A stretch of DNA of 64,000 nucleotides from Escherichia phage LYE-01, in the sequence record PQ303785.1, one strand, 5' to 3'. The notes under the pieces were generated by a model. That model saw only the letters and a program-made list of their open reading frames with translations, made no database searches and was not told the DNA's origin. How positions within the stretch are numbered: position 1 is the stretch's first letter; the number at the start of each line of letters is the position of its first letter. Of the stretch, positions 1-64,000 are shown piece after piece. Made by a program: the position numbers and the translations under genes.

Positions 1-875
1 CTGTTGACCCAGGAGAAAACACTGCTTATATCAGTCCATTCTTTACGCACAAAGATTTTTATCAATGTGAACTCACTGAAGTTAAACGCAGTAATGCTCC
101 TATTATTGATGTAGCTACTGATGTTCGCAACGGTAAGTGGATTTATGATAAAATTGTTGACGGGCATGGAGTACGTGGATTTACTGGTGATACCGCTTTA
201 CGCGATTTTATGGTAAATTATTTTTCAATCGTAAAATCGCTAGATGATTTGTTTGAAAATCGTGTAATGGCATTTACGAATAAATCTGTTGATAAGTTAA
301 ATAGCATTATTCGCAAAAAGATTTTTGAAACTGATAAAGATTTTATCGTTGGTGAAATTATTGTAATGCAGGAACCATTAATTAAAACATATAAAATTGA
401 TGGAAAGCCTGTGTCAGAAATTATTTTTAATAACGGGCAATTAGTTCGTATTATAGAAGCAGAGTATACATCAACATTTGTTAAAGCTCGTGGTGTTTCT
501 GGAGAATATCTAATTCGTCATTGGGATTTAACAGTAGAAACTTACGGCGATGATGAATATTATCGTGAAAAGATTAAAATAATTTCATCTGATGAAGAGC
601 TGTATAAGTTTAACTTATTTTTAGGTAAAACGGCAGAAACTTATAAAAATTGGAATAAAGGTGGAAAAGCTCCGTGGAGTGATTTTTGGGATGCTAAATC
701 GCAGTTTAGTAAAGTGAAAGCACTTCCTGCATCAACGTTCCATAAAGCGCAGGGTATGTCTGTAGACCGTGCTTTCATCTATACGCCTTGTATTCATTAT
801 GCAGACGCTGAATTGGCTCAGCAGCTTCTTTATGTTGGTGTCACTCGTGGTCGTTATGATGTGTTTTATGTATGA
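1..875 (+). CDS. dda: DNA helicase Dda, C-terminal part (5' end lies upstream of the window)
   Basis: Frame 3 is open from the window edge to TGA 873-875; position immediately upstream of dexA.2/dexA.1/dexA matches T4 order. Confidence 0.75.
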   Translation, partial: VDPGENTAYISPFFTHKDFYQCELTEVKRSNAPIIDVATDVRNGKWIYDKIVDGHGVRGFTGDTALRDFMVNYFSIVKSLDDLFENRVMAFTNKSVDKLNSIIRKKIFETDKDFIVGEIIVMQEPLIKTYKIDGKPVSEIIFNNGQLVRIIEAEYTSTFVKARGVSGEYLIRHWDLTVETYGDDEYYREKIKIISSDEELYKFNLFLGKTAETYKNWNKGGKAPWSDFWDAKSQFSKVKALPASTFHKAQGMSVDRAFIYTPCIHYADAELAQQLLYVGVTRGRYDVFYV

Positions 876-881
876 TTAAAT

Positions 882-1142
882 TTGAGGAAGCTATTCGTGG
901 AAATAACTAAAGATCAGTTTTATCTTCTTCAAGATAAAGTAAGCGAAATTTATGAAATTGCTTATAGCAAAAATCGTGAAACTGTAAAAATAGAATCTAG
1001 TAAGTTGATGCTTCAATTAGAAGAAATTGAACGAGATTTAATTGCGTTAGAATTCTTTTGTGGTGAAGTTAAAACTGTTACAATCAATGATTACGTTTTA
1101 GGCGAAATTAGCTATCTTTATAAGGCGATTATTAATGATTGA
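882..1142 (+). CDS. hypothetical early protein (dexA.2 position)
   Basis: ORF track; track start is TTG 882, GTG 897 lies 8 nt after GAGGA; start uncertain. Confidence 0.45.
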   Translation: MRKLFVEITKDQFYLLQDKVSEIYEIAYSKNRETVKIESSKLMLQLEEIERDLIALEFFCGEVKTVTINDYVLGEISYLYKAIIND

Positions 1143-1377
1143 ATTAAGTTGGTACCAATTTAAATCTCTTATGACAAATGTTAAAGCTGTCATTGAAGAA
1201 AATCCGGGTCCTGAAAATATTACTATTCGCGAAAAAGCTTTAAAGATAGTATACAGTCTTGAAGAAATACAAAAAGATATTGAATCTATGGCAAAATTTA
1301 TTGATGAGCCTATCAATAAAGTTTATATTCAAGACTATACTGTAGGTCAAATTCGTGATTTAGCGAGGAAAATTTAA
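1135..1377 (+). CDS. hypothetical early protein (dexA.1 position)
   Basis: ORF track, ATG 1135, tightly packed with neighbours. Confidence 0.5.
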   Translation: MIELSWYQFKSLMTNVKAVIEENPGPENITIREKALKIVYSLEEIQKDIESMAKFIDEPINKVYIQDYTVGQIRDLARKI

Positions 1378-2060
1378 TGTTTGATTTTATTATAGATTTT
1401 GAAACAATGGGAAGCGGTGAAAAAGCAGCTGTTATTGATTTGGCTGTAATTGCTTTTGACCCTAACCCAGAAGTAGTTGAAACATTTGATGAATTAGTTT
1501 CACGCGGCATTAAAATCAAATTTGATTTAAAAAGCCAAAAAGGACATCGTCTTTTTACTAAAAGCACTATCGAATGGTGGAAGAATCAATCTCCTGAAGC
1601 TAGAAAAAATATTGCACCATCCGATGAAGATGTAAGCACTATCGATGGTATTGCAAAATTTAATGATTACATTAATGCACATAATATCGATCCTTGGAAA
1701 TCTCAAGGCTGGTGTCGTGGAATGTCATTTGATTTTCCAATTTTAGTCGATCTCATTCGTGATATTCAGCGTCTTAATGGTGTATCTGAGAATGAGCTTG
1801 ACACATTTAAGTTAGAACCATGTAAATTCTGGAATCAGCGTGATATTCGTACCAGAATTGAAGCACTTCTCCTTGTTCGTGATATGACCACATGTCCTCT
1901 TCCAAAGGGAACTTTAGATGGATTCGTTGCACATGATTCTATTCATGACTGTGCGAAAGACATCCTGATGATGAAGTATGCTTTGCGATATGCTATGGGT
2001 CTTGAAGATGCTCCGTCAGAGGAAGATTGCGATCCTCTATCTCTTCCAACAAAACGATAA
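1377..2060 (+). CDS. dexA: exonuclease A (DexA)
   Basis: 227 aa, N-terminus MFDFIIDFETMGSG (DEDD exonuclease-like), GAGGA SD; matches T4 DexA length and position. Confidence 0.85.
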   Translation: MFDFIIDFETMGSGEKAAVIDLAVIAFDPNPEVVETFDELVSRGIKIKFDLKSQKGHRLFTKSTIEWWKNQSPEARKNIAPSDEDVSTIDGIAKFNDYINAHNIDPWKSQGWCRGMSFDFPILVDLIRDIQRLNGVSENELDTFKLEPCKFWNQRDIRTRIEALLLVRDMTTCPLPKGTLDGFVAHDSIHDCAKDILMMKYALRYAMGLEDAPSEEDCDPLSLPTKR

Positions 2061-2066
2061 AAAGTT

Positions 2067-2096
2067 GTTTACTTCCTCGGTTAGTTGTGGTATTAT
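2067..2096 (+). promoter_or_regulatory. early promoter (GTTTAC, 18 bp, TATTAT)
   Basis: -35 at 2067-2072, -10 at 2091-2096. Confidence 0.6.
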
Positions 2097-2123
2097 AACA
2101 CCATAGCTACTGAGGATAATAAA

Positions 2124-2624
2124 ATGAAAATTTATCGTGTTGAATCATCTTTTAGTATTCTTAATTATGAAGATGCTATAACAATACGTCGAAATCTTTG
2201 TGTTCAAATAACGCCGTACAGGAGTATAATAGATTCATGGAGCGAAGAGTGGTTATTACACGTAGGTTATGATAGACCTAATTTTATGCATCATAGCGAT
2301 AATAATAAAAGAATTCCTTTACCACACGAAGATAAACTATTAGTTAAAAACGCTAATATAGTAATTAATACTAAGTTCAAGAAAGATTATGTTGGAGTAG
2401 AATATCATATTCCAGGATGGTTTATAGCTCTTTATCATTTTGCTTTCGCTAGTGAATATGATATGATGAGATGGTTCACACGAGAAGAGCGGGAAGAATT
2501 ATCTTCTAAAGGATTTTATCTTGCTGTATACGAAGTGCCAGATGACCAAGTTATCATTGGCAGGCGCCAAGTAATGTTCCGCAAATCACATGCTGAACTC
2601 GTAGATTTTATTGAAATGAGATAA
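2124..2624 (+). CDS. hypothetical protein (motB.2 position)
   Basis: Track ORF 2085-2624 begins with TTG inside the promoter; first ATG 2124 follows GAGGA. Confidence 0.5.
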   Translation: MKIYRVESSFSILNYEDAITIRRNLCVQITPYRSIIDSWSEEWLLHVGYDRPNFMHHSDNNKRIPLPHEDKLLVKNANIVINTKFKKDYVGVEYHIPGWFIALYHFAFASEYDMMRWFTREEREELSSKGFYLAVYEVPDDQVIIGRRQVMFRKSHAELVDFIEMR

Positions 2625-2625
2625 T

Positions 2626-3168
2626 ATGAAATTTAATTATACTCCTGAATACACACCAAATCCGGCAGCTAAACTGATTGATTTTGATGTTGTAAGCACT
2701 TATGTATGCCCTGTTAAACCACTGGAAATTAAGGAACCTACTATGACTACCGCTATTGAAATCGGCAAAACCTACAAACTGGTTGAAACTGAAATTAAAA
2801 CTAATGCCTTAATTTCCGGCCATAAAATTTTGACTGATGTTTTTGGCGAAGGCGAATTTACCGTTGAAGACTTTGAAAAAAGTAAATGGTTTACTAAATC
2901 TTATATTGTCCACGGTCGTCGTTTAGACAATAACAAAATAGAGAAAATCCTGGTTTATGAAGCAGAGTTCATCCTGTTCCAAGAAGTTGAAGAACAAGAC
3001 CCTACCGACCTTCTAACTCGTGCAGTAGCTATTAAGACCCCATTTATTTCGGTCTGCGGTTGGGTAACAGACCAGTGGGTTGAAGACGGTGTTGAACTTC
3101 TAAACGTTGTTCATGCAGGTGATTTTAGCGTAGTACCTCGTAGTGCGGTGGTAGCTATTTTAAATTAA
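2626..3168 (+). CDS. MotB paralog (motB.1 position)
   Basis: 180 aa; C-terminus CGWVTDQWVEDGVELLNVV closely matches C-terminus of the next ORF. Confidence 0.55.
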   Translation: MKFNYTPEYTPNPAAKLIDFDVVSTYVCPVKPLEIKEPTMTTAIEIGKTYKLVETEIKTNALISGHKILTDVFGEGEFTVEDFEKSKWFTKSYIVHGRRLDNNKIEKILVYEAEFILFQEVEEQDPTDLLTRAVAIKTPFISVCGWVTDQWVEDGVELLNVVHAGDFSVVPRSAVVAILN

Positions 3169-3170
3169 TA

Positions 3171-3200
3171 GTTTACAAACTCTTGGGACCGGAGTATAAT
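3171..3200 (+). promoter_or_regulatory. early promoter for motB
   Basis: GTTTAC 3171-3176, TATAAT 3195-3200; -10 sits in the loop of GGGACC/GGTCCC. Confidence 0.6.
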
Positions 3201-3244
3201 GGTCCCGCGGAGTATAAAATCTTTTTAACAAGTGAGAGATAACT

Positions 3245-3733
3245 ATGATTATTAATATTGGTGAAATTGCTCGTGTATCTGATAAATCTCGTTCTAAAGC
3301 AGCAGGAAAATTGGTCGAAATTGTAAGCATTCAGCTTAAACACGGCGTTAAAGATGAAGATTCTGAAGTAAAAGTGCGTATCATTCCTAAAGATGGAAAG
3401 TCTAAACCTCAGTTTGGCTATGTTCGTGCGAAATTTCTTGAATCTGCGTTTTTGAAAGCTGTTCCCGCTAAAGGAATTGAGACGATTGATACTTCGCATG
3501 TAGGTGTAGACTTTAAGTGGAAACTCGGTCAATCTATTAAGTTCATTGCTCCTTGCGAATTTAAATTCATTCCAGATGATGGAAAGGCTGTTTATACTCG
3601 TGCTATGTGTGGATACATTACCGATCAATGGGTAGAAGATGGTGTTAAGTTGTACAACGTGGTATTTTTAGGAACATACAAAGTCATTCCTGAAAGTTGG
3701 ATTAAACACTATAGAAATGCGCTCTATGCATAA
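3245..3733 (+). CDS. motB: MotB-like modifier of transcription
   Basis: 162 aa (T4 MotB length), early promoter upstream, position between dexA and gene 39. Confidence 0.65.
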   Translation: MIINIGEIARVSDKSRSKAAGKLVEIVSIQLKHGVKDEDSEVKVRIIPKDGKSKPQFGYVRAKFLESAFLKAVPAKGIETIDTSHVGVDFKWKLGQSIKFIAPCEFKFIPDDGKAVYTRAMCGYITDQWVEDGVKLYNVVFLGTYKVIPESWIKHYRNALYA

Positions 3734-3830
3734 AGTTTAAAATTTTTTCATAAAACTATATACATCAGTAGTTGATTATGGTACTATATCAATATCAACT
3801 ACTGATACAGAAAACAACTTGGAGAATAAA

Positions 3831-4100
3831 ATGGAAAACTTAATTATCATCGAACAATCTTTCAACGATTATGGTATGGCTTACGGTTATCGTGCGATAA
3901 TGGAAGATTCTCGTGGATGTGTTATCGATATTGCTGAATGTAAAGATTTACTGCAGCTTTTGAAGATTGTTCGCAAAAATTGGGATTGTGAAAACATTAA
4001 AGTTCGTGTTGTAACGGAAGAAGAAACTGTTTTTCATGATGTAAAATTTGCCAAAGGTGCTGCTACTCTTCTGAAACGCATCGCTCCACTGTTCAATTAA
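3831..4100 (+). CDS. hypothetical protein
   Basis: Track ORF starts TTG 3819; first ATG 3831 after GGAG. Confidence 0.45.
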   Translation: MENLIIIEQSFNDYGMAYGYRAIMEDSRGCVIDIAECKDLLQLLKIVRKNWDCENIKVRVVTEEETVFHDVKFAKGAATLLKRIAPLFN

Positions 4101-4113
4101 TGAGGAAATTGTA

Positions 4114-4329
4114 ATGAAACGTAAAATTGTTCAGAACTGCACTAATGACGAATTTGAAGATGTATTATTCGATCCAGATTTGGTAGTAGTTCAAAAGGAA
4201 CACACCATTAAGTTTACCCACTTGACTTCGGTTTATGTGTATGAAAAGGTTGGTGATAAACAACCAATTTACGGTGTATTTCGTGAAATTACTGAAGATG
4301 GCACAACTTACTGGAAGGAAATTTATTAA
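4114..4329 (+). CDS. hypothetical 71-aa protein, possibly Cef (tRNA-processing modifier)
   Basis: 71 aa equals T4 cef length; synteny only. Confidence 0.4.
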
Positions 4330-4748
4330 TGGCTATTAAATTTGAAGTTAATAAATGGTATCAATTTAAAAATAAACAAGCTCAAGAAAATTTTATTAAA
4401 GACCATACTGATAACGGAATCTATGCACGACGTTTAGGTATAGAACCTTTTAAAATTTTAGATGTTGACTATTACGGGCGTCCTACTAAAATTGTGACAT
4501 CTACTGGCACAATTGGATATTCAACATGTGGTACAGTCATTGACGAAAACTTTATCTGGCTCTCTACTAACGAAGCTGAGTTCTTTGATGAAGTTGAAAA
4601 TCCATATCAGGCATCTGAAGAGCAAGGGCAGGAAGAGCAAGAACAAATAGAAGATTTCACAGAATTCCCTGTCATGAAAGTTACTATTGAAAATAATGAA
4701 CAGGCATGGTCCTTGTATCAGATGTTGAAAGCACACTTTAAGGAATAA
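4329..4748 (+). CDS. hypothetical 139-aa protein, possibly GoF/ComC-alpha
   Basis: Size and position resemble T4 goF; acidic C-terminal tail. Confidence 0.4.
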
Positions 4749-4750
4749 TT

Positions 4751-4927
4751 ATGCCAATGTATGATTATAAATGCCAATCCGAAGATTGTGGGCATGAATA
4801 TGAAAAAATTAAAAAGATTTCTGAACGAGAAAATGATGTTTGCCCTAAATGTCATCGTTTGTCTACTCGTCGGCCTTCTGCTCCTAAGCATGTGAATGGT
4901 GGATTTTACGACTTACTTAAAGGGTAA
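4751..4927 (+). CDS. small zinc-ribbon protein (58 aa, two CxxC pairs)
   Basis: Not in ORF track (under 60 aa); ATG 4751 to TAA 4925-4927; CQSEDC ... CPKC. Confidence 0.5.
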   Translation: MPMYDYKCQSEDCGHEYEKIKKISERENDVCPKCHRLSTRRPSAPKHVNGGFYDLLKG

Positions 4928-4929
4928 TT

Positions 4930-5301
4930 ATGTTTAAAATCGGTAAGAAATATCGTGTTCGCGAAGGTGAAGAAAAGAAATATCTACTTTCTTCTATTTA
5001 TAGGAATAGTTCTATTAATACTGTAATATCTACAAGCGAATTTATCGTTGAAGATATGAAAGGTCATAATGTTACAATGATTAGTACAGCATCTGGAAAT
5101 GATGGAAAAATTCTTCACAGCTTTCAGAGTAATGTTCTAATTTATGATGAAGAATTTGACTTCTTCGAAGAAGTTACAGAAGATTTTGATTTTGGATGCA
5201 CCATCACTATGAAATCTGGTGACCCTCTTTCATTTACGGTTAAAGATGAAAGAAGTCGCTTGAGAATTATTAGTCTTCTTCAAGCCATTAAATTTGAGTG
5301 A
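4930..5301 (+). CDS. hypothetical protein
   Basis: ORF track, ATG 4930. Confidence 0.5.
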   Translation: MFKIGKKYRVREGEEKKYLLSSIYRNSSINTVISTSEFIVEDMKGHNVTMISTASGNDGKILHSFQSNVLIYDEEFDFFEEVTEDFDFGCTITMKSGDPLSFTVKDERSRLRIISLLQAIKFE

Positions 5302-5305
5302 AATT

Positions 5306-5566
5306 ATGAAATATGTTAATCGTTCTATCGCGGCATTAGTATTAGCAGTATCTTTAGTAGGATGTACTGATGCTGATAATGCAACCAAAGTTTTGTCTTC
5401 AAGTGGGTTTACTAATATTGAAATCACTGGATACAATTGGTTTGGTTGCTCTGAAAATGATTTCCAACACACTGGATTTCGTGCTATTGGACCTACTGGG
5501 CAGAAAGTAGAAGGAACCGTGTGTTCTGGTCTATTCTTCAAGGATTCGACTATCCGTTTTAAATAA
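5306..5566 (+). CDS. putative lipoprotein (lipobox LVGC)
   Basis: Track ORF starts TTG 5294; from ATG 5306: MKYVNRSIAALVLAVSLVGC, signal peptide plus lipobox cysteine. Confidence 0.5.
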   Translation: MKYVNRSIAALVLAVSLVGCTDADNATKVLSSSGFTNIEITGYNWFGCSENDFQHTGFRAIGPTGQKVEGTVCSGLFFKDSTIRFK

Positions 5567-5583
5567 AAGGCCTTCGGGCCTTT
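5566..5583 (+). terminator. hairpin terminator AAAGGCC-TTCG-GGCCTTT
   Basis: GC stem, UUCG loop, followed by TTTAGCTTT. Confidence 0.55.
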
Positions 5584-5584
5584 A

Positions 5585-5608
5585 GCTTTATGATTACTGG
5601 AGTATAAT
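5585..5608 (+). promoter_or_regulatory. candidate promoter for gene 39
   Basis: TATAAT 5603-5608 preceded by TAGCTTTA (MotA-box-like); no GTTTAC. Confidence 0.4.
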
Positions 5609-5635
5609 ATTCCCGAAACCAAACGAGGATAAGTG

Positions 5636-7453
5636 ATGATTAAGAATGAAATTAAAATTCTGAGCGATATTGAACATATCAAAAAGCGTAGCGGCATGTA
5701 CATTGGCTCTTCCGCTAATGAAATGCATGAGCGCTTTCTGTTTGGTAAATGGGAAAGTGTTCAGTATGTACCTGGTCTTGTTAAGCTTATTGATGAAATT
5801 ATTGATAACTCAGTAGATGAAGGTATTCGTACTAAGTTTAAATTCGCAAATAAAATTAATGTTACTATCAAAAACAATCAAGTAACAGTTGAAGATAACG
5901 GTCGTGGTATTCCACAAGCGATGGTTAAAACACCTACCGGTGAAGAAATTCCTGGTCCAGTTGCTGCATGGACTATTCCAAAGGCAGGTGGTAACTTTGG
6001 TGATGATAAAGAACGCGTCACTGGTGGTATGAATGGTGTTGGTTCTAGTTTAACTAACATTTTTTCTGTGATGTTTGTCGGTGAAACTGGCGACGGTCAA
6101 AATAATATTGTAGTTCGTTGTTCAAATGGCATGGAAAATAAATCATGGGAAGATATTCCTGGAAAATGGAAAGGAACACGTGTTACTTTCATTCCTGATT
6201 TTATGTCATTTGAAACTAATGAGCTATCTCAGGTTTATCTTGACATTACACTAGATCGTCTCCAGACACTTGCGGTAGTTTATCCTGATATTCAATTTAC
6301 CTTTAATGGTAAAAAGGTTCAGGGTAATTTTAAGAAATATGCACGCCAATATGATGAACACGCTATCGTTCAAGAACAAGAAAATTGTTCTATTGCGGTT
6401 GGTCGTTCACCTGATGGTTTTCGTCAATTAACATACGTTAATAACATTCATACTAAGAATGGTGGCCATCACATTGACTGCGTTATGGATGATATTTGTG
6501 AAGACCTTATTCCACAAATCAAACGTAAGTTCAAAATTGATGTAACTAAAGCACGTGTTAAAGAATGTTTGACTATCGTTATGTTTGTTCGTGATATGAA
6601 AAACATGCGATTTGATTCTCAAACTAAAGAGCGTTTGACTTCTCCATTTGGTGAAATTCGTAGTCATATTCAGCTTGATGCTAAAAAGATTTCACGTGCT
6701 ATTTTAAATAATGAAGCAATTTTAATGCCAATCATTGAAGCTGCCTTGGCTCGTAAATTGGCGGCAGAAAAAGCAGCAGAAACTAAAGCAGCTAAAAAGG
6801 CTTCTAAAGCCAAGGTTCATAAACATATTAAAGCGAATCTTTGTGGTAAAGATGCTGATACTACTCTTTTCTTGACTGAGGGTGATTCTGCTATCGGATA
6901 TCTTATTGATGTTCGTGATAAAGAACTTCATGGTGGTTATCCATTGCGTGGTAAAGTTCTCAACAGTTGGGGTATGTCTTATGCTGATATGCTTAAAAAC
7001 AAAGAACTGTTTGATATTTGCGCAATCACTGGATTGGTTCTTGGTGAAAAGGCTGAAAACTTAAATTATCATAATATTGCAATTATGACCGATGCTGACC
7101 ATGATGGTCTAGGAAGCATTTATCCTTCTCTGCTCGGATTTTTTAGTAATTGGCCAGAACTGTTTGAACAAGGAAGAATTCGCTTCGTCAAAACTCCTGT
7201 AATCATCGCTCAGGTCGGTAAAAAACAAGAATGGTTTTATACAGTCGCTGAATATGAGAGTGCTAAAGATGCTCTACCTAAACATAGCATCCGTTATATT
7301 AAAGGACTTGGCTCTTTGGAAAAATCTGAATATCGTGAGATGATTCAAAACCCAGTATATGATGTTGTTAAACTTCCTGAGAATTGGAAAGAGCTTTTTG
7401 AAATGCTCATGGGAGATAATGCTGACCTTCGTAAAGAATGGATGAGCCAGTAG
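5636..7453 (+). CDS. 39: DNA topoisomerase II large subunit, uninterrupted 39+60 type
   Basis: 605 aa; GyrB-like ATPase N-terminus through Toprim region ending EWMSQ; DADHDG-LGSIY is continuous. Confidence 0.9.
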   Translation: MIKNEIKILSDIEHIKKRSGMYIGSSANEMHERFLFGKWESVQYVPGLVKLIDEIIDNSVDEGIRTKFKFANKINVTIKNNQVTVEDNGRGIPQAMVKTPTGEEIPGPVAAWTIPKAGGNFGDDKERVTGGMNGVGSSLTNIFSVMFVGETGDGQNNIVVRCSNGMENKSWEDIPGKWKGTRVTFIPDFMSFETNELSQVYLDITLDRLQTLAVVYPDIQFTFNGKKVQGNFKKYARQYDEHAIVQEQENCSIAVGRSPDGFRQLTYVNNIHTKNGGHHIDCVMDDICEDLIPQIKRKFKIDVTKARVKECLTIVMFVRDMKNMRFDSQTKERLTSPFGEIRSHIQLDAKKISRAILNNEAILMPIIEAALARKLAAEKAAETKAAKKASKAKVHKHIKANLCGKDADTTLFLTEGDSAIGYLIDVRDKELHGGYPLRGKVLNSWGMSYADMLKNKELFDICAITGLVLGEKAENLNYHNIAIMTDADHDGLGSIYPSLLGFFSNWPELFEQGRIRFVKTPVIIAQVGKKQEWFYTVAEYESAKDALPKHSIRYIKGLGSLEKSEYREMIQNPVYDVVKLPENWKELFEMLMGDNADLRKEWMSQ

Positions 7454-7482
7454 TTTACTTTACCACAAGGATGTGGTATAAT
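7453..7482 (+). promoter_or_regulatory. early promoter upstream of rIIA.1/rIIA
   Basis: GTTTAC 7453-7458, TATAAT 7477-7482. Confidence 0.65.
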
Positions 7483-7507
7483 TAATTGGGCAAATGAGGA
7501 TATTGAA

Positions 7508-7711
7508 ATGAAATCATATAAAGTAAATTTAGAACTTTTTGATAAAGCAGTTCATCGAGAATATAGAATCATTCAACGCTTTTTCGATATGGGAGAAGCT
7601 GAAGAGTTTAAAAACCGCTTTAAGGATATTAGAGATAAAATTCAATCCGACACCGCAACTAAAGATGAACTACTAGAAGTTGCTGAAGTTATTAAACGCA
7701 ATATGAATTAA
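7508..7711 (+). CDS. hypothetical protein (rIIA.1 position)
   Basis: ORF track, 67 aa, downstream of an early promoter. Confidence 0.5.
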
Positions 7712-7721
7712 TGAGGAAATT

Positions 7722-9899
7722 ATGATTATCACCACTGAAAAAGAAACAATTCTTGGTAATGGTTCTAAATCAAAAGCATTTAGCATCACAGCGTCTCCTA
7801 AAGTATTTAAAATTCTGTCATCTGATTTGTATACAAACAAGATTCGCGCAGTGGTTCGTGAATTGATTACCAATATGATTGATGCCCATGCTCTTAATGG
7901 AAATCCTGAAAAATTTATCATTCAAGTTCCAGGACGATTAGATCCGCGATTTGTTTGCCGAGATTTTGGTCCAGGTATGAGCGATTTTGATATTCAGGGT
8001 GATGATAATTCTCCTGGGTTGTATAATTCATACTTCAGTTCATCTAAGGCTGAATCTAACGATTTCATTGGTGGATTTGGTTTAGGTTCTAAATCTCCGT
8101 TTAGTTATACTGATACGTTTAGTATTACTTCGTACCATAAAGGTGAAATTCGCGGTTATGTAGCTTATATGGATGGTGACGGTCCGCAGATTAAACCTAC
8201 ATTCGTAAAAGAAATGGGTCCAGACGATAAAACTGGTATTGAAATCGTAGTTCCAGTTGAAGAAAAAGACTTTAGAAACTTTGCTTATGAAGTTTCTTAT
8301 ATCATGCGACCATTCAAAGATTTGGCTATCATTAATGGTCTTGACCGCGAAATTGATTATTTTCCGGATTTTGATGATTATTACGGCGTAAATCCAGAAA
8401 GATACTGGCCAGATCGTGGTGGATTGTATGCTATCTATGGTGGTATTGTTTATCCTATTGATGGTGTTATTAAAGACCGTAACTGGTTGAGCATTCGCAA
8501 TGAAGTGAATTACATTAAGTTTCCAATGGGTTCACTTGATATTGCTCCATCACGTGAGGCTCTTTCATTAGATGATCGTACTCGTAAAAATATTATTGAG
8601 CGTGTTAAAGAGCTTAGTGAGAAGGCATTCAATGAAGATGTAAAACGATTTAAAGAATCTACATCTCCTCGTCATACATACCGTGAATTGATGAAGATGG
8701 GATATTCTGCTCGAGATTATATGATTAGTAATTCGGTCAAATTCACGACTAAAAATCTGTCATATAAAAAGATGCAGAGCATGTTTGAGCCTGATAGTAA
8801 GTTATGCAATGCAGGGGTTGTGTATGAAGTAAATCTTGACCCTCGACTGAAACGCATTAAACAAAGTCATGAAACTTCAGCCGTTGCATCAAGTTATCGT
8901 CTGTTTGGTATTAACACAACAAAAATTAATATCGTTATTGATAATATTAAAAATCGTGTTAATATTGTCCGTGGATTAGCACGTGCATTAGATGATAGTG
9001 AATTTAATAACACTTTGAATATTCATCACAATGAGCGTCTTCTGTTTATTAATCCGGAAGTAGAATCGCAGATTGATTTGCTTCCTGATATTATGGCAAT
9101 GTTTGAAAGTGATGAAGTTAACATTCATTATCTGTCAGAAATTGAGGCTTTAGTTAAAAGTTATATTCCAAAGGCAGTAAAAAGTACAGCTCCTCGTCCT
9201 AAAGCTGCTACTGCGTTTAAGTTTGAAATTAAAGACGGTCGCTGGGAAAAAGAGGAACTGTTTACGCTCACATCAGAAGCAGATGAAATTACTGGTTATG
9301 TAGCATACATGCATCGTTCTGATATTTTCTCTATGGATGGTACTACATCGCTTTGTCATCCATCTACGAATATTTTGATTCGTATGGCTAATCTTATTGG
9401 CATTAATGAATTTTATGTTATTCGTCCGCTTTTGCAGAAAAAGGTAAAAGAACTTGGTCAGTGCCAATGTATTTTTGAAACTTTGCGTGATTTATATGTA
9501 GATGCTTTTGATGATGTAGATTATGATAAGTATGTAGGTTATTCAAGTTCAGCTAAACGATATATTGATAAAATTATCAAGTATCCTGAACTAGATTTTA
9601 TGATGAAGTACTTCAGTGTAGATGAAGTTTCTGAAGAATATACACGACTCGCTAATATGGTTAGTTCATTACAGGGTGTATATTTCAACGGTGGAAAAGA
9701 TACCATCGGTCATGACATCTGGACAGTAACTAATCTTTTTGATGTATTATCAAATAATGCTTCAAAAAACAGTGATAAAATGGTTGCTGAGTTTACCAAG
9801 AAATTCCGTATTGTTTCCGACTTCATCGGTTATCGCAACTCTTTAAGTGATGATGAAGTTTCCCAAATCGCTAAAACTATGAAGGCCCTTGCGGCCTAA
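7722..9899 (+). CDS. rIIA: rIIA protein
   Basis: 725 aa, [15 protein letters not shown]-terminus, GAGGA SD. Confidence 0.9.
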
Positions 9900-9910
9900 T
9901 AAGGAAAATT

Positions 9911-10849
9911 ATGTACAATATTAAATGCCTGACCAAAAACGAACAAGCTGAAATTGTTAAACTGTATTCAAGTGGTAATTACACCCAACAGGAATTGGCT
10001 GATTGGCAAGGTGTATCGGTTGACACAATCCGTCGTGTTTTGAAAAATGCTGAAGAAGCTGAGCGTTCCAAAGTTACTATTAGCGGTGATATTACAGTTA
10101 AAGTTAAGAGTGATGTAGCTATTGCTTCAGTTGCTAAATCTGACATTATTTGGAATGCATCTAAAAAATTCATTTCAATTACTGTTGATGGCGTAACTTA
10201 CAACGCAACTCCTAATACTCATTCAAACTTCCAGGAAATTCTTAATCTGCTTGTTGCAGATAAATTGGAAGAAGCGGCACAAAAAATTAATGTTCGTCGC
10301 GCTGTTGAAAAATATATTTCCGGTGATGTTCGAATTGAAGGTGGAAGCCTGTTCTATCAAAATATTGAATTGCGGTCTGGTTTAGTTGATCGTATTCTCG
10401 ATTCGATGGAAAAAGGTGAAAACTTTGAATTTTATTTTCCGTTCTTGGAAAATCTGCTGGAAAACCCGAGCCAAAAAGCGGTATCTCGACTCTTTGATTT
10501 CTTGGTAGCAAACGATATTGAAATTACAGAAGACGGTTACTTCTATGCTTGGAAAGTAGTTCGCAGCAATTACTTTGACTGTCACTCAAATACCTTTGAT
10601 AACAGTCCTGGTAAAGTAGTTAAAATGCCACGTACTCGTGTGAATGACGATGATACACAAACTTGTTCTCGTGGTCTGCATGTGTGTTCTAAATCTTATA
10701 TTCGTCACTTTGGCAGTTCAACCAGTCGAGTTGTAAAAGTTAAAGTACATCCTCGCGATGTAGTATCAATTCCGATTGATTACAACGATGCTAAAATGCG
10801 TACCTGCCAATACGAAGTAATTGAAGACGTTACTGAACAATTTAAATAA
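9911..10849 (+). CDS. rIIB: rIIB protein
   Basis: 312 aa, MYNIKCLTKNEQAEI N-terminus, follows rIIA. Confidence 0.9.
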   Translation: MYNIKCLTKNEQAEIVKLYSSGNYTQQELADWQGVSVDTIRRVLKNAEEAERSKVTISGDITVKVKSDVAIASVAKSDIIWNASKKFISITVDGVTYNATPNTHSNFQEILNLLVADKLEEAAQKINVRRAVEKYISGDVRIEGGSLFYQNIELRSGLVDRILDSMEKGENFEFYFPFLENLLENPSQKAVSRLFDFLVANDIEITEDGYFYAWKVVRSNYFDCHSNTFDNSPGKVVKMPRTRVNDDDTQTCSRGLHVCSKSYIRHFGSSTSRVVKVKVHPRDVVSIPIDYNDAKMRTCQYEVIEDVTEQFK

Positions 10850-10863
10850 GGGCTTCGGCCCTT
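10849..10863 (+). terminator. hairpin after rIIB
   Basis: AGGGC-TTCG-GCCCT; weak U-run. Confidence 0.45.
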
Positions 10864-10877
10864 AACTAAGGAAAATT

Positions 10878-11072
10878 ATGTTAGGTTATCAAGCACGAGT
10901 AAAAGAAGAATACGATCAATTAATGCTCAAAATTAATGCACTGAGCAAATTTTTAGAAAGCACAAAGTTTCTAACGATTAATGAAGTTGAGCAAGAACTG
11001 TTGCTTTCACAATTTATCTCAATGAAATCTTACGCAGATTGTTTAGAGAAAAGAATTGCACAATTCAAATAA
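10878..11072 (+). CDS. hypothetical protein
   Basis: ORF track; bracketed by hairpin terminators. Confidence 0.45.
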   Translation: MLGYQARVKEEYDQLMLKINALSKFLESTKFLTINEVEQELLLSQFISMKSYADCLEKRIAQFK

Positions 11073-11076
11073 AATA

Positions 11077-11099
11077 AGGGGCTTCGGCCCTTTTGTTTT
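11077..11099 (+). terminator. rho-independent terminator
   Basis: GGGC-TTCG-GCCC then TTTTGTTTT. Confidence 0.6.
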
Positions 11100-11110
11100 A
11101 AGGAAAAATT

Positions 11111-11440
11111 ATGATTTATTGTATGAATATCGGTGATTCCGACATAAAAGAGATTAAACTGCACGGAAATCATCACGCTAATATTGTGTACTGCAATAAA
11201 TTTGAGTTTGGTCACGAAAAACTTGGGTTTCTTTACTGCAATGATGTTATAGTCATGGATAAAAAGAAACTCGATGAACTTGACCGTGAGTCTTTAAATG
11301 AAAATGATCGAATTTATTATGGTACTCTTAAAGTATATAACGCTTATCTTAGTGGTAAAAAGGAAAGTCTAAATGCAGAAAACGAATCCAGGTTTACAGA
11401 GACTATTTCAGATTCCGACATTTACCCTATCGAACAGTGA
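11111..11440 (+). CDS. hypothetical protein (denB.1 position)
   Basis: ORF track; overlaps denB start. Confidence 0.45.
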   Translation: MIYCMNIGDSDIKEIKLHGNHHANIVYCNKFEFGHEKLGFLYCNDVIVMDKKKLDELDRESLNENDRIYYGTLKVYNAYLSGKKESLNAENESRFTETISDSDIYPIEQ

Positions 11441-11930
11441 CTTGACTAGTGAAATGAAGGTCAAAATTGCTGATACAGCAAGATACTCTTTAAAACAAAA
11501 TCCTAATCAGGATAAAGCAGAAGTTATTGAAAGATGTCGCATCGCTGTGTACGCAGAATTTTTTGTAGCAGATTGGCTAAGCGGGTATGTTAACAAAGGC
11601 CAAGAGGATGTTAATGACCCGTATACATATGCGTGGGATGTACTGGCGCATCCAAAATACTGCGGGCTTCGTGTAGAAGTCAAAACACATCAAACTGACT
11701 CACGTTGGATTTCGGTAACAACCGGATGCAGCGGAGAGTATCCATACGGTTCTGGAATAAATCTAGGGCCCATTCTGAATCATCAAGTCGCTGACTGTAT
11801 AATTATATTCAACACTAAAGAAATTCATCCAGGTGTCATCCAGTACACTCCGAAGTTCATCGGTGATAGAGAAGACCTTCGTAAGGTTGTAAGAAAAAGC
11901 AACTACAACGGATGGTATCTTTCCATTTAA
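11373..11930 (+). CDS. denB: endonuclease IV (DenB)
   Basis: 185 aa (T4 DenB length); position after rIIB. Confidence 0.7.
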   Translation: MQKTNPGLQRLFQIPTFTLSNSDLTSEMKVKIADTARYSLKQNPNQDKAEVIERCRIAVYAEFFVADWLSGYVNKGQEDVNDPYTYAWDVLAHPKYCGLRVEVKTHQTDSRWISVTTGCSGEYPYGSGINLGPILNHQVADCIIIFNTKEIHPGVIQYTPKFIGDREDLRKVVRKSNYNGWYLSI

Positions 11931-11946
11931 AAATTTTCACAAAACG

Positions 11947-11976
11947 GTTTACATACCACAAGGACTGTGGTACTAT
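11947..11976 (+). promoter_or_regulatory. early promoter
   Basis: A/T tract, GTTTAC 11947-11952, TGTGG then TACTAT 11971-11976. Confidence 0.6.
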
Positions 11977-12010
11977 ACAACTATCAACTGATACGGATTT
12001 GGAGAATAAA

Positions 12011-12217
12011 ATGTTTACTACAGCTGAATTAAAACGAGCAAAAGCTAAGAAAGGGCAAGGAAAATATAAAGCTGAATTAGTTAAAGAACTTCAGTTTGCT
12101 GAGGCTGAATTGAATTCAATGATTATTCAAAATGCTCCAGAAACTGAAATTGCTCTTAAACGTATTGCGAATAAGTGTCTTCGTGATGCAATCGTCGTTC
12201 TTTTAGCGGATTATTGA
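12011..12217 (+). CDS. hypothetical 68-aa protein
   Basis: Track ORF 11912-12217 starts inside denB and upstream of the promoter; ATG 12011 follows GGAG. Confidence 0.5.
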   Translation: MFTTAELKRAKAKKGQGKYKAELVKELQFAEAELNSMIIQNAPETEIALKRIANKCLRDAIVVLLADY

Positions 12218-12245
12218 GTAAAATGAAAATCGTTGAGATTGAACT

Positions 12246-12332
12246 ATGAGTTCATTATGGTGGTGTTTCATTTGGTTAATTAGTATTCCATTAATTTGTT
12301 TAACATTTACTTTTGTGATGAGGTTATTATGA
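12246..12332 (+). CDS. hydrophobic micro-ORF (28 aa)
   Basis: MSSLWWCFIWLISIPLICLTFTFVMRLL; below track cutoff. Confidence 0.35.
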   Translation: MSSLWWCFIWLISIPLICLTFTFVMRLL

Positions 12333-12427
12333 AAATTTTGAATTCTGTACTTATTGCTTGTGCGTGGTGGGTTGCGCAAGTTTCGGCAGTAGTGATTGGT
12401 ATTCACATTTATTACGAATATTTTTAA
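12329..12427 (+). CDS. hydrophobic micro-ORF (32 aa)
   Basis: MKILNSVLIACAWWVAQVSAVVIGIHIYYEYF; start overlaps previous stop. Confidence 0.35.
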   Translation: MKILNSVLIACAWWVAQVSAVVIGIHIYYEYF

Positions 12428-12434
12428 AAAAGTT

Positions 12435-12464
12435 GTTTACAAGACTGTTCCTCTGTGGTATTAT
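12435..12464 (+). promoter_or_regulatory. early promoter
   Basis: GTTTAC 12435-12440, TATTAT 12459-12464. Confidence 0.6.
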
Positions 12465-12492
12465 TACTCTATCAACTACGGAGGAACAGAAA

Positions 12493-12606
12493 ATGAAAAA
12501 GATTGTTAAAGCTATATGGAATGTAGTTATAATACTAGTAGTTTTGAGTATATTCCCAATCGTTTTAATGATTGATGTATTAAACGCTTACTTTGGATTT
12601 ATGTGA
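12493..12606 (+). CDS. hydrophobic micro-ORF (37 aa)
   Basis: MKKIVKAIWNVVIILVVLSIFPIVLMIDVL...; ATG after GGAGGAACAG and an early promoter. Confidence 0.45.
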   Translation: MKKIVKAIWNVVIILVVLSIFPIVLMIDVLNAYFGFM

Positions 12607-12613
12607 GGAAAAT

Positions 12614-12811
12614 ATGAAGCGTAAACGCAGTGCTTTTACATTTATTGAATGGTTTTTCGATAATATTTTTCCGGCTTTATTCATTTTCATGTTGATTTTC
12701 GCCTTAGGTTCTGTTGTAGTTGGAATCTATTTGATGGCAGTTGTCGGAATGGATATTCACCAAAATGGTTTAAAATCTGTGGTTGAAACAATTTGGAATG
12801 GTGTAAAATGA
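12614..12811 (+). CDS. small membrane protein (65 aa)
   Basis: ATG 12614 after GAGGA; MKRKRSAF then two hydrophobic helices. Confidence 0.5.
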   Translation: MKRKRSAFTFIEWFFDNIFPALFIFMLIFALGSVVVGIYLMAVVGMDIHQNGLKSVVETIWNGVK

Positions 12812-12918
12812 TGAATTTACTAAACATTTGGTTTTATATTCTTATGTTTTACATTGGCGCAAATATCCCATATTGGATGGGATGGTCAACAACTGCATTT
12901 GGATTTTATACTCCCTGA
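12808..12918 (+). CDS. hydrophobic micro-ORF (36 aa)
   Basis: MMNLLNIWFYILMFYIGANIPYWMGW...; overlaps previous stop. Confidence 0.35.
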   Translation: MMNLLNIWFYILMFYIGANIPYWMGWSTTAFGFYTP

Positions 12919-12926
12919 GGTGAATT

Positions 12927-13142
12927 ATGAAAATCTTTAAAGATGTAAAAGTTGGTGAAATTTTTTGCTTAGATAGTGGTGATCAGTTAATTCGTATTTC
13001 ACCTCTTAAGAGCACTAGCGAGAAAATGACGGTTAATGCTACTTTAGCAAATAACAGTAATGAACGTTTCTGTATTGAAAATGATACTGAAACTTATACT
13101 GTAGAAGAGTTCTGGGAATTGAGCGTCGCCTGCGACGATTAA
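12927..13142 (+). CDS. hypothetical 71-aa protein
   Basis: ORF track, GAGG SD. Confidence 0.5.
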   Translation: MKIFKDVKVGEIFCLDSGDQLIRISPLKSTSEKMTVNATLANNSNERFCIENDTETYTVEEFWELSVACDD

Positions 13143-13148
13143 TTTATC

Positions 13149-13170
13149 GGCCGTATGAATTCATACGGCC
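13149..13170 (+). terminator. perfect 22-nt palindrome before ndd
   Basis: GGCCGTATGAATTCATACGGCC (contains GAATTC); no U-run. Confidence 0.35.
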
Positions 13171-13202
13171 TTGGAGTAGAAAATAATTTAGAGGAAATTA
13201 AC

Positions 13203-13658
13203 ATGAAATATATGACTGTTACTGATTTGAATAATGCAGGCGCAACTGTTATTGGTACAATCAAGGGCGGTGAATGGGTTTTTGGAACTCCGCATAAAGA
13301 CATTTTGTCTAACCCTGGATTTTACTTTTTAGTGAGTAAATTTGGTGGTCCATTTGATAGTCCGTGTGTATCTGCACGATTTTATGTAGGTAATCAGCGT
13401 TCTAAGCAAGGATTCAGTGCAGTTCTAAGTCATATTCGTCAGCGTCGGTCTCAGCTTGCGCGTACTATTGCAAATAACAATGTTCCATACACAGTATTTT
13501 ATCTACCTTCTTCTAAGATGAAACCTCTGACGACGGGATTTGGAAAAGGTCAGTTAGCTTTAGCGTTTACTCGTAATCATCATTCTGAGTATCAAACGCT
13601 TGAAGAAATGAACCGTATGTTGGCTGATAACTTTAAATTTGTTTTGCAGGCATATTAA
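13203..13658 (+). CDS. ndd: nucleoid disruption protein Ndd
   Basis: From ATG 13203 (after GAGGA) 151 aa equals T4 Ndd; track start 13155 lies inside a palindrome. Confidence 0.7.
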
Positions 13659-13738
13659 TGAGTAATTTCCATAACGAACATGTGATGCAGTTTTATCGTA
13701 ATAATCTTAAAACTAAAGGCGTCTTCGGACGCCAGTGA
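13658..13738 (+). CDS. stp: Stp peptide (26 aa)
   Basis: [26 protein letters not shown] matches my recollection of T4 Stp; below track cutoff. Confidence 0.75.
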
Positions 13739-13745
13739 GGAAAAT

Positions 13746-13901
13746 GTGAATATTGCAAAATTATTAGGAGTTATTTCATTTATTTGTTGGATAGTAGCAT
13801 GTGTTTTAACTATCTGTATTGATGCCAGCAGCGTGTTTTCGCAAGCTTTAGCTCAGGGTATGTGTGCATATTTAACATTTGCGTTGTTATCTAATGATTA
13901 A
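13746..13901 (+). CDS. ac: Ac-like small membrane protein (51 aa, GTG start)
   Basis: 51 codons from GTG 13746; single hydrophobic helix; position between stp and gene 52. Confidence 0.55.
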   Translation: MNIAKLLGVISFICWIVACVLTICIDASSVFSQALAQGMCAYLTFALLSND

Positions 13902-14034
13902 GAAAATCTTGGGCTATTCATTAGCCCTTGCTACTTTATTGGTAGCACTATATTATGGAGTAATGTTCGGATTAATTCAAGTCGTGCTTTTCATTTCTGA
14001 TGTTATTATGGCACTACATTCACTAGTATGGTAA
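13894..14034 (+). CDS. small membrane protein (46 aa; 52.1 position)
   Basis: MIKKILGYSLALATLLVALYYGVMFGLIQVV...; ends 5 nt before gene 52. Confidence 0.4.
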   Translation: MIKKILGYSLALATLLVALYYGVMFGLIQVVLFISDVIMALHSLVW

Positions 14035-14038
14035 ATTT

Positions 14039-15367
14039 ATGCAACTGAATAATCGCGATTTAAAAAGTATCATTGATAATGAAGCATTGGCTTATGCTAT
14101 GTACACGGTTGAAAATCGTGCTATTCCAAATATGATTGATGGATTTAAGCCAGTTCAACGATTTGTTATCGCTCGAGCTCTTGATTTGGCGCGGGGAAAT
14201 AAAGATAAGTTTCACAAACTCGCTTCTATTGCAGGTGGTGTAGCTGACCTTGGATATCATCATGGCGAAAACTCTGCACAAGATGCGGGGGCTTTGATGG
14301 CTAACACTTGGAATAATAACTTTCCTTTGTTAGATGGTCAAGGAAACTTTGGTTCTCGTACCGTTCAAAAAGCAGCGGCAAGCCGTTATATTTTTGCTCG
14401 TGTAAGTAAAAATTTCTATAACGTATATAAAGATACTGAATATGCTCCGGTACATCAAGATAAAGAACACATTCCTCCTGCTTTCTATTTGCCTATTATT
14501 CCTACTGTTCTTCTTAATGGTGTTTCCGGTATTGCAACTGGTTATGCAACTTACATTCTTCCTCATAGTGTTTCTTCTGTCAAGAAAGCTGTACTACAAG
14601 CTCTTCAAGGAAAGAAAGTAACTAAACCGAAGGTAGAATTCCCAGAATTTCGTGGTGAAGTCGTTGAGATTGACGGGCAATATGAAATTCGTGGAACATA
14701 TAAGTTTACTTCACGAACTCAAATGAATATCACTGAGATTCCGTATAAGTATGATCGTGAAACTTATGTGAGTAAAATCTTAGACCCGCTTGAAGATAAG
14801 GGCTTCATTACATGGGATGATGCTTGCGGTGAGCATGGTTTTGGCTTTAAAGTTAAATTCCGCAAAGAATATTCTTTGAGCGATAACGAAGAAGAACGCC
14901 ATGCAAAAATTATGAAAGACTTTGGGTTGATTGAGCGTCGTTCCCAAAATATTACAGTCATCAACGAGAAAGGAAAGTTACAAGTTTACGATAACGTAGT
15001 TGATTTAATTAAAGACTTCGTTGAAGTTCGTAAAACTTATGTCCAAAAACGAATTGATAACAAAATCAAAGAAACTGAATCAGCATTTCGTTTAGCCTTT
15101 GCCAAGGCGCATTTCATTAAGAAAGTAATTTCAGGTGAAATCGTTGTACAGGGTAAAACTCGTAAAGAACTGACCGAAGAACTTTCTAAAATTGATATGT
15201 ATTCTTCTTATGTTGATAAACTAGTTGGAATGAATATTTTTCATATGACTTCCGACGAAGCAAAGAAACTTGCTGAAGAAGCTAAAGCTAAGAAAGAAGA
15301 AAACGAATATTGGAAAACTACTGATGTAGTTACAGAATACACCAAAGATTTAGAGGAAATCAAATGA
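14039..15367 (+). CDS. 52: DNA topoisomerase II medium subunit (GyrA-like)
   Basis: 442 aa; breakage-reunion domain motifs; T4 gp52 length. Confidence 0.9.
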   Translation: MQLNNRDLKSIIDNEALAYAMYTVENRAIPNMIDGFKPVQRFVIARALDLARGNKDKFHKLASIAGGVADLGYHHGENSAQDAGALMANTWNNNFPLLDGQGNFGSRTVQKAAASRYIFARVSKNFYNVYKDTEYAPVHQDKEHIPPAFYLPIIPTVLLNGVSGIATGYATYILPHSVSSVKKAVLQALQGKKVTKPKVEFPEFRGEVVEIDGQYEIRGTYKFTSRTQMNITEIPYKYDRETYVSKILDPLEDKGFITWDDACGEHGFGFKVKFRKEYSLSDNEEERHAKIMKDFGLIERRSQNITVINEKGKLQVYDNVVDLIKDFVEVRKTYVQKRIDNKIKETESAFRLAFAKAHFIKKVISGEIVVQGKTRKELTEELSKIDMYSSYVDKLVGMNIFHMTSDEAKKLAEEAKAKKEENEYWKTTDVVTEYTKDLEEIK

Positions 15368-15513
15368 GTCCATTTATAGGTATTACAAGCGCGGCATTAG
15401 TATCTGGTGGCATTTTACTAGCGGGGGTAGGTGTTGTTCCAGCCGTAGCAGGAGGTCTTCTTGCATTCGGAATTCAACGCGTTATCATGACAGTTATCAC
15501 AGTCATGCAGTAA
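15364..15513 (+). CDS. hydrophobic 49-aa protein (motA.1 position)
   Basis: ATGA overlap with gene 52 stop; glycine-rich transmembrane peptide; followed by terminator. Confidence 0.4.
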   Translation: MSPFIGITSAALVSGGILLAGVGVVPAVAGGLLAFGIQRVIMTVITVMQ

Positions 15514-15518
15514 TTTTA

Positions 15519-15546
15519 GGGAGAGCCTCGGCTCTCCCTTTTTTAT
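15519..15546 (+). terminator. rho-independent terminator
   Basis: GGGAGAGC-CTCG-GCTCTCCC then TTTTTTAT. Confidence 0.7.
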
Positions 15547-15569
15547 TTCAAAATTTTTTTCACAAAACG

Positions 15570-15599
15570 GTTTACAACCAAAGCATACTGTGGTACTAT
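15570..15599 (+). promoter_or_regulatory. early promoter for motA
   Basis: A/T tract, GTTTAC 15570-15575, TACTAT 15594-15599. Confidence 0.6.
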
Positions 15600-15640
15600 A
15601 CAACTATCAACTACTGATACAGAATTACGGAGATTAGAAA

Positions 15641-16276
15641 ATGTCTAAAGTAACTTACATCATCAAAGCTTCTAACGATGTTCTGAATGAAAAAACTGCT
15701 GCGATTTTAATTACCATTGCTAAGAAAGATTTCATTACAGCTGCAGAAGTTCGTGAGGTGCATCCAGATTTAGGTAATGCAGTAGTTAATAGTAATATTG
15801 GGGTATTGATTAAAAAAGGCCTGGTGGAGAAATCTGGTGATGGATTAATCATTACAGGTGAAGCTCAGGATATTATTTCAAATGCAGCAACTTTATACGC
15901 ACAGGAAAACGCTCCTGAACTGCTGAAAAAACGAGCAACTCGTAAAGCTCGTGAGATTACTTCTGATATGGAAGAAGATAAAGACTTCATGTTAAAACTT
16001 TTAGATGAAAATGGATTTGTTCTTAAAAAGGTTGAAACTTATCGTAGTAACTATCTCGCTATTTTAGAAAAACGCACTCACGGAATTCGTAATTTTGAAA
16101 TTAACAACAATGGAAATATGCGAATTTTTGGATACAAAATGATGGAACATCATATTCAGAAATTTACTGATATCGGAATGTCATGTAAAATCGCTAAAAA
16201 CGGTAATGTGTATCTTGACATTAAACGCTCGGCAGAAAACATTGAAGCTGTAATCACCGTAGCATCTGAACTGTGA
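15641..16276 (+). CDS. motA: middle-transcription activator MotA
   Basis: 211 aa, MSKVTYIIKASNDVLNEKTAAIL N-terminus. Confidence 0.9.
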   Translation: MSKVTYIIKASNDVLNEKTAAILITIAKKDFITAAEVREVHPDLGNAVVNSNIGVLIKKGLVEKSGDGLIITGEAQDIISNAATLYAQENAPELLKKRATRKAREITSDMEEDKDFMLKLLDENGFVLKKVETYRSNYLAILEKRTHGIRNFEINNNGNMRIFGYKMMEHHIQKFTDIGMSCKIAKNGNVYLDIKRSAENIEAVITVASEL

Positions 16277-16286
16277 GGAATAAATA

Positions 16287-16616
16287 ATGAACAAGTTAGA
16301 AATTGTCAATGAACTTCGTCGTTGCGCAGAACCTACTCAAGAGGGATGGGACATTTGGTACCATGGGGCTTATCTTGGAACTATTGTAAAGATTAAGACT
16401 GGCAAATACATGATTATTCGTGAAAGTAAAGATGCTCCAGTAGGTATTCGCAATAATTTCATGGCAGCGATAAGTTCCTTTACGGATTCAGCTTACGAAA
16501 TTTACCTTGCCGATTATAAAGAATTCCAGGAATCTCAACCAGTTATTCGCTCAATTGGTGTTAACAAAGCTCAACAGAAAACTTTATGGCAACGTATTAA
16601 AGGATGGTTTAAATGA
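16287..16616 (+). CDS. hypothetical protein (arn.4 position)
   Basis: ORF track. Confidence 0.5.
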
Positions 16617-17074
16617 ACCCATTTATTAATCGTTTAAAAATGCTGAATGTTCCTTTATCTCGTGAAACTCCAGAAAGTCTTGCTGAAAAATTTAAAGCGC
16701 ATGGTTATAAATGCACAGAAGAAGATATTTTAAAAGAAGTTCCTGAAATCTGTTGGCAGTCTGCATACTGGGATGAAAACCAAAAGTACCAACGACGGAT
16801 TGTTTGCGCAGCCAACCGTTTTAAATTAAAAGATGGACGAACTCTTATTATTCCGGGTGCTCGTCATTATTCTAAAGATATGGCCGAAGTTTTAGATGTA
16901 GTTAAACCCCAATTAGTTACTCAGCAAGTTTGTGATGATGACCAAGGGTTTATTGACCAATATAGTAATTATTGGACACGTGAAGAAGCAATGATTATTG
17001 CAACTTACGCTGGACAAGTACGTATTGAACGTGGTGGCAGTGAAAAAGAACTTTACTCTGAGGACCTTTACTAA
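16613..17074 (+). CDS. hypothetical protein (arn.3 position)
   Basis: ORF track. Confidence 0.5.
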
Positions 17075-17370
17075 TGAATATTAAAAAGTTTCAAATTGAT
17101 GGAATTACTAATCAAATCCAGGCATTGGAATATGCCAATAAAATGATGTCAACTAATTGGGGAATTTATGCTAATGAACCTGCATTTCAGTTTTGTGATA
17201 TGGAATTAACTAAAAAGCTCGTAGGAAAAGATTATGTATGTCCATTTAGTTCTCCAGTAAATGGAATGTTAAAACCTGCTTTACGCGATCTTTATATTGC
17301 GATGAACGAAGAGATGATAAAAGAGCTAAAACGTCAACTGAAGGTGATTCAATTTGGCCAGGGAAATTAA
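17074..17370 (+). CDS. hypothetical protein (arn.2 position)
   Basis: ORF track. Confidence 0.5.
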   Translation: MNIKKFQIDGITNQIQALEYANKMMSTNWGIYANEPAFQFCDMELTKKLVGKDYVCPFSSPVNGMLKPALRDLYIAMNEEMIKELKRQLKVIQFGQGN

Positions 17371-17572
17371 TTCAAAATCAGATTATTTTAATTCTCTCAA
17401 CGATAAAGATAAAAATCTAATACGGCACTTTATCGTTGAGATGGGATATACTGACACACGTGATTTAAGAGAACATATATTTGAGTGTGGTGTAGCTAAA
17501 AAGTTTTCATTCACATGCAAATGTTTAAGAGAGGTAATTCAGCATTATGAACAATTTAGTAGCAAAACATAA
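17354..17572 (+). CDS. hypothetical protein, start codon unclear (TTG in track)
   Basis: ORF track only; no in-frame ATG near the 5' end. Confidence 0.3.
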   Translation: MAREINSKSDYFNSLNDKDKNLIRHFIVEMGYTDTRDLREHIFECGVAKKFSFTCKCLREVIQHYEQFSSKT

Positions 17573-17655
17573 TTTTAATAAAGCTTCTGTCCATAAGGAT
17601 AAAAAGAAAGCGTTTAAAGAATCTAATCGCAAACAGAAACATAAGGGGAAGGTCT

Positions 17656-17934
17656 ATGATTATTGATTCTCAATCTGTGGTTCAATATACAATCAAAATT
17701 GATATTTTAGAAAAGCTATATAAGTTTCTACCAAATTTATACCACTCAATTGTTAATGAATTAGTTGAAGAACTACATCTTGAAAATAATGATTTTTTGG
17801 TTGGAACTTATAAAGATAACTCAAAGGCGGGATATTTCTACGTAATTCCAGCTCCAGGAAAAAGTATTGATGATGTATTAAAAACTATAATGTTTTACGT
17901 CCATGATTACGAAATTGAAGATTATTTCGAATGA
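17656..17934 (+). CDS. arn: probable Arn (anti-restriction, McrBC inhibitor)
   Basis: 92 aa acidic protein at the T4 arn position before asiA. Confidence 0.55.
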   Translation: MIIDSQSVVQYTIKIDILEKLYKFLPNLYHSIVNELVEELHLENNDFLVGTYKDNSKAGYFYVIPAPGKSIDDVLKTIMFYVHDYEIEDYFE

Positions 17935-18083
17935 GTCATAATCTTGAAAAGGTAATCGAGCATAATGTAGCTCAGGAACGCGAGTCGTTCAAGGAATTCG
18001 TAGAAAAAATTTTTGAAGAAAATAACACAGACCAGTTTACAAATCGAGTGTCTGATGATATTATAATAAAGTCAACTAATTGA
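17931..18083 (+). CDS. small 50-aa ORF (asiA.1 position)
   Basis: ATGA overlap with arn stop; contains the asiA promoter; coding status uncertain. Confidence 0.3.
   Translation: MSHNLEKVIEHNVAQERESFKEFVEKIFEENNTDQFTNRVSDDIIIKSTN
18035..18067 (+). promoter_or_regulatory. early promoter for asiA
   Basis: GTTTAC 18035-18040, TATTAT/TATAAT around 18059-18067. Confidence 0.5.
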
Positions 18084-18095
18084 GTGGTATAGTTA

Positions 18096-18368
18096 ATGAA
18101 TAAAAACATTGATACAGTTCGTGAAATTATTACTGTTGCATCTATTTTGATTAAATTTTCCAGAGAAGATATTGTTGAGAATCGTGCTAATTTTATTGCA
18201 TTTCTGAATGAGATTGGAGTAACGCATGAAGGTAGAAAGTTAAATCAGAATTCATTCCGTAAAATTGTTTCTGAATTAACCCAAGAAGATAAGAAAACCC
18301 TCATCGACGAATTCAACGAGGGTTTTGAGGGTGTATATCGATATCTAGAGATGTATACAAACAAATAA
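18096..18368 (+). CDS. asiA: anti-sigma70 factor AsiA
   Basis: 90 aa, MNKNIDTVREIITVASILIKFSREDIVENRANFIAFL. Confidence 0.9.
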   Translation: MNKNIDTVREIITVASILIKFSREDIVENRANFIAFLNEIGVTHEGRKLNQNSFRKIVSELTQEDKKTLIDEFNEGFEGVYRYLEMYTNK

Positions 18369-19025
18369 TTATTTAGCCCTTCCTAATATTCTGGCCGCCT
18401 GAGAACATATTGATTCAAGGCGGTCATTACTTATATGATCATTTCTATACCAGTACATGGTTATCGTTCCAGCATAGATATTATCCAAATTAAAATATGG
18501 ACAACTGTACATGTAGTTTATTTCGGGAGTAGGCTTTTTAGTTGGTAAAAAAGCAAATTTTGAGTTGGAATAATAATGACGTCCATTTAAATGAACTGTA
18601 TATTCATCCATAGTTTTATCAACAGGATATCCTCCAAGTGATTTTTCGCTTATTGTTGAAGGTAATTTTCCTTCATATGCTATAATATCAACAAAATAGT
18701 TTAAGTTTTTAGGGCGGAAAGAATACACCGCACTAAAGTCTGCCTCAGATGATATATGAACTATCTGGAGTTGTTCCAGGGCGACAGATTCAAAGCGTGC
18801 ATTTCTTTCCTTTTCAATAATTTCACTGTATGTTTCATACTTTGATTGCTTATAGTACTCAAAGAAACTATCTCCCCTATACCAAACAATCGCCATTATA
18901 AACAAAAGAATTACGACAGCTACTCGGGAAGCAAGAACCTTCCCGGTAGCGTTATCTTTGAACAAGCGATCTAGAACACCCAACAGAATATCAGAGGGCG
19001 AAAATGATATTCTAGGTGCTGCCAT
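18369..19025 (-). CDS. t: holin T
   Basis: 218 aa, MAAPRISFSPSDILLGVLDRLF with one N-terminal transmembrane segment. Confidence 0.9.
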   Translation of the reverse strand: MAAPRISFSPSDILLGVLDRLFKDNATGKVLASRVAVVILLFIMAIVWYRGDSFFEYYKQSKYETYSEIIEKERNARFESVALEQLQIVHISSEADFSAVYSFRPKNLNYFVDIIAYEGKLPSTISEKSLGGYPVDKTMDEYTVHLNGRHYYSNSKFAFLPTKKPTPEINYMYSCPYFNLDNIYAGTITMYWYRNDHISNDRLESICSQAARILGRAK

Positions 19026-19055
19026 AGACCCTCCTTTTAAGGATATTTATTCAAA

Positions 19056-19835
19056 TTATACTCTTGGACCATATATTGCTCCAACGTTTTGCCATGTCGG
19101 TGTAGACCCTATGACGGCATAACCAGCAGCACCACCGTTATATTCTGTACCGTTCCCATGAATATTACATCTACCTCCTGCTGAGCCAACTTCACCGCCA
19201 TTCCCGCCTGTATATACCCAAAGAGACCCCTCACCGACAGATCCTGCACCCGGAGCGGAAATGGTGCCAGCGGTTGCACCAGCACCCATATGAGAGGAAG
19301 ACCCGCCAGCACCGAATGGGCGACCACCACCACCACCAAATGATAGTCTACCGTAGTTACCGCCGCCGCCACCGCCACCGCCGCCTGCAATAGCTCCACC
19401 ATTATTAATTCTTAGTCTCCCACCAATATCGTTTTGAATACAATGACCTCCAGCTGAGCCAGGACTATTGCTACCGCCATTACCGCCACGTCCATACATC
19501 GTTACGCCGTGTATATTCAACTGAACATATTCATTCGGTGTATCTCCGTACATGAAGAATAAAGGAACATCTTTAGAATATGATACTAAATCTCCAGTGA
19601 TATTAAACACTATAGGTGTACTACCTGCCTCAAAACATCTATCTCGGAACCATTGACCATTGAAGTTATGGTCTGCTCCAAGTGTATGAATAATTTCTCT
19701 TGAGCGACCTGCAAATTGACTCATCCAGCAAGGAACACCCAATCTTAATTGACCAGCTGCTTGACTCATCCAGCGCTGACCCGTTTCATTTACGGCTGAA
19801 CTTCCAATCCAGCCAGGAACTCCAACTACTGCCAT
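19056..19835 (-). CDS. 38: long-tail-fibre adhesin gp38, T2 type with glycine-rich motifs
   Basis: 259 aa; poly-Gly runs between variable segments; immediately downstream of gene 37. Confidence 0.8.
19320..19390 (-). repeat. glycine-codon low-complexity runs within gene 38
   Basis: + strand CCACCACCACC... and CCGCCGCCGCCACCGCC... encoding poly-Gly. Confidence 0.8.
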
Positions 19836-19850
19836 AATTTATACTCCAAA

Positions 19851-19865
19851 GGGGGCATTTCCCCC
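19851..19865 (-). other. GC hairpin between genes 37 and 38
   Basis: GGGGG-CATTT-CCCCC in the 36-nt spacer. Confidence 0.4.
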
Positions 19866-19871
19866 TTGTTG

Positions 19872-22800
19872 TTAGAATTTAAAATATTTACTAATTTTGC
19901 GAGCAATTTTAGTAAAGAGAGGCGTTTTCAATTCTTTAATTTCTTCACTCATTTCCTGAATAGCCTTAATTAAAAGAGCATTCACTGTAGAGTTAGAAAT
20001 TGTTAAAATCTCTTCTGGGTTATCAAGAGATCCGACATTAGAAGTGCTAACAGCTTCCGGTAAAATTTCTTGTAAATCCTGCGCGATAATACCAATCTCA
20101 TGTGCGATGACTTCTCGGTCAGAAAGAGACTTAACTTTATCGTAGGTTTTAACTTTTAGTTTATTTACCTTATCTACCGCATTTTCTTCGTAGTCTTCAA
20201 CGTTAATTTTCAGACGACGGTCGGAACGAATATAAACATCGTTACAGTAAACCGACGCACTAGATGTGAAATCGCCATTTGCAGCCCATGAATACCAGCC
20301 GCCTTTGTTCATATGCATCATTACGGTAGCTTGACCACCGCCAGCATGAACACCCATTGCCGCAAGATGATCAACACCCCAATGAGTTGCTTTCCAAATT
20401 GAATATGCTCGGGTTTGTGAATCCTGACAATCTAAGAGAATACCAGCAGGACGGTTGCGCCAGTCATCCCAAGCACCACCAAAAACATCACCACGGATAA
20501 GAGCGTATTCACTATTATAAGGAACTTGCTCTCCCGCTTTAATCATTGCACCCTGGAAGTGATGACTAAATGAACCCCCATGATTATTTCGTATATGTAA
20601 AATACCCTCATCTGTAGCCCAGATAACAGCCTTTTCTGCATCGCTATCATCTCTAAACCAGATATGGCGAGCACCAGTTGAGTTTTTGATGGTTATTCCG
20701 CTAGGTCCATGCACGGTCAAAGAACCAGCAACATCAAACATCAAACTGTTATCTGTCCTGCGTTCAGCATAGAAGTGATAACCTTTTGAATCGCCGACTT
20801 CCAATACTGCCGCGCGACCAACTTCTGAATTTCCCCAATTGTTGATAGAGAATCGTTCAGAGCTATTATTCATCTGATTTAGGTATAATGTACCATCAGT
20901 GAATGTTTCGCCAAAGAAACGAGTTTTAATTGCACCTGTCGCTAAAGTACGTTCAGTGGAAAAATGGGCGCCTTGACTATCTTCTAACTGGATGATGTTA
21001 TCACGAGCGTTATTGCTATCACCCCAATGGTTAAATTTAAAATAATCTCGTGATCCTAAACGTCCGGCGTCAAAAGTCATCAAGCCTTTCATGTTAATAT
21101 CACCGCCGACCAGAACGTTATCCGGGAAGTTAACTGTACCATCAGCATTAAATCTTGATGTATGGCCCTGTGTTCCATCTTCTTTGATATGGTGTATCAC
21201 GAATGTACCTGAATTAATTTCAGTACCTAAAGACCAAACTGCTTTACCTTGAAGGTATTTTTGCTTAACAATCGGATAATATTTGTTTACAGCATCATCA
21301 TCGATTTCCTGGAAAATAGGAGCCGCTTGAACATATTGAATATCATAACCACCAGCGCCAGCGCCATGACCAACAAATTTAATATAGCCGTTCGCAGCGA
21401 ACGTATTGTAACTTGATTGTAAATCTGGAATAGTAACTTTACCGGTATCTAAAGCCATACTAAACGGGCGAAGTGGACCGATATCGCCATGTTTACCTTC
21501 ACCATAAGCAGTTGGAATAATATGAAGACTGCCTTCTGAACGTCTAAAAATAGCTCCATAATCTGCGTTCCAAATGCGAAGACCATTTACAGCATTTGTC
21601 GCGATTTCACCGGCTGCGCTGATTGTACCGTCAAATGTAGCATTTTTTACTACTGTAAAGTTTTCATTAACAATCTGGGTGCCATTTATAACCGATTCGA
21701 TTTTACCCGCAGTTGTTCGTTGAATATAATGCATCCATCCAATATCATCAGAAATTTCCATGACATTTTTACGGGTGCCTTCACTTGGATTAGTAAAAGT
21801 ATTTCCCCAAACAGCTATATACATGTTATCAACGGAGCTTTGACCCATGGTATAGCCTTTAAACATTAAAGTTGAATTATTATTTCTACCATCAATATTA
21901 ACCGAACCACCAATAACGTCAATATTGCCTGGAGTAACTAACAAACCGCCATGAGTATTAATGTTTGTGGTACCCTTACCGCGGAAATAGTGATGATAGT
22001 TACCGCCTTGATAATATCCTAAAAGAGTTTGACCGTCACCATACGCGTTATTATCATGGTAAGTAACAACAGTGGCTAATGCATAGTTTTCTGTCGGTGG
22101 CGTTGTCATAAGAATCCCATCCGGAGAATAACCCATAACCATTTTTCTAAGGCTTTGTGTTTCCGCAGGACCGTAAATGAAAGTTCTTGTTCCGTTGTTT
22201 ACTGCATGAAAATATCCGTCCTGATGCCATTTAAATCCGGTATCATTATCGCCAATAGCAATAGAACCTTTACCTAAGGCTGAATATGTCATAGGACTTG
22301 ATTCCATACCTACTGCAATTGAATGGCCTGCTTGAAGCCCACCGGAATAAGAAAATGACAACATGTAATCAGTAGGGGTTGAACCAGAATACCAACTGAT
22401 GCCGTTATTTTCACAAATTTCATGGAGCATTGCGGCCGCTGGGTCGGTACGTACAATGCGCAAATAGTTTTTATCTGTGTCAGAATTATTATTTGCTAAT
22501 GAAGATATATCATAATCGCCCGTCTTCTTCCCATCTGTAATAACTTTATCGGTCAGAATTTGTGGAGACGAAATAGATTTCCATGCTGATACTTCAGGTG
22601 AAGTAAATAGGCCACTGCCTGAAAATGCATAGGTGCTTTCATCACCAGCGGCGTAGTCTTGAACCCTGATATTAAGTACTTGTGTAGTTAATCCATCATT
22701 AGCCGGGGCATAAATTATTCCGCGTTCGCGGTTATTGCCATCGAAAAAACGAACATGCGCTGTACCTGAACTTTTTGTAATAAGTTCTCCGCCCTCAGTC

Positions 22801-23114
22801 ATAATCTGCCCGGCGGCAATAATATCGCGAGTTACTCGAGCAATACCAGTTAAATTAAAATTACCTGTCTGAGTGAAAGCGCCATTTAAAGTATAATCAC
22901 CAGTTTGATTATAGTTTCCTATATGAATAACATTCCCGTCAATGCTACCGCCCTTAGCAAAACCAAGATCAATGATATTTCCTTGGTCGTCTTTAGTAAA
23001 AAGTACGCGGTCTTTTAAGTTTATAGCCAATTCACCTTCGGCTAATACTGAAGCGGCAGGACGTGCTCCTGCAGTTTTGCTTCTTTTAAATTGTATTTGT
23101 TTTAAAGTAGCCAT
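19872..23114 (-). CDS. 37: long tail fibre distal subunit gp37
   Basis: 1080 aa; fibre repeats; C-terminal SDRRLK chaperone-like segment. Confidence 0.85.
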   Translation of the reverse strand: MATLKQIQFKRSKTAGARPAASVLAEGELAINLKDRVLFTKDDQGNIIDLGFAKGGSIDGNVIHIGNYNQTGDYTLNGAFTQTGNFNLTGIARVTRDIIAAGQIMTEGGELITKSSGTAHVRFFDGNNRERGIIYAPANDGLTTQVLNIRVQDYAAGDESTYAFSGSGLFTSPEVSAWKSISSPQILTDKVITDGKKTGDYDISSLANNNSDTDKNYLRIVRTDPAAAMLHEICENNGISWYSGSTPTDYMLSFSYSGGLQAGHSIAVGMESSPMTYSALGKGSIAIGDNDTGFKWHQDGYFHAVNNGTRTFIYGPAETQSLRKMVMGYSPDGILMTTPPTENYALATVVTYHDNNAYGDGQTLLGYYQGGNYHHYFRGKGTTNINTHGGLLVTPGNIDVIGGSVNIDGRNNNSTLMFKGYTMGQSSVDNMYIAVWGNTFTNPSEGTRKNVMEISDDIGWMHYIQRTTAGKIESVINGTQIVNENFTVVKNATFDGTISAAGEIATNAVNGLRIWNADYGAIFRRSEGSLHIIPTAYGEGKHGDIGPLRPFSMALDTGKVTIPDLQSSYNTFAANGYIKFVGHGAGAGGYDIQYVQAAPIFQEIDDDAVNKYYPIVKQKYLQGKAVWSLGTEINSGTFVIHHIKEDGTQGHTSRFNADGTVNFPDNVLVGGDINMKGLMTFDAGRLGSRDYFKFNHWGDSNNARDNIIQLEDSQGAHFSTERTLATGAIKTRFFGETFTDGTLYLNQMNNSSERFSINNWGNSEVGRAAVLEVGDSKGYHFYAERRTDNSLMFDVAGSLTVHGPSGITIKNSTGARHIWFRDDSDAEKAVIWATDEGILHIRNNHGGSFSHHFQGAMIKAGEQVPYNSEYALIRGDVFGGAWDDWRNRPAGILLDCQDSQTRAYSIWKATHWGVDHLAAMGVHAGGGQATVMMHMNKGGWYSWAANGDFTSSASVYCNDVYIRSDRRLKINVEDYEENAVDKVNKLKVKTYDKVKSLSDREVIAHEIGIIAQDLQEILPEAVSTSNVGSLDNPEEILTISNSTVNALLIKAIQEMSEEIKELKTPLFTKIARKISKYFKF

Positions 23115-23122
23115 AAGTCCTC

Positions 23123-23779
23123 TTAATAATAGCCGAAATCTTGAACAGAATCCTTAATAACAATTTGATCAAATCGTGGAACATGTGAAGGTTGAGATGC
23201 AGGATTCTGCGAAAAAAGGTTTGGCGCAGTTAAATTTCCTGTCATAGTATCTCCAGAGCGTAATACCCTAGAGTTTGCGTTTGCTGTAACAATATTTATT
23301 GCTCCATCAACATAATCTTTCCGTGTAAGGTCATAATTATTTACTGGAGATAATGAAGTTGCGCGTATTTGTGATGCTTCAATTACACCCTTTGAGCTAA
23401 TATCTCCATTTCGCGTGTTAATTACTACAGTTCTACCCGCTGAACCCTGTGATGATTTAAAACCAATACCATACCACGAAACAATATCCATATTTGTAGT
23501 ATCATATGTGGCATTATCACCAGGACCAGCAAAAATACCGTTGTCACCTGACCCTGCACCAGGAACAGTCATTCCTTTATTAAAAATTACTTTATTTAAA
23601 TACGTACCACCGTTAGCTTTAGAAACGAAATCGTTATCAGCAGCTTGTGGCTTATTATATTCTGAATATATTTTAAATGATTTATAGAGTACATCGTCAC
23701 CGGCTGGATTCAATGGAAAATTTCCTTGATGCCAAATGACAGAGCCTCCAGTTGTTGAACCTACTTTTAAATCAGCCAT
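23123..23779 (-). CDS. 36: long tail fibre subunit gp36
   Basis: 218 aa; late promoter upstream; synteny. Confidence 0.8.
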   Translation of the reverse strand: MADLKVGSTTGGSVIWHQGNFPLNPAGDDVLYKSFKIYSEYNKPQAADNDFVSKANGGTYLNKVIFNKGMTVPGAGSGDNGIFAGPGDNATYDTTNMDIVSWYGIGFKSSQGSAGRTVVINTRNGDISSKGVIEASQIRATSLSPVNNYDLTRKDYVDGAINIVTANANSRVLRSGDTMTGNLTAPNLFSQNPASQPSHVPRFDQIVIKDSVQDFGYY

Positions 23780-23802
23780 TGTATGCCCCTTTATTTTAAT
23801 AG

Positions 23803-23810
23803 TATTTATA
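23803..23810 (-). promoter_or_regulatory. late promoter (TATAAATA on - strand) for gene 36
   Basis: + strand TATTTATA between gene 35 terminator and gene 36 start. Confidence 0.65.
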
Positions 23811-23818
23811 AAGAAAAA

Positions 23819-23836
23819 GGGAACCCGAAGGCTCCC
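23819..23836 (-). terminator. terminator after gene 35
   Basis: - strand GGGAGCC-TTCG-GGTTCCC followed by a T-run. Confidence 0.6.
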
Positions 23837-23841
23837 TCAAT

Positions 23842-24960
23842 TTATACTTCTCTAAATTCTTGCCCAAATACTTTACCAGCTTTAGACGATGCTTGCGTAG
23901 GAAGTACCATTATATCCGGAGGTGAAGCAGATTCACAGATATAATTAACACGAATGCCGTTGATACCAAATTCAGCAGGTTTCGAAATACTTCCATTTCT
24001 TGACACTTCCGAAAAGCTTAAATTCCTCATGCCACCTTGACCAGCTTGAGCAGTTCTTTGTGCATATATCGTAAATCCTACTGCATTTTCTGGAATAACT
24101 ACATAATCTTCCTTTAATTCCCATGACCCAGCTTGTCCAGTAAACTCAGCATGTGTTGAAGAAATATATCCATTTGATGCATCATAAAAACGAATGGATA
24201 TATTTGTAGTTCCAAGATCAAGTAAATCAGCATCAGCATATAACTGTGCTTTAAGATAAAGAACATCACCAGGAATTAAATTATAATCAGATAGTTTACT
24301 TATAGCAGCTGAAGTTGGTAATCGCGCAATTTCGTTATTAGTTCCACCAACTGCTGACATAAATTGCTCGACACTTTCATATGTTCTTTTAGGAAATCCT
24401 GTAGCTCCGACGTCTTCTAAACTATCAAATACAACATCTAAAATAGTTTGATAGTCATCTGTGCTTTTTCTATTACTTAGTTTAACATGTTCCAATGCAA
24501 TAGCTCTTTTAGAAGAAGTATAAAAGGCAGCATATGATACGTCAAATCTTGACAATACAGAATCAGATGGAAAAGCAGACGTTCCTGCGGTTCTTATCCA
24601 AGATACTACCTCAGGAGGAAAATTAACTTTTCCGTTAGTTAATATAGCAACAAGTCTATTATTCGTCAAAGAGTTCATGAAACCAACAAAAGCAGCTGAT
24701 GTAGTATCATTTGAAGCCGAAAAAGCATATGACTTACTATCAACTAATGCTCCTGTAGAAGGGTCAAAAACTCTTAAATGAAGTCCTGCGCTAAATGTTT
24801 GACTTCCAACAGGATTATCCTGAAATTTAACGTATGGTCCTTCTGCAGTAGAAAGCGGGCAAGAACCCGCTATACTTATTTTATATCTTACTGAATTGCT
24901 TTCCGATAAAAATGGCGTTTGGACATATCCTTGTCCAAACTCTGCCATAAATTTTTCCAT
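23842..24960 (-). CDS. 35: long tail fibre hinge gp35
   Basis: 372 aa (T4 gp35 length); synteny. Confidence 0.8.
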   Translation of the reverse strand: MEKFMAEFGQGYVQTPFLSESNSVRYKISIAGSCPLSTAEGPYVKFQDNPVGSQTFSAGLHLRVFDPSTGALVDSKSYAFSASNDTTSAAFVGFMNSLTNNRLVAILTNGKVNFPPEVVSWIRTAGTSAFPSDSVLSRFDVSYAAFYTSSKRAIALEHVKLSNRKSTDDYQTILDVVFDSLEDVGATGFPKRTYESVEQFMSAVGGTNNEIARLPTSAAISKLSDYNLIPGDVLYLKAQLYADADLLDLGTTNISIRFYDASNGYISSTHAEFTGQAGSWELKEDYVVIPENAVGFTIYAQRTAQAGQGGMRNLSFSEVSRNGSISKPAEFGINGIRVNYICESASPPDIMVLPTQASSKAGKVFGQEFREV

Positions 24961-24968
24961 AATACCTC

Positions 24969-27900
24969 TTATTCAACCCATTCAAATTTAACCGTTTTAT
25001 TCACTGGGTCAGGAATAATGCGAACATTACCAATTCGTAAGAAATCACGAATAGTAAGATTCCCCATTATAGCATTATCAGATGGTAAAGCACCGATATC
25101 AGATGGCTGAGGAGGGTTACCTCCATCAAATACCTGAACAAAGCTTGACCAAGAATTTTTGGTTTTCTGCCATGTACGCGTCCAGCGAGTGGTGCGCGCT
25201 TCTGGGGTCGTTGGATAAGTAATCCAATCTTGGTAAAGCGAATCGAGTGTGTTACCAAATTGAGTCAGCGTACCAGGAGATTTAACCTCTTCACCGCGTT
25301 CTAAGTATGGAAGCCCAGTCACTTCATTAGTTTTTTCAACCATTTTAAAATAACCCGGGAACTGGTTATAAGTGGCTGAATCATTAATATCGATTGACCA
25401 GAATCCTACAGTATCAGATGTTGGCGCCCGGGTATATAAATCAGAGGTTTTAGTACCCTGAGAACGAATTCTCGAGTTAACAGTTAAACCACCTGAAGTT
25501 ATAGTAGCACCTTTGGCAATGATTAAGCTTTCACCAATTGTAACCTGACCAGATTGATTATTAATTGATAATGGACGTAATCCATTAAACCCACCAGTCT
25601 GATCACCAGATGCAGTAAGCATAAAATAGGTGTTAGCACCATCATTACGAATAAAGAATCCGTAATCACCATTTATTGCTCTAAAAGCATTCGACGATTT
25701 ACTGATAAATTCGCCATTAGCAGTAACTGAACTACCGAATGTTGCAACGCCATTCGCATTCAATGTTCCTGAAGCATTCACATTTATCGGTGTTACTGTA
25801 CCATTGATATTAAATGTTATATTACCAGCTTTATTGCGCTGAGAATAAAAGTGACTAGACGTTTCATCACTAACTTCAAATACAGTAGAACGCGTTGTGT
25901 CTGATTCACCACTAAATTGATTTCCCCACACTTTGACTGTCATCGTTTGAGCCGGGTTCGTTCCAGTTTGAGGTCCTTTCTCAAAAATCAGACGAGTTGC
26001 TGTTCCAGTATTAGAAATGGTTAGTGTACTATTTGCTGAAACTGATCCACCGAACGTAGCAGTACTAGATGATACAAGAGGGGCACTCAGATTCGTTTGT
26101 TGGGTTAAGGTTAGTGAACCATTAACCGTTTGTGCAATATCCCTACGAATGAACTGAGATGAATCTAGACCATCCAGTAAATTACTATCTACAGCTTTTG
26201 CTTTTAACGGCAAATAATTTGCTAATACACGGTTTAATTCGTATGGCGATACTGCATAACTATTTTTCTCGTACAATTCTAATGACTGTGTTGAACCAAC
26301 TGTATCATTACCAACGAATGTAATTGAACCAGATGAAGTTTTAACAAAACCTCTTACCAGAGTAGTAGCTGCCCAAGTAGGTTCACTCTGCACAATCCAT
26401 TTTAAATTTTTTGGAGATACAGCAGTATTTGCTGACGTTCCAGCTACAGTTTCAGACTGAGTTGCAACTTTAATAACGCCTTCCTGTGCTTCAGTAGATT
26501 TAGTACCTAAAAGCTTTTTAGGAGTTATTAAAACATTATCCAATGTTCCTGCAGCAGCTTCAACTTGCGTAGCCACACGAAGTGTACCACGCTGTGTCTC
26601 ATTTGCTTCAAGAATATTAAGGGTATAATGGTCCCAGAGAGTTCCTGATTCAACTAATCCAGATAGAGCAACAACAGAAGTACGATCAGTACTATTAAAT
26701 CTGGTTTTAATTTTTAATGGTGTAGAGATACGAGTATCGTCGACGCCTGCGTCGAATTCAACTTGCGTAGCAATTTCAGCTATACCACTTAAACTTTCAG
26801 TTGCTTTACGGCCATTTAAAGTTTTAGGAGTGACTGCACGAGTATAATCAGTTCCTGTATTAACTTCACTTTGCGTAGCAATTTCAATTAAACCAATTCT
26901 TGCATCAGTTGATGTCTTTTTATGTAACGTTTCTGGCGTTACAACCGCATTTGCCCATCCTTCTTGACTCTGTCCAGCAATTACTTCACTTTCAACTGCT
27001 AAAATTACTGCACCTTGTTGGGTTGGAGTAGCTTTATACTGATCCAAAGCTTTAGGCGAAACAACTAAATTATTAGTGTTTTTATTATAAACATTTGTAC
27101 CATTTAATTCACGACTAGAAGCTGCAGTAGCTCCTGCAGTAGATACAAAAGTTACAATACCAGATAATGATTCAGAACCTTGACGAGCTTGAAGCTTTTT
27201 AGGAGTGATGATTGTAGTATCATCAGTACCTGCATTAGTTTCTTGCTGTGTAGCAATTTCAGCAACACCTCTACGAGTTTCTGTAGCAGTTCTTTCATTC
27301 AGCTTTTTAGGAGTGACGATAATATCATCAGCAAAAGAGAATGTAGTATCCTGGTTCACTTGAGCAGTGGTTGCTATTCTTGCGATACCTCTACGAGTTT
27401 CTGTAGCAGTACGGTTAGCTAATGTTTCTGGGGTAATTGCTAATTCTTTTTGCGGAGAATTTTCTAAATCAGCATTTGCTTGAGCTTGTGTAGCTAAAGC
27501 AATTACGCCTAATCTTGCTCTAGTAGAATCATTTAAAGAATCAACTCTTTCAACTGTTGGCACGTTTTGCTGCACCACCCAGTATTTTCCATCAGAATCT
27601 TCTATATAAGCAAGCTGTAAAACTGGAACATAATTAGTTTCGCCGTTAAAAACTAATTCTTGAACAGTCACCCATTCAGCTTCAGGCGGATACTCTGAAC
27701 GTTTTGGGAATTGCAACAATTGAACTGAAGAAGCAATTTTATCTTCACCGGCAGCTTTGATTTTAACTGTTTGGCCTTTTCTCATGTAATTCATGGAAAT
27801 TTTAACAGTATCACCAATGGAAATATCGGTTGGAAGTTGAAGTTCAATTGTTTGGGTTGTTCCGTTATTCGCTCCAAATACCATGACTTCTTCATTTGGA

Positions 27901-28838
27901 CGAATACTAGAATTAGTTGTTATAATACGTAAACGTGCTTTACTATCCCCGTCAAACAATCTCCACAATTTTTCATTATCATCATACATCAAGAAACCAT
28001 CAATCGATGTACGGCCTTCAATGGAATGAGTTCCAACTTCTTGCACTGAAGTTGTTTCATCGTATGTAGTAACAATTGTATGATAAAGTGGATTTAATTT
28101 GTCTAAATCGACGAAATTAATAATATCGCCATGATTAGCAAATCTCGGAAGTTTAATATTAATCGCCGCGGCTGAAGTAAATCTGCGCACGATAAAATCG
28201 TTAGATTGCGCCTGATAAAGACTTGCCGGTGTTACGACTACAGCTTCTCTGCTATAATCAGCAACATACATTTGCCACAGACGATTACTAAAAATTAAAA
28301 CTATCTGCGATTTTGGATGAGTCATTAGTACTGAACGTACTTGTTCGCCTCTGAAGTTTACAATACTTTGCACTGGAGCTACAATTAAAACCTGGTTAAC
28401 ACCAGGTTTTCCTCCAATGTCTTGGAGAACGATAGTATCTCCATCAATTGGGGAAGATGGTAAAGTAAATGTAATGTCATTACCAGCTGCAGTATCAACT
28501 GAAATTGATTCGCCTGACTTTAATTGATAAGGTCCTGATGAAACAGTTGTCCAATTAGCATCAGTACGTAATGCTCTCCAACGCACGCTATTAAAAGCTC
28601 CTGCTGGTTTTGGAATATCATTTATAGCAGCCCAAAAGCGGTTATCATAAATGATTACAAAATCTTTTAAATATCCACGAGTTGGATCGTATTGTTGAAC
28701 TGTGTTTTCTTGAATTAAGTAATCAACGTTAACACCGTCAGTTCCTACGGTACGATCAGCTAAAGCTACGTTGATTATTTTATCGCCACCTGCGTCCAGA
28801 CCGTCTTCTGCTCTGAACTTTCTTTTAATCTCGGCCAT
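24969..28838 (-). CDS. 34: long tail fibre proximal subunit gp34
   Basis: 1289 aa (T4 gp34 length); internal repeats; late promoter upstream. Confidence 0.9.
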   Translation of the reverse strand: MAEIKRKFRAEDGLDAGGDKIINVALADRTVGTDGVNVDYLIQENTVQQYDPTRGYLKDFVIIYDNRFWAAINDIPKPAGAFNSVRWRALRTDANWTTVSSGPYQLKSGESISVDTAAGNDITFTLPSSPIDGDTIVLQDIGGKPGVNQVLIVAPVQSIVNFRGEQVRSVLMTHPKSQIVLIFSNRLWQMYVADYSREAVVVTPASLYQAQSNDFIVRRFTSAAAINIKLPRFANHGDIINFVDLDKLNPLYHTIVTTYDETTSVQEVGTHSIEGRTSIDGFLMYDDNEKLWRLFDGDSKARLRIITTNSSIRPNEEVMVFGANNGTTQTIELQLPTDISIGDTVKISMNYMRKGQTVKIKAAGEDKIASSVQLLQFPKRSEYPPEAEWVTVQELVFNGETNYVPVLQLAYIEDSDGKYWVVQQNVPTVERVDSLNDSTRARLGVIALATQAQANADLENSPQKELAITPETLANRTATETRRGIARIATTAQVNQDTTFSFADDIIVTPKKLNERTATETRRGVAEIATQQETNAGTDDTTIITPKKLQARQGSESLSGIVTFVSTAGATAASSRELNGTNVYNKNTNNLVVSPKALDQYKATPTQQGAVILAVESEVIAGQSQEGWANAVVTPETLHKKTSTDARIGLIEIATQSEVNTGTDYTRAVTPKTLNGRKATESLSGIAEIATQVEFDAGVDDTRISTPLKIKTRFNSTDRTSVVALSGLVESGTLWDHYTLNILEANETQRGTLRVATQVEAAAGTLDNVLITPKKLLGTKSTEAQEGVIKVATQSETVAGTSANTAVSPKNLKWIVQSEPTWAATTLVRGFVKTSSGSITFVGNDTVGSTQSLELYEKNSYAVSPYELNRVLANYLPLKAKAVDSNLLDGLDSSQFIRRDIAQTVNGSLTLTQQTNLSAPLVSSSTATFGGSVSANSTLTISNTGTATRLIFEKGPQTGTNPAQTMTVKVWGNQFSGESDTTRSTVFEVSDETSSHFYSQRNKAGNITFNINGTVTPINVNASGTLNANGVATFGSSVTANGEFISKSSNAFRAINGDYGFFIRNDGANTYFMLTASGDQTGGFNGLRPLSINNQSGQVTIGESLIIAKGATITSGGLTVNSRIRSQGTKTSDLYTRAPTSDTVGFWSIDINDSATYNQFPGYFKMVEKTNEVTGLPYLERGEEVKSPGTLTQFGNTLDSLYQDWITYPTTPEARTTRWTRTWQKTKNSWSSFVQVFDGGNPPQPSDIGALPSDNAIMGNLTIRDFLRIGNVRIIPDPVNKTVKFEWVE
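27267..27410 (-). repeat. in-frame direct repeat within gene 34
   Basis: 24-nt ACCTCTACGAGTTTCTGTAGCAGT occurs twice, 120 nt apart (TATETRRG in both protein copies). Confidence 0.7.
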
Positions 28839-28871
28839 TCTCCCGGCTCCTATTGTGTTTTCAATAATAAG

Positions 28872-28879
28872 TATTTATA
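28872..28879 (-). promoter_or_regulatory. late promoter (TATAAATA on - strand) for gene 34
   Basis: + strand TATTTATA about 34 nt upstream of the gene 34 ATG. Confidence 0.65.
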
Positions 28880-28882
28880 CTT

Positions 28883-28912
28883 GTTTACTTTAAGATTCGG
28901 ATGGTATATAAT
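28883..28912 (+). promoter_or_regulatory. early promoter for rnh
   Basis: GTTTAC 28883-28888, TATAAT 28907-28912. Confidence 0.6.
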
Positions 28913-28941
28913 AGAAATCTCACTAATTGAACGAGGTTCAT

Positions 28942-29859
28942 ATGGATTTAGAAATGATGCTGGATGAAGATTACAAAGAAGGAATCTGCTTAATTGACTT
29001 TAGTCAAATTGCGCTTTCAACTGCTCTAGTAAACTTCCCAGATAAAGAAAAAATTAATTTATCAATGGTTCGTCATTTGATATTGAACTCAATTAAGTTT
29101 AATGTCAAAAAAGCAAAAACTCTTGGATACACTAAAATTGTACTGTGTATCGATAACGCGAAATCTGGATACTGGCGTCGTGATTTTGCTTATTATTATA
29201 AGAAAAACCGTGGAAAAGCACGAGAAGAATCTACTTGGGACTGGGAAGGTTATTTTGAATCCAGTCATAAAGTTATAGATGAATTGAAAGCTTATATGCC
29301 ATACATTGTTATGAATATTGATAAGTATGAAGCAGATGACCATATTGCTGTTCTTGTTAAAAAGTTCTCTTTAGAAGGACATAAGATTTTAATCATTTCA
29401 TCGGATGGTGACTTTACTCAACTTCACAAGTATCCAAATGTTAAGCAATGGTCACCGATGCACAAGAAATGGGTTAAAATTAAAAGCGGTTCTGCTGAAA
29501 TTGACTGTATGACTAAAATTCTTAAGGGTGATAAAAAGGATAACGTTGCTTCAGTTAAAGTACGATCTGACTTTTGGTTTACCAGAGTTGAAGGTGAACG
29601 AACTCCTTCAATGAAAACCTCTATTGTTGAAGCTATTGCTAATGACCGTGAGCAAGCTAAGGTGCTTCTTACCGAATCTGAATATAATCGATATAAAGAA
29701 AATTTAGTTCTAATTGATTTTGATTATATTCCTGATAATATTGCTTCAAATATTGTGAATTACTATAATTCATATAAATTACCACCGCGCGGCAAAATTT
29801 ATTCATATTTTGTAAAAGCGGGTCTTTCTAAATTAACTAATAGCATTAATGAATTTTGA
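28942..29859 (+). CDS. rnh: RNase H (5'-3' exonuclease/flap endonuclease)
   Basis: From ATG 28942: MDLEMMLDEDYKEGICLIDFSQIAL, 305 aa; track start 28927 is TTG. Confidence 0.9.
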   Translation: MDLEMMLDEDYKEGICLIDFSQIALSTALVNFPDKEKINLSMVRHLILNSIKFNVKKAKTLGYTKIVLCIDNAKSGYWRRDFAYYYKKNRGKAREESTWDWEGYFESSHKVIDELKAYMPYIVMNIDKYEADDHIAVLVKKFSLEGHKILIISSDGDFTQLHKYPNVKQWSPMHKKWVKIKSGSAEIDCMTKILKGDKKDNVASVKVRSDFWFTRVEGERTPSMKTSIVEAIANDREQAKVLLTESEYNRYKENLVLIDFDYIPDNIASNIVNYYNSYKLPPRGKIYSYFVKAGLSKLTNSINEF

Positions 29860-29867
29860 GGCGAATA

Positions 29868-30137
29868 ATGGCTAAAAAAGAAATGGTTGAATTTGATGAA
29901 GCTATCCATGGCGAAGACTTGGCTAAATTTATTAAAGAAGCATCTGACCATAAACTGAAAATTTCTGGTTATAATGAATTGATTAAAGATATTCGAATTC
30001 GTGCTAAAGATGAACTTGGCGTTGATGGTAAGATGTTTAATCGTCTATTAGCTTTGTATCATAAAGATAATCGTGATGTGTTTGAAGCTGAAACCGAAGA
30101 GGTAGTTGAACTTTATGACACAGTTTTCTCTAAATGA
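29868..30137 (+). CDS. dsbA: dsDNA-binding protein DsbA
   Basis: From ATG 29868: MAKKEMVEFDEAIHG, 89 aa. Confidence 0.8.
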   Translation: MAKKEMVEFDEAIHGEDLAKFIKEASDHKLKISGYNELIKDIRIRAKDELGVDGKMFNRLLALYHKDNRDVFEAETEEVVELYDTVFSK

Positions 30138-30453
30138 TATTCGTCCGGTCGATGAGACCGGTCTTTCAGAAAAAGAACTTTCAATTAAGAAAGAAAAGGA
30201 TGAAATAGCAAAGCTTCTTGACCGCCAAGAAAATGGATTTATTATTGAAAAAATGGTAGAAGAGTTTGGAATGAGTTATCTTGAAGCTACAACAGCATTC
30301 TTAGAAGAAAATTCTATTCCTGAAACTCAATTTGCTAAATTTATTCCTTCGGGTATAATTGAAAAAATTCAGTCAGAAGCTATTGACGAAAATCTTTTAC
30401 GTCCTTCTGTTGTTCGTTGTGAAAAAACTAATACATTAGATTTTCTACTATGA
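30115..30453 (+). CDS. 33: late transcription co-activator gp33
   Basis: From ATG 30115: MTQFSLNDIRPVDETG, 112 aa. Confidence 0.8.
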   Translation: MTQFSLNDIRPVDETGLSEKELSIKKEKDEIAKLLDRQENGFIIEKMVEEFGMSYLEATTAFLEENSIPETQFAKFIPSGIIEKIQSEAIDENLLRPSVVRCEKTNTLDFLL

Positions 30454-31103
30454 TTAAACTCCGCATGCCTGCTGGTGGTGAAAGATATATTGATGGTAAA
30501 TCAGTTTATAAATTATACTTAATGATAAAACAACATATGAATGGAAAGTATGATGTAATTAAGTATAATTGGTGCATGCGGGTGTCTGATGCCGCTTATC
30601 AAAAGCGAAGGGATAAGTATTTTTTCCAGAAGTTATCAGAAAAATATAAATTAAAAGAACTTGCTTTAATCTTTATAAGCAATCTTGTTGCTAACCAGGA
30701 TGCTTGGATTGGTGACATCTCTGACGCTGATGCACTTGTGTTTTATCGTGAATATATCGGACGCTTAAAGCAAATTAAATTTAAGTTTGAAGAAGATATT
30801 CGCAATATTTATTATTTTAGTAAAAAAGTTGAAGTTTCTGCTTTTAAAGAAATCTTTGAGTATAATCCAAAAGTTCAATCAAGTTATATTTTTAAACTAC
30901 TTCAATCGAATATAATTTCGTTTGAGACGTTTATCTTGCTTGATTCGTTTTTAAATATAATTGATAAACATGATGAACAGACTGATAATTTAGTCTGGAA
31001 TAATTATTCTATAAAGTTAAAAGCTTATAGAAAAATTTTAAATATTGATTCACAGAAAGCTAAAAGTGTTTTCATTGAAACTGTGAAATCTTGCAAGTAT
31101 TAA
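30450..31103 (+). CDS. 59: helicase loader gp59
   Basis: 217 aa, MIKLRMPAGGERYIDGKSVYKLY. Confidence 0.85.
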   Translation: MIKLRMPAGGERYIDGKSVYKLYLMIKQHMNGKYDVIKYNWCMRVSDAAYQKRRDKYFFQKLSEKYKLKELALIFISNLVANQDAWIGDISDADALVFYREYIGRLKQIKFKFEEDIRNIYYFSKKVEVSAFKEIFEYNPKVQSSYIFKLLQSNIISFETFILLDSFLNIIDKHDEQTDNLVWNNYSIKLKAYRKILNIDSQKAKSVFIETVKSCKY

Positions 31104-31111
31104 TTGCTTAT

Positions 31112-31119
31112 TATAAATA
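31112..31119 (+). promoter_or_regulatory. late promoter (TATAAATA) for gene 32
   Basis: Exact TATAAATA; MotA-box-like TTGCTTA 31104-31110 and TATAAT 31123-31128 are adjacent. Confidence 0.55.
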
Positions 31120-31136
31120 GATTATAATTATCTCAC

Positions 31137-31202
31137 TGACCAGCTATGAGGTCATACATCGTCATAGCACCAACTGTTAATTAAATTAAAAAGGAAATAA
31201 AA
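31137..31202 (+). promoter_or_regulatory. gene 32 translational operator: 5' pseudoknot plus A/U-rich leader
   Basis: TGACC-AGCTATGA-GGTCA-TACATCG-TCATAGC (two interleaved stems), then TTAATTAAATTAAAAAGGAAATAAAA before the ATG. Confidence 0.75.
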
Positions 31203-32111
31203 ATGTTTAAACGTAAATCTACTGCTGAACTCGCTGCACAAATGGCTAAACTGGCTGGAAATAAAGGTGGTTTTTCTTCTGAAGATAAAGGCGAGTGGAA
31301 ACTGAAACTCGACAATGCGGGTAACGGTCAAGCAGTAATTCGTTTTCTTCCGTCTAAAAATGATGAACAAGCACCATTCGCAATTCTTGTAAATCACGGT
31401 TTCAAGAAAAATGGTAAATGGTATATTGAAAACTGTTCATCTACCCACGGTGATTACGATTCTTGTCCAGTATGTCAGTACATCAGTAAAAATGATTTGT
31501 ACAACACTGACAATAAAGAGTATGGTCTTGTTAAACGCAAAACTTCTTACTGGGCTAACATTCTTGTAGTAAAAGACCCAGCTGCTCCAGAAAATGAAGG
31601 CAAAGTATTTAAATACCGTTTTGGTAAGAAAATCTGGGATAAAATCAATGCAATGATTGCAGTTGATGTTGAAATGGGTGAAACTCCGGTTGATGTAACT
31701 TGTCCGTGGGAAGGTGCTAACTTTGTACTGAAAGTTAAACAAGTTTCTGGGTTTAGTAACTACGATGAATCTAAATTCCTGAATCAATCTGCGATTCCAA
31801 ACATTGATGATGAATCTTTCCAGAAAGAACTGTTCGAACAAATGGTTGACCTTTCTGAAATGACTTCTAAAGATAAATTCAAATCGTTTGAAGAACTGAG
31901 CACTAAGTTCAGTCAAGTTATGGGAACTGCTGCTATGGGCGGTGCCGCAGCAACTGCCGCTAAGAAAGCCGATAAAGTTGCTGATGATTTGGATGCATTC
32001 AATGTTGATGACTTCAAAACAAAAACTGAAGATGATTTTATGAGCTCAAGCTCTGGCAGTTCATCTAGTGCTGATGACACGGACCTGGATGACCTTTTGA
32101 ATGACCTTTAA
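31203..32111 (+). CDS. 32: single-stranded DNA-binding protein gp32
   Basis: [24 protein letters not shown]; zinc ligands; acidic C-tail; operator pseudoknot upstream. Confidence 0.95.
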
Positions 32112-32133
32112 TAGATTATATTACTAATTAATT

Positions 32134-32160
32134 GGGGACCCTAGAGGTCCCCTTTTTTTT
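32134..32160 (+). terminator. rho-independent terminator after gene 32
   Basis: GGGGACC-CTAGA-GGTCCCC then T8. Confidence 0.8.
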
Positions 32161-32184
32161 ATTTCAAATTTTTTTCACAAAACA

Positions 32185-32214
32185 GTTTACATCCTTGCTC
32201 TTCTATGGTACTAT
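32185..32214 (+). promoter_or_regulatory. early promoter
   Basis: A/T tract, GTTTAC 32185-32190, TACTAT 32209-32214. Confidence 0.6.
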
Positions 32215-32257
32215 ACAACTATCGGCAATACTGCTGATGATTAAAGAGGAAAATAAC

Positions 32258-32485
32258 ATGGCTAAAGTTGATATTGACATCGTTGATTTTGAATATATTG
32301 AAGAAATTATTCGTAATCGTTATCCTGAACTTAGAATCACAAATGTACAAGATTCTAAGTTTTGGAGTATTCAAATCGTTATTGAAGGTCCTCTTGAAGA
32401 CCTCACCCGCTTTATGGCTAATGAATACTGTGATGGCATGGATTCTGAAGACGCAGAATTTTACATGGGACTGATCGAACAATAA
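32258..32485 (+). CDS. hypothetical 75-aa protein
   Basis: Track ORF starts upstream inside terminator/promoter; ATG 32258 follows AAGAGGA. Confidence 0.5.
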
Positions 32486-32491
32486 TTATTA

Positions 32492-32509
32492 AGGGGCTAT
32501 CAAGCCCCT
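32492..32509 (+). terminator. hairpin AGGGGCT-ATCA-AGCCCCT
   Basis: 7-bp GC stem; no clear U-run. Confidence 0.4.
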
Positions 32510-32528
32510 ATTAAAATGAGGAAACATT

Positions 32529-32909
32529 ATGTATACTGGTAGAAAGTATGAACTTGTTCCAAGACTTATTGATACATTTATTAATTATAGCCCACGTTCT
32601 AATTCATCAATAGTTAAAGCTATTCGAGATAATGGCGGATGGTTTGAAGTTAAAGAAGTTTCCGTCGCTAATGGATATAAAGCAGTAAAACACATTGAAT
32701 GCGCAAATGGAAAACATTTTTACCTCAAAGATAGACTTTTAGAAATTTGTGAAGACGAATTTCATTGTTTTCGTGAGTATAAAGAACCGACTTCTGAAGA
32801 AGATGAAGTCGAAGACAAGATTTCTGGCGTAACAAAAATTCACTGCATTGTTGACGAAAACAATGTAGATGAAATCATTGAACTTTTGCGAAAAACTTTC
32901 AAAAAGTAG
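32529..32909 (+). CDS. hypothetical protein
   Basis: ORF track. Confidence 0.5.
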   Translation: MYTGRKYELVPRLIDTFINYSPRSNSSIVKAIRDNGGWFEVKEVSVANGYKAVKHIECANGKHFYLKDRLLEICEDEFHCFREYKEPTSEEDEVEDKISGVTKIHCIVDENNVDEIIELLRKTFKK

Positions 32910-32938
32910 TTTACAGAAGGGTAGTAGTGTGATACTAT
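32909..32938 (+). promoter_or_regulatory. early promoter
   Basis: GTTTAC 32909-32914, TACTAT 32933-32938. Confidence 0.55.
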
Positions 32939-32963
32939 TACCCTATCAATTAAGGAGAATAAA

Positions 32964-33206
32964 ATGAGATTACAACGCCAGAGCATCAAAGATTCAGAAG
33001 TTAGAGGTAAATGGTATTTTAATATCATCGGTAAAGATTCTGAACTCGTTGAAAAAGCTGAACATCTTTTACGTGATATGGGATGGGAAGATGAATGCGA
33101 TGGATGCCCTCTTTATGAGGATGGAGAAAGCGCAGGATTCTGGATTTATCATTCTGACGTCGATCAGTTTAAAGCTGATTGGAAAATTGTGAAAAAGTCT
33201 GTTTGA
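32964..33206 (+). CDS. hypothetical protein
   Basis: ORF track; early promoter and AAGGAG SD upstream. Confidence 0.5.
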   Translation: MRLQRQSIKDSEVRGKWYFNIIGKDSELVEKAEHLLRDMGWEDECDGCPLYEDGESAGFWIYHSDVDQFKADWKIVKKSV

Positions 33207-33216
33207 GGAAAATATT

Positions 33217-33552
33217 ATGTCTGACATTCACGTAACTGGAATTGCCCAAGTAAACATCCGTTGCCAATTTAAAACTGTACCTGGGGTGACTCATATTACT
33301 TTATCACACGACCCATATTCTCGTGGAAGACAGATAACTGGCGTAATTAAGTTTTTCGGTGGAATTGGCGGAAACGAATTTACTATAGGCGATGACGAAA
33401 TTGTTGGCTGTAAACTAAAAGTTCAAAAGGGCGTGTTAGAACTTTTTAGTGATGAAGTTTTTGATGAAATCTCACGAGCAGTTAATAAAGGAATGTTAAC
33501 GTTAATCAAAATGATTAAAGCCAGTGGATATGTTCCCGATCCTTTATATTAG
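33217..33552 (+). CDS. hypothetical protein
   Basis: ORF track. Confidence 0.5.
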   Translation: MSDIHVTGIAQVNIRCQFKTVPGVTHITLSHDPYSRGRQITGVIKFFGGIGGNEFTIGDDEIVGCKLKVQKGVLELFSDEVFDEISRAVNKGMLTLIKMIKASGYVPDPLY

Positions 33553-33560
33553 GAGATAAT

Positions 33561-34387
<827 letters not shown>

Positions 34388-34407
34388 AATAACGCGTGGC
34401 GGAAAAT

Positions 34408-34755
34408 ATGAACTTTAATTATTATCCTATTCTATTAGAAAAAGACGCAAAACAACCAAAATGGCAGGGTCCTCAGTTTATTAAAGGCGTCTATCAATTA
34501 GTAGTTCCTAAAGACAAGATTTATAGTAGTTGTTTCACTGAATCCGCTTGCAGTATTTTCGGTAATAGTTCTCCGTATTGGAATTTTGATATAAAGCTGG
34601 ATAGAAATATTGATATTTGGTTGAAAGCTATGGATATTGACAATATCACGTTTGATGAGAATAATTATCATATTATTGGTCGTTTTTCCAAACGTGGTAA
34701 AGAATTATATTTCACGCCTGAAATTGAAAGAAAATTTGACGCTAAACCGTATTGA
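34408..34755 (+). CDS. hypothetical 115-aa protein between frd and td
   Basis: Track ORF starts GTG 34396; first ATG 34408; no recognisable motif. Confidence 0.45.
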   Translation: MNFNYYPILLEKDAKQPKWQGPQFIKGVYQLVVPKDKIYSSCFTESACSIFGNSSPYWNFDIKLDRNIDIWLKAMDIDNITFDENNYHIIGRFSKRGKELYFTPEIERKFDAKPY

Positions 34756-34800
34756 TTATTTAGCTTCATAAAATGTATTATAATTTATATAAGGTACTAA

Positions 34801-35661
34801 ATGAAACAATACCAAGATTTAATTAAAGACATTTTTGAAAATGGCTATGAAACTGATGACCGAACAGGCACAGGAACAATTGCTTTGTTCGGTACTAAAT
34901 TACGCTGGGATTTAAGTAAAGGTTTTCCTGCAGTAACAACTAAGAAGCTCGCCTGGAAAGCTTGCATTGCTGAGCTAATATGGTTTTTATCAGGAAGCAC
35001 AAATGTCAATGATTTACGATTAATTCAGCATGATTCATTAATTCAAGGCAAAACAGTCTGGGATGAAAATTACGAAAATCAAGCAAAAGATTTAGGATAC
35101 CATAGCGGTGAACTTGGTCCAATTTATGGAAAACAATGGCGTGATTTTGGCGGTGTAGACCAAATTATAGAAGTTATTGATCGTATTAAAAAACTGCCGA
35201 ATGATAGGCGTCAAATTGTTTCTGCATGGAATCCAGCTGAACTTAAATATATGGCATTACCGCCTTGTCATATGTTCTATCAGTTTAATGTGCGTAATGG
35301 CTATTTGGATTTGCAGTGGTATCAAAGAAGTGTTGACGTGTTCTTGGGCTTGCCATTCAACATTGCATCATATGCTGCATTAGTTCATATTGTAGCTAAG
35401 ATGTGTAATCTTATTCCAGGAGATTTGATATTTTCTGGTGGTAATACTCATATCTATATGAATCACGTAGAACAATGTAAAGAAATTTTGCGTCGTGAAC
35501 CTATGGATTTATGCGAATTACAATTAAAATTTCCAGATGAATTTGATGAATGGGACACAGAATCACAGGTATTTTGGTTGAGTCAATTCGCAAAGCCGCA
35601 TAATTTTGTTCTTAACAACTATGTATCTCACCCTCCTATTAAAGGAAAAATGGCGGTGTAA
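34801..35661 (+). CDS. td: thymidylate synthase, uninterrupted (no intron)
   Basis: 286 aa continuous ORF; LPPCH active-site motif. Confidence 0.9.
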   Translation: MKQYQDLIKDIFENGYETDDRTGTGTIALFGTKLRWDLSKGFPAVTTKKLAWKACIAELIWFLSGSTNVNDLRLIQHDSLIQGKTVWDENYENQAKDLGYHSGELGPIYGKQWRDFGGVDQIIEVIDRIKKLPNDRRQIVSAWNPAELKYMALPPCHMFYQFNVRNGYLDLQWYQRSVDVFLGLPFNIASYAALVHIVAKMCNLIPGDLIFSGGNTHIYMNHVEQCKEILRREPMDLCELQLKFPDEFDEWDTESQVFWLSQFAKPHNFVLNNYVSHPPIKGKMAV

Positions 35662-35684
35662 TTAATTATTAATTGTGAGGATAT

Positions 35685-35948
35685 ATGATTTTACGATTTA
35701 AAGATACTTCTGGTGTAGTTCTTTTTACACTTCCTAACCCAAGCGAGTTAGAAGTTCCAGGACCAAATCAGCCTATTATAATTTATGGCAAAAAATATTA
35801 TACTCATAAAATGACTCGTGAGTATTTTGATAATAAAATTTCTACGGTTAAAACTTCTTCAGATTGTTATTATGATATTACTGTTTTAACGGAAAAACAA
35901 TATGACGAATTATTACCGCGCGGGCCGTCTATGCCAAGTAGTGAATAA
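35685..35948 (+). CDS. hypothetical protein (nrdA.2 position)
   Basis: ORF track. Confidence 0.45.
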
Positions 35949-36228
35949 ATATAAATCCGACTTTGATGTTAATATTCACCGTGGTACATTTTGGGGAAAT
36001 TACGTCGGTAAAGATGCTGGCAGCCGGGAGGCTGCCATTGAATTATTCAAAAAAGATTTTATACGTCGAATTAAATCCGGAGAAATAACTAAAGCACATT
36101 TAGAGCCTTTACGTGGAATGAGGCTAGGATGCACATGTAAACCAAAGCCGTGTCATGGTGATATAATAGCTCATATAGTTAACCGATTGTTTAAAGACGA
36201 TTTTCAAGTTGAGGACTTATGCAATTAA
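35902..36228 (+). CDS. hypothetical protein, DUF4326-like (nrdA.1 position)
   Basis: [13 protein letters not shown] motif resembles DUF4326; from memory. Confidence 0.4.
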
Positions 36229-38483
36229 TTAATGTTATCAAAAGTAGTGGTGTTTCTCAAAGCTTTGACCCGCAAAAAATTATTAAAGTTTTATCTTGGG
36301 CAGCTGAAGGAACATCTGTAGATCCTTATGAATTATATGAAAATATTAAATCATATCTCCGTGATGGAATGACAACTGATGACATTCAGACTATTGTCAT
36401 TAAGGCTGCTGCGAATTCTATTTCAGTTGAAGAGCCTGATTATCAATACGTAGCTGCACGCTGTTTAATGTTTGCTCTTCGTAAACATGTGTACGGACAA
36501 TATGAACCACGTTCATTTATTGACCATATTTCTTACTGTGTAAATGAAGGTAAATACGACCCTGAACTGTTGTCAAAATATTCAGCAGAAGAAATTACAT
36601 TTTTAGAATCAAAAATTAAGCACGAACGGGATATGGAATTTACTTATTCCGGGGCGATGCAATTAAAAGAAAAATATCTCGTTAAAGATAAAACCACTGG
36701 TCAAATTTATGAAACTCCACAGCTTGCATTTATGACTATTGGAATGGCATTGCATCAAGATGAACCTGTTGACAGATTAAAACATGTTATTCGTTTTTAT
36801 GAAGCAGTATCTACTCGACAGATTTCATTGCCAACTCCTATTATGGCTGGTTGTCGTACTCCAACTCGGCAGTTTAGTTCATGCGTTGTTATTGAGGCAG
36901 GTGATTCGCTGAAGTCTATCAACAAAGCTTCTGCTTCAATTGTTGAATATATCTCCAAACGAGCTGGAATTGGCATTAACGTTGGTATGATTCGTGCCGA
37001 AGGTTCTAAGATTGGCACAGGTGAAGTGCGTCATACTGGTGTTATTCCTTTTTGGAAACATTTTCAGACTGCTGTTAAATCATGTTCACAGGGCGGAATT
37101 CGTGGCGGCGCTGCTACTGCTTATTATCCTATTTGGCATTTGGAAGTTGAAAATCTTCTCGTTTTGAAAAATAACAAAGGCGTAGAAGAAAACCGTATCC
37201 GTCATATGGATTATGGTGTCCAGCTGAATGATTTGATGATGGAACGTTTTGGAAAGAACGACTACATTACTTTGTTCAGTCCGCATGAAATGGGTGGCGA
37301 GCTTTATTATTCTTATTTTAAAGACCAAGACCGTTTCCGTGAATTATACGAAGCAGCAGAAAAAGATCCTAATATTCGTAAAAAGCGTATTAAAGCTCGT
37401 GAACTATTTGAATTGCTCATGACTGAACGCTCAGGAACAGCAAGGATTTATGTGCAGTTCATTGATAATACGAATAACTATACTCCGTTTATTCGTGAAA
37501 AGGCACCTATTCGTCAGAGTAACTTGTGTTGTGAAATTGCTATTCCAACAAATGATGTGAATAGTCCTGATGCTGAAATTGGATTGTGCACGTTATCTGC
37601 ATTTGTGTTGGATAACTTCGATTGGCAAGACCAAGATAAAATTAATGAATTAGCAGAAGTTCAAGTTCGCGCTCTTGATAATCTTTTGGATTACCAAGGA
37701 TATCCAGTTCCTGAAGCAGAAAAAGCTAAAAAGCGTCGAAATCTTGGTGTAGGTGTTACCAACTATGCAGCTTGGCTGGCAAGTAACTTTGCTTCTTATG
37801 AAGATGCTAACGATTTAACACATGAACTATTTGAGAGATTACAGTATGGACTCATTAAAGCATCCATTAAGCTCGCCAAAGAAAAAGGACCTTGCGAATA
37901 TTATTCAGACACTCGTTGGTCTCGAGGCGAATTACCTATCGACTGGTACAATAAAAAGATTGACCAAATCGCAGCTCCAAAATACGTTTGTGACTGGTCG
38001 GCGCTGCGGGAAGACCTTAAGCTCTTTGGCATCCGTAATAGCACATTATCAGCACTTATGCCATGTGAGTCATCTTCCCAAGTTTCTAACAGTACAAACG
38101 GTATCGAGCCTCCACGTGGACCAGTCTCTGTTAAAGAATCAAAAGAGGGTTCCTTTAATCAAGTCGTGCCCAATATTGAACATAACATAGACCTATATGA
38201 TTATACGTGGAAATTAGCTAAGAAAGGTAATAAACCTTATCTTACGCAGGTAGCTATTATGCTGAAATGGGTATGTCAATCAGCTTCAGCGAATACATAT
38301 TATGACCCGCAGATTTTTCCAAAAGGAAAGGTTCCAATGTCTGTAATGATTGATGACCTTTTGTACTTTTGGTATTTTGGCGGAAAAAATTTCTATTATC
38401 ATAATACCCGTGATGGTTCTGGTACTGATGATTATGAAATAGAAACTCCAAAAGCTGAAGATTGTTCATCCTGTAAATTATGA
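36219..38483 (+). CDS. nrdA: ribonucleotide reductase large subunit
   Basis: 754 aa; ATP-cone N-terminus; catalytic cysteines. Confidence 0.9.
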   Translation: MQLINVIKSSGVSQSFDPQKIIKVLSWAAEGTSVDPYELYENIKSYLRDGMTTDDIQTIVIKAAANSISVEEPDYQYVAARCLMFALRKHVYGQYEPRSFIDHISYCVNEGKYDPELLSKYSAEEITFLESKIKHERDMEFTYSGAMQLKEKYLVKDKTTGQIYETPQLAFMTIGMALHQDEPVDRLKHVIRFYEAVSTRQISLPTPIMAGCRTPTRQFSSCVVIEAGDSLKSINKASASIVEYISKRAGIGINVGMIRAEGSKIGTGEVRHTGVIPFWKHFQTAVKSCSQGGIRGGAATAYYPIWHLEVENLLVLKNNKGVEENRIRHMDYGVQLNDLMMERFGKNDYITLFSPHEMGGELYYSYFKDQDRFRELYEAAEKDPNIRKKRIKARELFELLMTERSGTARIYVQFIDNTNNYTPFIREKAPIRQSNLCCEIAIPTNDVNSPDAEIGLCTLSAFVLDNFDWQDQDKINELAEVQVRALDNLLDYQGYPVPEAEKAKKRRNLGVGVTNYAAWLASNFASYEDANDLTHELFERLQYGLIKASIKLAKEKGPCEYYSDTRWSRGELPIDWYNKKIDQIAAPKYVCDWSALREDLKLFGIRNSTLSALMPCESSSQVSNSTNGIEPPRGPVSVKESKEGSFNQVVPNIEHNIDLYDYTWKLAKKGNKPYLTQVAIMLKWVCQSASANTYYDPQIFPKGKVPMSVMIDDLLYFWYFGGKNFYYHNTRDGSGTDDYEIETPKAEDCSSCKL

Positions 38484-38534
38484 TATAATTTGACTCACGG
38501 ACGAGTCACTATCTATTAACTAAGTGGAAAATTT

Positions 38535-39713
38535 ATGAGCACAGTTTTTAATACAAATCCAGTTGATGTTTTAAAAGAACCTATGTTCTTCGGTTCAGGT
38601 CTTGGTATTGCGCGTTACGATATTCAACGTCATAAAGTTTTTGAAGATTTAACTGAAAAGCAGTTGTCATTTTTCTGGCGTCCTGAAGAAGTAAACTTGA
38701 TGATGGATGCTGCGCAATTTAACAAGCTTCCTCAGTATCAGCAAGATATTTTTACTAATAACCTGAAGTATCAATCACTTCTAGATAGCATTCAGGGTCG
38801 TGCACCGTCTGCAGTACTTATGTCATTAATTTCAGATCCAAGTCTTGATACATGGGTTGCTACATGGACTTTTAGTGAAACTATTCACAGCCGTTCATAT
38901 ACTCATATCATGCGAAATCTTTATACTGATCCATCAAAGGTATTTGATGAGATTGTACTAGATAAAGCTATTATGAAACGTGCTGAGTCCATTGGTCGCT
39001 ATTACGATGATGTTCTTAAAAAGACCCGTGAATGGGAAAATGCTAAAGAATTTGTAGAACTAGCTAAAGAATCTCCTGATGCTGATTTTCGTTTAAATCG
39101 AGCTATTAAACAAGAAGCCGAAGCTAAACGAGCACTAATGAAATCTCTTTATCTTTGCCTCCATGTAATCAATGCATTGGAAGCTATTCGTTTTTATGTA
39201 TCTTTCGCATGTACCTTTAACTTCCATAAGAACATGGAAATCATGGAAGGTAATGCTAAGATTATGAAGTTCATTGCGCGTGATGAGCAACTTCATCTTA
39301 AAGGCACTCAATATATTATTCGTCAACTTCAACTTGGCACTGACGGTGATGAATGGGTTAAAATTGCTCAAGAGTGTGAACAAGAAGCAGTTGATATTTT
39401 CATGGAAGTTAACCGTCAAGAAAAAGACTGGGCAGTTCATTTATTTAAAGATGGCGATGTTCCCGGATTAAATACAAATAGCATGTGGAGCTTTATTGAT
39501 TACTTAACTGTATCTCGTATGAAACATTGTGGTCTTCCATGTCCAATTACCGATGCTCCGGTTAAACATCCATATCCTTGGATTCGTGAATACCTTAATT
39601 CTGATAATGTTCAATCCGCGCCACAAGAAGTAGAACTGTCATCTTACCTTGTAGCACAGATTGATAATGATGTTGATGATAAAGTTATGATGAGTTTTAA
39701 AAAATATTTTTAA
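38535..39713 (+). CDS. nrdB: ribonucleotide reductase small subunit, uninterrupted
   Basis: 392 aa continuous ORF; di-iron ligand motifs. Confidence 0.9.
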   Translation: MSTVFNTNPVDVLKEPMFFGSGLGIARYDIQRHKVFEDLTEKQLSFFWRPEEVNLMMDAAQFNKLPQYQQDIFTNNLKYQSLLDSIQGRAPSAVLMSLISDPSLDTWVATWTFSETIHSRSYTHIMRNLYTDPSKVFDEIVLDKAIMKRAESIGRYYDDVLKKTREWENAKEFVELAKESPDADFRLNRAIKQEAEAKRALMKSLYLCLHVINALEAIRFYVSFACTFNFHKNMEIMEGNAKIMKFIARDEQLHLKGTQYIIRQLQLGTDGDEWVKIAQECEQEAVDIFMEVNRQEKDWAVHLFKDGDVPGLNTNSMWSFIDYLTVSRMKHCGLPCPITDAPVKHPYPWIREYLNSDNVQSAPQEVELSSYLVAQIDNDVDDKVMMSFKKYF

Positions 39714-39717
39714 GGAG

Positions 39718-39737
39718 TGGGCCGCAAGGCCCATTTT
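39718..39737 (+). terminator. hairpin with GNRA loop after nrdB
   Basis: TGGGCC-GCAA-GGCCCA then TTTTATT; directly precedes the denA ATG. Confidence 0.55.
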
Positions 39738-39740
39738 ATT

Positions 39741-41328
<1,588 letters not shown>

Positions 41329-41331
41329 GCT

Positions 41332-41361
41332 GTTTACAAGTCCCTCGTGTTGTGTTACAGT
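41332..41361 (+). promoter_or_regulatory. early promoter for alc
   Basis: GTTTAC 41332-41337, TACAGT 41356-41361; near-duplicate of the 57151 cassette. Confidence 0.55.
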
Positions 41362-41392
41362 AGTCTTACTGACATAACATGAGGACTTTATG

Positions 41393-41896
41393 ATGGATTT
41401 ACAGCTTATTACTACTGAAATGGTCGTTGAAGCATATGGTGATACTACAGATGGGATTTCTGTATTTAAAGGAAATCGTCGAGTTGGATATATCACCGAT
41501 CTTAAGAAAGATTTAGCTAAGCAAGTTAAGCGGAAAACGACCATCAAAGAATATCGAAATCGTCGTCTTGAGCAAGCCCGTGATATGCTTCCTGATGCAG
41601 TTGAGGAGATGAAAGTCTTTTTAGAAAATCAGCTTGCGAAATATGATTGTGAAGTATTCATTAATCAGACTCAACCTAATGTTCATATTAATAACTGTAA
41701 ATGCTACATCATTGTTAATCCTTTGACAGAAAAGCATCGTCTTGGAATTAGTAATCCAAATCGTAGCGCATCAGATATGGCAGAAGATGTTGAGGCATGC
41801 TTTAAAATTTCTAAATCTCCAGCTGAACATCATATTTTAATTAACGGTCTTTCTCAAGACGATATTGTAGAGGTTATTAAAACTTTATGCATGTAA
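41393..41896 (+). CDS. alc: Alc (host transcription unfolding protein)
   Basis: 167 aa from second ATG; position after gene 63. Confidence 0.7.
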   Translation: MDLQLITTEMVVEAYGDTTDGISVFKGNRRVGYITDLKKDLAKQVKRKTTIKEYRNRRLEQARDMLPDAVEEMKVFLENQLAKYDCEVFINQTQPNVHINNCKCYIIVNPLTEKHRLGISNPNRSASDMAEDVEACFKISKSPAEHHILINGLSQDDIVEVIKTLCM

Positions 41897-42240
41897 GTAA
41901 TTTTACAGCTGGATTGCTATTACTTGTAATAGCATTTGGCGGAACATCTATTATTTTAAAAAATAAGGTAGAAAGATTAGAAACATCGGTTACTGAAATT
42001 ACAAAAACGGCCAATGAAAACGCTTTAGCATTAGATAATTTGCGAATTCAGTATAATTATATTGATGCGATGAATAATAAAAATCGTGAGGCAATTGCTG
42101 CTATTGAGCGTGAAAATGAAAAACTGCGCAAAGATGCAAAGAAGGCGGATGTGGTGGCTCATAAGCCAGGATTGGTTGAAAAACAAATCAACAACTCCTT
42201 CAACAAGTTCGCAGAAGACATCCAGGACCTTTCTAAATGA
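41887..42240 (+). CDS. inner-membrane spanin (Rz-like; pseT.3 position)
   Basis: 117 aa; N-terminal transmembrane segment then coiled coil. Confidence 0.55.
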   Translation: MHVSNFTAGLLLLVIAFGGTSIILKNKVERLETSVTEITKTANENALALDNLRIQYNYIDAMNNKNREAIAAIERENEKLRKDAKKADVVAHKPGLVEKQINNSFNKFAEDIQDLSK

Positions 42241-42536
42241 TTAAACTATCGGCAGTAATATTATCTATTGGTCTTCTAGTTGGTTGTTCGACAAAGCCTC
42301 TAGAAGTAAAGAAAGAAACAGTTCATCCTAATTGGCCTGTGCAAATAAAGTCATATGATGAAGCTAAACTATCTTGGCAAGTTAAAGTCATTGATGGTAA
42401 AGCTTGGGTCGGTATGCCATTTGAAGATTCCCAGGAATTTCGTATTTGGCTTAATGATGTAAAACGATATGTACATGACCAAAAAACTATGATATGTTAT
42501 TATCGTCAAGAGCTAAAAGAGGATAAATGTAAATGA
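42237..42536 (+). CDS. outer-membrane lipoprotein spanin (Rz1-like; pseT.2 position)
   Basis: MIKLSAVILSIGLLVGCSTKP signal plus lipobox; adjacent to the i-spanin. Confidence 0.55.
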   Translation: MIKLSAVILSIGLLVGCSTKPLEVKKETVHPNWPVQIKSYDEAKLSWQVKVIDGKAWVGMPFEDSQEFRIWLNDVKRYVHDQKTMICYYRQELKEDKCK

Positions 42537-42759
42537 TTTCATGGCATCAATTTGAACATCTCAAAGGATTGATTTATGAATCTGAGATGGCTGCAATGAT
42601 TTATGGACGCCAGATTCAACGATTAGAATCTTTGCCTCCAACTAATGATGTTTTATTAGCTCAATCACGTGCTAATCTCAAAAATGAATACCAAAATAAG
42701 TGGGGTAAAGCATCTAAAGACCTGCATGATTATATTCAATCATTAGTTGAGAAAAATAA

Positions 42760-42763
<4 letters not shown>
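42533..42763 (+). CDS. hypothetical protein
   Basis: ORF track. Confidence 0.45.
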
Positions 42764-43984
<1,221 letters not shown>

Positions 43985-43985
<1 letters not shown>

Positions 43986-44182
43986 TGGCTTTGCATCATG
44001 AAACTTGGGCTATTGTTATTGTAAATAGTGGTTTAGTTGGTACTAGTAATGGGCAATTTTGTGTTTTCACTAGTGAAATCAGAGCTTGGGAGGAATGCCT
44101 TAAATTAAGAGAAAAGAATCCTGATGTTGAACTAACAGTAAAGAAAACTAAACTGCCTTTACCATGGAAAACTTATGAATAA
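43985..44182 (+). CDS. hypothetical protein
   Basis: ORF track. Confidence 0.45.
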
Positions 44183-44375
44183 CATAGAAAAGATTTATCG
44201 TCTTTGTGATAAAATTGAAAAAGAAAAGAAATATCTATTTTGTCTATGGCCTATTGTTGACGGAAGAGTAGGCTTAGATGTTATTGATTATGAAACAGAA
44301 GACAAAGTAGATGGTTCAATTTTTGATAACGCTTTGGATGTTATTGATTGGCTTGAAGAAAATTATGTGAGGTAA
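44175..44375 (+). CDS. hypothetical protein
   Basis: ORF track. Confidence 0.45.
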   Translation: MNNIEKIYRLCDKIEKEKKYLFCLWPIVDGRVGLDVIDYETEDKVDGSIFDNALDVIDWLEENYVR

Positions 44376-44377
44376 AT

Positions 44378-44653
44378 ATGTTTCCGACTTACTCTAAAAT
44401 CGTAGAAGTAGTGTTTAGCCAAATTATCGCTAATAATATGTTTGAAAAACTTGATAACGCAGCTGAGCTTCGAATTCATGCTCAAGTGACTCATGTATTG
44501 AACACTTTGCTTCCAGACCAGGTGGATTCTATCGCCATTACACTGTATCCAGGTTCTGCGCATATCATTGTTGTATTTGGTCTTGATGCTGAGTTAGTTA
44601 TCAAGGGCGATATTCGCTTTGAATCGCAGACATCAGAATTCAAAGCAATTTAA
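44378..44653 (+). CDS. hypothetical protein
   Basis: ORF track. Confidence 0.45.
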   Translation: MFPTYSKIVEVVFSQIIANNMFEKLDNAAELRIHAQVTHVLNTLLPDQVDSIAITLYPGSAHIIVVFGLDAELVIKGDIRFESQTSEFKAI

Positions 44654-44655
44654 CA

Positions 44656-44685
44656 GTTTACTTTACGGTAGAGTTGTGATATTAT
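44656..44685 (+). promoter_or_regulatory. early promoter
   Basis: GTTTAC 44656-44661, TATTAT 44680-44685 inside the loop of GGTAGAG/CTCTACC. Confidence 0.55.
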
Positions 44686-44715
44686 AGCTCTACCAAAACA
44701 AATGAGGAAATTGAA

Positions 44716-45243
44716 ATGAGCGAATGGTTTGAAGAAGATAAGGTTTATCGCTTTAAAGCTGGATATAAAGATATTTTTAATGAAACTTGCGGAGCTAATA
44801 AACGAATTGCACAGTTTATTGGGGAAAATTCATTTAAAGTAAAAATAGATCCTGCGAAAAATGTTATTAGCATTAAACGTGAAATTGATGATTGCTGGTA
44901 TAAAGCTGTTGATGTAATGGGTGAATCCTATAAAGTTAGTCCGTTATTTTCAATTGCTTATATGTTAGAATATTCTTTTTTCGAAGAAGTTCAAAAAGAT
45001 GATTCTGTCAGTAAATTTGAAATTAAAGCTGATAAAGAAATTAAATGGAAAGTAGTAGGTATTACTGGTTGTATGTTCTATATCTATGCTCAAACTGATA
45101 CGAAGGAAGAAGCTAAAAAGAAAGCTCTAGAATATCTTGAAGAGTATGAAGAAGGTCCGGTAATGATTACTCAAGATGCCGAATTAGTTTCTGTCAAATT
45201 AGTTAAAAACGTTGAAAGTAAGGAGCTTGGATCAACATGCTAA
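44716..45243 (+). CDS. hypothetical 175-aa protein
   Basis: ORF track; early promoter and GAGGA SD upstream. Confidence 0.5.
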   Translation: MSEWFEEDKVYRFKAGYKDIFNETCGANKRIAQFIGENSFKVKIDPAKNVISIKREIDDCWYKAVDVMGESYKVSPLFSIAYMLEYSFFEEVQKDDSVSKFEIKADKEIKWKVVGITGCMFYIYAQTDTKEEAKKKALEYLEEYEEGPVMITQDAELVSVKLVKNVESKELGSTC

Positions 45244-45473
45244 GCGAAAAACCAATTACTGTTAAAGAATTCCAAGAAAAAGTTAAACTATTTGCTCAGG
45301 AATTGGTAAATAAGGTTTCTGAACGATTTCCTGAAACATCGGTTCGTGTTATTACCGAAACTCCTCGTTCAGTATTAGTAATTGTGAATCCAGGTGATGG
45401 TGACCAAATAACACATCTCAAATTGGATTTTGATGGATTAGTTGAAGCACAAAGGGTGTATGGCGTACTATGA
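45237..45473 (+). CDS. hypothetical protein
   Basis: ORF track. Confidence 0.45.
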   Translation: MLSEKPITVKEFQEKVKLFAQELVNKVSERFPETSVRVITETPRSVLVIVNPGDGDQITHLKLDFDGLVEAQRVYGVL

Positions 45474-45808
45474 TGAATTTAACTGATATAATTGATAATT
45501 GTCTTGAAAATGATACTGGCGATCATAGAGCGCTTGATTCTGAAACAGCACAGTTCATTAGAATAACTTTAATGAATGATACTCTAGTGAATAGTATTCA
45601 TCCTTCTGTGTATGATGCTATTATTGTGACGAAGTATCCAGTTGAGCTTCACAAAAAGATGGCTGGTGCAATTTTTATTGATAAGAAAAACCGCTTTAAA
45701 GATGGGCAGAATATAATTAGTTCTGTTATTAAAAGTATAACTAAACTTCGTCACGAAATTTATCGTGTTGAAACTGCTAAATCTGCTTATCTGGTGATTA
45801 TGAAATGA
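45470..45808 (+). CDS. hypothetical protein
   Basis: ORF track. Confidence 0.45.
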   Translation: MMNLTDIIDNCLENDTGDHRALDSETAQFIRITLMNDTLVNSIHPSVYDAIIVTKYPVELHKKMAGAIFIDKKNRFKDGQNIISSVIKSITKLRHEIYRVETAKSAYLVIMK

Positions 45809-46386
45809 AAGCGAGTACAGTACTTCAAATTGCATATTTAGTATCACAAGAATCAAAATGTTGCTCCTGGAAGGTAGGAGCAGTAATTGAAAAGAATGGA
45901 CGTATTATTTCTACTGGGTATAATGGTTCGCCTGCAGGTGGTGTGAATTGCTGTGATTATGCTGCTGAGCAAGGTTGGTTGCTGAATAAGCCTAAACATA
46001 CTATCATTCAAGGTCATAAGCCTGAATGCGTATCATTTGGTTCAACTGATCGTTTTGTCTTAGCGAAAGAACACCGCAGCGCTCATTCTGAATGGTCGTC
46101 TAAAAATGAAATTCATGCTGAACTAAATGCAATTTTGTTTGCTGCACGAAATGGTTCTTCAATTGAAGGTGCTACTATGTATGTAACACTTTCTCCTTGC
46201 CCAGATTGTGCAAAAGCGATAGCTCAATCTGGAATTAAAAAGCTGGTTTATTGTGAAACATACGATAAAAATAAACCTGGCTGGGATGATATTCTGCGAA
46301 ATGCGGGTATTGAAGTGTTTAATGTTCCTAAGAAAAACTTGAATAAGTTAAACTGGGAAAATATCAACGAATTCTGTGGTGAATAA
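45805..46386 (+). CDS. cd: dCMP deaminase
   Basis: 193 aa; HAE and PCPDC zinc-binding deaminase motifs. Confidence 0.85.
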   Translation: MKASTVLQIAYLVSQESKCCSWKVGAVIEKNGRIISTGYNGSPAGGVNCCDYAAEQGWLLNKPKHTIIQGHKPECVSFGSTDRFVLAKEHRSAHSEWSSKNEIHAELNAILFAARNGSSIEGATMYVTLSPCPDCAKAIAQSGIKKLVYCETYDKNKPGWDDILRNAGIEVFNVPKKNLNKLNWENINEFCGE

Positions 46387-46622
46387 TGAAATTTCGTTTG
46401 GTACAACTCACAGCAATTAGTTCTTATTCCAACGAGAACATTTCATTTGCTGTAGAGTATAAGAAATATTTTTTCTCTAAATGGAAACAGTATTATAAGT
46501 CAGACTGGGTTTGTATTGATAGACCGTATAGTTGGAAATCTGATTTAGAAAAATGCCAAAAACTGCTTTCCACTCTTAAAGAACGTGGAACAACTCATAT
46601 TAAAACTGTGATAGGTAAATAA
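46386..46622 (+). CDS. hypothetical protein (31.2 position)
   Basis: ORF track. Confidence 0.45.
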   Translation: MKFRLVQLTAISSYSNENISFAVEYKKYFFSKWKQYYKSDWVCIDRPYSWKSDLEKCQKLLSTLKERGTTHIKTVIGK

Positions 46623-46931
46623 ATGAAACTGACGACTGAACAGAAAGTAGCAATTCGTGAAATTTTGAAAACTAAATTGTCCATGGGTATTTCAAACGTA
46701 GTTTTTGAAAAGTCTGATGGTACTATTCGTACTATGAAAGGTACTCGTGATGCAGACTTTATGCCAACCATGCAAACCGGTAAATTGACTGAATCAACTC
46801 GGAAAGAATCTACTGATATGATTCCAGTATTTGATGTTGAGCTTGGTGCATGGCGAGGTTTTTCTATTGACAAATTGATTTCTGTTAATGGTATGAAAGT
46901 TGAGCATTTGCTTCAATTTATTGGTAAATAA
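46623..46931 (+). CDS. hypothetical protein (31.1 position)
   Basis: ORF track. Confidence 0.45.
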   Translation: MKLTTEQKVAIREILKTKLSMGISNVVFEKSDGTIRTMKGTRDADFMPTMQTGKLTESTRKESTDMIPVFDVELGAWRGFSIDKLISVNGMKVEHLLQFIGK

Positions 46932-46987
46932 ATGCTTTAAGAATTATTTGTTATTATTAATTCATCTGTTAACAAAAAGGAAAAACG

Positions 46988-47323
46988 ATGTCTGAAATAC
47001 AACAGCTACCAATTCGTGCTGTCGGTGAATATGTTATTTTAGTTTCTGAACCTGCGCAAGCCGGTGATGAAGAAGTTACAGAATCAGGACTTATTATCGG
47101 TAAACGTGTTCAAGGTGAAGTTCCTGAACTGTGTGTAATTCACTCTGTCGGTCCTGATGTTCCTGAAGGTTTTTGTGAAGTTGGTGATTTGACTTCTCTT
47201 CCAGTTGGTCAAATTCGAAACGTTCCGCATCCTTTTGTAGCTCTGGGTCTTAAGCAGCCAAAAGAAATTAAACAAAAATTCGTTACCTGTCACTATAAAG
47301 CTATTCCATGTCTTTATAAGTGA
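46988..47323 (+). CDS. 31: co-chaperonin gp31 (GroES analogue)
   Basis: 111 aa, [38 protein letters not shown]. Confidence 0.9.
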
Positions 47324-47331
47324 TATAAATA
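47324..47331 (+). promoter_or_regulatory. late promoter (TATAAATA) for rIII
   Basis: Exact TATAAATA right after gene 31 stop. Confidence 0.55.
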
Positions 47332-47470
47332 ATAATATGAATTGGGTGTCGGAATAATAAGTTAACCGAACAATTCTATGTGGTAGTCTACAACTGAGAG
47401 ATCTGTCGAAAGAAGATGAAATTCAGAAGAACGTGACTACCGAGTTTTAATCTCTAACGAGAATTTTTAA

Positions 47471-47719
47471 ATGATTAAACAATTACAACACGCTCTTGAA
47501 CTGCAACGAAACGCATGGAATAATGGTCACGAAAACTATGGCGCATCTATTGATGTTGAAGCCGAAGCTCTTGAAATCCTGCGTTATTTCAAACATCTGA
47601 ATCCTGCTCAAACTGCATTAGCTGCTGAGCTTCAGGAAAAAGATGAACTTAAATATGCTAAGCCTCTGGCTTCTGCTGCACGAAAAGCAGTTCGTCACTT
47701 TGTGGTAACATTGAAGTAA
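47471..47719 (+). CDS. rIII: rIII lysis-inhibition accessory protein
   Basis: 82 aa; late promoter upstream. Confidence 0.8.
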   Translation: MIKQLQHALELQRNAWNNGHENYGASIDVEAEALEILRYFKHLNPAQTALAAELQEKDELKYAKPLASAARKAVRHFVVTLK

Positions 47720-47964
47720 TTTATTGGAGATTCACTGCCTTAGTGTGAGCTAAAATCGAGGAGCCGTCGAACTGTCTGATTAATGATTTGCGAATCATTA
47801 TAGTTTTAAGACCCCGGCAGTTTTACGGTGTACCTCTTGAATGTGAATGATGACGGGTTTATGGTTATCCTGGTCGTTAAATATCCAAAAACCTATGTTC
47901 CCCTTGAGGGCTTGCGCAGGCAATGCCAATAAGTCCTGCATTTTCATTTAAAAGAGAATTTATA

Positions 47965-48141
47965 ATGGCAAAACAAGCTAAAGCAAAGAAAGCAGTTGAA
48001 AAGAAAGTTGGTGATTCTAAACGCGCTGGTTACAAGCGTGGGTCGAACTCTCGTATCAATCAAACTGTTGAGAAGATCATGCGCCGAGCACGTGCGGTTC
48101 TTCGAGATGATGCTTCTCGTTTTGGTAAGCAGAAAGCATAA
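47965..48141 (+). CDS. small basic protein (58 aa; 30.9 position)
   Basis: MAKQAKAKKAVEKKVGDSKRAGYKRG; track start 47923 extends upstream; strong terminator follows. Confidence 0.5.
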   Translation: MAKQAKAKKAVEKKVGDSKRAGYKRGSNSRINQTVEKIMRRARAVLRDDASRFGKQKA

Positions 48142-48146
48142 GTTGA

Positions 48147-48170
48147 GGACTCCTTCGGGAGTCCTTTTTT
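48147..48170 (+). terminator. rho-independent terminator
   Basis: GGACTCC-TTCG-GGAGTCC then T6. Confidence 0.8.
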
Positions 48171-48194
48171 ATTTTCCAAAGATTGCACAAAGTT

Positions 48195-48227
48195 GTTTAC
48201 AGTATAGTTCCTTTGTGATAGTATTAT
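48195..48227 (+). promoter_or_regulatory. early promoter
   Basis: GTTTAC 48195-48200, TAGTAT/TATTAT 48219-48227. Confidence 0.55.
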
Positions 48228-48251
48228 CTTACACAAACAAAGGAGAATAAA

Positions 48252-48584
48252 ATGAAAACGATTAATCTGAACGCTGCGGTTAAAGCTAAATGTTTCAATG
48301 GTGAATATAACGAAACTATGTGGTTCTTAATGGCAGTTGAAGGTGATATTATTGAAGTAGAAACAACAGAAGGTATGGGAACAGATTTCACCTTTACAAT
48401 TCAAGTTCATAATTTCTTTACTGGTTGGATTTATGAATTGAATACAGTAATCGTTGGAAAAATTGAACAAAATGAATTAGGTGAATGGTATTATGTTACA
48501 GCTCGCCAACGTGCAGAACGCTTAATTGAGAAGATGAAAAAAGTTGGCAAACTTGACATGCAGCACTGGAAAGTAGTAAAATAA
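48252..48584 (+). CDS. hypothetical protein (30.8 position)
   Basis: ORF track; early promoter, AAGGAG SD. Confidence 0.5.
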   Translation: MKTINLNAAVKAKCFNGEYNETMWFLMAVEGDIIEVETTEGMGTDFTFTIQVHNFFTGWIYELNTVIVGKIEQNELGEWYYVTARQRAERLIEKMKKVGKLDMQHWKVVK

Positions 48585-48586
48585 TT

Positions 48587-48615
48587 GTTTACTTTGGTAC
48601 AGGATATGATATTAT
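48587..48615 (+). promoter_or_regulatory. early promoter
   Basis: GTTTAC 48587-48592, TATTAT 48610-48615 inside the loop of GGTACAGG/CCTGTACC. Confidence 0.55.
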
Positions 48616-48652
48616 ATACCTGTACCGCAATTAAACATCTTGGAGAATAAAA

Positions 48653-49018
48653 ATGAACTACATCAACTTTGAACGTAAATATGTTTCTAACGGTATTGCA
48701 GGTTCTATTGATACTATTTGCCTTTGGAAACATCAAAATGGATCAGTATGCGAAATTGAACAGTATATGACTCCTAACTACGTTTATATGCGATTTGAAA
48801 ATGGCATCACGGTTTCAATCACGAAAGAAGGTTCTTCTTTTAAAATCGCATTAGATGATGATTTCCGTCAACGCGATTTAGGTACTCATCCTTGCTGGAA
48901 TGGCGTCAATCGTAAGCTTCTGGTTAAAACTTGGATTCGTCATATTCTGAGTAACAGAGCTAAACCTGAGCATCTTGAAGCGATCTTTGATGTAGTTCTT
49001 AATGAATTTGATATTTAA
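48653..49018 (+). CDS. hypothetical protein (30.7 position)
   Basis: ORF track; early promoter, GGAG SD. Confidence 0.5.
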   Translation: MNYINFERKYVSNGIAGSIDTICLWKHQNGSVCEIEQYMTPNYVYMRFENGITVSITKEGSSFKIALDDDFRQRDLGTHPCWNGVNRKLLVKTWIRHILSNRAKPEHLEAIFDVVLNEFDI

Positions 49019-49026
49019 AATAAAAT

Positions 49027-49042
49027 AGGGGCTTCGGCCCCT
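49027..49042 (+). terminator. hairpin AGGGGC-TTCG-GCCCCT
   Basis: GC stem with UUCG loop; no U-run. Confidence 0.4.
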
Positions 49043-49058
49043 TACTGAGGAAAATACT

Positions 49059-49346
49059 ATGTTTATGACTACTTATTTTGATACTCGTAAAAATTTTTGC
49101 GAAGTAGTTTTCTCTAAGGCGCCTAAAGACCTTCCTGCTCATTTGCAGCCTACCAGTGAATCGATTAAAAACTACGTTAATGTAGTATGTCCTTTAGAGT
49201 TCCGTACTGTAAATGGGCGTGATACTCTAGCTATCGCTAAACTCAATCGTGAAATTGACATTGACCCTTCAATTGCGCGTGAAATTAACATTTCTGATAT
49301 TGACGGCGGTAATGTTAAATCGCATGGTTTTCAGATGAGGTTCTAA
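49059..49346 (+). CDS. hypothetical protein (30.6 position)
   Basis: ORF track. Confidence 0.45.
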   Translation: MFMTTYFDTRKNFCEVVFSKAPKDLPAHLQPTSESIKNYVNVVCPLEFRTVNGRDTLAIAKLNREIDIDPSIAREINISDIDGGNVKSHGFQMRF

Positions 49347-49543
49347 TGAAATTCTTTTTGGGTCAAACTGTTGAATTAAAGGGAGTCGGTATACCTGGAT
49401 TAATTTCTAAGGTTCTACCTCCATTTAAATGGAGTGGTATTCAAATAAAAGAGGCTTATATTGTTTCCTGGGTAGATGGAAATGAAGACCTTCGTATGGG
49501 TGATGAATTATCTCCTATCTATGGATTAAAGGAATTAGTATGA
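49346..49543 (+). CDS. hypothetical protein (30.5 position)
   Basis: ORF track. Confidence 0.45.
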   Translation: MKFFLGQTVELKGVGIPGLISKVLPPFKWSGIQIKEAYIVSWVDGNEDLRMGDELSPIYGLKELV

Positions 49544-49746
49544 ATATAATTAATAAGATTTTTGGAATTCAGTACATTAAGGTCACATATAAAGTAACGT
49601 ATAAAGGTCCGTATACCGATGAACATGAAGAACCACAAGTTAAGTCTATTATATTAGAAAAGGACCCTAACTGGCCAGTTGAATTTCGTCTTCCTTGCTA
49701 TGGTCATTGGGCTGATGTTGAAATTATAAGTATTGAAAATGTCTGA
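49540..49746 (+). CDS. hypothetical protein (30.4 position)
   Basis: ORF track. Confidence 0.45.
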   Translation: MNIINKIFGIQYIKVTYKVTYKGPYTDEHEEPQVKSIILEKDPNWPVEFRLPCYGHWADVEIISIENV

Positions 49747-50197
49747 GCTAGAAATAAGAAGCAATTTTAGATGGCCATCATGTGCATTAAGCAATTTCGC
49801 CCAATGGCCTTTCGTTATGGATGGTATCCAATTTGGAGGTCTCGAAGGATTCCTTCAAGGATGTAAGGTGAAAAATGCTGAACAACAACGTCGTATATTT
49901 GGGTTATCCGGGCTTGCCGCCCAACAAGCTGGAAGGTCTTATGCTAGAGCTCAAGACCGTGGGACCCTCTTCTGGCTTGGAGTTCCGTTTTCAAGATACT
50001 CTCCAGCGTGGAAAGAATTATACACAAATGCATACTTTGAAGCAGCGATCCAAAACAAGGGCTTTCGTGATGCATTACAAGCCTCGAAAGGAAAAGTTTT
50101 GAAGCACAGCATGGCTAGTGGTCTAACAAAAGATGATACAATACTAACCGAAGCTGAATTTATTGATGTGTTAAACCTATTAAGAGACTCTCTATGA
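49733..50197 (+). CDS. possible NADAR/YbiA-like domain protein (30.3 position)
   Basis: LSNFAQWPFVMDGIQFGGLEGFLQGCK resembles the YbiA/NADAR core motif as I remember it; not verified. Confidence 0.35.
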   Translation: MKMSELEIRSNFRWPSCALSNFAQWPFVMDGIQFGGLEGFLQGCKVKNAEQQRRIFGLSGLAAQQAGRSYARAQDRGTLFWLGVPFSRYSPAWKELYTNAYFEAAIQNKGFRDALQASKGKVLKHSMASGLTKDDTILTEAEFIDVLNLLRDSL

Positions 50198-51033
50198 AGC
50201 CTACTATTTTAACTGATATTGATGGAGTATGTTTAAGCTGGCAATCAGGTCTTCCTTATTTTGCTCAAAAATATAATCTTCCATTAGAACATATTTTAAA
50301 AATGATCCAAGATGAGAAATTTATTTCTCCAGGTAAACTCTTTAATTGTGACGAAGAACTTGGCGTCAAGTTAATTGAAAAATACAATCGTTCAGATTTT
50401 ATTCGTTACTTGTCTCCGTATAAAGATGCCCTGTGTGTAATTAACAAATTAAAGGAAGATTATAATTTTGTAGCTGTTACAGCATTGGGCGATTCTATTG
50501 ACGCTCTGTTGAATCGTCAATTTAATTTGAATGCTCTTTTTCCTGGTGCCTTCTCAGAAGTAATGATGTGTGGTCATGATTCTTCAAAAGAAGAGCTGTT
50601 CAAAAAGGCAAAAGAGAAATATAACGTAATTTGTTATATTGACGATCTCGCTCATCACTGCGATCATGCAAGTGAAATATTAAATGTTCCTGTTTATTGG
50701 ATGGCTCGAGGGGAGCGTGATAATATTCCAAAAACTGCTCAGCGAGTTTATACATGGAATGATGTAGAAAATAAGCTTTTTTCGCCGAAGGAAAATAAAG
50801 AAAGTTTTGATAGTGAAAAAGCTATAAAAGATTTAATTGAGAAGATGGTTAAAAACGATTCTTTTCCTTGGAACACTACCTGGAGAACGCCTGGATTAAA
50901 TCCTTATAATCATCTATATCATCCATATCAGACACATCCGTTTCAGACATGGAACTATATTAAACCTGGTGGCATAGAGTATTTGTATAATAGACCTACT
51001 AGTGGTGATAATATTTTTCAAGGAGCATTCTAA
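50194..51033 (+). CDS. HAD-superfamily hydrolase-like protein (30.2 position)
   Basis: N-terminal ILTDIDGV (HAD motif I) and downstream YIDD. Confidence 0.45.
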   Translation: MKPTILTDIDGVCLSWQSGLPYFAQKYNLPLEHILKMIQDEKFISPGKLFNCDEELGVKLIEKYNRSDFIRYLSPYKDALCVINKLKEDYNFVAVTALGDSIDALLNRQFNLNALFPGAFSEVMMCGHDSSKEELFKKAKEKYNVICYIDDLAHHCDHASEILNVPVYWMARGERDNIPKTAQRVYTWNDVENKLFSPKENKESFDSEKAIKDLIEKMVKNDSFPWNTTWRTPGLNPYNHLYHPYQTHPFQTWNYIKPGGIEYLYNRPTSGDNIFQGAF

Positions 51034-51302
51034 TGTTTGTTGTTCATACTATTTATGAAAATGAAGGTAATACTACACGTGATTACGGTCACGTAAATCA
51101 ATTTTTTAGATGCAATCCAGAATTCCGTGCTCAAAAAGACGAACGAATTTTTAAAAAATGTGTAGAACAAGGTTTCATTTACGTCAAGCACTGGATGCAA
51201 GGAAATAAAGTTAGAACTACATATCATAGGTCTTTGCCTGAGCTTAATGATGAATTGATTTATAATAGAGCTGTAAACCAAACCTTGAAGGATGAGCAAT
51301 GA
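51033..51302 (+). CDS. hypothetical protein (30.1 position)
   Basis: ORF track. Confidence 0.45.
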   Translation: MFVVHTIYENEGNTTRDYGHVNQFFRCNPEFRAQKDERIFKKCVEQGFIYVKHWMQGNKVRTTYHRSLPELNDELIYNRAVNQTLKDEQ

Positions 51303-52759
51303 TTCTTAAAATTCTGAATGAAATAGCATCTATTGGATCAACTAAGCAGAAGCAAGCAATTCTTGAAAAGAATAAAGATAATGAATTGCTTAAACGAGTA
51401 TATCGTCTGACTTATTCTCGTGGGTTACAGTATTATATCAAGAAATGGCCTAAGCCTGGTATTGCTACCCAGAGTTTTGGAATGCTGACTATTACCGATA
51501 TGCTTGACTTCATTGAATTCACGTTAGCTACTCGGAAATTGACTGGAAATGCAGCAATTGAGGAATTAACTGGATATATCACTGATGGTAAAAAGGATGA
51601 TGTTGAAGTTTTGCGTCGGGTTATGATGCGAGACCTTGAATGCGGTGCTTCAGTATCTATTGCAAACAAAGTTTGGCCAGGTTTAATTCCTGAACAACCT
51701 CAAATGCTGGCAAGTTCTTATGATGAAAAAGGCATTAGTAAGAATATCAAGTTTCCAGCCTTTGCGCAGTTAAAAGCAGATGGAGCTCGGTGTTTTGCTG
51801 AAGTCCGAGGCGATGAATTAGATGATGTTCGTCTTTTATCGCGAGCTGGTAATGAATATCTAGGATTAGATCTTCTTAAGGAAGAGTTAATCAAAATGAC
51901 TGCTGAAGCCCGCCAGATTCATCCAGAAGGTGTGTTAATTGATGGCGAATTGGTATACCATGAGCAAGTTGAAAAGGAACCAGAAGGCCTAGATTTTCTT
52001 TTTGATGCTCCTGAAATCAGTAAAGCTAAAGAGTTTGCCGAAGTAGCTGAATCTCGTACTGCTTCTAATGGAATCGCTAATAAATCTTTAAAGGGAACTA
52101 TTTCAGAAAAAGAAGCCCAATGTATGAAGTTTCAGGTCTGGGATTATGTTCCGTTGGTAGAAATATACGGTCTTCCGGCGTTTCGTTTAAAATATGATGT
52201 ACGTTTTTCTAAACTAGAACAAATGACATCAGGATATGATAAAGTAATTTTAATTGAAAACCAAGTAGTAAATAACCTAGATGAAGCTAAGGTAATTTAT
52301 AAAAAATATATTGACCAAGGTCTTGAAGGTATTATTCTCAAAAATACCGATGGATTGTGGGAAAATGCTCGTTCAAAAAATCTCTATAAATTTAAAGAAG
52401 TAATTGATGTTGATTTAAAAATTGTAGGAATTTATCCTCACCGTAAAGACCCTACTAAAGCGGGTGGATTTATTCTTGAATCAGAGTGTGGAAAAATTAA
52501 AGTAAATGCTGGTTCAGGCTTAAAAGATAAAGCCGGTGTAAAATCACATGAACTTGACCGTACTCGCATTATGGAAAACCAAAATTATTATATTGGAAAA
52601 ATTCTAGAGTGCGAATGCAATGGTTGGTTAAAATCTGATGGTCGCACTGATTACGTTAAATTATTTCTTCCAATTGCGATTCGTTTACGTGAAGATAAAA
52701 CTAAAGCTAATACATTCGAGGATGTATTTGGTGATTTTCATGAGGTAACTGGTTTATGA
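51299..52759 (+). CDS. 30: ATP-dependent DNA ligase
   Basis: 486 aa, MILKILNEIASIGSTKQKQAIL; adenylation-domain motifs. Confidence 0.9.
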   Translation: MILKILNEIASIGSTKQKQAILEKNKDNELLKRVYRLTYSRGLQYYIKKWPKPGIATQSFGMLTITDMLDFIEFTLATRKLTGNAAIEELTGYITDGKKDDVEVLRRVMMRDLECGASVSIANKVWPGLIPEQPQMLASSYDEKGISKNIKFPAFAQLKADGARCFAEVRGDELDDVRLLSRAGNEYLGLDLLKEELIKMTAEARQIHPEGVLIDGELVYHEQVEKEPEGLDFLFDAPEISKAKEFAEVAESRTASNGIANKSLKGTISEKEAQCMKFQVWDYVPLVEIYGLPAFRLKYDVRFSKLEQMTSGYDKVILIENQVVNNLDEAKVIYKKYIDQGLEGIILKNTDGLWENARSKNLYKFKEVIDVDLKIVGIYPHRKDPTKAGGFILESECGKIKVNAGSGLKDKAGVKSHELDRTRIMENQNYYIGKILECECNGWLKSDGRTDYVKLFLPIAIRLREDKTKANTFEDVFGDFHEVTGL

Positions 52760-52944
52760 AAGCTTACTTAGAAACAATTGTCGTGGCTCAAAAAGAAGGT
52801 GGAGATGTTTCTACTTCGGTATCACAAGTCATTCTCGAATTTGTAGATGCATATGCTTATAATAAATTTACAGAAACATTTGATGCCTACGAAAAAGGTC
52901 CAAAGTTTGAAATATATCGTACTCTCTTACCACTAGATTATTAA
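52756..52944 (+). CDS. hypothetical 62-aa protein
   Basis: ORF track; followed by hairpin terminator. Confidence 0.45.
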   Translation: MKAYLETIVVAQKEGGDVSTSVSQVILEFVDAYAYNKFTETFDAYEKGPKFEIYRTLLPLDY

Positions 52945-52960
52945 AGGCCTTCGGGCCTTT
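52943..52960 (+). terminator. hairpin terminator, identical to the one at 5566
   Basis: AAAGGCC-TTCG-GGCCTTT then AATTTT; precedes the alt late promoter. Confidence 0.55.
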
Positions 52961-52965
52961 AATTT

Positions 52966-52973
52966 TATAAATA
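52966..52973 (+). promoter_or_regulatory. late promoter (TATAAATA) for alt
   Basis: Exact TATAAATA between terminator hairpin and alt start. Confidence 0.65.
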
Positions 52974-52996
52974 GAATAAACACTAGAGAGGATATG

Positions 52997-55090
52997 ATGG
53001 AACTCATTACAGAATTATTTGACGAAGATACTACTCTTCCGATTACAAACTTAAATCCAAAGAAGAAAATACCACAAATTTTTTCAGTTCATGTTGATGA
53101 TGCAATTGAACAACCAGGCTTTCGTTTATGTACCTATACATCTGGAGGTGATACTAATCGCGATTTAAAAATGGGCGATAAAATGATGCATATTGTTCCT
53201 TTTACATTAACTGCTAAAGGTTCAATTGCTAAATTAAAAGGTCTCGGTCCAAGTCCAATTAATTACATCAATTCAGTTTTTACTGTTGCAATGCAGACGA
53301 TGCGTCAGTATAAAATTGATGCCTGTATGCTTCGTATTCTTAAGTCTAAAACTGCTGGTCAAGCTCGACAAATTCAAGTTATTGCTGATAGACTTATCCG
53401 TAGTCGTTCAGGTGGCAGATACGTCCTTCTTAAGGAACTCTGGGATTACGATAAAAAGTACGCATATATTCTTATACATCGCAAAAATGTATCACTAGAA
53501 GACATTCCAGGAGTTCCGGAAATTAGTACCGAGCTTTTTACTAAAGTCGAATCGAAGGTCGGCGATGTTTATATCAATAAAGATACTGGAGCTCAAGTAA
53601 CTAAAAATGAAGCAATTGCAGCATCTATTGCGCAAGAAAATGATAAACGTTCTGACCAAGCTGTAATCGTTAAAGTTAAAATTTCCCGTAGAGCAATTGC
53701 GCAAAGTCAATCATTAGAATCTTCTAGATTTGAAAGCGAATTATTCCAGAAGTATGAATCTACCGCAGCCAATTTTAATAAGCCTGCTACTGCTCCTTTA
53801 ATTCCAGAAGCAGAAGAAATGAAGCTTGGAATTAATTCATTAGCTTCTAAAACTAAGGCAGCAAAAATCATTGCCGAAGGAACCGCAGATGAACTTCACT
53901 ATGACTATAAATTCTTTTCAAAAAGTGAGGTTAATGAAGTTTCTGAAAAAATTAAAGATGTAATTCTTAATGCGATTAAAAATGAACCAACTACTTCAAT
54001 AAAATGTTTAGAGAAATACGCAGCAGCTGTTAATCAATTCTTTGAAGAATATAAAGATAATTGGCTTGATAAACATAATAAAACTCGTAAAGGACAGCCA
54101 GATGAAGTCTGGGAAGAAATAACTAAAAATTCCTGGAACGCAGCAAAAACTAAATTCCTCAAACGAATGATTTATAGCTTTTCTGGAATTGGTGCAGGTC
54201 CAATGATTGATATTACCATTGCCCGTGATGGTTCTAAATACACTCCATCGCAAAAGCGCGGAATTAGAGAGTATTGCGGATCAGGATATACTGACATCAA
54301 TAATCTTCTTTTAGGCCGCTACAATCCAGAACGATATGATGTAATGAGTGAAAAAGAAATTGAATCTGCGATAAATAATTTAGATTCAGCTTTTGAAAAT
54401 GGTGACCGTATACCAGAAGGCATTACAGTTTATCGTGCTCAAAGTATGACTGCTCCTATATATGAAGCACTAGTTAAAAATAAAGTGTTCTATTTCAGAA
54501 ATTTTGTATCTACTTCTTTAACTCCTATCATTTTTGGACGTTTTGGAATTACACATGCTGGTATCGGTCTTTTAGAACCAGAAGCTCGCAATGAATTAAC
54601 AGTTGATAAAAATGAAGAAGGAATAACTATTAATCCAAACGAAATAAGAGCGTATAAAGAAAATCCTGAATACGTTAAAGTTCAAATAGGATGGGCTATT
54701 GATGGAGCTCATAAAGTTAATGTTGTATATCCAGGAAGTCTCGGAATAGCAACAGAAGCTGAAGTTATTCTACCACGCGGATTGATGGTCAAAGTTAATA
54801 AAATAACTGATGCTTCTAATAATGATGGAACAACATCTAATAATACAAAACTCATTCAAGCTGAAGTTATGACTACGGAAGAACTCACCGAATCGGTAAT
54901 TTATGACGGTGACCGTCTAATGGAAACTGGTGAATTGGTTGCAATGACAGATGATATTGAAATAGAAGACAGAGTTGACTTTGCATCATTTGTTTCATCA
55001 AATGTTAAACAGAAAGCAGAATCATCTCTCGGAATTATTGCGTCTTGCATAGATATTACAAACATGCCTTACAAGTTCGTTCAAGGATAA
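52997..55090 (+). CDS. alt: ADP-ribosyltransferase Alt (head-packaged)
   Basis: MELITELFDEDTTLPITNL N-terminus; R (YRAQ), STS (FVSTSLTP) and ExE (EAEVILPRG) motifs; late promoter upstream. Confidence 0.85.
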   Translation: MELITELFDEDTTLPITNLNPKKKIPQIFSVHVDDAIEQPGFRLCTYTSGGDTNRDLKMGDKMMHIVPFTLTAKGSIAKLKGLGPSPINYINSVFTVAMQTMRQYKIDACMLRILKSKTAGQARQIQVIADRLIRSRSGGRYVLLKELWDYDKKYAYILIHRKNVSLEDIPGVPEISTELFTKVESKVGDVYINKDTGAQVTKNEAIAASIAQENDKRSDQAVIVKVKISRRAIAQSQSLESSRFESELFQKYESTAANFNKPATAPLIPEAEEMKLGINSLASKTKAAKIIAEGTADELHYDYKFFSKSEVNEVSEKIKDVILNAIKNEPTTSIKCLEKYAAAVNQFFEEYKDNWLDKHNKTRKGQPDEVWEEITKNSWNAAKTKFLKRMIYSFSGIGAGPMIDITIARDGSKYTPSQKRGIREYCGSGYTDINNLLLGRYNPERYDVMSEKEIESAINNLDSAFENGDRIPEGITVYRAQSMTAPIYEALVKNKVFYFRNFVSTSLTPIIFGRFGITHAGIGLLEPEARNELTVDKNEEGITINPNEIRAYKENPEYVKVQIGWAIDGAHKVNVVYPGSLGIATEAEVILPRGLMVKVNKITDASNNDGTTSNNTKLIQAEVMTTEELTESVIYDGDRLMETGELVAMTDDIEIEDRVDFASFVSSNVKQKAESSLGIIASCIDITNMPYKFVQG

Positions 55091-55093
55091 ATC

Positions 55094-57151
55094 ATGGAAC
55101 TTATTACAGAATTATTTGACGGCGCTTCGGCGCCGGTTGTTAACTTAAATCCTAAGCATAAAATACCTCAAATTTTTGCTATTCAAGCAGGCGAAGAAAG
55201 CGTGCTTCCTGGATTTAGATTTTGTACATACACCTCTGGCGGTGATACAAATAAAAACGTTAAGCCAGGCGATAAAATGATGCATATCGTAATGATAGGT
55301 GTCAATGAGAAACTATCATTAGTTAAACTTAGAAACTTGGGTGGAAATCCAATTGGTGTCATTAATGCGGTTTTTGATACTGCTCTTCAGACAATGAAAC
55401 AATACAAAATTGACGCATGCTTATTCCGCGTACTAAAGAGTAAAACAAATGGTGCAGCTCGTCAAATGCAAGTTATTGCCGACCGTTTAGTACGTACTAA
55501 AGGAGCAGGTCGATATGTTCTTTTAAAGGAAATCTGGGATTACGATAAAAAGTACGCATATATTATGGTTTACCGTAAAAATGCTAATTTAGAAGACATT
55601 CCAGGTGTACCTCCTATTTCAACTGAGTTATTCACAAAAGTTGAATCAAAGGTTGGTGATGTTTATGTAGATGTTAAAACAGGTAATGCTGTTCCTAAAG
55701 CTGTTGCTGTTGCTGCTTCTATTGCTTTAGAAAATGATAAGCGCACGGATCAAGCTGTTATTCAGAAAACTAAAATTAGTCGTCGGTTAGCAGCACAAGC
55801 TCAATATTCTACTGTCGATGCTTCACTTCAGGGTGATAGCTTCGCTGCTAAGAAATATCAAGAGTTTGAATCTAAAGTTCCGGTATATAAAGCAGAAGGA
55901 CCAATGAACTCTGGCGTTATTCAGGTTGGTTCAAACTTCAGCAAAGGAGCTATCGGTGGTATGAGAAGTGCTTCCCGTTTTAAATCTAGTGATTATGAAT
56001 TAGAAAGCTTCCGAAATCATATTGCATTGGCTCATGCGCGTTTACGTGATCCATCTATCAAGTTACAGAGCGATATATCATATCAAGGTTCTCAAGAATA
56101 TTTAAAGAATAAAGAATTTTTTGATTATAAAACTGATAAAATTTTAAGTGATCTTGCTGACATTAATATTTCTAATAGCTTTGATGTTATTAAGAAAATT
56201 GTCAATGATTTAGTTAAAGGTTCTAAAGCCACACCAGATGAAAAGGTAGCTATTGTTCAATTTGTCATGAATGGCGTTTATAAATTGATTAATGAGTCTG
56301 CTTCTCAAGCGTATGAATATGCAAGTACTGAAGTAACTCCAAAAGGATTAACTCAGGCTGAGTCTGATGTAATTGAAGATTATTGTGCAGATTCATATGT
56401 TGAAATGAACTCGTTCCTTTTAGGTAAACCGGATTCTACTCGTGAAGAATACATGGAACGAGCTATTAAACACATCGAGACAATGGATTCTGCCTTTGCC
56501 AAAGGATCAGTTCTTCCTCCAGGAACTACACTTTACCGTGGACAAGAAGTTACCTTTAAAACTTTACGTCATAATATTGAAAATAAAATGTTCTACTTCA
56601 AGAACTTCGTATCCACATCGCTTAAACCAAATATCTTCGGTGAGTATGGTAAAAACTATATGGCTCTAGATGATTCCGGCGCAGTATTTTCTGGTGAAGG
56701 AGAAGGTTCAGTTGACGCAGAAGATTTGATGCATATGGGCAGTCACTCTGCTTATGCGAATGAAGATGCTGAAACTAGCGTGGGTATGGTAATTAAAGGA
56801 GCTGAGCGAATCAAAGTTATCGTTCCAGGACATTTATCAGGATTTCCATCAGAAGCTGAAGTTATTTTACCGCGTGGAATTTTGCTGAAGATTAATAAAG
56901 TGAGTACGTACATGATGAAAGAAACTGCTTATAATAAGTATCTAATCGAAGGCACAATCGTTCCTCCTTCTGAACAATTAGAAGAATCGGTATATGATGG
57001 CGACCATCTAATGGAAACTGGTGAAGTTCGTCCAATGGCTGGATTTAATCAATTCCTTGTAGAAGAATCAAAAGAAGAGGAAAACGAAGTTTCTCAAATC
57101 TTGGCTTCTTTGGTTAACATCAACGGAATGTCTAAAAAGTTCAAGATGTAG
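55094..57151 (+). CDS. Alt paralog, second ADP-ribosyltransferase
   Basis: 685 aa; N-terminal ~200 aa nearly collinear with Alt; YRGQ / FVSTSLKP / EAEVILPRG motifs intact. Confidence 0.75.
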   Translation: MELITELFDGASAPVVNLNPKHKIPQIFAIQAGEESVLPGFRFCTYTSGGDTNKNVKPGDKMMHIVMIGVNEKLSLVKLRNLGGNPIGVINAVFDTALQTMKQYKIDACLFRVLKSKTNGAARQMQVIADRLVRTKGAGRYVLLKEIWDYDKKYAYIMVYRKNANLEDIPGVPPISTELFTKVESKVGDVYVDVKTGNAVPKAVAVAASIALENDKRTDQAVIQKTKISRRLAAQAQYSTVDASLQGDSFAAKKYQEFESKVPVYKAEGPMNSGVIQVGSNFSKGAIGGMRSASRFKSSDYELESFRNHIALAHARLRDPSIKLQSDISYQGSQEYLKNKEFFDYKTDKILSDLADINISNSFDVIKKIVNDLVKGSKATPDEKVAIVQFVMNGVYKLINESASQAYEYASTEVTPKGLTQAESDVIEDYCADSYVEMNSFLLGKPDSTREEYMERAIKHIETMDSAFAKGSVLPPGTTLYRGQEVTFKTLRHNIENKMFYFKNFVSTSLKPNIFGEYGKNYMALDDSGAVFSGEGEGSVDAEDLMHMGSHSAYANEDAETSVGMVIKGAERIKVIVPGHLSGFPSEAEVILPRGILLKINKVSTYMMKETAYNKYLIEGTIVPPSEQLEESVYDGDHLMETGEVRPMAGFNQFLVEESKEEENEVSQILASLVNINGMSKKFKM

Positions 57152-57180
57152 TTTACAAGTCACTCGTGTTGTGTTATAAT
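57151..57180 (+). promoter_or_regulatory. early promoter for the 96-aa ORF
   Basis: GTTTAC 57151-57156, perfect TATAAT 57175-57180. Confidence 0.6.
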
Positions 57181-57211
57181 AATCTTACTGACATAACATG
57201 AGGAACACAAA

Positions 57212-57502
57212 ATGAAATCTTCTTTGCGCTTTTTAGGTCAAGAACTCGTAGTTGAAGGCGTTATTCCTGCTGATAACGCTTTTAATGAAGCGGTTTACGA
57301 CGAATTTATCAAAATTTTTGGAACAGATAAAAAGTTCGGAATTTTTCCTTCTGAAAATTTTTCAAAGCCAGAACAGACTGAAAGCATTTTCCAAGGTGTA
57401 GTAACAGGTAAATTTGAGTCAGAAGCTCCGGTAAAAATTGAAGTTTATATTGAAGACAGTTTAGTTGCTTCAGTTGCTGCTTTTATTTCATTCCGTAAAT
57501 AA
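57212..57502 (+). CDS. hypothetical 96-aa protein
   Basis: ORF track; own early promoter; bidirectional terminator follows. Confidence 0.5.
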   Translation: MKSSLRFLGQELVVEGVIPADNAFNEAVYDEFIKIFGTDKKFGIFPSENFSKPEQTESIFQGVVTGKFESEAPVKIEVYIEDSLVASVAAFISFRK

Positions 57503-57508
57503 AAATAT

Positions 57509-57526
57509 GGGGACCTTTCGGTCCCC
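57509..57526. terminator. bidirectional hairpin between convergent genes
   Basis: GGGGACC-TTTC-GGTCCCC between the + ORF ending 57502 and gene 54 ending 57531. Confidence 0.6.
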
Positions 57527-57530
57527 ATTG

Positions 57531-58496
57531 TTATATTGCTCCTAATATTTTACTTTGCGAATTGACAATTCCTGTCATAGTATTAATGTTTGAAATGCTT
57601 CCTGCAGTTCCTCCTAATCTACTAAGTCGTGAAAGCGAATTAGATAGTCCAGTAACACCTCCACTATTTCCGAGAACGCTTTGAATACCGTTTATAGCAG
57701 CAGATTCAAGCCATTCAAGAGCAGCTTGTCTATCAACCGCTCCAGCCTGCATGACTCTATACGCAAAAGTAACATCAAATGTAGTTATTTGGTTATCTCC
57801 ATCGTATGATAACTCAGGAGCGCTCACTGACACTGGAATGCATCCAGTGAACATCACCGCAGTATGAGGCAATCCATTGCGAGCATGAAGATTAACTTGA
57901 ATATCTGCTTCAACATCTTGTGGTAAAGCACGTAATCCAGTTACTGGGTCTTGAACAGCGTTAACCCAGTCTTGCATCGCACGATAATTACACGACTCTG
58001 AATCCATTCTAAATGAAATAACCAAAGGGTCTAATTCTCTTCCGGTTATGCGAATATTAGGAGAATTATAGTTCCAGTCAGTTTCATAGGATAATCTATT
58101 CTCTGGCATTTTTACGGAGTATATCATCAATCCAGATGAGTTATATGCCATGTTAAAGAAGTCAATTAAATATGTACCAACTGTAAATGAGCCTAATAAA
58201 CTTTGAACTGTACGTTGACTCATGGCACCAATAAGATATTTACTAACCCCTGATTTTCTTATCAGTTTTTGTGTGCCAGCAGTAATTAGCGTAGTAATTC
58301 CCTGATTAATATCGCCTTGAGTTAATCCTAACCAATCTGAATTTAGGCCCAAGTTATTATAAGAAAAGTTGCTAATTGAACTTATCAACGAAGAGCTTTT
58401 AGTTGATGGAGTTGTCGCAAAAACGCAGCTAAACATATTATTACGTTGGAAATCTGCGTTTATTGCTTGATTATTAAATTCCTCTAAAGAATACAT
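57531..58496 (-). CDS. 54: baseplate tail-tube initiator gp54
   Basis: 321 aa; synteny in baseplate operon. Confidence 0.8.
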   Translation of the reverse strand: MYSLEEFNNQAINADFQRNNMFSCVFATTPSTKSSSLISSISNFSYNNLGLNSDWLGLTQGDINQGITTLITAGTQKLIRKSGVSKYLIGAMSQRTVQSLLGSFTVGTYLIDFFNMAYNSSGLMIYSVKMPENRLSYETDWNYNSPNIRITGRELDPLVISFRMDSESCNYRAMQDWVNAVQDPVTGLRALPQDVEADIQVNLHARNGLPHTAVMFTGCIPVSVSAPELSYDGDNQITTFDVTFAYRVMQAGAVDRQAALEWLESAAINGIQSVLGNSGGVTGLSNSLSRLSRLGGTAGSISNINTMTGIVNSQSKILGAI

Positions 58497-59590
58497 TAAA
58501 AAGTCCCCGCATATAAAGAAGCACGGTTTAACGTGATAATTTCTCTCATAGTAATCTCAAGAGTAAATGTACTAGGGAGGTTTGGAGCAATAGCTAATCC
58601 GTTAAAGTTACCATTAGGTGTTTTATCAAATCTGATGCTCTGTATTTGGCATGGGCCAAATATTTCCGTTTTTCCATCAAACTTAGATGTTGCACCAAAG
58701 TTTTTCACCATCCAAATTGTCGGGTTTGAAACTACTAGAACGTTAGTTAAACTCGATGTCATTTTCTCAAATAGTGTTTTATTTTTAGCTGCGTCTTCCG
58801 GAGATAAAGGTTCAATTAACGTAGAACGATACCAATCATCTAAATACCCCTTTATTTCAGCAGCATATTGAGATTTGCCCGTTTCACCATAAGAAAAATA
58901 GTTAAAATATTGATAGATATTAATAATAGCCATTAAATCTTCTGTGGAACGTGGAGTCAAATCCCATGTAAACACTTTAGTTCTATTTTCAGCGCCGCCA
59001 TACATACTTCTGGCTGTCGTATAAATCTGTTCATTATTATCAGCCATTATACCTTGTGTTATACTTTCCAGTGCTCCAAATACTGCAGTTGAAGCAATAT
59101 TACTTAGCACACCAGTAGCAGTACCTCCGCCTCTGCTGATAAGACTTTCTTGAACATCATTAAATCTATGTGATGATGTATCAACATCGGATTTAGATCT
59201 TGGTAAAAGAATATTTGCAACAGGGGCTTTACTTATTGTTCCTGAATTATTATCTGATATTAATCCATTTGACAGTTTTGATACTGTATTACTGATAGTG
59301 TTTCTGGCTGTACGTAAAATACTCGAAGATGAAGAAGAGTAGTTAGATCTCATCGATCTAAGACTTCCAGAATCCCTAGATGACATATTGTACGCAGTAA
59401 ATAATAATCCATTCTTATATAGATCTGTTACCTGGAAGTCCCCTGTAGTGTCATTACCACTAGCACGCCCAGTTGGAAACTGGGCAGTGTATGTTTTAGT
59501 TGCTACTTCTGATTTAGTACTCTGTCCGGCTGAAATTTTCTCACCGGACTTTTTAATTAAATCAGCAGTTATTTCTTTAACAATTGCCAT
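58496..59590 (-). CDS. 48: baseplate tail-tube cap gp48
   Basis: 364 aa; synteny. Confidence 0.8.
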   Translation of the reverse strand: MAIVKEITADLIKKSGEKISAGQSTKSEVATKTYTAQFPTGRASGNDTTGDFQVTDLYKNGLLFTAYNMSSRDSGSLRSMRSNYSSSSSSILRTARNTISNTVSKLSNGLISDNNSGTISKAPVANILLPRSKSDVDTSSHRFNDVQESLISRGGGTATGVLSNIASTAVFGALESITQGIMADNNEQIYTTARSMYGGAENRTKVFTWDLTPRSTEDLMAIINIYQYFNYFSYGETGKSQYAAEIKGYLDDWYRSTLIEPLSPEDAAKNKTLFEKMTSSLTNVLVVSNPTIWMVKNFGATSKFDGKTEIFGPCQIQSIRFDKTPNGNFNGLAIAPNLPSTFTLEITMREIITLNRASLYAGTF

Positions 59591-59598
59591 ATTATTCC

Positions 59599-61371
59599 TT
59601 AATTAACTCCAGTCGCATCAAATACACCAGGAGCAGTCGTGCTCGTAACAGGTGTCATATTATGAACGACAGTATTTTTCTTAATAACATTATTAGTATT
59701 ATTGATCGAAGGAGATACTTGTTGAACAGGAGCTTGCTGTGCTTTGTTCTTTTCAATAACCTGGACTTGTTTTGCTTCTGGCGATTTAGCAGAAGTTTCA
59801 GGCTTGGCGTTAGGCTGATTTTTCTTAAGCTCTTGATAAGTAGCATCAATTTTAGAAAATCTAGCAGCAAGTTCTTTTTTAACTGCCGGTGAATTATTTA
59901 AATCCGGGTCATCCATCCGTTTTTTAAGGTCTTCATAGGCAGCTTCAACTGATTTAACTGTTGAGTCTTTACTCATATCAGCTGAATCGGCATATTGATC
60001 AAAACGATTCATAGCAGCACGAGCTTCATTAGCTTTCATTAAAGCAATTTTAGCTTCCTCCGGAGAAAGTTGCTTTAATTTTTCTTCTTCCTCTGCCCTC
60101 TCTTCATCAGTCGTTAGTGCTTCTTTATTATCAACACCACGAATCCAGTTAGATGCACGAGTTTTCCAGTTCGCAATTTTGTCTAGTCCTTTTGCTATCG
60201 GACCAAGTTCTCCATTCATTCTTTTATATTGATAGTTTGCAACTTTTTCTTGGTCTTCTTTGTTAAGAGAAGCATTTGTAGTATTTTGGAAATTTTCTAG
60301 TGCTCTTCCTTCTACTTCATCAGCGGTATCCTTCATGCCAGGAATGACTCGAAGAATTGCAGCAGATAATTTAGCCATACCTAATTGAATAAGCTCTCCT
60401 AAATTAAAAAGAACCTTTCCAAGCCCTTCTACAATAGCTACAGTCAAACCACCCCAGTCTCCCGCTTCCCAGAATTTTTTAATTTCATCGATAGAACTAA
60501 AGATGCTTTGTAATAAAGGACCCCATGTTCCGGTTTCGCTAGAGAATTTAGTAAAGTCTGTACTAAACAAATCCCAAGCCTGTGAAAATTTATCTGACCA
60601 ATATTTGAAATGAACCATCAACAGGTCTATTCCGACAACAACAGCCAATATCATTGCTGTCATTTTAGCAGCTTCAATAGCAGCACTGACGGTATACTTA
60701 AATAGCATGCTTGATATTTTATCAGTAATTGAAATAGATTTCTTAAATCCGAAATCAACAGTCTTTGTTAATTTATCTAAAGCTTGAGATAATTTTAAGT
60801 TAAATGCGTCTTTTTTCTGTTTTTCTTCTGGCGATTCTTGTTTGGGCTCAACTGGCTGAGGGGTAGGGAAAAAATCAGCATCAGGATCATTATTAACTGC
60901 TTCAGGAGCCGGTAATAAAGGACCCACAGATTCAGCTGTATCATCCTCAACAACTTTAACAGGAATAGCGCTTTCAACCGTGGCTAAACTAGTTCCCGTC
61001 TGTTGAATTCCAGCTGTCTGAATTTTTTGCTCTAGTAAACTTGTTAATTTATCTAATTTGCTCCCGAGCGATTCACCAATTTCTTTATTAATATTGTTGC
61101 CAATTTCGACAGTTTCAGCAATTAATTCAGAACCGGCAGTAGTATCACTCACTGCGCTTTCTACATTATCAATTGCTCCAATTATTTCATTTGATTTTTC
61201 TTCGACCGTTTGAGCAATTAATTCAGAAGCAGCTTGAGCATCATCCAATTTCGTAGATATATCGTTAAGTCCAGATAAAGTGTTAGAAGCGGATTTAGCC
61301 GCTTCCTGTGTTGGTTTATTATCTGAAATAACTTTTCTACGCATCGTTTGCATTTCTTGTGGCTTTTTCAT
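59599..61371 (-). CDS. 29: tail-length tape measure / baseplate hub gp29
   Basis: 590 aa; long helical acidic regions; synteny. Confidence 0.8.
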   Translation of the reverse strand: MKKPQEMQTMRRKVISDNKPTQEAAKSASNTLSGLNDISTKLDDAQAASELIAQTVEEKSNEIIGAIDNVESAVSDTTAGSELIAETVEIGNNINKEIGESLGSKLDKLTSLLEQKIQTAGIQQTGTSLATVESAIPVKVVEDDTAESVGPLLPAPEAVNNDPDADFFPTPQPVEPKQESPEEKQKKDAFNLKLSQALDKLTKTVDFGFKKSISITDKISSMLFKYTVSAAIEAAKMTAMILAVVVGIDLLMVHFKYWSDKFSQAWDLFSTDFTKFSSETGTWGPLLQSIFSSIDEIKKFWEAGDWGGLTVAIVEGLGKVLFNLGELIQLGMAKLSAAILRVIPGMKDTADEVEGRALENFQNTTNASLNKEDQEKVANYQYKRMNGELGPIAKGLDKIANWKTRASNWIRGVDNKEALTTDEERAEEEEKLKQLSPEEAKIALMKANEARAAMNRFDQYADSADMSKDSTVKSVEAAYEDLKKRMDDPDLNNSPAVKKELAARFSKIDATYQELKKNQPNAKPETSAKSPEAKQVQVIEKNKAQQAPVQQVSPSINNTNNVIKKNTVVHNMTPVTSTTAPGVFDATGVN

Positions 61372-61901
61372 TCAAATAATCCAATAATATTGCCAATTCC
61401 GGTTATTGGACCATTAGGGCCAGGAATTGCTAAAGTTGTAAAAATGTCATTTGCCCATTTTAAAACGAATGCTGGCATCTCAAGAAAATTAATTTCTTTA
61501 ACTTCATCATTGACCTTAAGCAAGCACTTGGATAACATATCGCTCACAGTTAAAAATTGTTCAAATTTTCCAGGCGGTCTAAAATAAAATGTATTTCCTT
61601 GGTATTGAAATTCCAATCTTTGGCATACATAAACATCATTAATGTCATAAGTATAACCATCTATTTCTTTACGAGATTTAATCTTTCCATTAAATTCCAA
61701 TAAATGAATAGAAACGAAATCAACTTCTGCCGGTGATAAATTCGGACAAATAGAATCAATAAGAAGTTTTAAATTTTCATCAGGACCTTTAACATCTTTT
61801 AAAATGTTATAATGTTTAAGACCCATTTTAGGAATAGAAACTTCTTTATTGCTTATTGGAAGAACTACTTTCTTCAGTGGTAGTATCAGATTTAAATTCA
61901 T
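61368..61901 (-). CDS. 28: baseplate hub distal subunit gp28
   Basis: 177 aa; synteny. Confidence 0.75.
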
Positions 61902-63021
61902 TTTTAACCTTAACTGGGTCTATTGTTTCCAGTTTCGTTGCATTAGTGAACATATATAGATGAGTTACTGAATTATTATTGGATAATTCATGAATAACTT
62001 CATCAACGTAAAATTCTGTTTTAAATTGGTTTTTACTATCATTAAAAATAATTTTAACGCCAGGAGTCAAGTTAAAATTACCGACAGTAGAACATTTAGC
62101 ATAGCCATCGTATTGCGCCATAGTTTGAAGACGAATAGCTTCTTCATATCCATTCCTATAAGTCATTTCAGAATAAGCACCTGACCTTGACACTACAATA
62201 GAGTTTTCGCCCTTTCCTGTAGTAATCATTGGCAATGAAGAATCTAAAAATGAATGAGCATAGATAGTAGCGTTTTTCATTGGGTTACGTTTGTGAGGAT
62301 TCGATTTAGTCAACCAAACGAAATCATATGCCAATGGATATTTTAATTCTTGGATGAATTGACCTATTAAAGATGGCTCACCGACAATCATTGGATACGG
62401 TTCTTGATTTATCATCATATCATAGTCCATCATGTTAACTCCCATGATGTCTTGCCATACAAATACAAATTTGTCACTTCCTACAGCTAGAGCAACTTCT
62501 CTGACATACGACAAATAGTTTTCAAATGTACTAGTCCACGGAATATCAGGAACATAAGCATTTATAGCATTTATTGCTGGAGTCAATAGCGTACGGTCTT
62601 GATAAATGACGCCAAGCATTTCCTTTATAGATTCACCTGCATCAGGAAAAAACGGTCTGCCAAATTTAAGATTTTCTATAGAATGAATAGTTCCCAATTC
62701 AATAGCAATGATGTTATCACCTTTTGAATCTACTGACACGGAAAAATGCTTACATCCATAAATTCTTGTTTTAACATTATTAATATCGTTTGCATTAGCT
62801 ACAGAAATCTGAATTATTTCATTTCCATCCATTTTTGTATGGATGTTTTTAGAATCATAAAACTGCAGCATTCCTTCATTTCGGCCATAAAGAGAATCCC
62901 GCATAGTTAATGTGGTAATAGTAGCAGCTAATTCAACAAATCTATTATTACTCCAAGCGTCGTAGCTATCAAATAATTTAACGCTGAGATTTGGATATCC
63001 TGGGCGTTGCAACATACTCAT
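61846..63021 (-). CDS. 27: baseplate hub subunit gp27
   Basis: 391 aa; overlaps gene 28 start. Confidence 0.8.
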
Positions 63022-63770
63022 TATTGTTTATCCTTCTCAATCAGTTTTAATACGAATCCGCGCTCGGCAGGAATCATTTTCATTATTGAATTTAAGCTAT
63101 AATTACTTTTTACGAGTGTGTGATTAATTTGATAAAAAGTAAATATTTCATCTGGGTTAACTAATAGCTTAAACACATCTACTATATCAGTGTATTTTTT
63201 TACATACTTATCACAGCAGGACATATGTAGCGTTAAATTAATAGGATTCAATGCATCGAGAATTTTTTCTAATGTTTCTATCTCGATGGCATCAACAAGT
63301 TCTATTTGACTTGATTCACTAATTTCCTTCCAATCATACCATGTTTCATCTACTTGAACAGAATGAATATTTTCAGTAATCATCTTTGCTTTATTTTCAT
63401 AAAACTCAGAAGGAAACTTTAATTTAATTTTAACATTAGCTACATCGAAAACAGGTTCCTTTAATTCTTTTTGATATATTTCAAATGGAACTGTCTTTTC
63501 TTTTTTACATTTTGGACATACAAATGTGACCGGTACTTTAGTTTTACCTATTGATCCTACAAATACCTGCAAAAATATAAATGGTTGCCAAGTCTTCGGA
63601 TAGTCTCCAAAATAATCGGCAATTAAATCAGCAATTATTTCTTTTTGTTCTTGTGGTGACCGATGTTCTATATCGTTTCGAACTAACAAAAAATCTCGAT
63701 AATCTTCTACCGTAAATGGTTTAAAACGATGAACACCATCTGGTAATTTACAACGAATAATGTTTGCCAT
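63021..63770 (-). CDS. 51: baseplate hub assembly catalyst gp51
   Basis: 249 aa; Cys pairs (CPKCKK); late promoter upstream. Confidence 0.8.
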
Positions 63771-63787
63771 AGATGCTCCTTTTATTC

Positions 63788-63795
63788 TATTTATA
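63788..63795 (-). promoter_or_regulatory. late promoter (TATAAATA on - strand) for gene 51 operon
   Basis: + strand TATTTATA; overlaps the gene 26 promoter by 4 bp. Confidence 0.6.
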
Positions 63796-63799
63796 AATA
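63792..63799 (+). promoter_or_regulatory. late promoter (TATAAATA) for gene 26
   Basis: Exact TATAAATA about 22 nt before ATG 63821. Confidence 0.65.
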
Positions 63800-63820
63800 T
63801 GATAAATAAAGGAGCTAAAT

Positions 63821-64000
63821 ATGTATGAATACAAATTTGACGTGAGAGTTGGTTCTAAAATAATCAACTGTCGCGCATTTACTCTTAAAGAATATCTAGA
63901 ACTTATTACTGCTAAAAAGAACGGTTCAGTCGAAGAAATTGTTAAAAAGCTAATTAAAGACTGTACAAATGCAAAAGATTTAAACCGTCAAGAATCAGAA
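63821..64000 (+). CDS. 26: baseplate hub subunit gp26, N-terminal part (continues past window)
   Basis: ATG 63821 after AAGGAG; [20 protein letters not shown]; late promoter upstream. Confidence 0.7.

What the first reader, a model, noticed from the sequence alone, without database searches (positions are those of the whole stretch)
2626..3733. MotB and its upstream neighbour share a C-terminal module
The ORFs at 2626-3168 and 3245-3733 (motB position) end with near-identical segments: CGWVTDQWVEDGVELLNVV...VVP versus CGYITDQWVEDGVKLYNVV...VIP. The N-terminal parts differ. This suggests a tandem duplication or domain swap producing two proteins with a common, possibly DNA-binding, module and different partner domains.
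Basis: seen in the sequence. Interest (0 to 1): 0.45.

Follow-up and report, generated by a model that had tools for sequence, protein, structure and literature searches.

The report
MotB and MotB.1 share a C-terminal barrel
Two neighbouring early genes of a T4-like phage, motB and the gene just upstream (motB.1), really do end in the same small folded domain behind different front domains, but this was already published in 2021, so the finding is correct and ordinary.

Summary
ORF 2626-3168 (180 aa) and motB (3245-3733, 162 aa) share 19/32 identical residues (BLASTP E=1e-12; z=17 against shuffles). Profile comparison extends the match to the whole C-terminal domain: 54 columns, probability 98.8%, E=9e-17. 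The upstream ORF is the T4 motB.1 homologue.

The relationship is already published. Patterson-West et al. 2021 (PMC7827196) reported that MotB and MotB.1 share a C-terminal domain (CTD), differ in the N-terminal domain (NTD), and probably arose by duplication.

What I add:
- AlphaFold2 models show a five-stranded barrel with SH3/Tudor-like topology, not the OB-fold inferred from HHpred.
- The conserved 32-aa core is acidic in all 26 family sequences examined, and MotB's positive charge sits mainly in its KOW-like NTD. The shared core is therefore unlikely to be the DNA-binding surface.
- Third codon positions are saturated, so the duplication is old and not a gene conversion.
- More distant T4-like phages, such as PEi20, carry a single KOW+CTD gene at this locus.
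- The upstream copy's NTD is GoF/LSm-like.

In passing: the T4 reference sequence (NC_000866) has one extra G in motB.1. This cuts off the last 28 aa of the module. 13 other T4/RB55/RB59 records are intact.

The parts
2626..3168 (+). motB.1 homologue (long, GoF-type variant), 180 aa. Its start follows the motB.2 stop (TAA 2622-2624) after 1 nt.
   Evidence: ORF list. phrog_2333 matches full length, E=5e-83. The ORF occupies the T4 motB.1 position between motB.2 and motB. 63% identical to intact T4T MotB.1 over aa 103-180.
2626..2748 (+). Predicted disordered N-terminal segment (aa 1-41). It carries the conserved linear motif IDFDVVSTYVCPVKPLEIKE (aa 18-37, nt 2677-2736). An internal ATG at 2743 (M40) with AAGGA 7 nt upstream is a possible alternative start, giving a 141-aa form.
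   Evidence: pLDDT below 50 for residues 1-41. The motif D-x-D-V/I-x-S/H-M-Y..P..P-L recurs in 12 of about 25 family representatives, there in inter-domain linkers. 141-aa annotations exist (P0108; P0111, phage PP01). Sequence read.
2749..2991 (+). N-terminal GoF/MotB.1/Frd.2-type (LSm- or SH3-like) domain, aa 42-122
   Evidence: phrog_622 E=3.8e-6 over aa 44-125. BLASTP E=7e-5 to window ORF 4930-5301. phmmer E=8e-4. AF2 shows strands plus one helix, pLDDT 77-90. The family is described in PMC12152347.
3001..3165 (+). Shared C-terminal domain of the upstream protein, aa 126-180: a five-stranded small beta-barrel
   Evidence: hhalign aa 126-178 with MotB aa 90-156, probability 98.8%. AF2 strands 133-137, 142-153, 156-163, 166-171, a 3-10 turn, then 175-179; pLDDT about 90.
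3049..3144 (+). Highly conserved 32-aa core (aa 142-173), SVCGWVTDQWVEDGVELLNVVHAGDFSVVPRS.
   Evidence: BLASTP. Net charge -4, pI 4.1.
3172..3200 (+). Sigma-70/T4-early-type promoter-like site TTTACA-17-TATAAT in the 76-bp gap upstream of motB. The inverted repeat GGGACC/GGTCCC (3185-3206) brackets the -10 hexamer.
   Evidence: 11/12 consensus match, the best in the region. Inverted repeat I8. The same sequence is present in T4. Function is inferred only.
3245..3733 (+). motB, 162 aa
   Evidence: Pfam PF17613 E=8e-109, full length. phrog_1671 E=9e-77. Near-identical to T4 MotB.
3245..3445 (+). MotB N-terminal KOW/SH3-like domain, aa 1-67; basic (aa 1-69: net +5, pI 9.75)
   Evidence: AF2 strands 8-11, 23-30, 41-46, 56-61, 65-67. 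Charge. Pfam KOW hit on the relative P0150. HHpred KOW assignment in PMC7827196.
3512..3712 (+). MotB C-terminal domain, aa 90-156, homologous to the upstream gene's CTD. It has a longer beta1-beta2 hairpin (14-aa insertion).
   Evidence: hhalign. AF2 strands 97-108, 116-131, 134-141, 144-149, a 3-10 turn, then 153-156; pLDDT 90-95.
3602..3697 (+). Conserved 32-aa core in MotB (aa 120-151), AMCGYITDQWVEDGVKLYNVVFLGTYKVIPES
   Evidence: BLASTP. Net charge -2, pI 4.3.

Best explanation
The window is a Tequatrovirus (T4-like phage). ORF 2626-3168 is the motB.1 homologue and 3245-3733 is motB. They are paralogues.

Proposed history (inferred): an ancestral single gene encoded a basic KOW/SH3-like N-domain, a flexible linker and a small C-terminal beta-barrel. 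This gene was duplicated in tandem. In the upstream copy the N-domain was then replaced by a GoF-type LSm/SH3-like domain.

The shared segment is strands beta2-beta5 of a roughly 55-67-residue five-stranded barrel with SH3/Tudor-like topology. Selection on the protein has kept it nearly unchanged while synonymous sites saturated.

Proposed function (inferred): the invariant face (T/S-D-Q-W-V/I-E-D/E-G ... L-x-N-V/I-V ... G ... V-x-P) is acidic and aromatic, and the MotB.1-type proteins are acidic overall. I therefore propose that the shared barrel is a common partner-binding or self-association module, not the DNA-contacting surface. It would give both proteins the same docking or oligomerisation function. 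The N-domains would then supply different activities: MotB's basic KOW-like domain, with its basic beta1-beta2 hairpin, would give the known tight non-specific DNA binding, and MotB.1's LSm-like domain would give a still unknown, possibly RNA-related, activity.

Shown: homology, extent, fold class, charge distribution, duplication history. Inferred: that the barrel binds a partner or oligomerises, and the division of labour between domains.
For: - Identity of the locus: 95-98% DNA identity to many Tequatrovirus genomes; gene order matches T4 and T4T.
- Homology.
- Old duplication under purifying selection: nucleotide identity in the core is only 56%; third positions match at 9/32; 12 of the 19 identical residues use different codons.
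- Single-copy state: PEi20 has one KOW+linker+CTD gene between motB.2 and cef. The 12 best Klebsiella, Edwardsiella, Kosakonia and Enterobacter phage records each have one place.
- Modularity: among 1.84 billion representatives only 31 hits, about 25 of them genuine. All genuine hits are 43-251-aa proteins that appear to be of T4-like phage origin (the library carries no annotation) and carry the same CTD. It sits behind KOW, a GoF-like domain, two GoF-like domains, an extra domain plus a GoF-like domain, or the T4-type NTD.
- Charge: the core is net -1 to -6 in all 26 sequences. MotB NTD is net +5, pI 9.75. The whole MotB.1-type protein is pI 4.8.
- Published biochemistry: MotB binds DNA tightly and non-specifically and is basic (PMC6070864; PMC7827196).
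Against: - No experiment or complex prediction here tests partner binding or oligomerisation.
- Acidic net charge of a 32-aa core does not exclude a local basic or aromatic nucleic-acid-binding face. Many SH3-like barrels (KOW, Sac7d-like, Tudor) bind nucleic acids.
- The 2018 paper reported no MotB-H-NS interaction without DNA, so no direct protein partner is known.
- The direction of the NTD replacement is inferred from one outgroup locus and from the phage records with a single match.
Confidence: 0.6

Rival explanations
1. The shared C-terminal domain is an OB-fold (cold-shock-like) nucleic-acid-binding domain, as suggested in the literature. It gives both MotB and MotB.1 their ability to bind DNA or RNA, and the N-domains modulate that.
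Confidence: 0.25
2. The barrel specifically mediates MotB-MotB.1 hetero-dimerisation or MotB homo-oligomerisation. This would bridge DNA-bound MotB molecules (nucleoid compaction) or link MotB to the LSm-like MotB.1. It is a narrower version of the best explanation.
For: The two genes co-occur in many genomes: 767 phage records with 1174 matching places, and 40 genomes reported in PMC7827196. The core is very strongly conserved between the paralogues. From my own knowledge of Son et al. 2021 NAR, which I could not read here, MotB compacts DNA. Compaction usually needs bridging or oligomerisation.
Against: Phages with a single copy exist, so hetero-dimerisation cannot be the ancestral role. AlphaFold3 gave no confident homomultimers for GoF or MotB.1 (PMC12152347), but that work used the truncated T4 MotB.1. 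Nothing was tested here.
Confidence: 0.15
3. The near-identity is kept by recent gene conversion or recombination between the adjacent genes, not by selection on an old duplicate.
For: The genes are adjacent and co-oriented. T4-like phages recombine intensely (general knowledge).
Against: The core is only 56% identical at the DNA level. Third codon positions match at 9/32, about the random level, and 12 of 19 identical residues use different codons.
Confidence: 0.02
4. The similarity is a chance or compositional match of a short motif.
For: An 11-residue look-alike (GYATEQWVEDK) occurs in unrelated tail-fibre repeat proteins. Short pieces of the motif can therefore recur.
Against: z=17 against shuffles. 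BLASTP E=1e-12. hhalign probability 98.8% over 54 columns. The predicted folds match.
Confidence: 0.01

Closest known systems
T4 MotB / MotB.1 pair as described by Patterson-West et al. 2021 (Viruses 13:84, PMC7827196)
   Same: Same two genes and same locus. The paper reaches the same conclusion: conserved CTD, different NTDs, probable duplication, and several NTD 'categories' among 102 phage homologues.
   Different: The window's MotB.1 is the 180-aa variant with a GoF-like NTD and a disordered N-terminal motif, not the T4 type. Here the CTD models as an SH3/Tudor-like barrel rather than an OB-fold, and its conserved core is acidic. The paper's T4 MotB.1 comes from the reference annotation, which is truncated by a 1-nt insertion.
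GoF / MotB.1 / Frd.2 LSm-like fold family (Kim et al. 2025, PMC12152347)
   Same: The N-domain of the upstream ORF (aa 42-122) belongs to this family by sequence (phrog_622 E=4e-6; BLASTP E=7e-5 to the window's GoF-like ORF). By AF2 it is a bent beta-sheet plus a helix.
   Different: That paper describes the CTDs as 'of various structures' and does not connect MotB.1's CTD to MotB. The window protein is closer to the phrog_622 branch, which includes the window's goF and its GoF-like 123-aa ORF, than T4 MotB.1 is.
SH3-like small beta-barrels: Tudor, chromo, PWWP, BAH ('Royal family'), KOW domains of NusG/Spt5, and the UvrD/PcrA C-terminal Tudor-like domain
Tandem two-barrel translation factors eIF5A / EF-P (SH3/KOW domain followed by an OB domain)

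Membership tests
Pfam PF17613 (motB, Modifier of transcription) | Score above the gathering threshold (25 bits) against the 162-position model | tested here: met
   MotB scores 361 bits, positions 1-162/162. The upstream ORF scores 35.2 bits but covers only model positions 120-153. MotB is therefore a full member, and the upstream ORF is a member through the C-terminal module only.
MotB.1 family (phrog_2333; 'Category 2/4' of PMC7827196) | Full-length profile match, position immediately upstream of motB, and the MotB.1-type CTD signature DPTDLL..AV.I..PF..CGWVTDQW(I/V)EDGVELLNVVH | tested here: met
   phrog_2333 E=5e-83 over aa 1-180. Synteny motB.2 - ORF - motB. The signature is present.
GoF/MotB.1/Frd.2 LSm-like NTD family | Sequence or profile similarity of the N-domain to GoF-type domains, and a bent five-stranded antiparallel sheet | tested here: met
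   phrog_622 E=3.8e-6. BLASTP E=7e-5 to ORF 4930-5301. The AF2 NTD has strands 49-52, 77-85, 92-99, 105-111 and 118-121 plus helix 60-73. Direct BLASTP to the window's GoF is not significant, E=0.39.
OB-fold (cold-shock DNA-binding-like, SCOPe b.40.4.5), for the shared CTD | Five-stranded Greek-key barrel with an alpha-helix or long crossover between beta3 and beta4 | tested here: not met
SH3-like small beta-barrel (Tudor/KOW/chromo superfold), for the shared CTD | beta1-beta5 meander barrel with a 3-10 helix between beta4 and beta5, and structural similarity to SH3-like domains | tested here: met
Tudor/'Royal family' readers | Aromatic cage that binds a methylated ligand | not testable with these tools
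   Conserved W/F/Y residues exist (W146, W151, F167 in the upstream protein), but no coordinates were available to check their geometry.
KOW domain (PF00467), for the MotB N-domain | KOW motif match | tested here: inconclusive
   The window's MotB gives no Pfam KOW hit at E<=1. The distant relative P0150 does: E=1.8e-5, 24.8 bits against a cut-off of 22.3. HHpred support is reported in PMC7827196.

The most novel reading that the evidence does not exclude
The shared acidic SH3/Tudor-like barrel is a dedicated docking or oligomerisation domain. Together with the conserved disordered motif D-x-D-V-x-S-M-Y..P..P-L, it would recruit different nucleic-acid-binding heads to one common host or phage target: a basic KOW head in MotB and LSm-like heads in MotB.1. 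The family would then be a modular phage 'adaptor' system in which MotB.1 and MotB act on the same complex. All published MotB.1 plasmid experiments would have missed this, because the T4 reference-derived construct lacks the last 28 residues of the barrel.
Probability: 0.2. Interest if true: 0.5.

Novelty: already known. Interest (0 to 1): 0.2.

Why it matters
The central finding repeats a published result, so it adds little on its own.

The refinements could redirect experiments on two abundant, conserved but functionally obscure T4 early proteins. If the shared barrel is a docking or oligomerisation module and not the DNA-binding part, domain-dissection experiments should look for DNA binding in MotB's KOW-like N-domain and for partners of the barrel.

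The practical point with the most immediate use is the T4 reference error. The annotated 119-aa (13.8 kDa) MotB.1 (NP_049627, UniProt P39415) lacks the final 28 residues of this conserved domain. Constructs, structure predictions and negative results based on it, such as those in PMC12152347, may not reflect the real 143-aa protein.

Tried and rejected
- **Solved structures.** Sequence searches of the PDB with both proteins and with a family profile found no relative. The only weak hits were SH3 domains matching the MotB N-domain.
- **NCBIfam.** No hits.
- **Gene conversion.** Rejected because of third-position saturation.
- **Programmed +1 frameshift in T4 motB.1.** Considered briefly and rejected. 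The extra G is present only in AF158101.6/NC_000866.4. It is absent from 13 other T4/RB55/RB59 records and from the window. A sequencing error or a strain-specific mutation is the simple reading.
- **Long proteins among the representative hits (454-921 aa).** They share only the tail-fibre repeat GYATEQWVEDKGYLT, which Pfam calls PTR or Phage_tail_C. They lack the rest of the domain, so I treated them as short-motif look-alikes.
- **The gene name.** I first assumed the upstream ORF was dexA.2. The T4 annotation shows it is motB.1. dexA.1 and dexA.2 lie between dexA and dda.
- **Son et al. 2021 NAR (PMC8450097).** The paper is not held, so what I say about DNA compaction rests on memory.
- **First pairwise MAFFT alignment outside the core (A1).** It was unreliable. 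The hhalign result replaces it.

Full report
**1. What the region is**

The window is a Tequatrovirus (T4-like phage) genome segment, read opposite to T4 numbering. Bases 2000-4400 are 94-98% identical to many Escherichia and Shigella T4-like phages. The gene order is as follows:

| Coordinates | Gene |
|---|---|
| 210-875 | dda (C-terminal part) |
| 882-1142 | dexA.2 |
| 1135-1377 | dexA.1 |
| 1377-2060 | dexA |
| 2085-2624 | motB.2 |
| 2626-3168 | ORF of interest |
| 3245-3733 | motB |
| 3819-4100 | 93-aa ORF |
| 4114-4329 | cef |
| 4329-4748 | goF |
| 4751-4927 | zinc-ribbon gene 39.2 |
| 4930-5301 | GoF-like 123-aa ORF |
| 5633-7453 | gene 39 |

The upstream neighbour of motB is therefore the homologue of T4 motB.1. 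It matches phrog_2333 at E=5e-83 over its full length.

**2.

- The two proteins share 19/32 identical and 26/32 similar residues without gaps: aa 142-173 against MotB aa 120-151, BLASTP E=1e-12.
- The Smith-Waterman score is 116, against 30 +/- 5 for 2000 shuffles, z=17.
- Pfam's motB model hits the upstream ORF above its gathering threshold, but only over model positions 120-153.
- The PHROG profiles cross-hit over 55-75 residues.
- A profile-profile comparison of the two subfamilies aligns 54 columns: upstream ORF aa 126-178 with MotB aa 90-156, probability 98.8%, E=9e-17. MotB has a 14-residue insertion.
- A six-frame HMM scan finds no third copy in the 64-kb window.

**3. It lies in a folded domain**

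AlphaFold2 models were built on alignments of diverse family representatives.

- *Upstream protein* (mean pLDDT 75.6): a disordered N-terminus (aa 1-41, pLDDT below 50), an N-domain (aa 42-121) and a confident C-domain (pLDDT about 90). The C-domain has strands 133-137, 142-153, 156-163 and 166-171, a 3-10 turn, then strand 175-179.
- *MotB* (mean pLDDT 82.4): an N-domain (aa 1-67), a disordered linker (aa 70-83) and a C-domain (pLDDT 90-95). The C-domain has strands 97-108, 116-131, 134-141 and 144-149, a 3-10 turn, then strand 153-156.
- *Topology:* tight hairpins, no helix between strands 3 and 4, and a 3-10 turn before the last strand. This is the SH3-like small-barrel signature, not the OB signature.
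- *EF-P/eIF5A:* they appear only for the MotB.1-type model, with high rmsd.
- *Limitation:* I could not inspect the coordinates. Individual hits cannot be assigned to a domain, and the fold call rests on the secondary-structure order plus the uniform hit list.

**4. Family and history**

- *Family size.* A profile of the two C-domains searched against 1.84 billion 50%-identity representatives found only 31 proteins at E<=1e-3. About 25 are genuine, all of 43-251 aa, and all appear to be T4-like phage proteins.
- *Architectures*:
  - KOW-like N-domain + CTD (MotB type);
  - KOW + linker + MotB.1-type CTD (P0127, P0129, P0134, P0138, P0140, P0141, P0147);
  - GoF-like domain + CTD (the window, P0122);
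  - an extra N-domain + GoF-like + CTD (P0123);
  - two GoF-like domains + CTD (P0124);
  - T4-type N-domain + CTD (P0128, P0133).
- *N-domain of the window protein.* It is GoF-like: phrog_622 E=4e-6, and BLASTP E=7e-5 to the window's GoF-like ORF at 4930-5301.
- *Single-copy outgroup.* In Edwardsiella phage PEi20 (Kanagawavirus) the locus holds a single KOW+linker+CTD gene between motB.2 and cef. The best Klebsiella, Kosakonia and Enterobacter phage records also have one matching place each.
- *Age of the duplication.* Core DNA identity between the two window copies is 56%. Third codon positions match at 9/32, and 12 of the 19 identical residues use different codons. The duplication is therefore old and the peptide is held by purifying selection. 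Gene conversion is excluded.
- *Most economical history:* tandem duplication of a KOW-linker-barrel gene, followed by replacement of the N-domain in the upstream copy.

**5. Likely function**

- Charges computed here:

| Segment | Net charge | pI |
|---|---|---|
| MotB N-domain (aa 1-69) | +5 | 9.75 |
| MotB whole C-domain (aa 88-162) | +2 | 8.58 |
| Shared 32-aa core, all 26 family sequences | -1 to -6 | 4.0-4.9 |
| Window MotB.1-type protein, whole | -10 | 4.8 |

- The invariant residues are D, W, G, L, N, V, G and V, with Q and E nearly invariant. They form an acidic and aromatic signature.
- I therefore consider it more likely that the shared barrel is a common docking or self-association module. 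On this view MotB's DNA binding resides mainly in the KOW-like N-domain. This is inference, and nothing here tests binding.
- The rival is the published suggestion that the CTD is an OB-type nucleic-acid-binding domain. It remains possible, and I put it at about 0.25.

**6. Comparison with the literature**

- Patterson-West et al. [quoted passage not shown] They propose duplication, classify 102 homologues into four categories by NTD, and note a 29-aa remnant in RB69.
- Kim et al. 2025 place the MotB.1 NTD in an LSm-like family with GoF and Frd.2.
- Some genome annotations already label both genes 'MotB-like transcriptional regulator'.
- The finding is therefore already known.
- The increments here are the SH3-like rather than OB topology, the acidic core, the saturation of synonymous sites, the single-copy outgroup locus and the catalogue of architectures.

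**7. Side observation of practical weight**

- The T4 reference annotation gives MotB.1 as 119 aa, ending ...GGWVTDQWIGRWR*.
- The next reading frame continues EDGVELLNVVHAGEYSVVPRSAVVAILN*.
- Alignment shows one extra G in NC_000866 (ATTGGAAGAT) relative to T4T and the window (ATT-GAAGAT).
- tblastn with the repaired 143-aa protein gives one uninterrupted 100%-identical match in 13 other T4, RB55 and RB59 records. It gives a two-piece match only in AF158101.6/NC_000866.4.
- T4T annotates a 143-aa MotB.1.
- UniProt P39415 is the 13.8-kDa truncated form.
- Kim et al. 2025 cloned from NC_000866.4 and report a 13.8-kDa monomer. Neither paper mentions a frameshift.
- The plasmid-expressed MotB.1 in that work therefore probably lacked most of the conserved barrel.

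**8. Verdict**

Interest is low (0.2). It is raised slightly by the reference-sequence error and by the revised view of the shared domain.

Noticed in passing
L002 (NC_000866.4) 4292-4651 minus strand = T4 7291-7650; compare window 3086-3095: The T4 reference motB.1 has one extra G (ATTGGAAGAT against ATT-GAAGAT). This truncates the protein to 119 aa and removes the last 28 residues of the MotB-like barrel. 13 other T4/RB55/RB59 records and T4T encode an intact 143-aa protein. UniProt P39415 and the constructs of PMC12152347 appear to use the truncated form.
   Followed up: yes
window 2677-2736 (aa 18-37 of ORF 2626-3168): A conserved linear motif (I/V)D-x-D-(V/I)-x-(S/H)-M-Y-x-T-(P/L)-x-x-P-(L/I) lies in a segment predicted to be disordered. 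It recurs in 12 of about 25 family representatives, but there it sits in the linker between the N-domain and the barrel (e.g. P0129 VDTDVASMYLTPGLPL). It looks like a short docking motif. No partner is known.
   Followed up: partly
window 882-1142 and 1135-1377: dexA.2 and dexA.1 are also tandem paralogues: 29% identity over the full length, BLASTP E=3e-8. This dispensable region holds several local duplications.
   Followed up: partly
window 4329-4748, 4930-5301 and 2749-2991: There are three GoF-type (phrog_622) domains within 3 kb: goF, a 123-aa GoF-like ORF that has no counterpart in the T4 annotation, and the N-domain of the motB.1 homologue.
   Followed up: partly
window 3172-3206: A strong early-type promoter match (TTTACA-17-TATAAT, 11/12) lies upstream of motB. 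A perfect 6-bp inverted repeat GGGACC/GGTCCC brackets the -10 hexamer. The same sequence is conserved in T4. Its role (hairpin in the motB.1 3' end, or promoter regulation) was not examined.
   Followed up: no
P0144 (43 aa, metagenomic representative): MKIYRVESSFSILDYEDGVELLNVVHAGDFSVVPRSAVVAILN joins the N-terminus of MotB.2 (window 2124 onward, MKIYRVESSFSILNYED) to the tail of MotB.1. This is apparently a deletion that removed most of both genes at a YED/EDG junction. It is comparable to the 29-aa RB69 remnant reported in PMC7827196.
   Followed up: no
P0137, P0145, P0146, P0148, P0149, P0151: Phage tail-fibre repeat proteins carry the repeat GYATEQWVEDKGYLT, which resembles the core GYITDQWVEDGVKLYN. 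One of them (P0146) scores above Pfam's whole-protein cut-off for motB. This is probably a short-motif coincidence, but it can create false 'MotB' annotations.
   Followed up: partly
window 2085-2624 (motB.2) and 3819-4100: motB.2 gives only a weak Pfam SRA-domain hit (E=0.09), and other records label it variously 'transcriptional regulator' or 'exonuclease'. The 93-aa ORF between motB and cef (phrog_3720) has no annotated counterpart at that position in T4.
   Followed up: no

Follow-up and report, generated by a model that had tools for sequence, protein, structure and literature searches.

Gene 39.1 of T4-like phages encodes a probable envelope lipoprotein that is truncated in the T4 reference sequence

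Bacteriophage T4 is the best-studied large phage, and about half of its genes are without a function. Most of its superinfection exclusion is accounted for by two proteins, Imm and Sp. T4 Spackle (gp61.3) is described in PMC9586334 as an early protein, exported to the periplasm, which inhibits the gp5 tail lysozyme by binding it and not by catalysis. The same paper (PMC9586334) describes Llp of phage T5 as a lipidated, early protein with a Cys11-Cys58 disulfide, which binds the periplasmic face of FhuA.

Here we compare with these systems an open reading frame (ORF) of Escherichia phage LYE-01 that an earlier note had singled out as an early-expressed putative lipoprotein gene. The DNA analysed, referred to below as the window, is a stretch of 64,000 nucleotides (PQ303785.1). 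The ORF is the last of a closely spaced run of genes on the same strand, and its surroundings are organized as follows.

4114..4329, plus strand: cef, in the gene run
4329..4748, plus strand: goF, in the gene run
4751..4927, plus strand: 39.2 (zinc ribbon), in the gene run
4930..5301, plus strand: goF-like ORF, 123 aa
5299..5301, plus strand: TGA stop codon of the goF-like ORF, 4 nt before the ATG of 39.1 (read from the sequence)
5306..5566, plus strand: 39.1, encoding the gp39.1 ortholog of 86 aa and ending in TAA (ORF listing, phages BP32 and PP01, PHROG 902, dN/dS)
5566..5583, plus strand: hairpin AAAGGCC-UUCG-GGCCUUU with a C(UUCG)G tetraloop, directly 3′ of the 39.1 stop
5585..5608, plus strand: middle-type promoter of gene 39 (GCTT, 14 nt, TATAAT; read from the sequence), outside 39.1, at its downstream boundary
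5633..7453, plus strand: gene 39, 606 aa, start at 5633 or 5636

Over 1 kb around the ORF, identity is 100% with Escherichia phage BP32 and 97-99% with hundreds of Tequatrovirus genomes; the source phage of the window is a Tequatrovirus. In phage PP01 the homologous ORF carries the annotation 39.1, within the gene order motB - cef - goF - 39.2 - hypothetical - 39.1 - 39 - rIIA.1 - rIIA. Both the ORF listing and the sequence give 86 codons, from ATG 5306 to TAA 5564-5566. The product matches PHROG 902 (a family of unknown function) over residues 1-86 with E=9.5e-37, as do all of the 132 relatives scanned, and the 86-aa ORF of resequenced T4 is 97.7% identical to it. We therefore identify the ORF as the T4 gene 39.1 ortholog; PMC9697503 lists the T4 product as UniProt Q01435. 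The gene is thus already catalogued, as T4 39.1 and as PHROG 902; the earlier note had missed the identity with T4 39.1. The name "Lipoprotein" has already been given to some of the relatives in UniRef and GenBank. A literature search found no functional study of T4 gp39.1 or of gene 39.1.

Comparison with PP01 revealed 10 synonymous differences and 1 non-synonymous difference, and comparison with T4 GT7 revealed 16 and 2, respectively, with a dN/dS of 0.03 in either case; for other genera the ratio lies between 0.1 and 0.3, but there the synonymous sites have reached saturation. Strong purifying selection (dN/dS about 0.03 among close relatives) thus marks the ORF as a real gene. A protein 100% identical to its product is labelled "heat shock protein" in MZ502379 (Escherichia phage vB_EcoM_Shinka, 4337-4594), a name that received no support from the searches run.

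As in T4, gene 39.1 of LYE-01 lies between 39.2 and 39, and the same hairpin and gene 39 promoter follow it. The window differs from T4 in having the extra goF-like ORF between 39.2 and 39.1, and an unsplit gene 39 of 606 aa. In T4, the mobA/60.1 insertion and the translational bypass of gene 60 divide its counterpart between gene 39 (about 516 aa) and gene 60. The goF-like ORF, which is absent from T4, matches the same PHROG as goF (phrog_622, E=4e-28) and is therefore a goF paralog. The Shine-Dalgarno/ATG context that stands upstream of 39.1 in T4 (cttaaagggta.ttATG) here precedes the goF-like ORF instead, and the arrangement suggests either a precise insertion in LYE-01 or a precise deletion in T4.

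The 4-nt spacing between the goF-like ORF and 39.1 suggests that their translation may be coupled; a weak GAG element resembling a Shine-Dalgarno sequence is located at 5296-5298. The hairpin behind the 39.1 stop folds as RNA with -10.7 kcal/mol, and its z-score against shuffled sequences is only -1.44, which is not unusual. In SA21RB, G28 and fPS-2 it bears the annotation of a rho-independent terminator; a terminator consensus scan of the window did not call it, because its T-tract is short. It can be described only as a weak terminator, at the end of an early unit, or as an RNA-stabilising hairpin. The site in SA21RB that is homologous to 5585..5608 is annotated as a T4 middle promoter.

Upstream of 39.1, a strong sigma-70-like promoter (TTTACA-17-TATAAT) is present at 3172-3200. 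It sits between two plus-strand ORFs, 2626-3168 (180 aa) and 3245-3733 (162 aa), which have the C-terminal motif G(W/Y)(V/I)TDQWVEDGV(E/K)L(L/Y)NVV in common and look like paralogs, MotB and a MotB-like protein.

In a time-resolved omics study, T4 39.1 was placed in the class "early-RNA_late-Protein" (PMC9697503, supplementary files 4 and 6). The RNA of the T4 ortholog is early, and its protein is detected and accumulates during infection. The early expression proposed in the earlier note therefore holds for the T4 ortholog. The note had also placed the ORF just upstream of gene 39, and this is correct: the start of gene 39 (5633 or 5636) lies past the hairpin and gene 39's own middle promoter.

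The T4 reference genome presents the gene in another form. In NC_000866, 39.1 is annotated as 5398..5595, a 65-aa product read from a downstream ATG. If this annotation (the evidence in its favour) were taken as it stands, gp39.1 would be a 65-aa cytoplasmic protein without a signal peptide. We compared NC_000866 5560-5680, window 5290-5400 and T4 GT7 385-495 (in the numbering of the fetched stretches). The 39.1 region of NC_000866 reads MKYISRSIAALVLAVSLINSTDAD followed by a stop; relative to T4 GT7, AATTAATAGT replaces AATAGGATGT and one extra T is present. This cluster of substitutions and the 1-nt insertion destroy the lipobox (LINS, not LIGC) and shift the frame.

The reference variant was found only in M89919, X06220, AF158101 and NC_000866, whereas 11 other genome records (9 of T4 or T4T, plus RB55 and RB59) differ from it (93.4% identity). 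The only one of these read directly, T4 GT7, contains an intact 86-aa 39.1 lipoprotein ORF and a 39.2 of 58 aa. The latter length is also that of 39.2 in the window (4751-4927), as opposed to 45 aa in the T4 reference, where the gene ends early (…LVSAS-stop versus …LVSAPKHVNGGFYDLLKG in GT7; NC_000866 stretch 5702-5839, GT7 222-398). This early stop looks like another error of the reference sequence, and the truncated 65-aa form of 39.1 is most likely, judging from the compared sequences, a Sanger-era sequencing error. Against substitutions and an extra T that are specific to the reference, and against the intact gene of resequenced T4 (GT7), a 65-aa cytoplasmic gp39.1 is hardly credible, and for the window it is refuted by the intact ORF of LYE-01 itself.

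The features predicted within the 86-aa product are the following.

5306..5362, plus strand: predicted lipoprotein signal peptide, residues 1-19, with n-region MKYVNR and h-region SIAALVLAVSLVG (sequence, PS51257-type rule)
5354..5365, plus strand: predicted lipobox L17-V18-G19-C20 (conservation of the Cys in 280 relatives)
5363..5563, plus strand: mature domain, 67 aa, predicted as one helix and four beta strands (AlphaFold2)
5447..5449, plus strand: codon of Cys48, half of the predicted disulfide (co-variation with Cys73)
5522..5524, plus strand: codon of Cys73, the other half of the predicted disulfide (co-variation with Cys48)

The N-terminus reads MKYVNRSIAALVLAVSLVGC, with predicted cleavage before the Cys, which is followed by TD. 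Two positive charges (K2, R6) are found within the first six residues, the h-region consists of 13 hydrophobic residues and is uncharged, and Cys20 (codon 5363-5365) is the predicted lipidated residue 1 of the mature protein. We applied a PROSITE PS51257-type rule (charged n-region, uncharged h-region, lipobox [LVI][ASTVI][GAS]C, Cys at 15-35) to the 1157 starts which the window offers in six frames and which are followed by 40 or more codons before a stop. Only six starts obeyed the rule. Two of these belong to the 39.1 ORF (ATG 5306 and an upstream TTG at 5294) and another to the o-spanin gene at 42237. ATG 5306 is preferred over TTG 5294 because all relatives start there and the n-region that results is canonical.

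Two very hydrophobic ORFs of 51 aa were also observed on the plus strand, at 13746-13901 and 13879-14034, just downstream of an Ndd-like gene (13155..13658). The first of them passes the lipobox rule (…ICWIVAC, then V), yet it resembles a plain membrane helix and not a lipoprotein.

Within the gp39.1 family, 233 of 281 relatives passed the full rule, the Pfam lipid attachment site model LPAM_1 matched 26 of 132, and 95% of 280 aligned relatives have the lipobox Cys. The signal peptide ending in a lipobox Cys that the earlier note had read from the letters is thereby supported, both by the rule and by the conservation of Cys20; its reading of the product as a lipoprotein precursor is well supported, by the family-wide lipobox together with a co-varying pair of Cys residues (see below). 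The note had also pointed out that the LVGC lipobox recurs in the Rz1-like protein at 42237. This is literally true (MIKLSAVILSIGLLVGC), but the link it implied is a coincidence, LVGC being among the three commonest lipobox forms of the family (LSGC 21, LVGC 20, LAGC 20; T4 itself has LIGC).

The residue at position +2 is Thr in 87% and Ser in 7% of the 280 relatives (Thr or Ser, 94%), and that at +3 is Asp or Asn in 76%. In LYE-01 gp39.1, Thr occupies +2, and Asp is found at +3 and not at +2, so that the Lol-avoidance signal (Asp at +2) is absent. With Thr or Ser instead of Asp at +2, transport by Lol to the inner leaflet of the outer membrane is therefore expected, and the product is probably located in the outer membrane by the +2 sorting rule, which was established for E. 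coli and may not hold for every host of the family.

Predicted lipidation is the rule in the gp39.1 family but not absolute, because about 3% of the relatives have a plain transmembrane or signal segment instead of the lipobox with its Cys, and one relative (P0150) has a leader resembling that of type IV pilins (GFTLVEMLIVLG). Three others (P0087, P0119 and P0121) carry a cytoplasmic extension followed by an N-terminal transmembrane segment. These non-lipidated variants suggest that the target may be soluble, or reachable from either membrane.

Among the 280 relatives, Cys48 and Cys73 are both present in 267 and both absent in 9; only 4 are discordant. Such joint gain and loss points to a periplasmic disulfide, since co-variation of Cys residues is a disulfide signature, from which a periplasmic protein would follow. 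A second pair of Cys residues, at positions 74 and 81, co-varies in about 8% of the relatives, which is a further argument for an oxidising compartment. Nearly invariant polar residues in the same alignment (D52, T56, K79, T82 and R84) are candidates for a binding surface.

AlphaFold2 predicted a helix at residues 23-32 (mature 4-13) followed by four strands, the helix being packed on the strands. The pLDDT was 77 when the full length was modelled and 81 for the mature part, for which 132 sequences were used. In this model the lipidated Cys and the fold are only about three residues apart, and the mature domain is therefore expected to lie flat against the membrane surface. A Foldseek search of PDB structures with the model gave no significant match, and the sole matches in a viral structure library were uncharacterised members of the gp39.1 family. 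Sequence searches of gp39.1 against Pfam, NCBIfam, PADLOC and PDB yielded nothing above noise, and when 132 relatives were scanned against Pfam, the model of the lipid attachment site was all that came up. By these sequence comparisons the mature domain has no match to an enzyme family and no recognisable catalytic signature.

A small fold of this kind could also act on an enzyme of the host: a cystatin/PepSY-like domain would then block a conserved periplasmic protease or peptidoglycan hydrolase, and the envelope or phage proteins would be stabilised during infection. We regard the inhibitor role as unlikely. Neither lysozyme-inhibitor families nor BamE/SmpA_OmlA gave a Pfam match for the query at E up to 1, and they were absent among the best 25 of 26 Pfam families for the 132 relatives at E up to 0.1.

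A tblastn search detected gp39.1 in 1070 phage records, whose hosts include Klebsiella, Enterobacter, Serratia, Yersinia, Edwardsiella, Aeromonas and Vibrio; a Burkholderia jumbo phage is also among them. Among Tequatroviruses, identity of the protein is 95-100%. When 1.84 billion representatives were searched with a profile, 2232 clusters (50% identity) were obtained at E<=0.001, 1128 of them at <=1e-10. When 185,579 species genomes were scanned with one narrow pattern, we found two loci only, a lower bound in view of the strictness of the pattern. Both encode homologs with a lipobox and lie on phage-like contigs in metagenome-assembled genomes, one of them adjoining a large polymerase-like ORF. 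As far as this narrow-pattern scan goes, the family appears to be phage-borne.

The position of the gene within the cef-goF-39.2-39.1-39 block is kept in PP01, VR20, WSPA, phiA85, Merlin, PEi20 and T4. The block, in the form cef-goF-39.2-(variable)-39.1-(variable)-39, occurs in Tequatrovirus, Gaprivervirus, Jiaodavirus, Moonvirus and Muldoonvirus, and is retained in about 6-7 genera of T4-like phages; in Kanagawavirus PEi20 the block is kept, but hoc and not 39 comes next within the stretch fetched. Arrays of small unannotated ORFs contain the gene in RB43, in one phage each of Aeromonas and Vibrio, and in a jumbo phage of Burkholderia. Homologs on temperate-phage contigs stand beside Q antiterminator/RdgC/SSB genes in one case and beside integrase/excisionase genes in another, positions which are early or accessory. 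No recurrent partner gene was found in six phage groups outside Tevenvirinae.

One relative (P0106) apparently contains two tandem copies of the gp39.1 domain. Domain fusions in longer homologs were considered and rejected, those that were read being miscalls of an upstream start.

In another reading, gp39.1 would serve as an anti-defence or immunity-like protein, which would neutralise the periplasmic part of an envelope-acting host or prophage defence, a bacteriocin or a T6SS toxin. No PADLOC match was obtained, known defence or counter-defence genes were not linked to 39.1, and conservation as strong as that found here (dN/dS 0.03-0.3) is unusual for the proteins of an arms race, so that we consider such a role quite unlikely.

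We propose the following model. Sec would export the precursor of gp39.1, Lgt would lipidate it at Cys20, and cleavage by signal peptidase II and N-acylation would follow; the mature 67-aa part would form a compact periplasmic module of one helix and four strands held by the Cys48-Cys73 disulfide. Taken jointly, these steps are very probable on the sequence features described above. The Lol system would then carry the protein to the inner leaflet of the outer membrane, where the domain would lie flat on the membrane surface. There gp39.1 may act as a stoichiometric binder or blocker of a common component of the Gram-negative envelope, or of incoming phages, and its binding may protect the infected envelope, through superinfection exclusion or through resistance to lysis from without.

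The earlier note had suggested superinfection exclusion or envelope remodelling, which would be a reasonable guess. For a domain that is small, bears no enzyme signature and is seated at the membrane, the most economical role would be to bind or block a target. Tequatroviruses use different receptors (OmpC, Tsx, FadL and OmpA). The identity of 95-100% across phages with such differing receptors, and the occurrence of gp39.1 in phages of distant Gram-negative hosts, argue that the target is universal and not a particular receptor. We assign a probability of about 0.35-0.4 to the reading of gp39.1 as a protective or exclusion binder, which would resemble T5 Llp and T4 Spackle in its logic but act on a different, more universal target. 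Against it stand the lack of a recurring partner gene, the roughly 3% of relatives without a lipobox, the E. coli origin of the +2 rule and the fact that, in the searches run here, no homology or experiment ties the family to any function. The dominance of Imm and Sp in T4 also leaves little room for a third exclusion factor.

In a bolder form of this reading, which is speculative and in our judgement rather unlikely, gp39.1 would stand for a large class of periplasm-anchored phage effectors (about 2200 clusters in T4, jumbo and temperate phages) that bind a conserved target, such as peptidoglycan, a lipid, a machine of the Bam, Lpt or Tol-Pal type, or a conserved part of the incoming tail. 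If so, gp39.1 would be the third envelope-protection or exclusion factor of T4-like phages, overlooked in part since its signal peptide is hidden in the T4 reference sequence.

The gene is among the more widely conserved T4 genes of unknown function, and its product is predicted to act at the envelope, the site where phages repel competitors and control lysis. That the true T4 product would be an 86-aa lipoprotein, and not a 65-aa cytoplasmic protein, alters the design of cloning, tagging and assays. Should gp39.1 bind a conserved envelope target, it would reveal a new mechanism of exclusion or envelope stabilisation and provide a small natural ligand for a target in the outer membrane or periplasm. 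It is a catalogued gene with a secure prediction of localisation, and a clean and testable candidate for a new phage factor that acts on the envelope.

The lipoproteins of the lysis apparatus offer one comparison, and the window contains a complete spanin pair.

41887..42240, in the window: i-spanin-like ORF, adjoining the o-spanin gene
42237..42536, in the window: o-spanin (Rz1-like; T4 PseT.3), MIKLSAVILSIGLLVGC, lipobox LVGC

Like o-spanins, gp39.1 is a (predicted) outer-membrane lipoprotein with a similar lipobox, and its size is spanin-like. Spanins are, however, late and extended proteins whose o-spanin gene adjoins or overlaps that of an i-spanin, in contrast to gp39.1, which is early, predicted to be globular and without a partner gene; no gene for a membrane-protein partner stands beside 39.1 in the ORF listing of the window. 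Weak matches to "Rz-like spanin" PHROGs were obtained for a few relatives, but the weak matches of the family are to lipoprotein families, and those to Cor were shown to sit at the signal-peptide end (see below). With a full pair of spanins already encoded at 41887..42240 and 42237..42536, no overlapping or adjacent i-spanin gene, a predicted fold that is not extended and RNA that is early, it is extremely unlikely that gp39.1 is an o-spanin or another late factor of envelope disruption.

A likeness in kind exists to T5 Llp and the Cor proteins, which, as gp39.1 is predicted to be, are small phage lipoproteins of about 62-67 mature residues, made early and with one disulfide (Cys11-Cys58 in Llp, Cys48-Cys73 predicted in gp39.1). 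Llp acts at the outer membrane, on its periplasmic side, as gp39.1 is predicted to do. PHROG 1119 ("Cor superinfection exclusion protein") was weakly matched by 67 of the 132 relatives. In most of them the match spans residues 1-18 to 1-32, and in one 1-45, a region made up mainly of the signal peptide and the first mature residues. When only the mature part of gp39.1 was used as the query, the sole PHROG match was 902, and hhalign of the family profile with mature T5 Llp (NC_005859) gave a probability of 1.2% over 9 columns. Membership in the Llp/Cor family was rejected on these grounds, the matches lying at the signal-peptide end and homology of the mature domains being undetectable.

The genomic settings differ as well: T5 llp adjoins oad, the gene of the receptor-binding protein, whereas 39.1 lies among early genes beside a topoisomerase gene; and 39.1 occurs in phages of many host genera, whereas the criterion for Llp/Cor is phages with one common receptor. 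A strict receptor plug, which would switch off the outer-membrane receptor of its own phage by binding to the periplasmic face, would fit the size class, lipidation, single disulfide and early expression that gp39.1 has in common with T5 Llp, as well as the weak Cor matches in half of the relatives. The location of these matches, the hhalign result, the lack of an adjacent receptor-binding protein gene (unlike llp/oad), the near-identity across Tequatroviruses of differing receptors and the conservation in phages of distant hosts all argue against it, and we hold this possibility to be very unlikely.

T4 Spackle is a further system for comparison. It is not a lipoprotein, unlike the predicted gp39.1; it offers, by analogy, a model of how gp39.1 might act on a component of the incoming phage.

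Follow-up and report, generated by a model that had tools for sequence, protein, structure and literature searches.

Gene 39 of Escherichia phage LYE-01 is an unsplit topoisomerase large-subunit gene of the T2/T6 type

The type IIA topoisomerase of T-even phages relaxes DNA without supercoiling it. In T4-related phages other than T4, the large subunit is encoded by one ORF (PMC3014915), and the enzyme of the T2/T6 type is a heterotetramer of gp39 and gp52 (PMC11461880). The gp39 of T6 has been purified as a single polypeptide that relaxes DNA together with gp52, its structure has been determined by cryo-EM (chain C of PDB 8YLU, 8YO5 and 8YOD), and the metal-binding residues of the enzyme are E415, D486 and D488 (PMC11461880). 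In T4 itself, the MobA element splits the gene into 39 and 60 and adds a 50-nt translational bypass, the "hop". Manning & Atkins 2022 describe an element of 1097-1106 nt inserted at nt 1399-1419 of the gene, with 64 nt deleted in phage HY01; in clade 1 its 3' end lies 9 nt beyond D490/G491 (bioRxiv 10.1101/2022.08.31.505936). According to the summary of Bonocora 2011 given there, intact MobA nicks the T2 gene some 20 nt 5' of the hop position, in the region equivalent to homR, T2 acquires mobA together with the split and the hop in mixed infection, and invaded genomes are protected by the hop and not by the homR polymorphisms (bioRxiv 10.1101/2022.08.31.505936).

Here we describe the corresponding locus in a stretch of 64,000 nucleotides from Escherichia phage LYE-01 (PQ303785.1), hereafter called the window, by comparison with the reference sequences of T4 (NC_000866), T2 (AP018813), T6 (AP018814) and HY01 (KF925357, in which mobA is intact). 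The whole window is a segment of a Tequatrovirus genome that is collinear with T4 in reversed orientation, and the locus is 98.1% identical to its best database relatives. We conclude with great confidence that the ORF at 5636-7453 represents gene 39 of a Tequatrovirus in intact and unsplit form, a "parental" allele without the MobA element. This unsplit form is the majority and ancestral state of the gene and has already been described for T2 and T6. The features on which the analysis rests are collected in Table 1.

Table 1. Positions in the window of the topoisomerase genes, their landmarks and the sites equivalent to the T4 disruptions
Feature	Position	Strand	Basis and remarks
Shine-Dalgarno sequence, GAGGA	5625-5629	+	Read from the sequence; ATG 6 nt downstream
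Gene 39 (Topo2L), unsplit large ATPase/TOPRIM subunit of a T-even type IIA DNA topoisomerase	5636-7453	+	ORF, Pfam, PDB 8YLU, T2/T6
Counterpart of the 5' boundary of the MobA element in T4/HY01	7053/7054	+	Follows Ala473 (GEKA); gene nt 1418/1419
Parental segment deleted and replaced by the MobA element, 64 nt	7054-7117	+	Alignment; the element brings homR, the hop and 9 further nt
DADHDG, aa 486-491, TOPRIM DxD metal-binding motif	7091-7108	+	Sequence
Position equivalent to the bypass ("hop"), Gly491 and Leu492 contiguous (GGT, CTA)	7108/7109	+	Explicit alignment anchored on the hop
Gene 52, GyrA-like medium subunit, 442 aa, partner of gp39	14039-15367	+	Pfam DNA_topoisoIV, E = 1.6e-76; collinear with T4 gene 52

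One open frame and its predicted product

Read directly, gene 39 runs without an internal stop from an ATG at 5636 to a TAG at 7451-7453, a distance of 605 codons on the plus strand. Its product has a calculated mass of 68.3 kDa, begins with MIKNEIK as does T4 gp39, and ends with LRKEWMSQ, immediately before the TAG, as does T4 gp60; the initial annotation had described a single 605-codon ORF with a product of about 68 kDa that ends in EWMSQ like gp60, and it was right in each of these respects. A GTG lies in frame one codon 5' of the ATG, at 5633, and the start at 5636 is the one that agrees with the N-terminus of T4 gp39.

The Pfam domains found in the product are HATPase_c at aa 47-149 (E = 2e-09, 38.3 bits against a cut-off of 26.4), the DNA_gyraseB transducer at aa 250-384 (E = 1.4e-13) and TOPRIM_C at aa 519-604. 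The individual motifs are likewise present, comprising those of the GHKL ATPase (IDNSVDE at aa 56, DNGRGIP at 87 and GGMNGVG at 130), the QTK loop of the transducer (QTKERL at aa 329) and, within a single contiguous TOPRIM domain, the metal-binding motifs EGDSA (aa 415) and DADHDG (aa 486). The protein thus has the features that define a type IIA B subunit, namely a GHKL ATPase, a transducer and a contiguous TOPRIM, together with an A-type partner encoded in the same genome. The best match in the PDB is the T6 gp39 of 8YLU chain C, which is identical at 603 of 605 positions with all 605 residues covered, the two exceptions being D173 (T in T6) and Q526 (H in T6). From this identity we infer that the LYE-01 protein would form a heterotetramer with gp52, and enzymatic activity is to be expected from the same near-identity to a characterized enzyme. 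In the arrangement that we propose, gene 39 would be translated into one 605-aa chain composed of GHKL ATPase, transducer and complete TOPRIM (E415...D486xD488), which would join gp52 in a two-subunit heterotetramer as in T2 and T6, and recoding would be neither needed nor signalled.

The codons of DADHDG are followed immediately by those of LGSIY (7109-7123). This continuity had been claimed in the initial annotation for positions 7081-7110; the peptide is indeed encoded without a break, but the interval was about 10 nt off and too short, and the true one is 7091-7123. Around the junction the codons of Gly491 and Leu492 are GGT (7106-7108) and CTA (7109-7111), whereas the take-off codon of T4 is GGA. 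Latent recoding signals in gene 39 were also considered and were rejected because GGA take-off and landing codons and an in-frame stop are both absent.

Breakpoints, target segment and distribution of the unsplit gene

Breakpoints were placed by ungapped comparisons of the flanks and by an explicit alignment of the window, T2, T6, T4 and HY01 anchored on the hop. In the ungapped comparison, identity up to 7053 is 95.9% to T4 and 97.1% to HY01 and beyond this point it is about 30%, and T4-type homology resumes at 7118. The ORF of the window is continuous through both sites at which the T4 gene is disrupted, the split between 39 and 60 and the hop, which lies 55 nt downstream of the split. The T4 gene therefore has two distinct disruptions, so that the earlier notion of one equivalent junction is correct as regards continuity and has to be amended as regards a single site, the split corresponding to 7053/7054 and the hop to 7108/7109. 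In place of the 64-nt segment, T4 carries an element of 1117 nt and HY01 one of 1106 nt, which contains a 43-aa tail of gp39, mobA, a 30-aa leader of gp60, homR (a diverged copy of the target), the 50-nt hop and 9 diverged nt; the T4 element additionally holds 60.1, and mobA is degraded in T4 and intact in HY01, where it encodes a MobA of 272 aa. The breakpoints and the 64-nt segment found here match the published values for the MobA element, as does the length of the HY01 element.

None of this element was detected in the window. T4 mobA, 60.1 and the hop gave no match by blastn against the whole 64-kb window, and the intact 272-aa MobA of HY01 gave none by tblastn even at E<=10. The initial annotation had proposed an alignment against T4 gene 39, mobA and gene 60, and in this alignment the ORF is continuous while mobA, 60.1 and the hop have no counterpart in the window. 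Further features of the T4 type that were sought at the window locus, namely two ORFs with CTE/NTE, an HNH endonuclease, matched GGA codons and a gap, are not present. The T4 reference itself (NC_000866) does show the split and the bypass that had been attributed to it, with codon 46 of gp60 (GGA, the Gly of DADHDG) followed by a TAG, a 50-nt gap and LGSIY, and the assignment of LYE-01 to the uninterrupted T2/T6-like state is supported by gap-free alignment to T2 and T6, with one and two amino acid differences, and by the lack of any match to the cassette.

The segment that the element replaces is informative in its own right. Within 7054-7117, the 48 nt before the hop site differ from T2 at three positions and from T6 at five, all of them synonymous, and are only 69% identical to the homR of T4/HY01, while the 9 nt after the hop position read CTAGGAAGC in the window, identical to T2 and T6, as against TTAGGTTCT in the element. 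The 64-nt segment is therefore of the parental T2/T6 type and not the element's own copy, homR. Since the target segment is parental, nothing points to a past invasion from which the element was lost imprecisely, and CTE/NTE remnants, homR-type polymorphisms and the 9 nt of the element type, which were sought at the locus as traces of invasion, were not found there. The parental allele of LYE-01 either has not received, or no longer carries, the MobA homing-endonuclease element of about 1.1 kb.

The second of these histories, in which a formerly invaded allele lost the element by "hit and run" or by secondary fusion, is one that we regard as improbable, with only a very small chance of being correct. 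Recombination among co-infecting T-even phages is frequent. Manning & Atkins describe progressive loss of the element, with hit-and-run or re-fused ORF clades (bioRxiv 10.1101/2022.08.31.505936). In LYE-01, however, there is no CTE/NTE remnant, the gene has the same length as gp39 of T2 and T6 and aligns to both without gaps, and both the 48 nt before the hop site and the 9 nt behind it are of the parental kind. The gene may also have been restored cleanly, through homologous recombination with a parental phage; such an event would be traceless and functionally without consequence.

To see how common the unsplit state is, we used a 400-nt junction query (6904-7303) centred on the junctions, which is too short to bridge an element of 1.05 kb. 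Within the phage collection, 467 records cover 80% or more of this query with a single piece, whereas in T4-type records, RB59 and HZ_ZJUN4 among them, the match begins only at query position 215 (equivalent to window position 7118) and forms a separate place. The T4 element (L001 2780-3800) was found in only 43 records of the same collection, and from these two counts roughly nine in ten sequenced relatives would have the unsplit gene. A query of 2.3 kb retrieved 515 records, a number that may include T4-type loci because pieces up to 1650 nt apart were joined. In some GenBank records the gene bears the label "gp60plus39" (ime09).

These data also bear on two other possibilities, that the long ORF is open by mere chance or that a T4-like split locus was collapsed during assembly, to which, taken together, we attach a negligible probability. 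An open frame of 605 codons is expected by chance at about 1e-20, given the base composition of the window and a stop probability of 0.073 per codon, and from end to end the product is nearly identical to a protein whose structure has been solved by experiment. The same contiguous junction recurs in the 467 independent records, and a collapsed T4-type locus would retain homR-type sequence, of which none is seen. We rule out both a chance ORF and an assembly artefact on the strength of the 8YLU match, the parental-type segment and the 467 records, and retain the reading of an intact parental gene 39.

Expected response to MobA and other loci of the window

The region that MobA would nick is inferred to lie at about 7088 in the window, inside the 64-nt segment, going by what is published on the T2 gene (bioRxiv 10.1101/2022.08.31.505936). 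With an undisrupted target present and the protective hop absent, the locus is expected to be a substrate of MobA, in line with the initial annotation, which had called it a natural recipient site for mobA-type homing. On co-infection with a phage that carries an active mobA it would be expected, judging from the sequence and from the published T2 experiments, to be nicked and converted.

The opposite outcome, an allele that resists MobA since synonymous changes near the nick site, notably the C at 7090, block recognition, seems very unlikely to us. It could draw on the three positions at which the 48 nt preceding the hop depart from T2 (window/T2: 7063 A/G, 7081 A/T and 7090 C/T, all synonymous and at wobble positions), one of which, 7090, is about 2 nt from the approximate nick position as reported, and on the 84-nt target, for which no identical copy was found among the phage records (best match 98.8%). 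Against it, the homR of T4 differs from the parental sequence by about 31%, has an A at the position equivalent to 7090 and is reportedly still nicked once the hop is removed, so that another base at this position is unlikely to confer resistance; moreover, the changes look like ordinary wobble-position drift of the kind found across hundreds of relatives. HNH homing endonucleases in general tolerate many substitutions. A resistant allele, if it were one, would enjoy immunity to the homing element without the cost of a bypass.

Other loci at which T4 carries mobile elements or their associated genes were inspected across the window. The td gene (34801-35661, plus strand) is one uninterrupted ORF of 286 aa that matches Pfam Thymidylat_synt over its full length; nothing in the window matches the 1-kb group I intron of T4 td with its I-TevI, and T4 homology jumps at 35348/35353. 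Similarly, nrdB (38535-39713, plus strand) is one ORF of 392 aa, the T4 nrdB group I intron of about 600 nt with I-TevIII is absent from the window, and homology jumps at 39208/39211. Only a 51-nt spacer (38484-38534) separates the nrdA stop from the nrdB start, and the homing endonuclease gene mobE and nrdB.1, which lie between nrdA and nrdB in T4, have no match in the window. The homing endonuclease gene segG, located between genes 59 and 32 in T4, is likewise without a match in the window, where a short spacer is found at about 31105-31139. Given the absence of the td and nrdB introns, mobE, nrdB.1 and segG, the unsplit gene 39 is part of a genome that is generally poor in such elements compared with T4.

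Further differences from T4 were noted near gene 39 and elsewhere. Between 39.2 and 39.1 there is an ORF of 123 aa (4930-5301, plus strand) with neither a T4 counterpart nor a Pfam match, and T6 has an ORF of equal length at the same place (L003 4600-4971). The 39.1 homologue itself (5306-5566, plus strand) is longer than the 65-aa 39.1 of T4, and its beginning resembles a lipoprotein signal (…LAVSLVGC); in one related record it is called a "putative lipoprotein". On the minus strand, 19051-22927 has no T4 DNA match across a 259-aa ORF (19056-19835) and the distal part of a 1080-aa tail-fibre ORF (19872-23114), and T4-type gp38 sequence has no match in this interval, a pattern that fits a gp38 adhesin and a gp37 tip of the T2 type and not a T4-type gp38. 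Two tandem ORFs of about 690 aa on the plus strand (52994-55090 and 55094-57151) match T4 alt, one of them well and the other at only 68-80% nucleotide identity, and look like a full-length pair of alt paralogues where T4 has alt and the short remnants alt.-1 and alt.-2. Finally, four plus-strand segments without a T4 DNA match (33217-33803, 34408-34755, 42760-43080 and 44716-45243) hold ORFs of 80-175 aa, and inspection by eye revealed no obvious endonuclease motifs in the small ORFs of these four segments.

Relation to the large subunits of T2, T6 and T4

For annotation, these results call for one CDS that lacks any join or bypass feature and is named "DNA topoisomerase II large subunit" (gp39, also 60plus39). 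As a MobA-free parental allele, the gene can be used as an outgroup or a recipient when MobA homing is studied or the gene 60 hop is traced to its origin. Beyond annotation its significance is small, given that hundreds of such alleles are in the databases and that the T6 protein has been structurally characterized.

The closest described relatives are the gp39 genes of T2 (AP018813 2447-4264) and T6 (AP018814), both of which have 1818 nt, the same length as in LYE-01, and align to it without gaps at 95.9% and 96.3% nucleotide identity, respectively. This divergence of about 4% is mostly synonymous: the predicted protein differs from T2 gp39 at one residue only (F70, which is L in T2) and from T6 gp39 at the two mentioned above. 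The layout of ATPase, transducer and TOPRIM, the E415/D486/D488 site and the gp52 partner are common to all three phages, and so are the neighbouring genes, with 39.1 upstream and rIIA.1 and rIIA downstream. Among cellular enzymes, GyrB, ParE and the N-terminal half of Topo II share the architecture of GHKL ATPase, transducer and TOPRIM, although the similarity is only distant (phmmer, 1e-59 to human Topo II beta/alpha and 1e-36 to E. coli GyrB); in contrast to the cellular and eukaryotic type IIA enzymes, the phage B subunit pairs with a short A subunit of 442 aa.

In T4, genes 39, mobA/60.1 and 60 (NC_000866 2458-5328) are together orthologous to the LYE-01 gene, with an identity of 95.9% in the 1418 nt at the 5' end and of 97.9% in the 336 nt at the 3' end, and across relatives that carry mobA the unsplit ORF is 96-99% identical outside the element. 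T4 and LYE-01 agree in the catalytic residues, in the peptide that joins DADHDG to LGSIY and in the C-terminal EWMSQ. Peculiar to T4 are a gp39 of 516 aa with a non-homologous tail of 43 aa, a gp60 of 160 aa with an extra leader of 30 aa, about 70 extra TOPRIM residues, and the TAG after Gly46 with its 50-nt gap between GGA take-off and landing codons. Just before the QTK loop (aa 325-328, window 6608-6619), the T4 reference gp39 also has RLIR in place of the RFDS shared by the window, T2 and T6; the T4 DNA shows compensating -1/+1 indels there (CGATTGATTCGTC against CGATTTGATTCTC), and RLIR is found in the T4 PDB construct as well. With respect to the parental Topo2L alleles treated in Manning & Atkins 2022 and to the T2 recipient of the homing experiments, gene 39 of LYE-01 is another member of the same group, with its own wobble-position variants in the MobA target.

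What the first reader, a model, noticed from the sequence alone, without database searches (positions are those of the whole stretch)
12246..12918. Array of five back-to-back hydrophobic micro-ORFs (28-65 aa) between denB and ndd
Five consecutive small ORFs each encode one or two transmembrane-like helices, with overlapping stop/start codons (12329-12332 and 12808-12811) and an internal early promoter at 12435. Most are below the ORF-track cutoff or mis-started in it. Clusters of tiny membrane peptides in early regions are candidates for host-membrane, transport or exclusion functions and are commonly unannotated.
Basis: seen in the sequence. Interest (0 to 1): 0.55.

Follow-up and report, generated by a model that had tools for sequence, protein, structure and literature searches.

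The report
Known T4 ndd.2–ndd.6 membrane micro-genes
The five tiny hydrophobic reading frames are real, conserved early phage genes, but they are the already annotated T4 genes ndd.6, ndd.5, ndd.4, ndd.3/2a and ndd.2, whose function is still unknown and which the phage does not need in laboratory hosts.

Summary
The window is a T2/T4-like Tequatrovirus. The ORFs are the orthologues of T4 ndd.6, ndd.5, ndd.4, ndd.3+ndd.2a (one 65-aa gene) and ndd.2, all annotated in the T4 reference. Four have PHROG families of their own and ndd.3/2a is Pfam DUF7248.

They are genuine genes. dN/dS is 0.05-0.15 in the annotated frame for four of them. All occur in about 490-600 phage records. ndd.6, ndd.4, ndd.2a and ndd.2 keep their place between denB and ndd in other genera at 40-60% identity.

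Published T4 data class their mRNAs as early, found no peptides by mass spectrometry, saw no fitness effect on knock-down, and show that a deletion of the whole region is viable.

Most likely each is a single-pass inner-membrane micro-protein that acts as a dispensable, host-dependent accessory factor. The targets are unknown.

Verdict: already known, low interest. Side leads are a tape-measure-like C-terminal motif in ndd.3/2a, replacement-dominated variation in ndd.4, and the unsolved T4 phosphatidylglycerol-stimulation gene, which maps to this deletable region.

The parts
11947..11976 (+). Early-type promoter (GTTTAC-N17-TACTAT with TG extension) after denB, heading the transcription unit that contains the array
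   Evidence: Consensus scan. It belongs to a 13-member motif family found only on the + strand and aligns with other early promoter cassettes. Function is inferred, not measured.
12011..12217 (+). 68-aa soluble, charged ORF. Context only; absent from T4, present in T2.
   Evidence: phrog_4535, E = 4e-23. GRAVY -0.17. Annotated in T2 LC348380. 61% identical homologue in L008 and L009.
12223..12249 (+). 8-codon relic ORF MKIVEIEL whose TGA overlaps the ndd.6 ATG; a probable translational-coupling leader
   Evidence: In 14 of the 20 related sequences compared, an about 87-aa gene ends with the same ...IxEIEL* and the same ATGA overlap. The window, both T4 records, T2 and UFV13 keep only these last 8 codons, starting at an in-frame ATG. 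Coupling itself is inferred.
12246..12332 (+). ndd.6 orthologue: 28 aa, one hydrophobic helix
   Evidence: phrog_8851, full length, E = 4e-17. T4 ndd.6 is 93% identical. Found in 493 phage records. dN/dS 0.15. Homologues in other genera share WCxxWxLSIP and have their own Shine-Dalgarno sequence.
12329..12427 (+). ndd.5 orthologue: 32 aa, one hydrophobic helix; start overlaps the ndd.6 stop (ATGA)
   Evidence: phrog_5011, E = 4e-26. 97% identical to T4 ndd.5. dN/dS 0.09. GAGG six bases upstream of the ATG. Not found in the other-genus loci examined.
12435..12464 (+). Internal early-type promoter (GTTTAC-N17-TATTAT). Together with the downstream 5' leader and the GGAGG before ndd.4 it forms a repeated cassette.
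   Evidence: Best-scoring site in the scan, 10 of 12 matches. 89.6% identical over 67 nt to the T4 nrdC.8 upstream region, where GenBank annotates the -35 and -10 at the aligned bases. Fits the T4/PST PeSL (promoter-early stem-loop cassette) consensus TTTACW-N17-TAYWAT (PMC4122927).
12493..12606 (+). ndd.4 orthologue: 37 aa; basic N-terminus (MKKIVK), then one transmembrane (TM) helix
   Evidence: phrog_3098, E = 3e-21. Found in 595 phage records, about 100 of them in other genera at 55-80% identity. Conserved core KAIWN...IFPIV.xID. GGAGG upstream.
12614..12811 (+). ndd.3/ndd.2a orthologue: one 65-aa gene (Pfam DUF7248) with a basic N-terminus, one TM helix and a conserved C-terminal motif NGLKSVVETIWNG
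   Evidence: PF23906, 71.9 bits against a cut-off of 27. phrog_2401. dN/dS 0.05. Found in 499 records, protein at least 95% identical in 490. Family alignment. AlphaFold model has helices 5-17 and 19-64, mean pLDDT 80.
12808..12918 (+). ndd.2 orthologue: 36 aa from 12808 or 35 aa from the conserved ATG at 12811; uncharged, 31% aromatic residues
   Evidence: phrog_4135, E = 2e-23. Found in 518 records, including 25 Klebsiella phages at about 45% identity. dN/dS 0.14. First ATG is ATA in 7 of 22 relatives.
12927..13142 (+). ndd.1 orthologue: 71 aa, acidic and soluble. Context only; it closes the array before ndd (13203-13658).
   Evidence: phrog_2183, E = 6e-37. GRAVY -0.31. T4 ndd.1 protein was detected as early in proteomics.

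Best explanation
Shown: the array is the Tequatrovirus orthologue of the T4 genes ndd.6, ndd.5, ndd.4, ndd.3/2a (a single 65-aa gene) and ndd.2. These are five unrelated, independently evolving protein-coding genes. They sit in the deletable, recombination-prone region between denB and ndd, and in T4 they are transcribed in the early class.

Inferred for expression: two early sigma-70-type promoters (11947 and 12435) drive them. ndd.5, ndd.4 and ndd.3/2a use their own GAGG or GGAGG ribosome-binding sites. ndd.6 and ndd.2 are translated largely by termination-reinitiation coupling through ATGA/TGATG overlaps; ndd.6 follows an 8-codon relic leader ORF.

Inferred for the products: each inserts into the host inner membrane as a single-pass peptide within the first minutes of infection. 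Where the N-terminus is basic (ndd.4, ndd.3/2a), the orientation is N-terminus in, C-terminus out.

Inferred for function: they do not work as one machine. Each acts separately as a small accessory modulator that binds a host or incoming-phage membrane component. This helps the phage only in particular hosts or conditions, such as envelope or lipid remodelling, exclusion of competing phages, or evasion of membrane-linked defences. In ndd.3/2a the active part is the conserved, probably periplasmic C-terminal helix (NGLKSVVExIWNG), with the TM segment serving as an anchor.
For: Identity:
- Best DNA matches are Tequatroviruses at 94-98%.
- Gene-for-gene correspondence with the T4 and T2 annotation.
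- Full-length PHROG hits and Pfam DUF7248.

Coding:
- dN/dS is 0.15, 0.09, 0.05 and 0.14 in frame, against 0.4 or higher or undefined in the shifted frames.
- Variable sites fall 18/5/50 by codon position.
- Indels in 22 genomes lie mostly in spacers.
- ORFs are retained in other genera in the same position, with 40-61% identity and their own Shine-Dalgarno sequences.

Membrane character: hydrophobic runs of 21-35 uncharged residues and basic N-termini; helical model.

Independence:
- No paralogy among the five.
- Different phyletic spread: ndd.5 was found only in Tequatrovirus loci, ndd.4 in 595 records, and ndd.2 also in Klebsiella phages.
- Gene order is shuffled in L010.
- Individual genes are disrupted in single isolates.

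Expression: T4 ndd.2 to ndd.6 mRNAs are classed as early (PMC9697503, Table S2). The promoter is homologous to an annotated T4 early promoter.

Dispensability: all six T4 entries were 'Not Fit' in the CRISPRi-ART translational knock-down screen (PMC11879866). The saΔ9 deletion of 52.1 through denB still gives 50% of the wild-type yield (PMC6071114).

C-terminal motif: G52, W61 and G63 are invariant across 25 diverse DUF7248 members, while the TM sequence is not conserved.

Precedent: T4 Imm, another small early inner-membrane protein, binds the tape-measure protein to block superinfection (bioRxiv 10.64898/2026.03.06.709160).
Against: - No peptide from ndd.2 to ndd.6 was detected by mass spectrometry in T4 infection. 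This is expected for 3-7 kDa hydrophobic peptides, but it means translation is inferred from evolution only.
- No binding partner, topology or phenotype exists for any of the five.
- Knock-down gave no fitness effect, which fits conditional function but equally fits very weak function.
- Several natural isolates carry disrupted copies: T2 has a stop at codon 45 of ndd.2a, slur04 and ECO4 have frameshifts in ndd.2, and sb4 has a stop in ndd.6.
- ndd.4 shows no excess of synonymous change within the genus, so its coding status rests on cross-genus conservation.
- dN/dS values are pooled pairwise Nei-Gojobori estimates on 20-22 related sequences, without correction for phylogeny.
Confidence: 0.6

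Rival explanations
1. One or more of the five peptides is the long-sought T4 function that stimulates phosphatidylglycerol synthesis after infection. It would act in the membrane on the phospholipid-synthesis enzymes or their regulation.
For: Kutter et al. 2018 (PMC6071114) report that the saΔ9 deletion (52.1, ac, stp, ndd, ndd.1-ndd.6, denB) abolishes the stimulation. The partly overlapping rIIΔDD2 deletion loses the PG-specific stimulation. The responsible genes are stated to be unknown. The ndd.2-ndd.6 products are the membrane-type candidates nearest denB.
Against: The deletion also removes ac, 52.1, ndd, ndd.1, stp and denB, and nothing singles out these five. The end points of rIIΔDD2 were not available to me. 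There is no similarity to any lipid-metabolism protein. The effect might be indirect.
Confidence: 0.18
2. ndd.3/2a (DUF7248) is a membrane-anchored single copy of the repeat unit found in phage tape-measure proteins. It acts at the periplasmic face on a DNA-entry channel, for example as a second superinfection-exclusion factor alongside Imm.
For: A profile search of 1.84 billion proteins returned 25 proteins of 25-76 aa (mostly small DUF7248-type) and 4 long repeat proteins; two of the long ones carry PhageMin_Tail. The TMP repeat 'WNGLKSIVDTIWGG' aligns to the DUF7248 consensus over 18 columns (hhalign, 56% identity, probability 72%). In these TMPs the repeats follow TM segments. TMP-length ORFs with the same motif occur in 32-52 kb viral contigs. 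T4 Imm is now reported to bind the T4 tape-measure protein.
Against: The similarity covers only 14-18 residues of an amphipathic helix and could be convergent. The second TMP gave hhalign probability 10%. The T4-type tape-measure protein gp29 in this window shows no such motif; the only weak hit (E = 0.13) falls in the neighbouring 321-aa ORF at 57531-58496, probably gp54. The T2 lineage carries a stop that removes the motif. No exclusion phenotype is known.
Confidence: 0.08
3. The peptides counteract membrane-associated host defence or abortive-infection systems, so they matter only on hosts that carry the matching system.
For: They lie in a hyperplastic region with cassette shuffling (PMC4122927), next to stp and rII, which interact with host exclusion systems (T4 annotation). 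Presence and absence are patchy and pseudogenes occur in isolates. ndd.4 variation within the genus is almost entirely amino-acid replacement at intermediate frequency, a pattern seen in arms-race genes.
Against: No defence system is linked to them. The only PADLOC hit is KwaA at 13.8 bits, E = 0.0085, a TM-to-TM match of no weight. The ndd.4 replacements are conservative (V/I, A/V).
Confidence: 0.12
4. They are non-specific membrane-perturbing or depolarising peptides, like type I toxins or holins, that contribute to host shut-off.
For: Their size and hydrophobicity resemble type I toxins. Kutter et al. note that many small immediate-early T4 genes are host-lethal when cloned.
Against: There is no match to Hok, TisB, holin or other toxin families in Pfam or NCBIfam. 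ndd.3/2a conserves a specific extramembrane motif rather than the TM segment, which argues for specific binding. Knock-down had no effect on phage fitness.
Confidence: 0.08
5. Some or all of the frames are not translated; they are chance ORFs in AT-rich spacer DNA between denB and ndd.
For: No peptides were detected by mass spectrometry. Hydrophobic short ORFs are common by chance here. ndd.6 and ndd.2 have weak Shine-Dalgarno sequences.
Against: There is frame-specific purifying selection. ORFs are conserved at 40-60% identity in other genera, with shifted order and their own ribosome-binding sites. Stop/start coupling is preserved even where the upstream gene was lost.
Confidence: 0.03

Closest known systems
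Bacteriophage T4 genes ndd.6, ndd.5, ndd.4, ndd.3 + ndd.2a, ndd.2 (NC_000866, T4p275-T4p270); same genes in T2 (LC348380)
   Same: Same order between denB and ndd.1/ndd. Protein identity is 89-98%. The ATGA overlaps and the internal promoter are the same. The layout with the extra 68-aa ORF is identical to T2.
   Different: In the T4 reference one base is missing after codon 2, which splits the 65-aa gene into 'ndd.3' and 'ndd.2a'. The window, two re-sequenced T4 genomes and most relatives have one intact gene. T4 annotates ndd.4 from an upstream ATG (42 aa) that is ACG in the window. T4 lacks the 68-aa ORF.
Pfam DUF7248 (PF23906) / PHROG 2401, for the 65-aa protein only
   Same: Scores 71.9 bits against a cut-off of 27. 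Same architecture: basic N-terminus, one TM helix, C-terminal NGLKSVVExIWNG motif.
   Different: Tequatrovirus members carry an extra N-terminal amphipathic stretch (FIEWFFDNIFP) that most members lack. The family has no known function.
T4 Imm (superinfection immunity protein)
   Same: A small, early, non-essential T4 inner-membrane protein. It is now reported to act by binding the tape-measure protein of an incoming phage. This is the best functional analogue for what such peptides can do.
   Different: No sequence relationship: no Pfam hit of any of the five to the Imm family. Imm has several helices and a demonstrated phenotype; the ndd peptides have one helix and none.
T4 Ac and gp52.1 (window 13746-13901 and 13894-14034)
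   Same: Neighbouring small hydrophobic early proteins in the same deletable region. They are removed together with the array by saΔ9.
   Different: Unrelated in sequence. Ac has a genetic phenotype (acridine sensitivity or resistance; T4 annotation); the ndd peptides have none.
Tandem repeat unit of some phage tape-measure proteins (for example P0012 and P0018, PhageMin_Tail PF10145)
   Same: The C-terminal 14-18 residues of ndd.3/2a match the repeat (xLKSxVExIWxG), and in both proteins the motif follows a TM segment.
   Different: One copy instead of 5-10; 65 aa against 900-1500 aa. The similarity is too short to establish homology.
Bacterial small membrane-protein regulators such as AcrZ or MgrB (own knowledge, not tested here)
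   Same: Single-pass peptides of 30-65 aa that work by binding larger membrane proteins. This is a model for the mechanism.
   Different: No sequence similarity was found. The comparison rests on size and architecture only.

Membership tests
T4 ndd.6 / ndd.5 / ndd.4 / ndd.2a / ndd.2 orthologue groups (PHROGs 8851, 5011, 3098, 2401, 4135) | Full-length match of each peptide to the family profile | tested here: met
   E-values from 4e-17 to 3e-30; profile covered end to end or nearly so. 89-98% identity to the T4 proteins.
T4 ndd.6 / ndd.5 / ndd.4 / ndd.2a / ndd.2 orthologue groups | Position and order between denB and ndd.1/ndd on the early strand | tested here: met
   Same order as the T4, ime09 and T2 annotations.
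T4 ndd.6 / ndd.5 / ndd.4 / ndd.2a / ndd.2 orthologue groups | Protein-coding: selection acts on the annotated frame | tested here: met
   dN/dS 0.05-0.15 for four genes. For ndd.4 the within-genus test is uninformative (dN/dS 3.4 on 7 variable sites), but the ORF is kept at 55-61% identity in other genera.
T4 ndd.6 / ndd.5 / ndd.4 / ndd.2a / ndd.2 orthologue groups | Translation and membrane location of the products | not testable with these tools
   Published T4 proteomics did not detect them. Hydropathy and the predicted helix are the only support.
Pfam DUF7248 (PF23906) | Score above the curated gathering threshold | tested here: met
   71.9 bits against 27, residues 6-63.
Pfam DUF7248 (PF23906) | Single TM segment followed by the conserved NGLKSxVExIWxG motif | tested here: met
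   G52, W61 and G63 invariant and L53 and K54 near-invariant in 25 members.
T4 early promoter / PeSL (promoter-early stem-loop) cassette (Comeau et al. 2014) | TTTACW-N17-TAYWAT hexamers on the early strand | tested here: met
   TTTACA-17-TATTAT at 12436-12464 and TTTACA-17-TACTAT at 11948-11976. Consensus quoted. Aligned with annotated T4 -35 and -10 signals.
T4 early promoter / PeSL (promoter-early stem-loop) cassette (Comeau et al. 2014) | Stem-loop (terminator-like) element just upstream of the promoter | tested here: inconclusive
   The terminator scan found no site next to 11947 or 12435. The paper says stem-loops of the T4/PST type are short and variable, so the scan may be too strict.
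T4 early promoter / PeSL (promoter-early stem-loop) cassette (Comeau et al. 2014) | Promoter activity early in infection | not testable with these tools
   Only indirect: T4 mRNAs of ndd.2 to ndd.6 are classed as early.
Imm-type superinfection exclusion proteins | Sequence membership in the Imm family | tested here: not met
   No Pfam hit for any of the five at E <= 0.1 other than DUF7248 and a weak DUF6753 match (E = 0.046, below its cut-off), both on the 65-aa protein.
Imm-type superinfection exclusion proteins | Blocks DNA entry of a second phage; binds the tape-measure protein | not testable with these tools
   Needs plating and interaction assays.
Type I toxins / holins (small membrane-damaging peptides) | Match to a known toxin or holin family | tested here: not met
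   No hits in Pfam, NCBIfam or PADLOC beyond noise.
Phage tape-measure protein repeat | Significant, extended similarity to the repeat region | tested here: inconclusive
   18 aligned columns, 56% identity, hhalign probability 72% with P0018 and 10% with P0012. The Pfam DUF7248 model hits TMPs at 17-18 bits, below its cut-off.

The most novel reading that the evidence does not exclude
The 65-aa ndd.3/2a protein (DUF7248) is a membrane-tethered single copy of the tape-measure-protein repeat. T4-like phages would deploy it early at the periplasmic face of the inner membrane to act on phage DNA-entry channels. That would make it a second, unrecognised superinfection-exclusion or entry-modulating factor. 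ndd.4 would be a fast-evolving partner or a separate host-interaction factor.
Probability: 0.08. Interest if true: 0.6.

Novelty: already known. Interest (0 to 1): 0.22.

Why it matters
As a discovery it does not matter much. The genes have been in the T4 annotation for decades, and this work only confirms that they are real and conserved.

Their function is a genuine gap. They are among the smallest conserved genes of the best-studied phage. They lie in the only T4 region whose deletion abolishes the phage-induced rise in phosphatidylglycerol synthesis, a question left open since 1968-69 (PMC6071114). Small early membrane proteins such as Imm are now being shown to have precise molecular targets.

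The comparative data give concrete handles for experiments:
- the correct gene models: one 65-aa ndd.3/2a, ndd.2 starting at the second ATG, and a coupling leader before ndd.6;
- the invariant residues of the DUF7248 motif;
- natural knock-outs, such as the T2 stop codon.

Tried and rejected
- Pfam, NCBIfam and PADLOC scans of all five peptides gave nothing beyond DUF7248. The KwaA hit for ndd.4 (13.8 bits) and a glutamate-cysteine ligase hit for ndd.2 are hydrophobic noise.
- Paralogy among the five, or with ac, 52.1 or other ORFs of the window, was tested and none found.
- Similarity of ndd.3/2a to the T4-type tape-measure protein gp29 encoded in the window was tested and none found; the only weak hit (E = 0.13) lies in the neighbouring 321-aa ORF, probably gp54.
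- RNA structure as the cause of the low synonymous variation in ndd.4: the fold z-score is -1.63, not significant. There is no Rfam family in 11300-14100.
- The search for homologous proteins refuses queries under 40 aa, so only the 65-aa protein could be searched there, and it returned only close relatives.
Whether small DUF7248 genes occur in prophages is therefore untested.
- IMG/VR held few T4-like relatives: 8 and 15 loci.
- Literature searches for 'ndd.2a' and related names found no functional study. Miller et al. 2003 (PMC150520) is not held. Ojima et al. 2024 on anti-defence genes does not mention these genes.
- A fold search on the helical model was not run, because a single long helix gives meaningless matches.
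Full report
WHAT THE WINDOW IS. The region around the finding matches 573 phage records, almost all Tequatrovirus (T4, T2 and RB-type phages of Escherichia, Shigella and Yersinia). The best match is 97.5% identical over 2.8 kb. On the + strand the gene order is:
- denB, 11373-11930
- a 68-aa ORF, 12011-12217
- the five micro-ORFs
- ndd.1, 12927-13142
- ndd, 13203-13658
- stp, 13658-13738
- ac, 13746-13901
- 52.1, ending at 14034
- topoisomerase gene 52, 14039-15367

This order follows, compared with the annotated T4, ime09 and T2 records. The layout, including the 68-aa ORF, is that of T2.

CHECK OF THE OBSERVATION. The five ORFs are:
- 12246-12332, 28 aa
- 12329-12427, 32 aa
- 12493-12606, 37 aa
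- 12614-12811, 65 aa
- 12808-12918, 36 aa

ATGA overlaps lie at 12329-12332 and 12808-12811. The mechanical ORF list extends four of them to upstream TTG codons, and most fall under a 60-aa cut-off. Each peptide has an uncharged hydrophobic run of 21-35 residues. The flanking 68-aa ORF, ndd.1 and stp are hydrophilic.

The promoter call at 12435 is the best sigma-70-like site in the region: TTTACA-17-TATTAT with a TG extension. The motif GTTTAC-N14-16-TGnTAnnnT occurs 13 times on the + strand of the window and never on the - strand. The 67 bases from the -35 element through the Shine-Dalgarno sequence are 89.6% identical to the region upstream of T4 nrdC.8. There GenBank U76612 annotates -35 and -10 signals at exactly the aligned bases. 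The site also fits the T4/PST consensus TTTACW-N17-TAYWAT of the PeSL (promoter-early stem-loop) cassettes of Comeau et al. 2014 (PMC4122927).

Hydrophobicity alone is weak evidence in this AT-rich genome: 15 of 184 short ATG ORFs on the + strand pass the same hydropathy threshold. The case for real genes therefore has to rest on comparison with relatives.

WHAT THE ORFS ARE. They are the orthologues of T4 ndd.6, ndd.5, ndd.4, ndd.3 + ndd.2a and ndd.2 (T4p275-T4p270), at 89-98% amino-acid identity. Each matches its own PHROG over its full length or nearly so (phrog_8851, 5011, 3098, 2401, 4135). The 65-aa protein is Pfam DUF7248, at 71.9 bits against a cut-off of 27. The five are unrelated to each other and to other ORFs in the window.

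ARE THEY GENES? I aligned the window with 21 Tequatrovirus sequences, chosen down the similarity ranking at 94-98% DNA identity.

Pooled pairwise Nei-Gojobori dN/dS in the annotated frame is:
- ndd.6: 0.15
- ndd.5: 0.09
- ndd.3/2a: 0.05
- ndd.2: 0.14

The shifted frames give 0.4 or higher, or have no synonymous change at all. Variable sites in these four genes fall 18/5/50 on codon positions 1/2/3 (p = 3e-10). Length changes lie mostly in the spacers.

tblastn finds ndd.6 in 493 phage records, ndd.3/2a in 499, ndd.4 in 595 and ndd.2 in 518. ndd.5 was not searched this way.

More distant T4-like phages (denB 45-62% identical) keep small hydrophobic ORFs in the same slot between denB and ndd:
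- L008 and L009 have ndd.6.
- L010 has ndd.6, ndd.4, ndd.2, a zinc-ribbon ORF and ndd.2a, in a different order.
- L030, L031 and L032 (about 170-kb T4-like phage contigs; ndd.4 there is 61% identical, as in MX01 and VR26) have ndd.6, ndd.4 and ndd.2a.
- L035 has ndd.2a only.

Identity in these loci is 40-61%, with conserved cores (WCxxWxLSIP in ndd.6; KAIWN...IFPIV.xID in ndd.4) and their own Shine-Dalgarno sequences.

ndd.4 is the exception within the genus. It has only 7 variable sites, with pS 0.006 and pN 0.020. Its coding status rests on the cross-genus conservation.

GENE-MODEL DETAILS.
(i) The T4 reference lacks one base just after the start codon (ATGAACGT against ATGAAGCGT). This splits the 65-aa gene into the annotated 'ndd.3' (26 aa, wrong frame) and 'ndd.2a' (40 aa). 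Two re-sequenced T4 genomes, MT984581 and OZ209023, and most relatives have the intact 198-nt gene. ndd.3 and ndd.2a are therefore one gene.
(ii) The first ATG of ndd.2 (12808) is ATA in 7 of 22 genomes. The conserved start is 12811, which overlaps the upstream stop as TGATG.
(iii) Directly upstream of ndd.6 is an 8-codon ORF, MKIVEIEL (12223-12249), whose TGA overlaps the ndd.6 ATG. In 14 of the 20 related sequences compared, an about 87-aa gene ends with the same ...IxEIEL* and the same overlap. The window, both T4 records, T2 and UFV13 have lost that gene but kept its last eight codons from an in-frame ATG. In T4 this ATG sits behind a strong GGAGAATAAAATG. The simplest reading is that the stub is kept because ndd.6, which has a weak Shine-Dalgarno sequence of its own, is translated by coupling. 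This is inference.
(iv) Natural disruptions exist:
- T2 and ELT1 carry a stop at codon 45 of ndd.3/2a, removing the conserved C-terminus.
- slur04 (+1) and ECO4 (+5) have frameshifts in ndd.2.
- sb4 has a stop in ndd.6.
- One IMG/VR genome has a 2-nt insertion at the end of ndd.6.
- Shigella phage Sf25 encodes an in-frame fusion of ndd.4 and ndd.2a.

WHAT IS PUBLISHED.
- Wolfram-Schauerte et al. 2022 (PMC9697503, Table S2) class the T4 ndd.2, ndd.2a, ndd.3, ndd.4, ndd.5 and ndd.6 transcripts as early and list the proteins as not detected. Ndd and Ndd.1 are early at both levels.
- Adler et al. 2025 (PMC11879866, supplementary data) score all six T4 entries as 'Not Fit' in the transcriptome-wide dCas13d translational knock-down and list their essentiality as unknown.
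- Kutter et al. 2018 (PMC6071114) state that the products of ndd.1-ndd.6 are unknown. The saΔ9 deletion (52.1 through denB) still yields 50% of the wild-type burst. The same deletion abolishes the T4-induced stimulation of phospholipid synthesis, especially phosphatidylglycerol. The authors ask which genes are responsible.
- Comeau et al. 2014 use this very locus (the ndd.4/.5 exchange between T4 and PST) as an example of cassette shuffling by promoter-containing repeats.
- I found no functional study of any of the five genes.

HOW THEY MOST LIKELY WORK. Shown: they are five unrelated, conserved, early-transcribed, dispensable genes for very hydrophobic peptides of 28-65 aa.

Inferred: each is a single-pass inner-membrane micro-protein. 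ndd.4 (MKKIVK...) and ndd.3/2a (MKRKRS...) have basic N-termini, so by the positive-inside rule their C-termini face the periplasm.

For ndd.3/2a a profile search of 1.84 billion representative proteins found 29 hits, most of them proteins of 47-76 aa. An alignment of 25 members shows a variable TM segment and a strongly conserved C-terminal motif, (E/D)NGLKS(V/I)VExIW(N/E)G. G52, W61 and G63 are invariant. The AlphaFold model is a short helix (5-17) followed by one long helix (19-64), with mean pLDDT 80. The functional part is thus the tethered extramembrane helix, which argues for a specific binding partner rather than general membrane damage.

The five genes have different phyletic distributions, appear in shuffled order, and are lost singly in isolates. 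I therefore regard them as independent accessory modules in a hyperplastic region, useful in particular hosts or conditions, rather than subunits of one machine. Confidence in this overall picture is about 0.6. The targets are unknown.

RIVALS. In order of my estimate:
- One of them is the PG-stimulation gene (0.18).
- Anti-defence against membrane-linked systems (0.12).
- ndd.3/2a as a tape-measure mimic or exclusion factor (0.08).
- Unspecific membrane toxins (0.08).
- Not translated (0.03).

The first three are special cases of the main explanation, not exclusive alternatives.

TWO LEADS THAT GO BEYOND THE ANNOTATION.
(a) Besides small DUF7248 proteins, the profile search returned four repeat proteins of 820-976 aa. 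Two carry the PhageMin_Tail tape-measure domain. Their tandem repeats, located after TM segments, read like the ndd.3/2a C-terminus: for example WNGLKSIVDTIWGG, or GMKSVVETIWQG directly after a TM segment. hhalign gives 72% probability over 18 columns for one of these proteins and 10% for another. ORFs of 1415-1516 aa, tape-measure-like in size and repeats, with the same motif occur in 32-52 kb viral contigs. A 2026 preprint reports that T4 Imm, also a small early inner-membrane protein, blocks superinfection by binding the T4 tape-measure protein. The resemblance is short and may be convergent. The T4-type tape-measure protein in this window does not carry the motif.
(b) ndd.4 DNA is at least 99% identical to the window in 222 of 494 records and below 95% in only one. 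The protein, however, is 90-95% identical in 247 records. Nearly all differences are replacements (V5I, V16I, A32V) at intermediate frequency and in all combinations. Third-position variation is 2 of 36 sites, against 50 of 156 in the neighbouring genes (p = 7e-4). An equal-length piece of ndd.3/2a shows the opposite pattern. RNA structure does not explain it (z = -1.63). A recent cassette sweep followed by selection on TM residues is possible but untested.

VERDICT. They are the known T4 genes ndd.6 to ndd.2, so novelty is 'already known' and interest is low (0.22). What remains open is their function, for which the comparative data here give testable gene models and residues.

Noticed in passing
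window 12223-12249: An 8-codon ORF, MKIVEIEL, whose stop overlaps the ndd.6 start. It is the retained tail of an about 87-aa gene that 14 of the 20 related sequences compared still have at this spot. It probably preserves translational coupling into ndd.6.
   Followed up: yes
window 12614-12811; L002 (T4 NC_000866) 2633-2829: The T4 reference genes 'ndd.3' and 'ndd.2a' are one 65-aa gene, split by a single missing base after codon 2. Re-sequenced T4 genomes (MT984581, OZ209023) have the intact ORF, so this is a reference error or a strain variant.
   Followed up: yes
L013 and L040 (phage T2), aligned to window about 12746: The T2 lineage (and phage ELT1) has a stop at codon 45 of ndd.3/2a that removes the conserved C-terminal motif. 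This is a natural knock-out.
   Followed up: partly
window 12764-12811 (C-terminus of ndd.3/2a); P0012, P0018, L034-L039: The DUF7248 C-terminal motif NGLKSVVETIWNG closely resembles the tandem repeat unit that follows the TM segments of some phage tape-measure proteins.
   Followed up: partly
window 12493-12606, extending to about 12687: ndd.4 has almost no synonymous variation among about 490 genomes, while three amino-acid replacements segregate at intermediate frequency. A low-diversity zone runs from about 12470 to 12687. This is unexplained.
   Followed up: partly
window 12808-12813: The first ATG of ndd.2 is ATA in 7 of 22 relatives. The conserved start is the second ATG at 12811.
   Followed up: yes
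window 12011-12217: A 68-aa charged ORF (phrog_4535) between denB and ndd.6 is absent from T4 and present in T2. It is bounded by the promoter cassette and by a repeat of the AAAATGAAAATCG junction, which looks like a cassette insertion or deletion.
   Followed up: partly
P0007 (Shigella phage Sf25): An in-frame fusion of ndd.4 residues 1-30 to the C-terminal half of ndd.3/2a, made by a deletion. The precomputed annotation gives PF26889 for the ndd.4 part; no such family was hit by the local Pfam scans.
   Followed up: no
window, + strand: 2067, 7453, 11947, 12435, 15570, 18035, 32185, 32909, 41332, 44656, 48195, 48587, 57151: Thirteen copies of the early-promoter motif GTTTAC-N14-16-TGnTAnnnT, all on the + strand. 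Several share the downstream leader (CTATCAACT...) and the Shine-Dalgarno sequence, like the PeSL cassettes described for T4-type phages.
   Followed up: partly
window 13746-13901, 13894-14034, 15364-15513: More small hydrophobic ORFs follow just downstream: ac, 52.1 and a 49-aa ORF that starts at the stop of gene 52. The denB-to-52 region thus encodes at least eight membrane micro-proteins.
   Followed up: no
GenBank records of relatives (for example ime09, PST, EcNP1), aligned to window 12493-12606: The 37-aa ndd.4 is labelled 'naphthalene 1,2-dioxygenase' in many records. The labels 'outer membrane protein' and 'periplasmic protein' on ndd.6, ndd.5 and ndd.2a are likewise unverified. These appear to be propagated annotation artefacts.
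   Followed up: no
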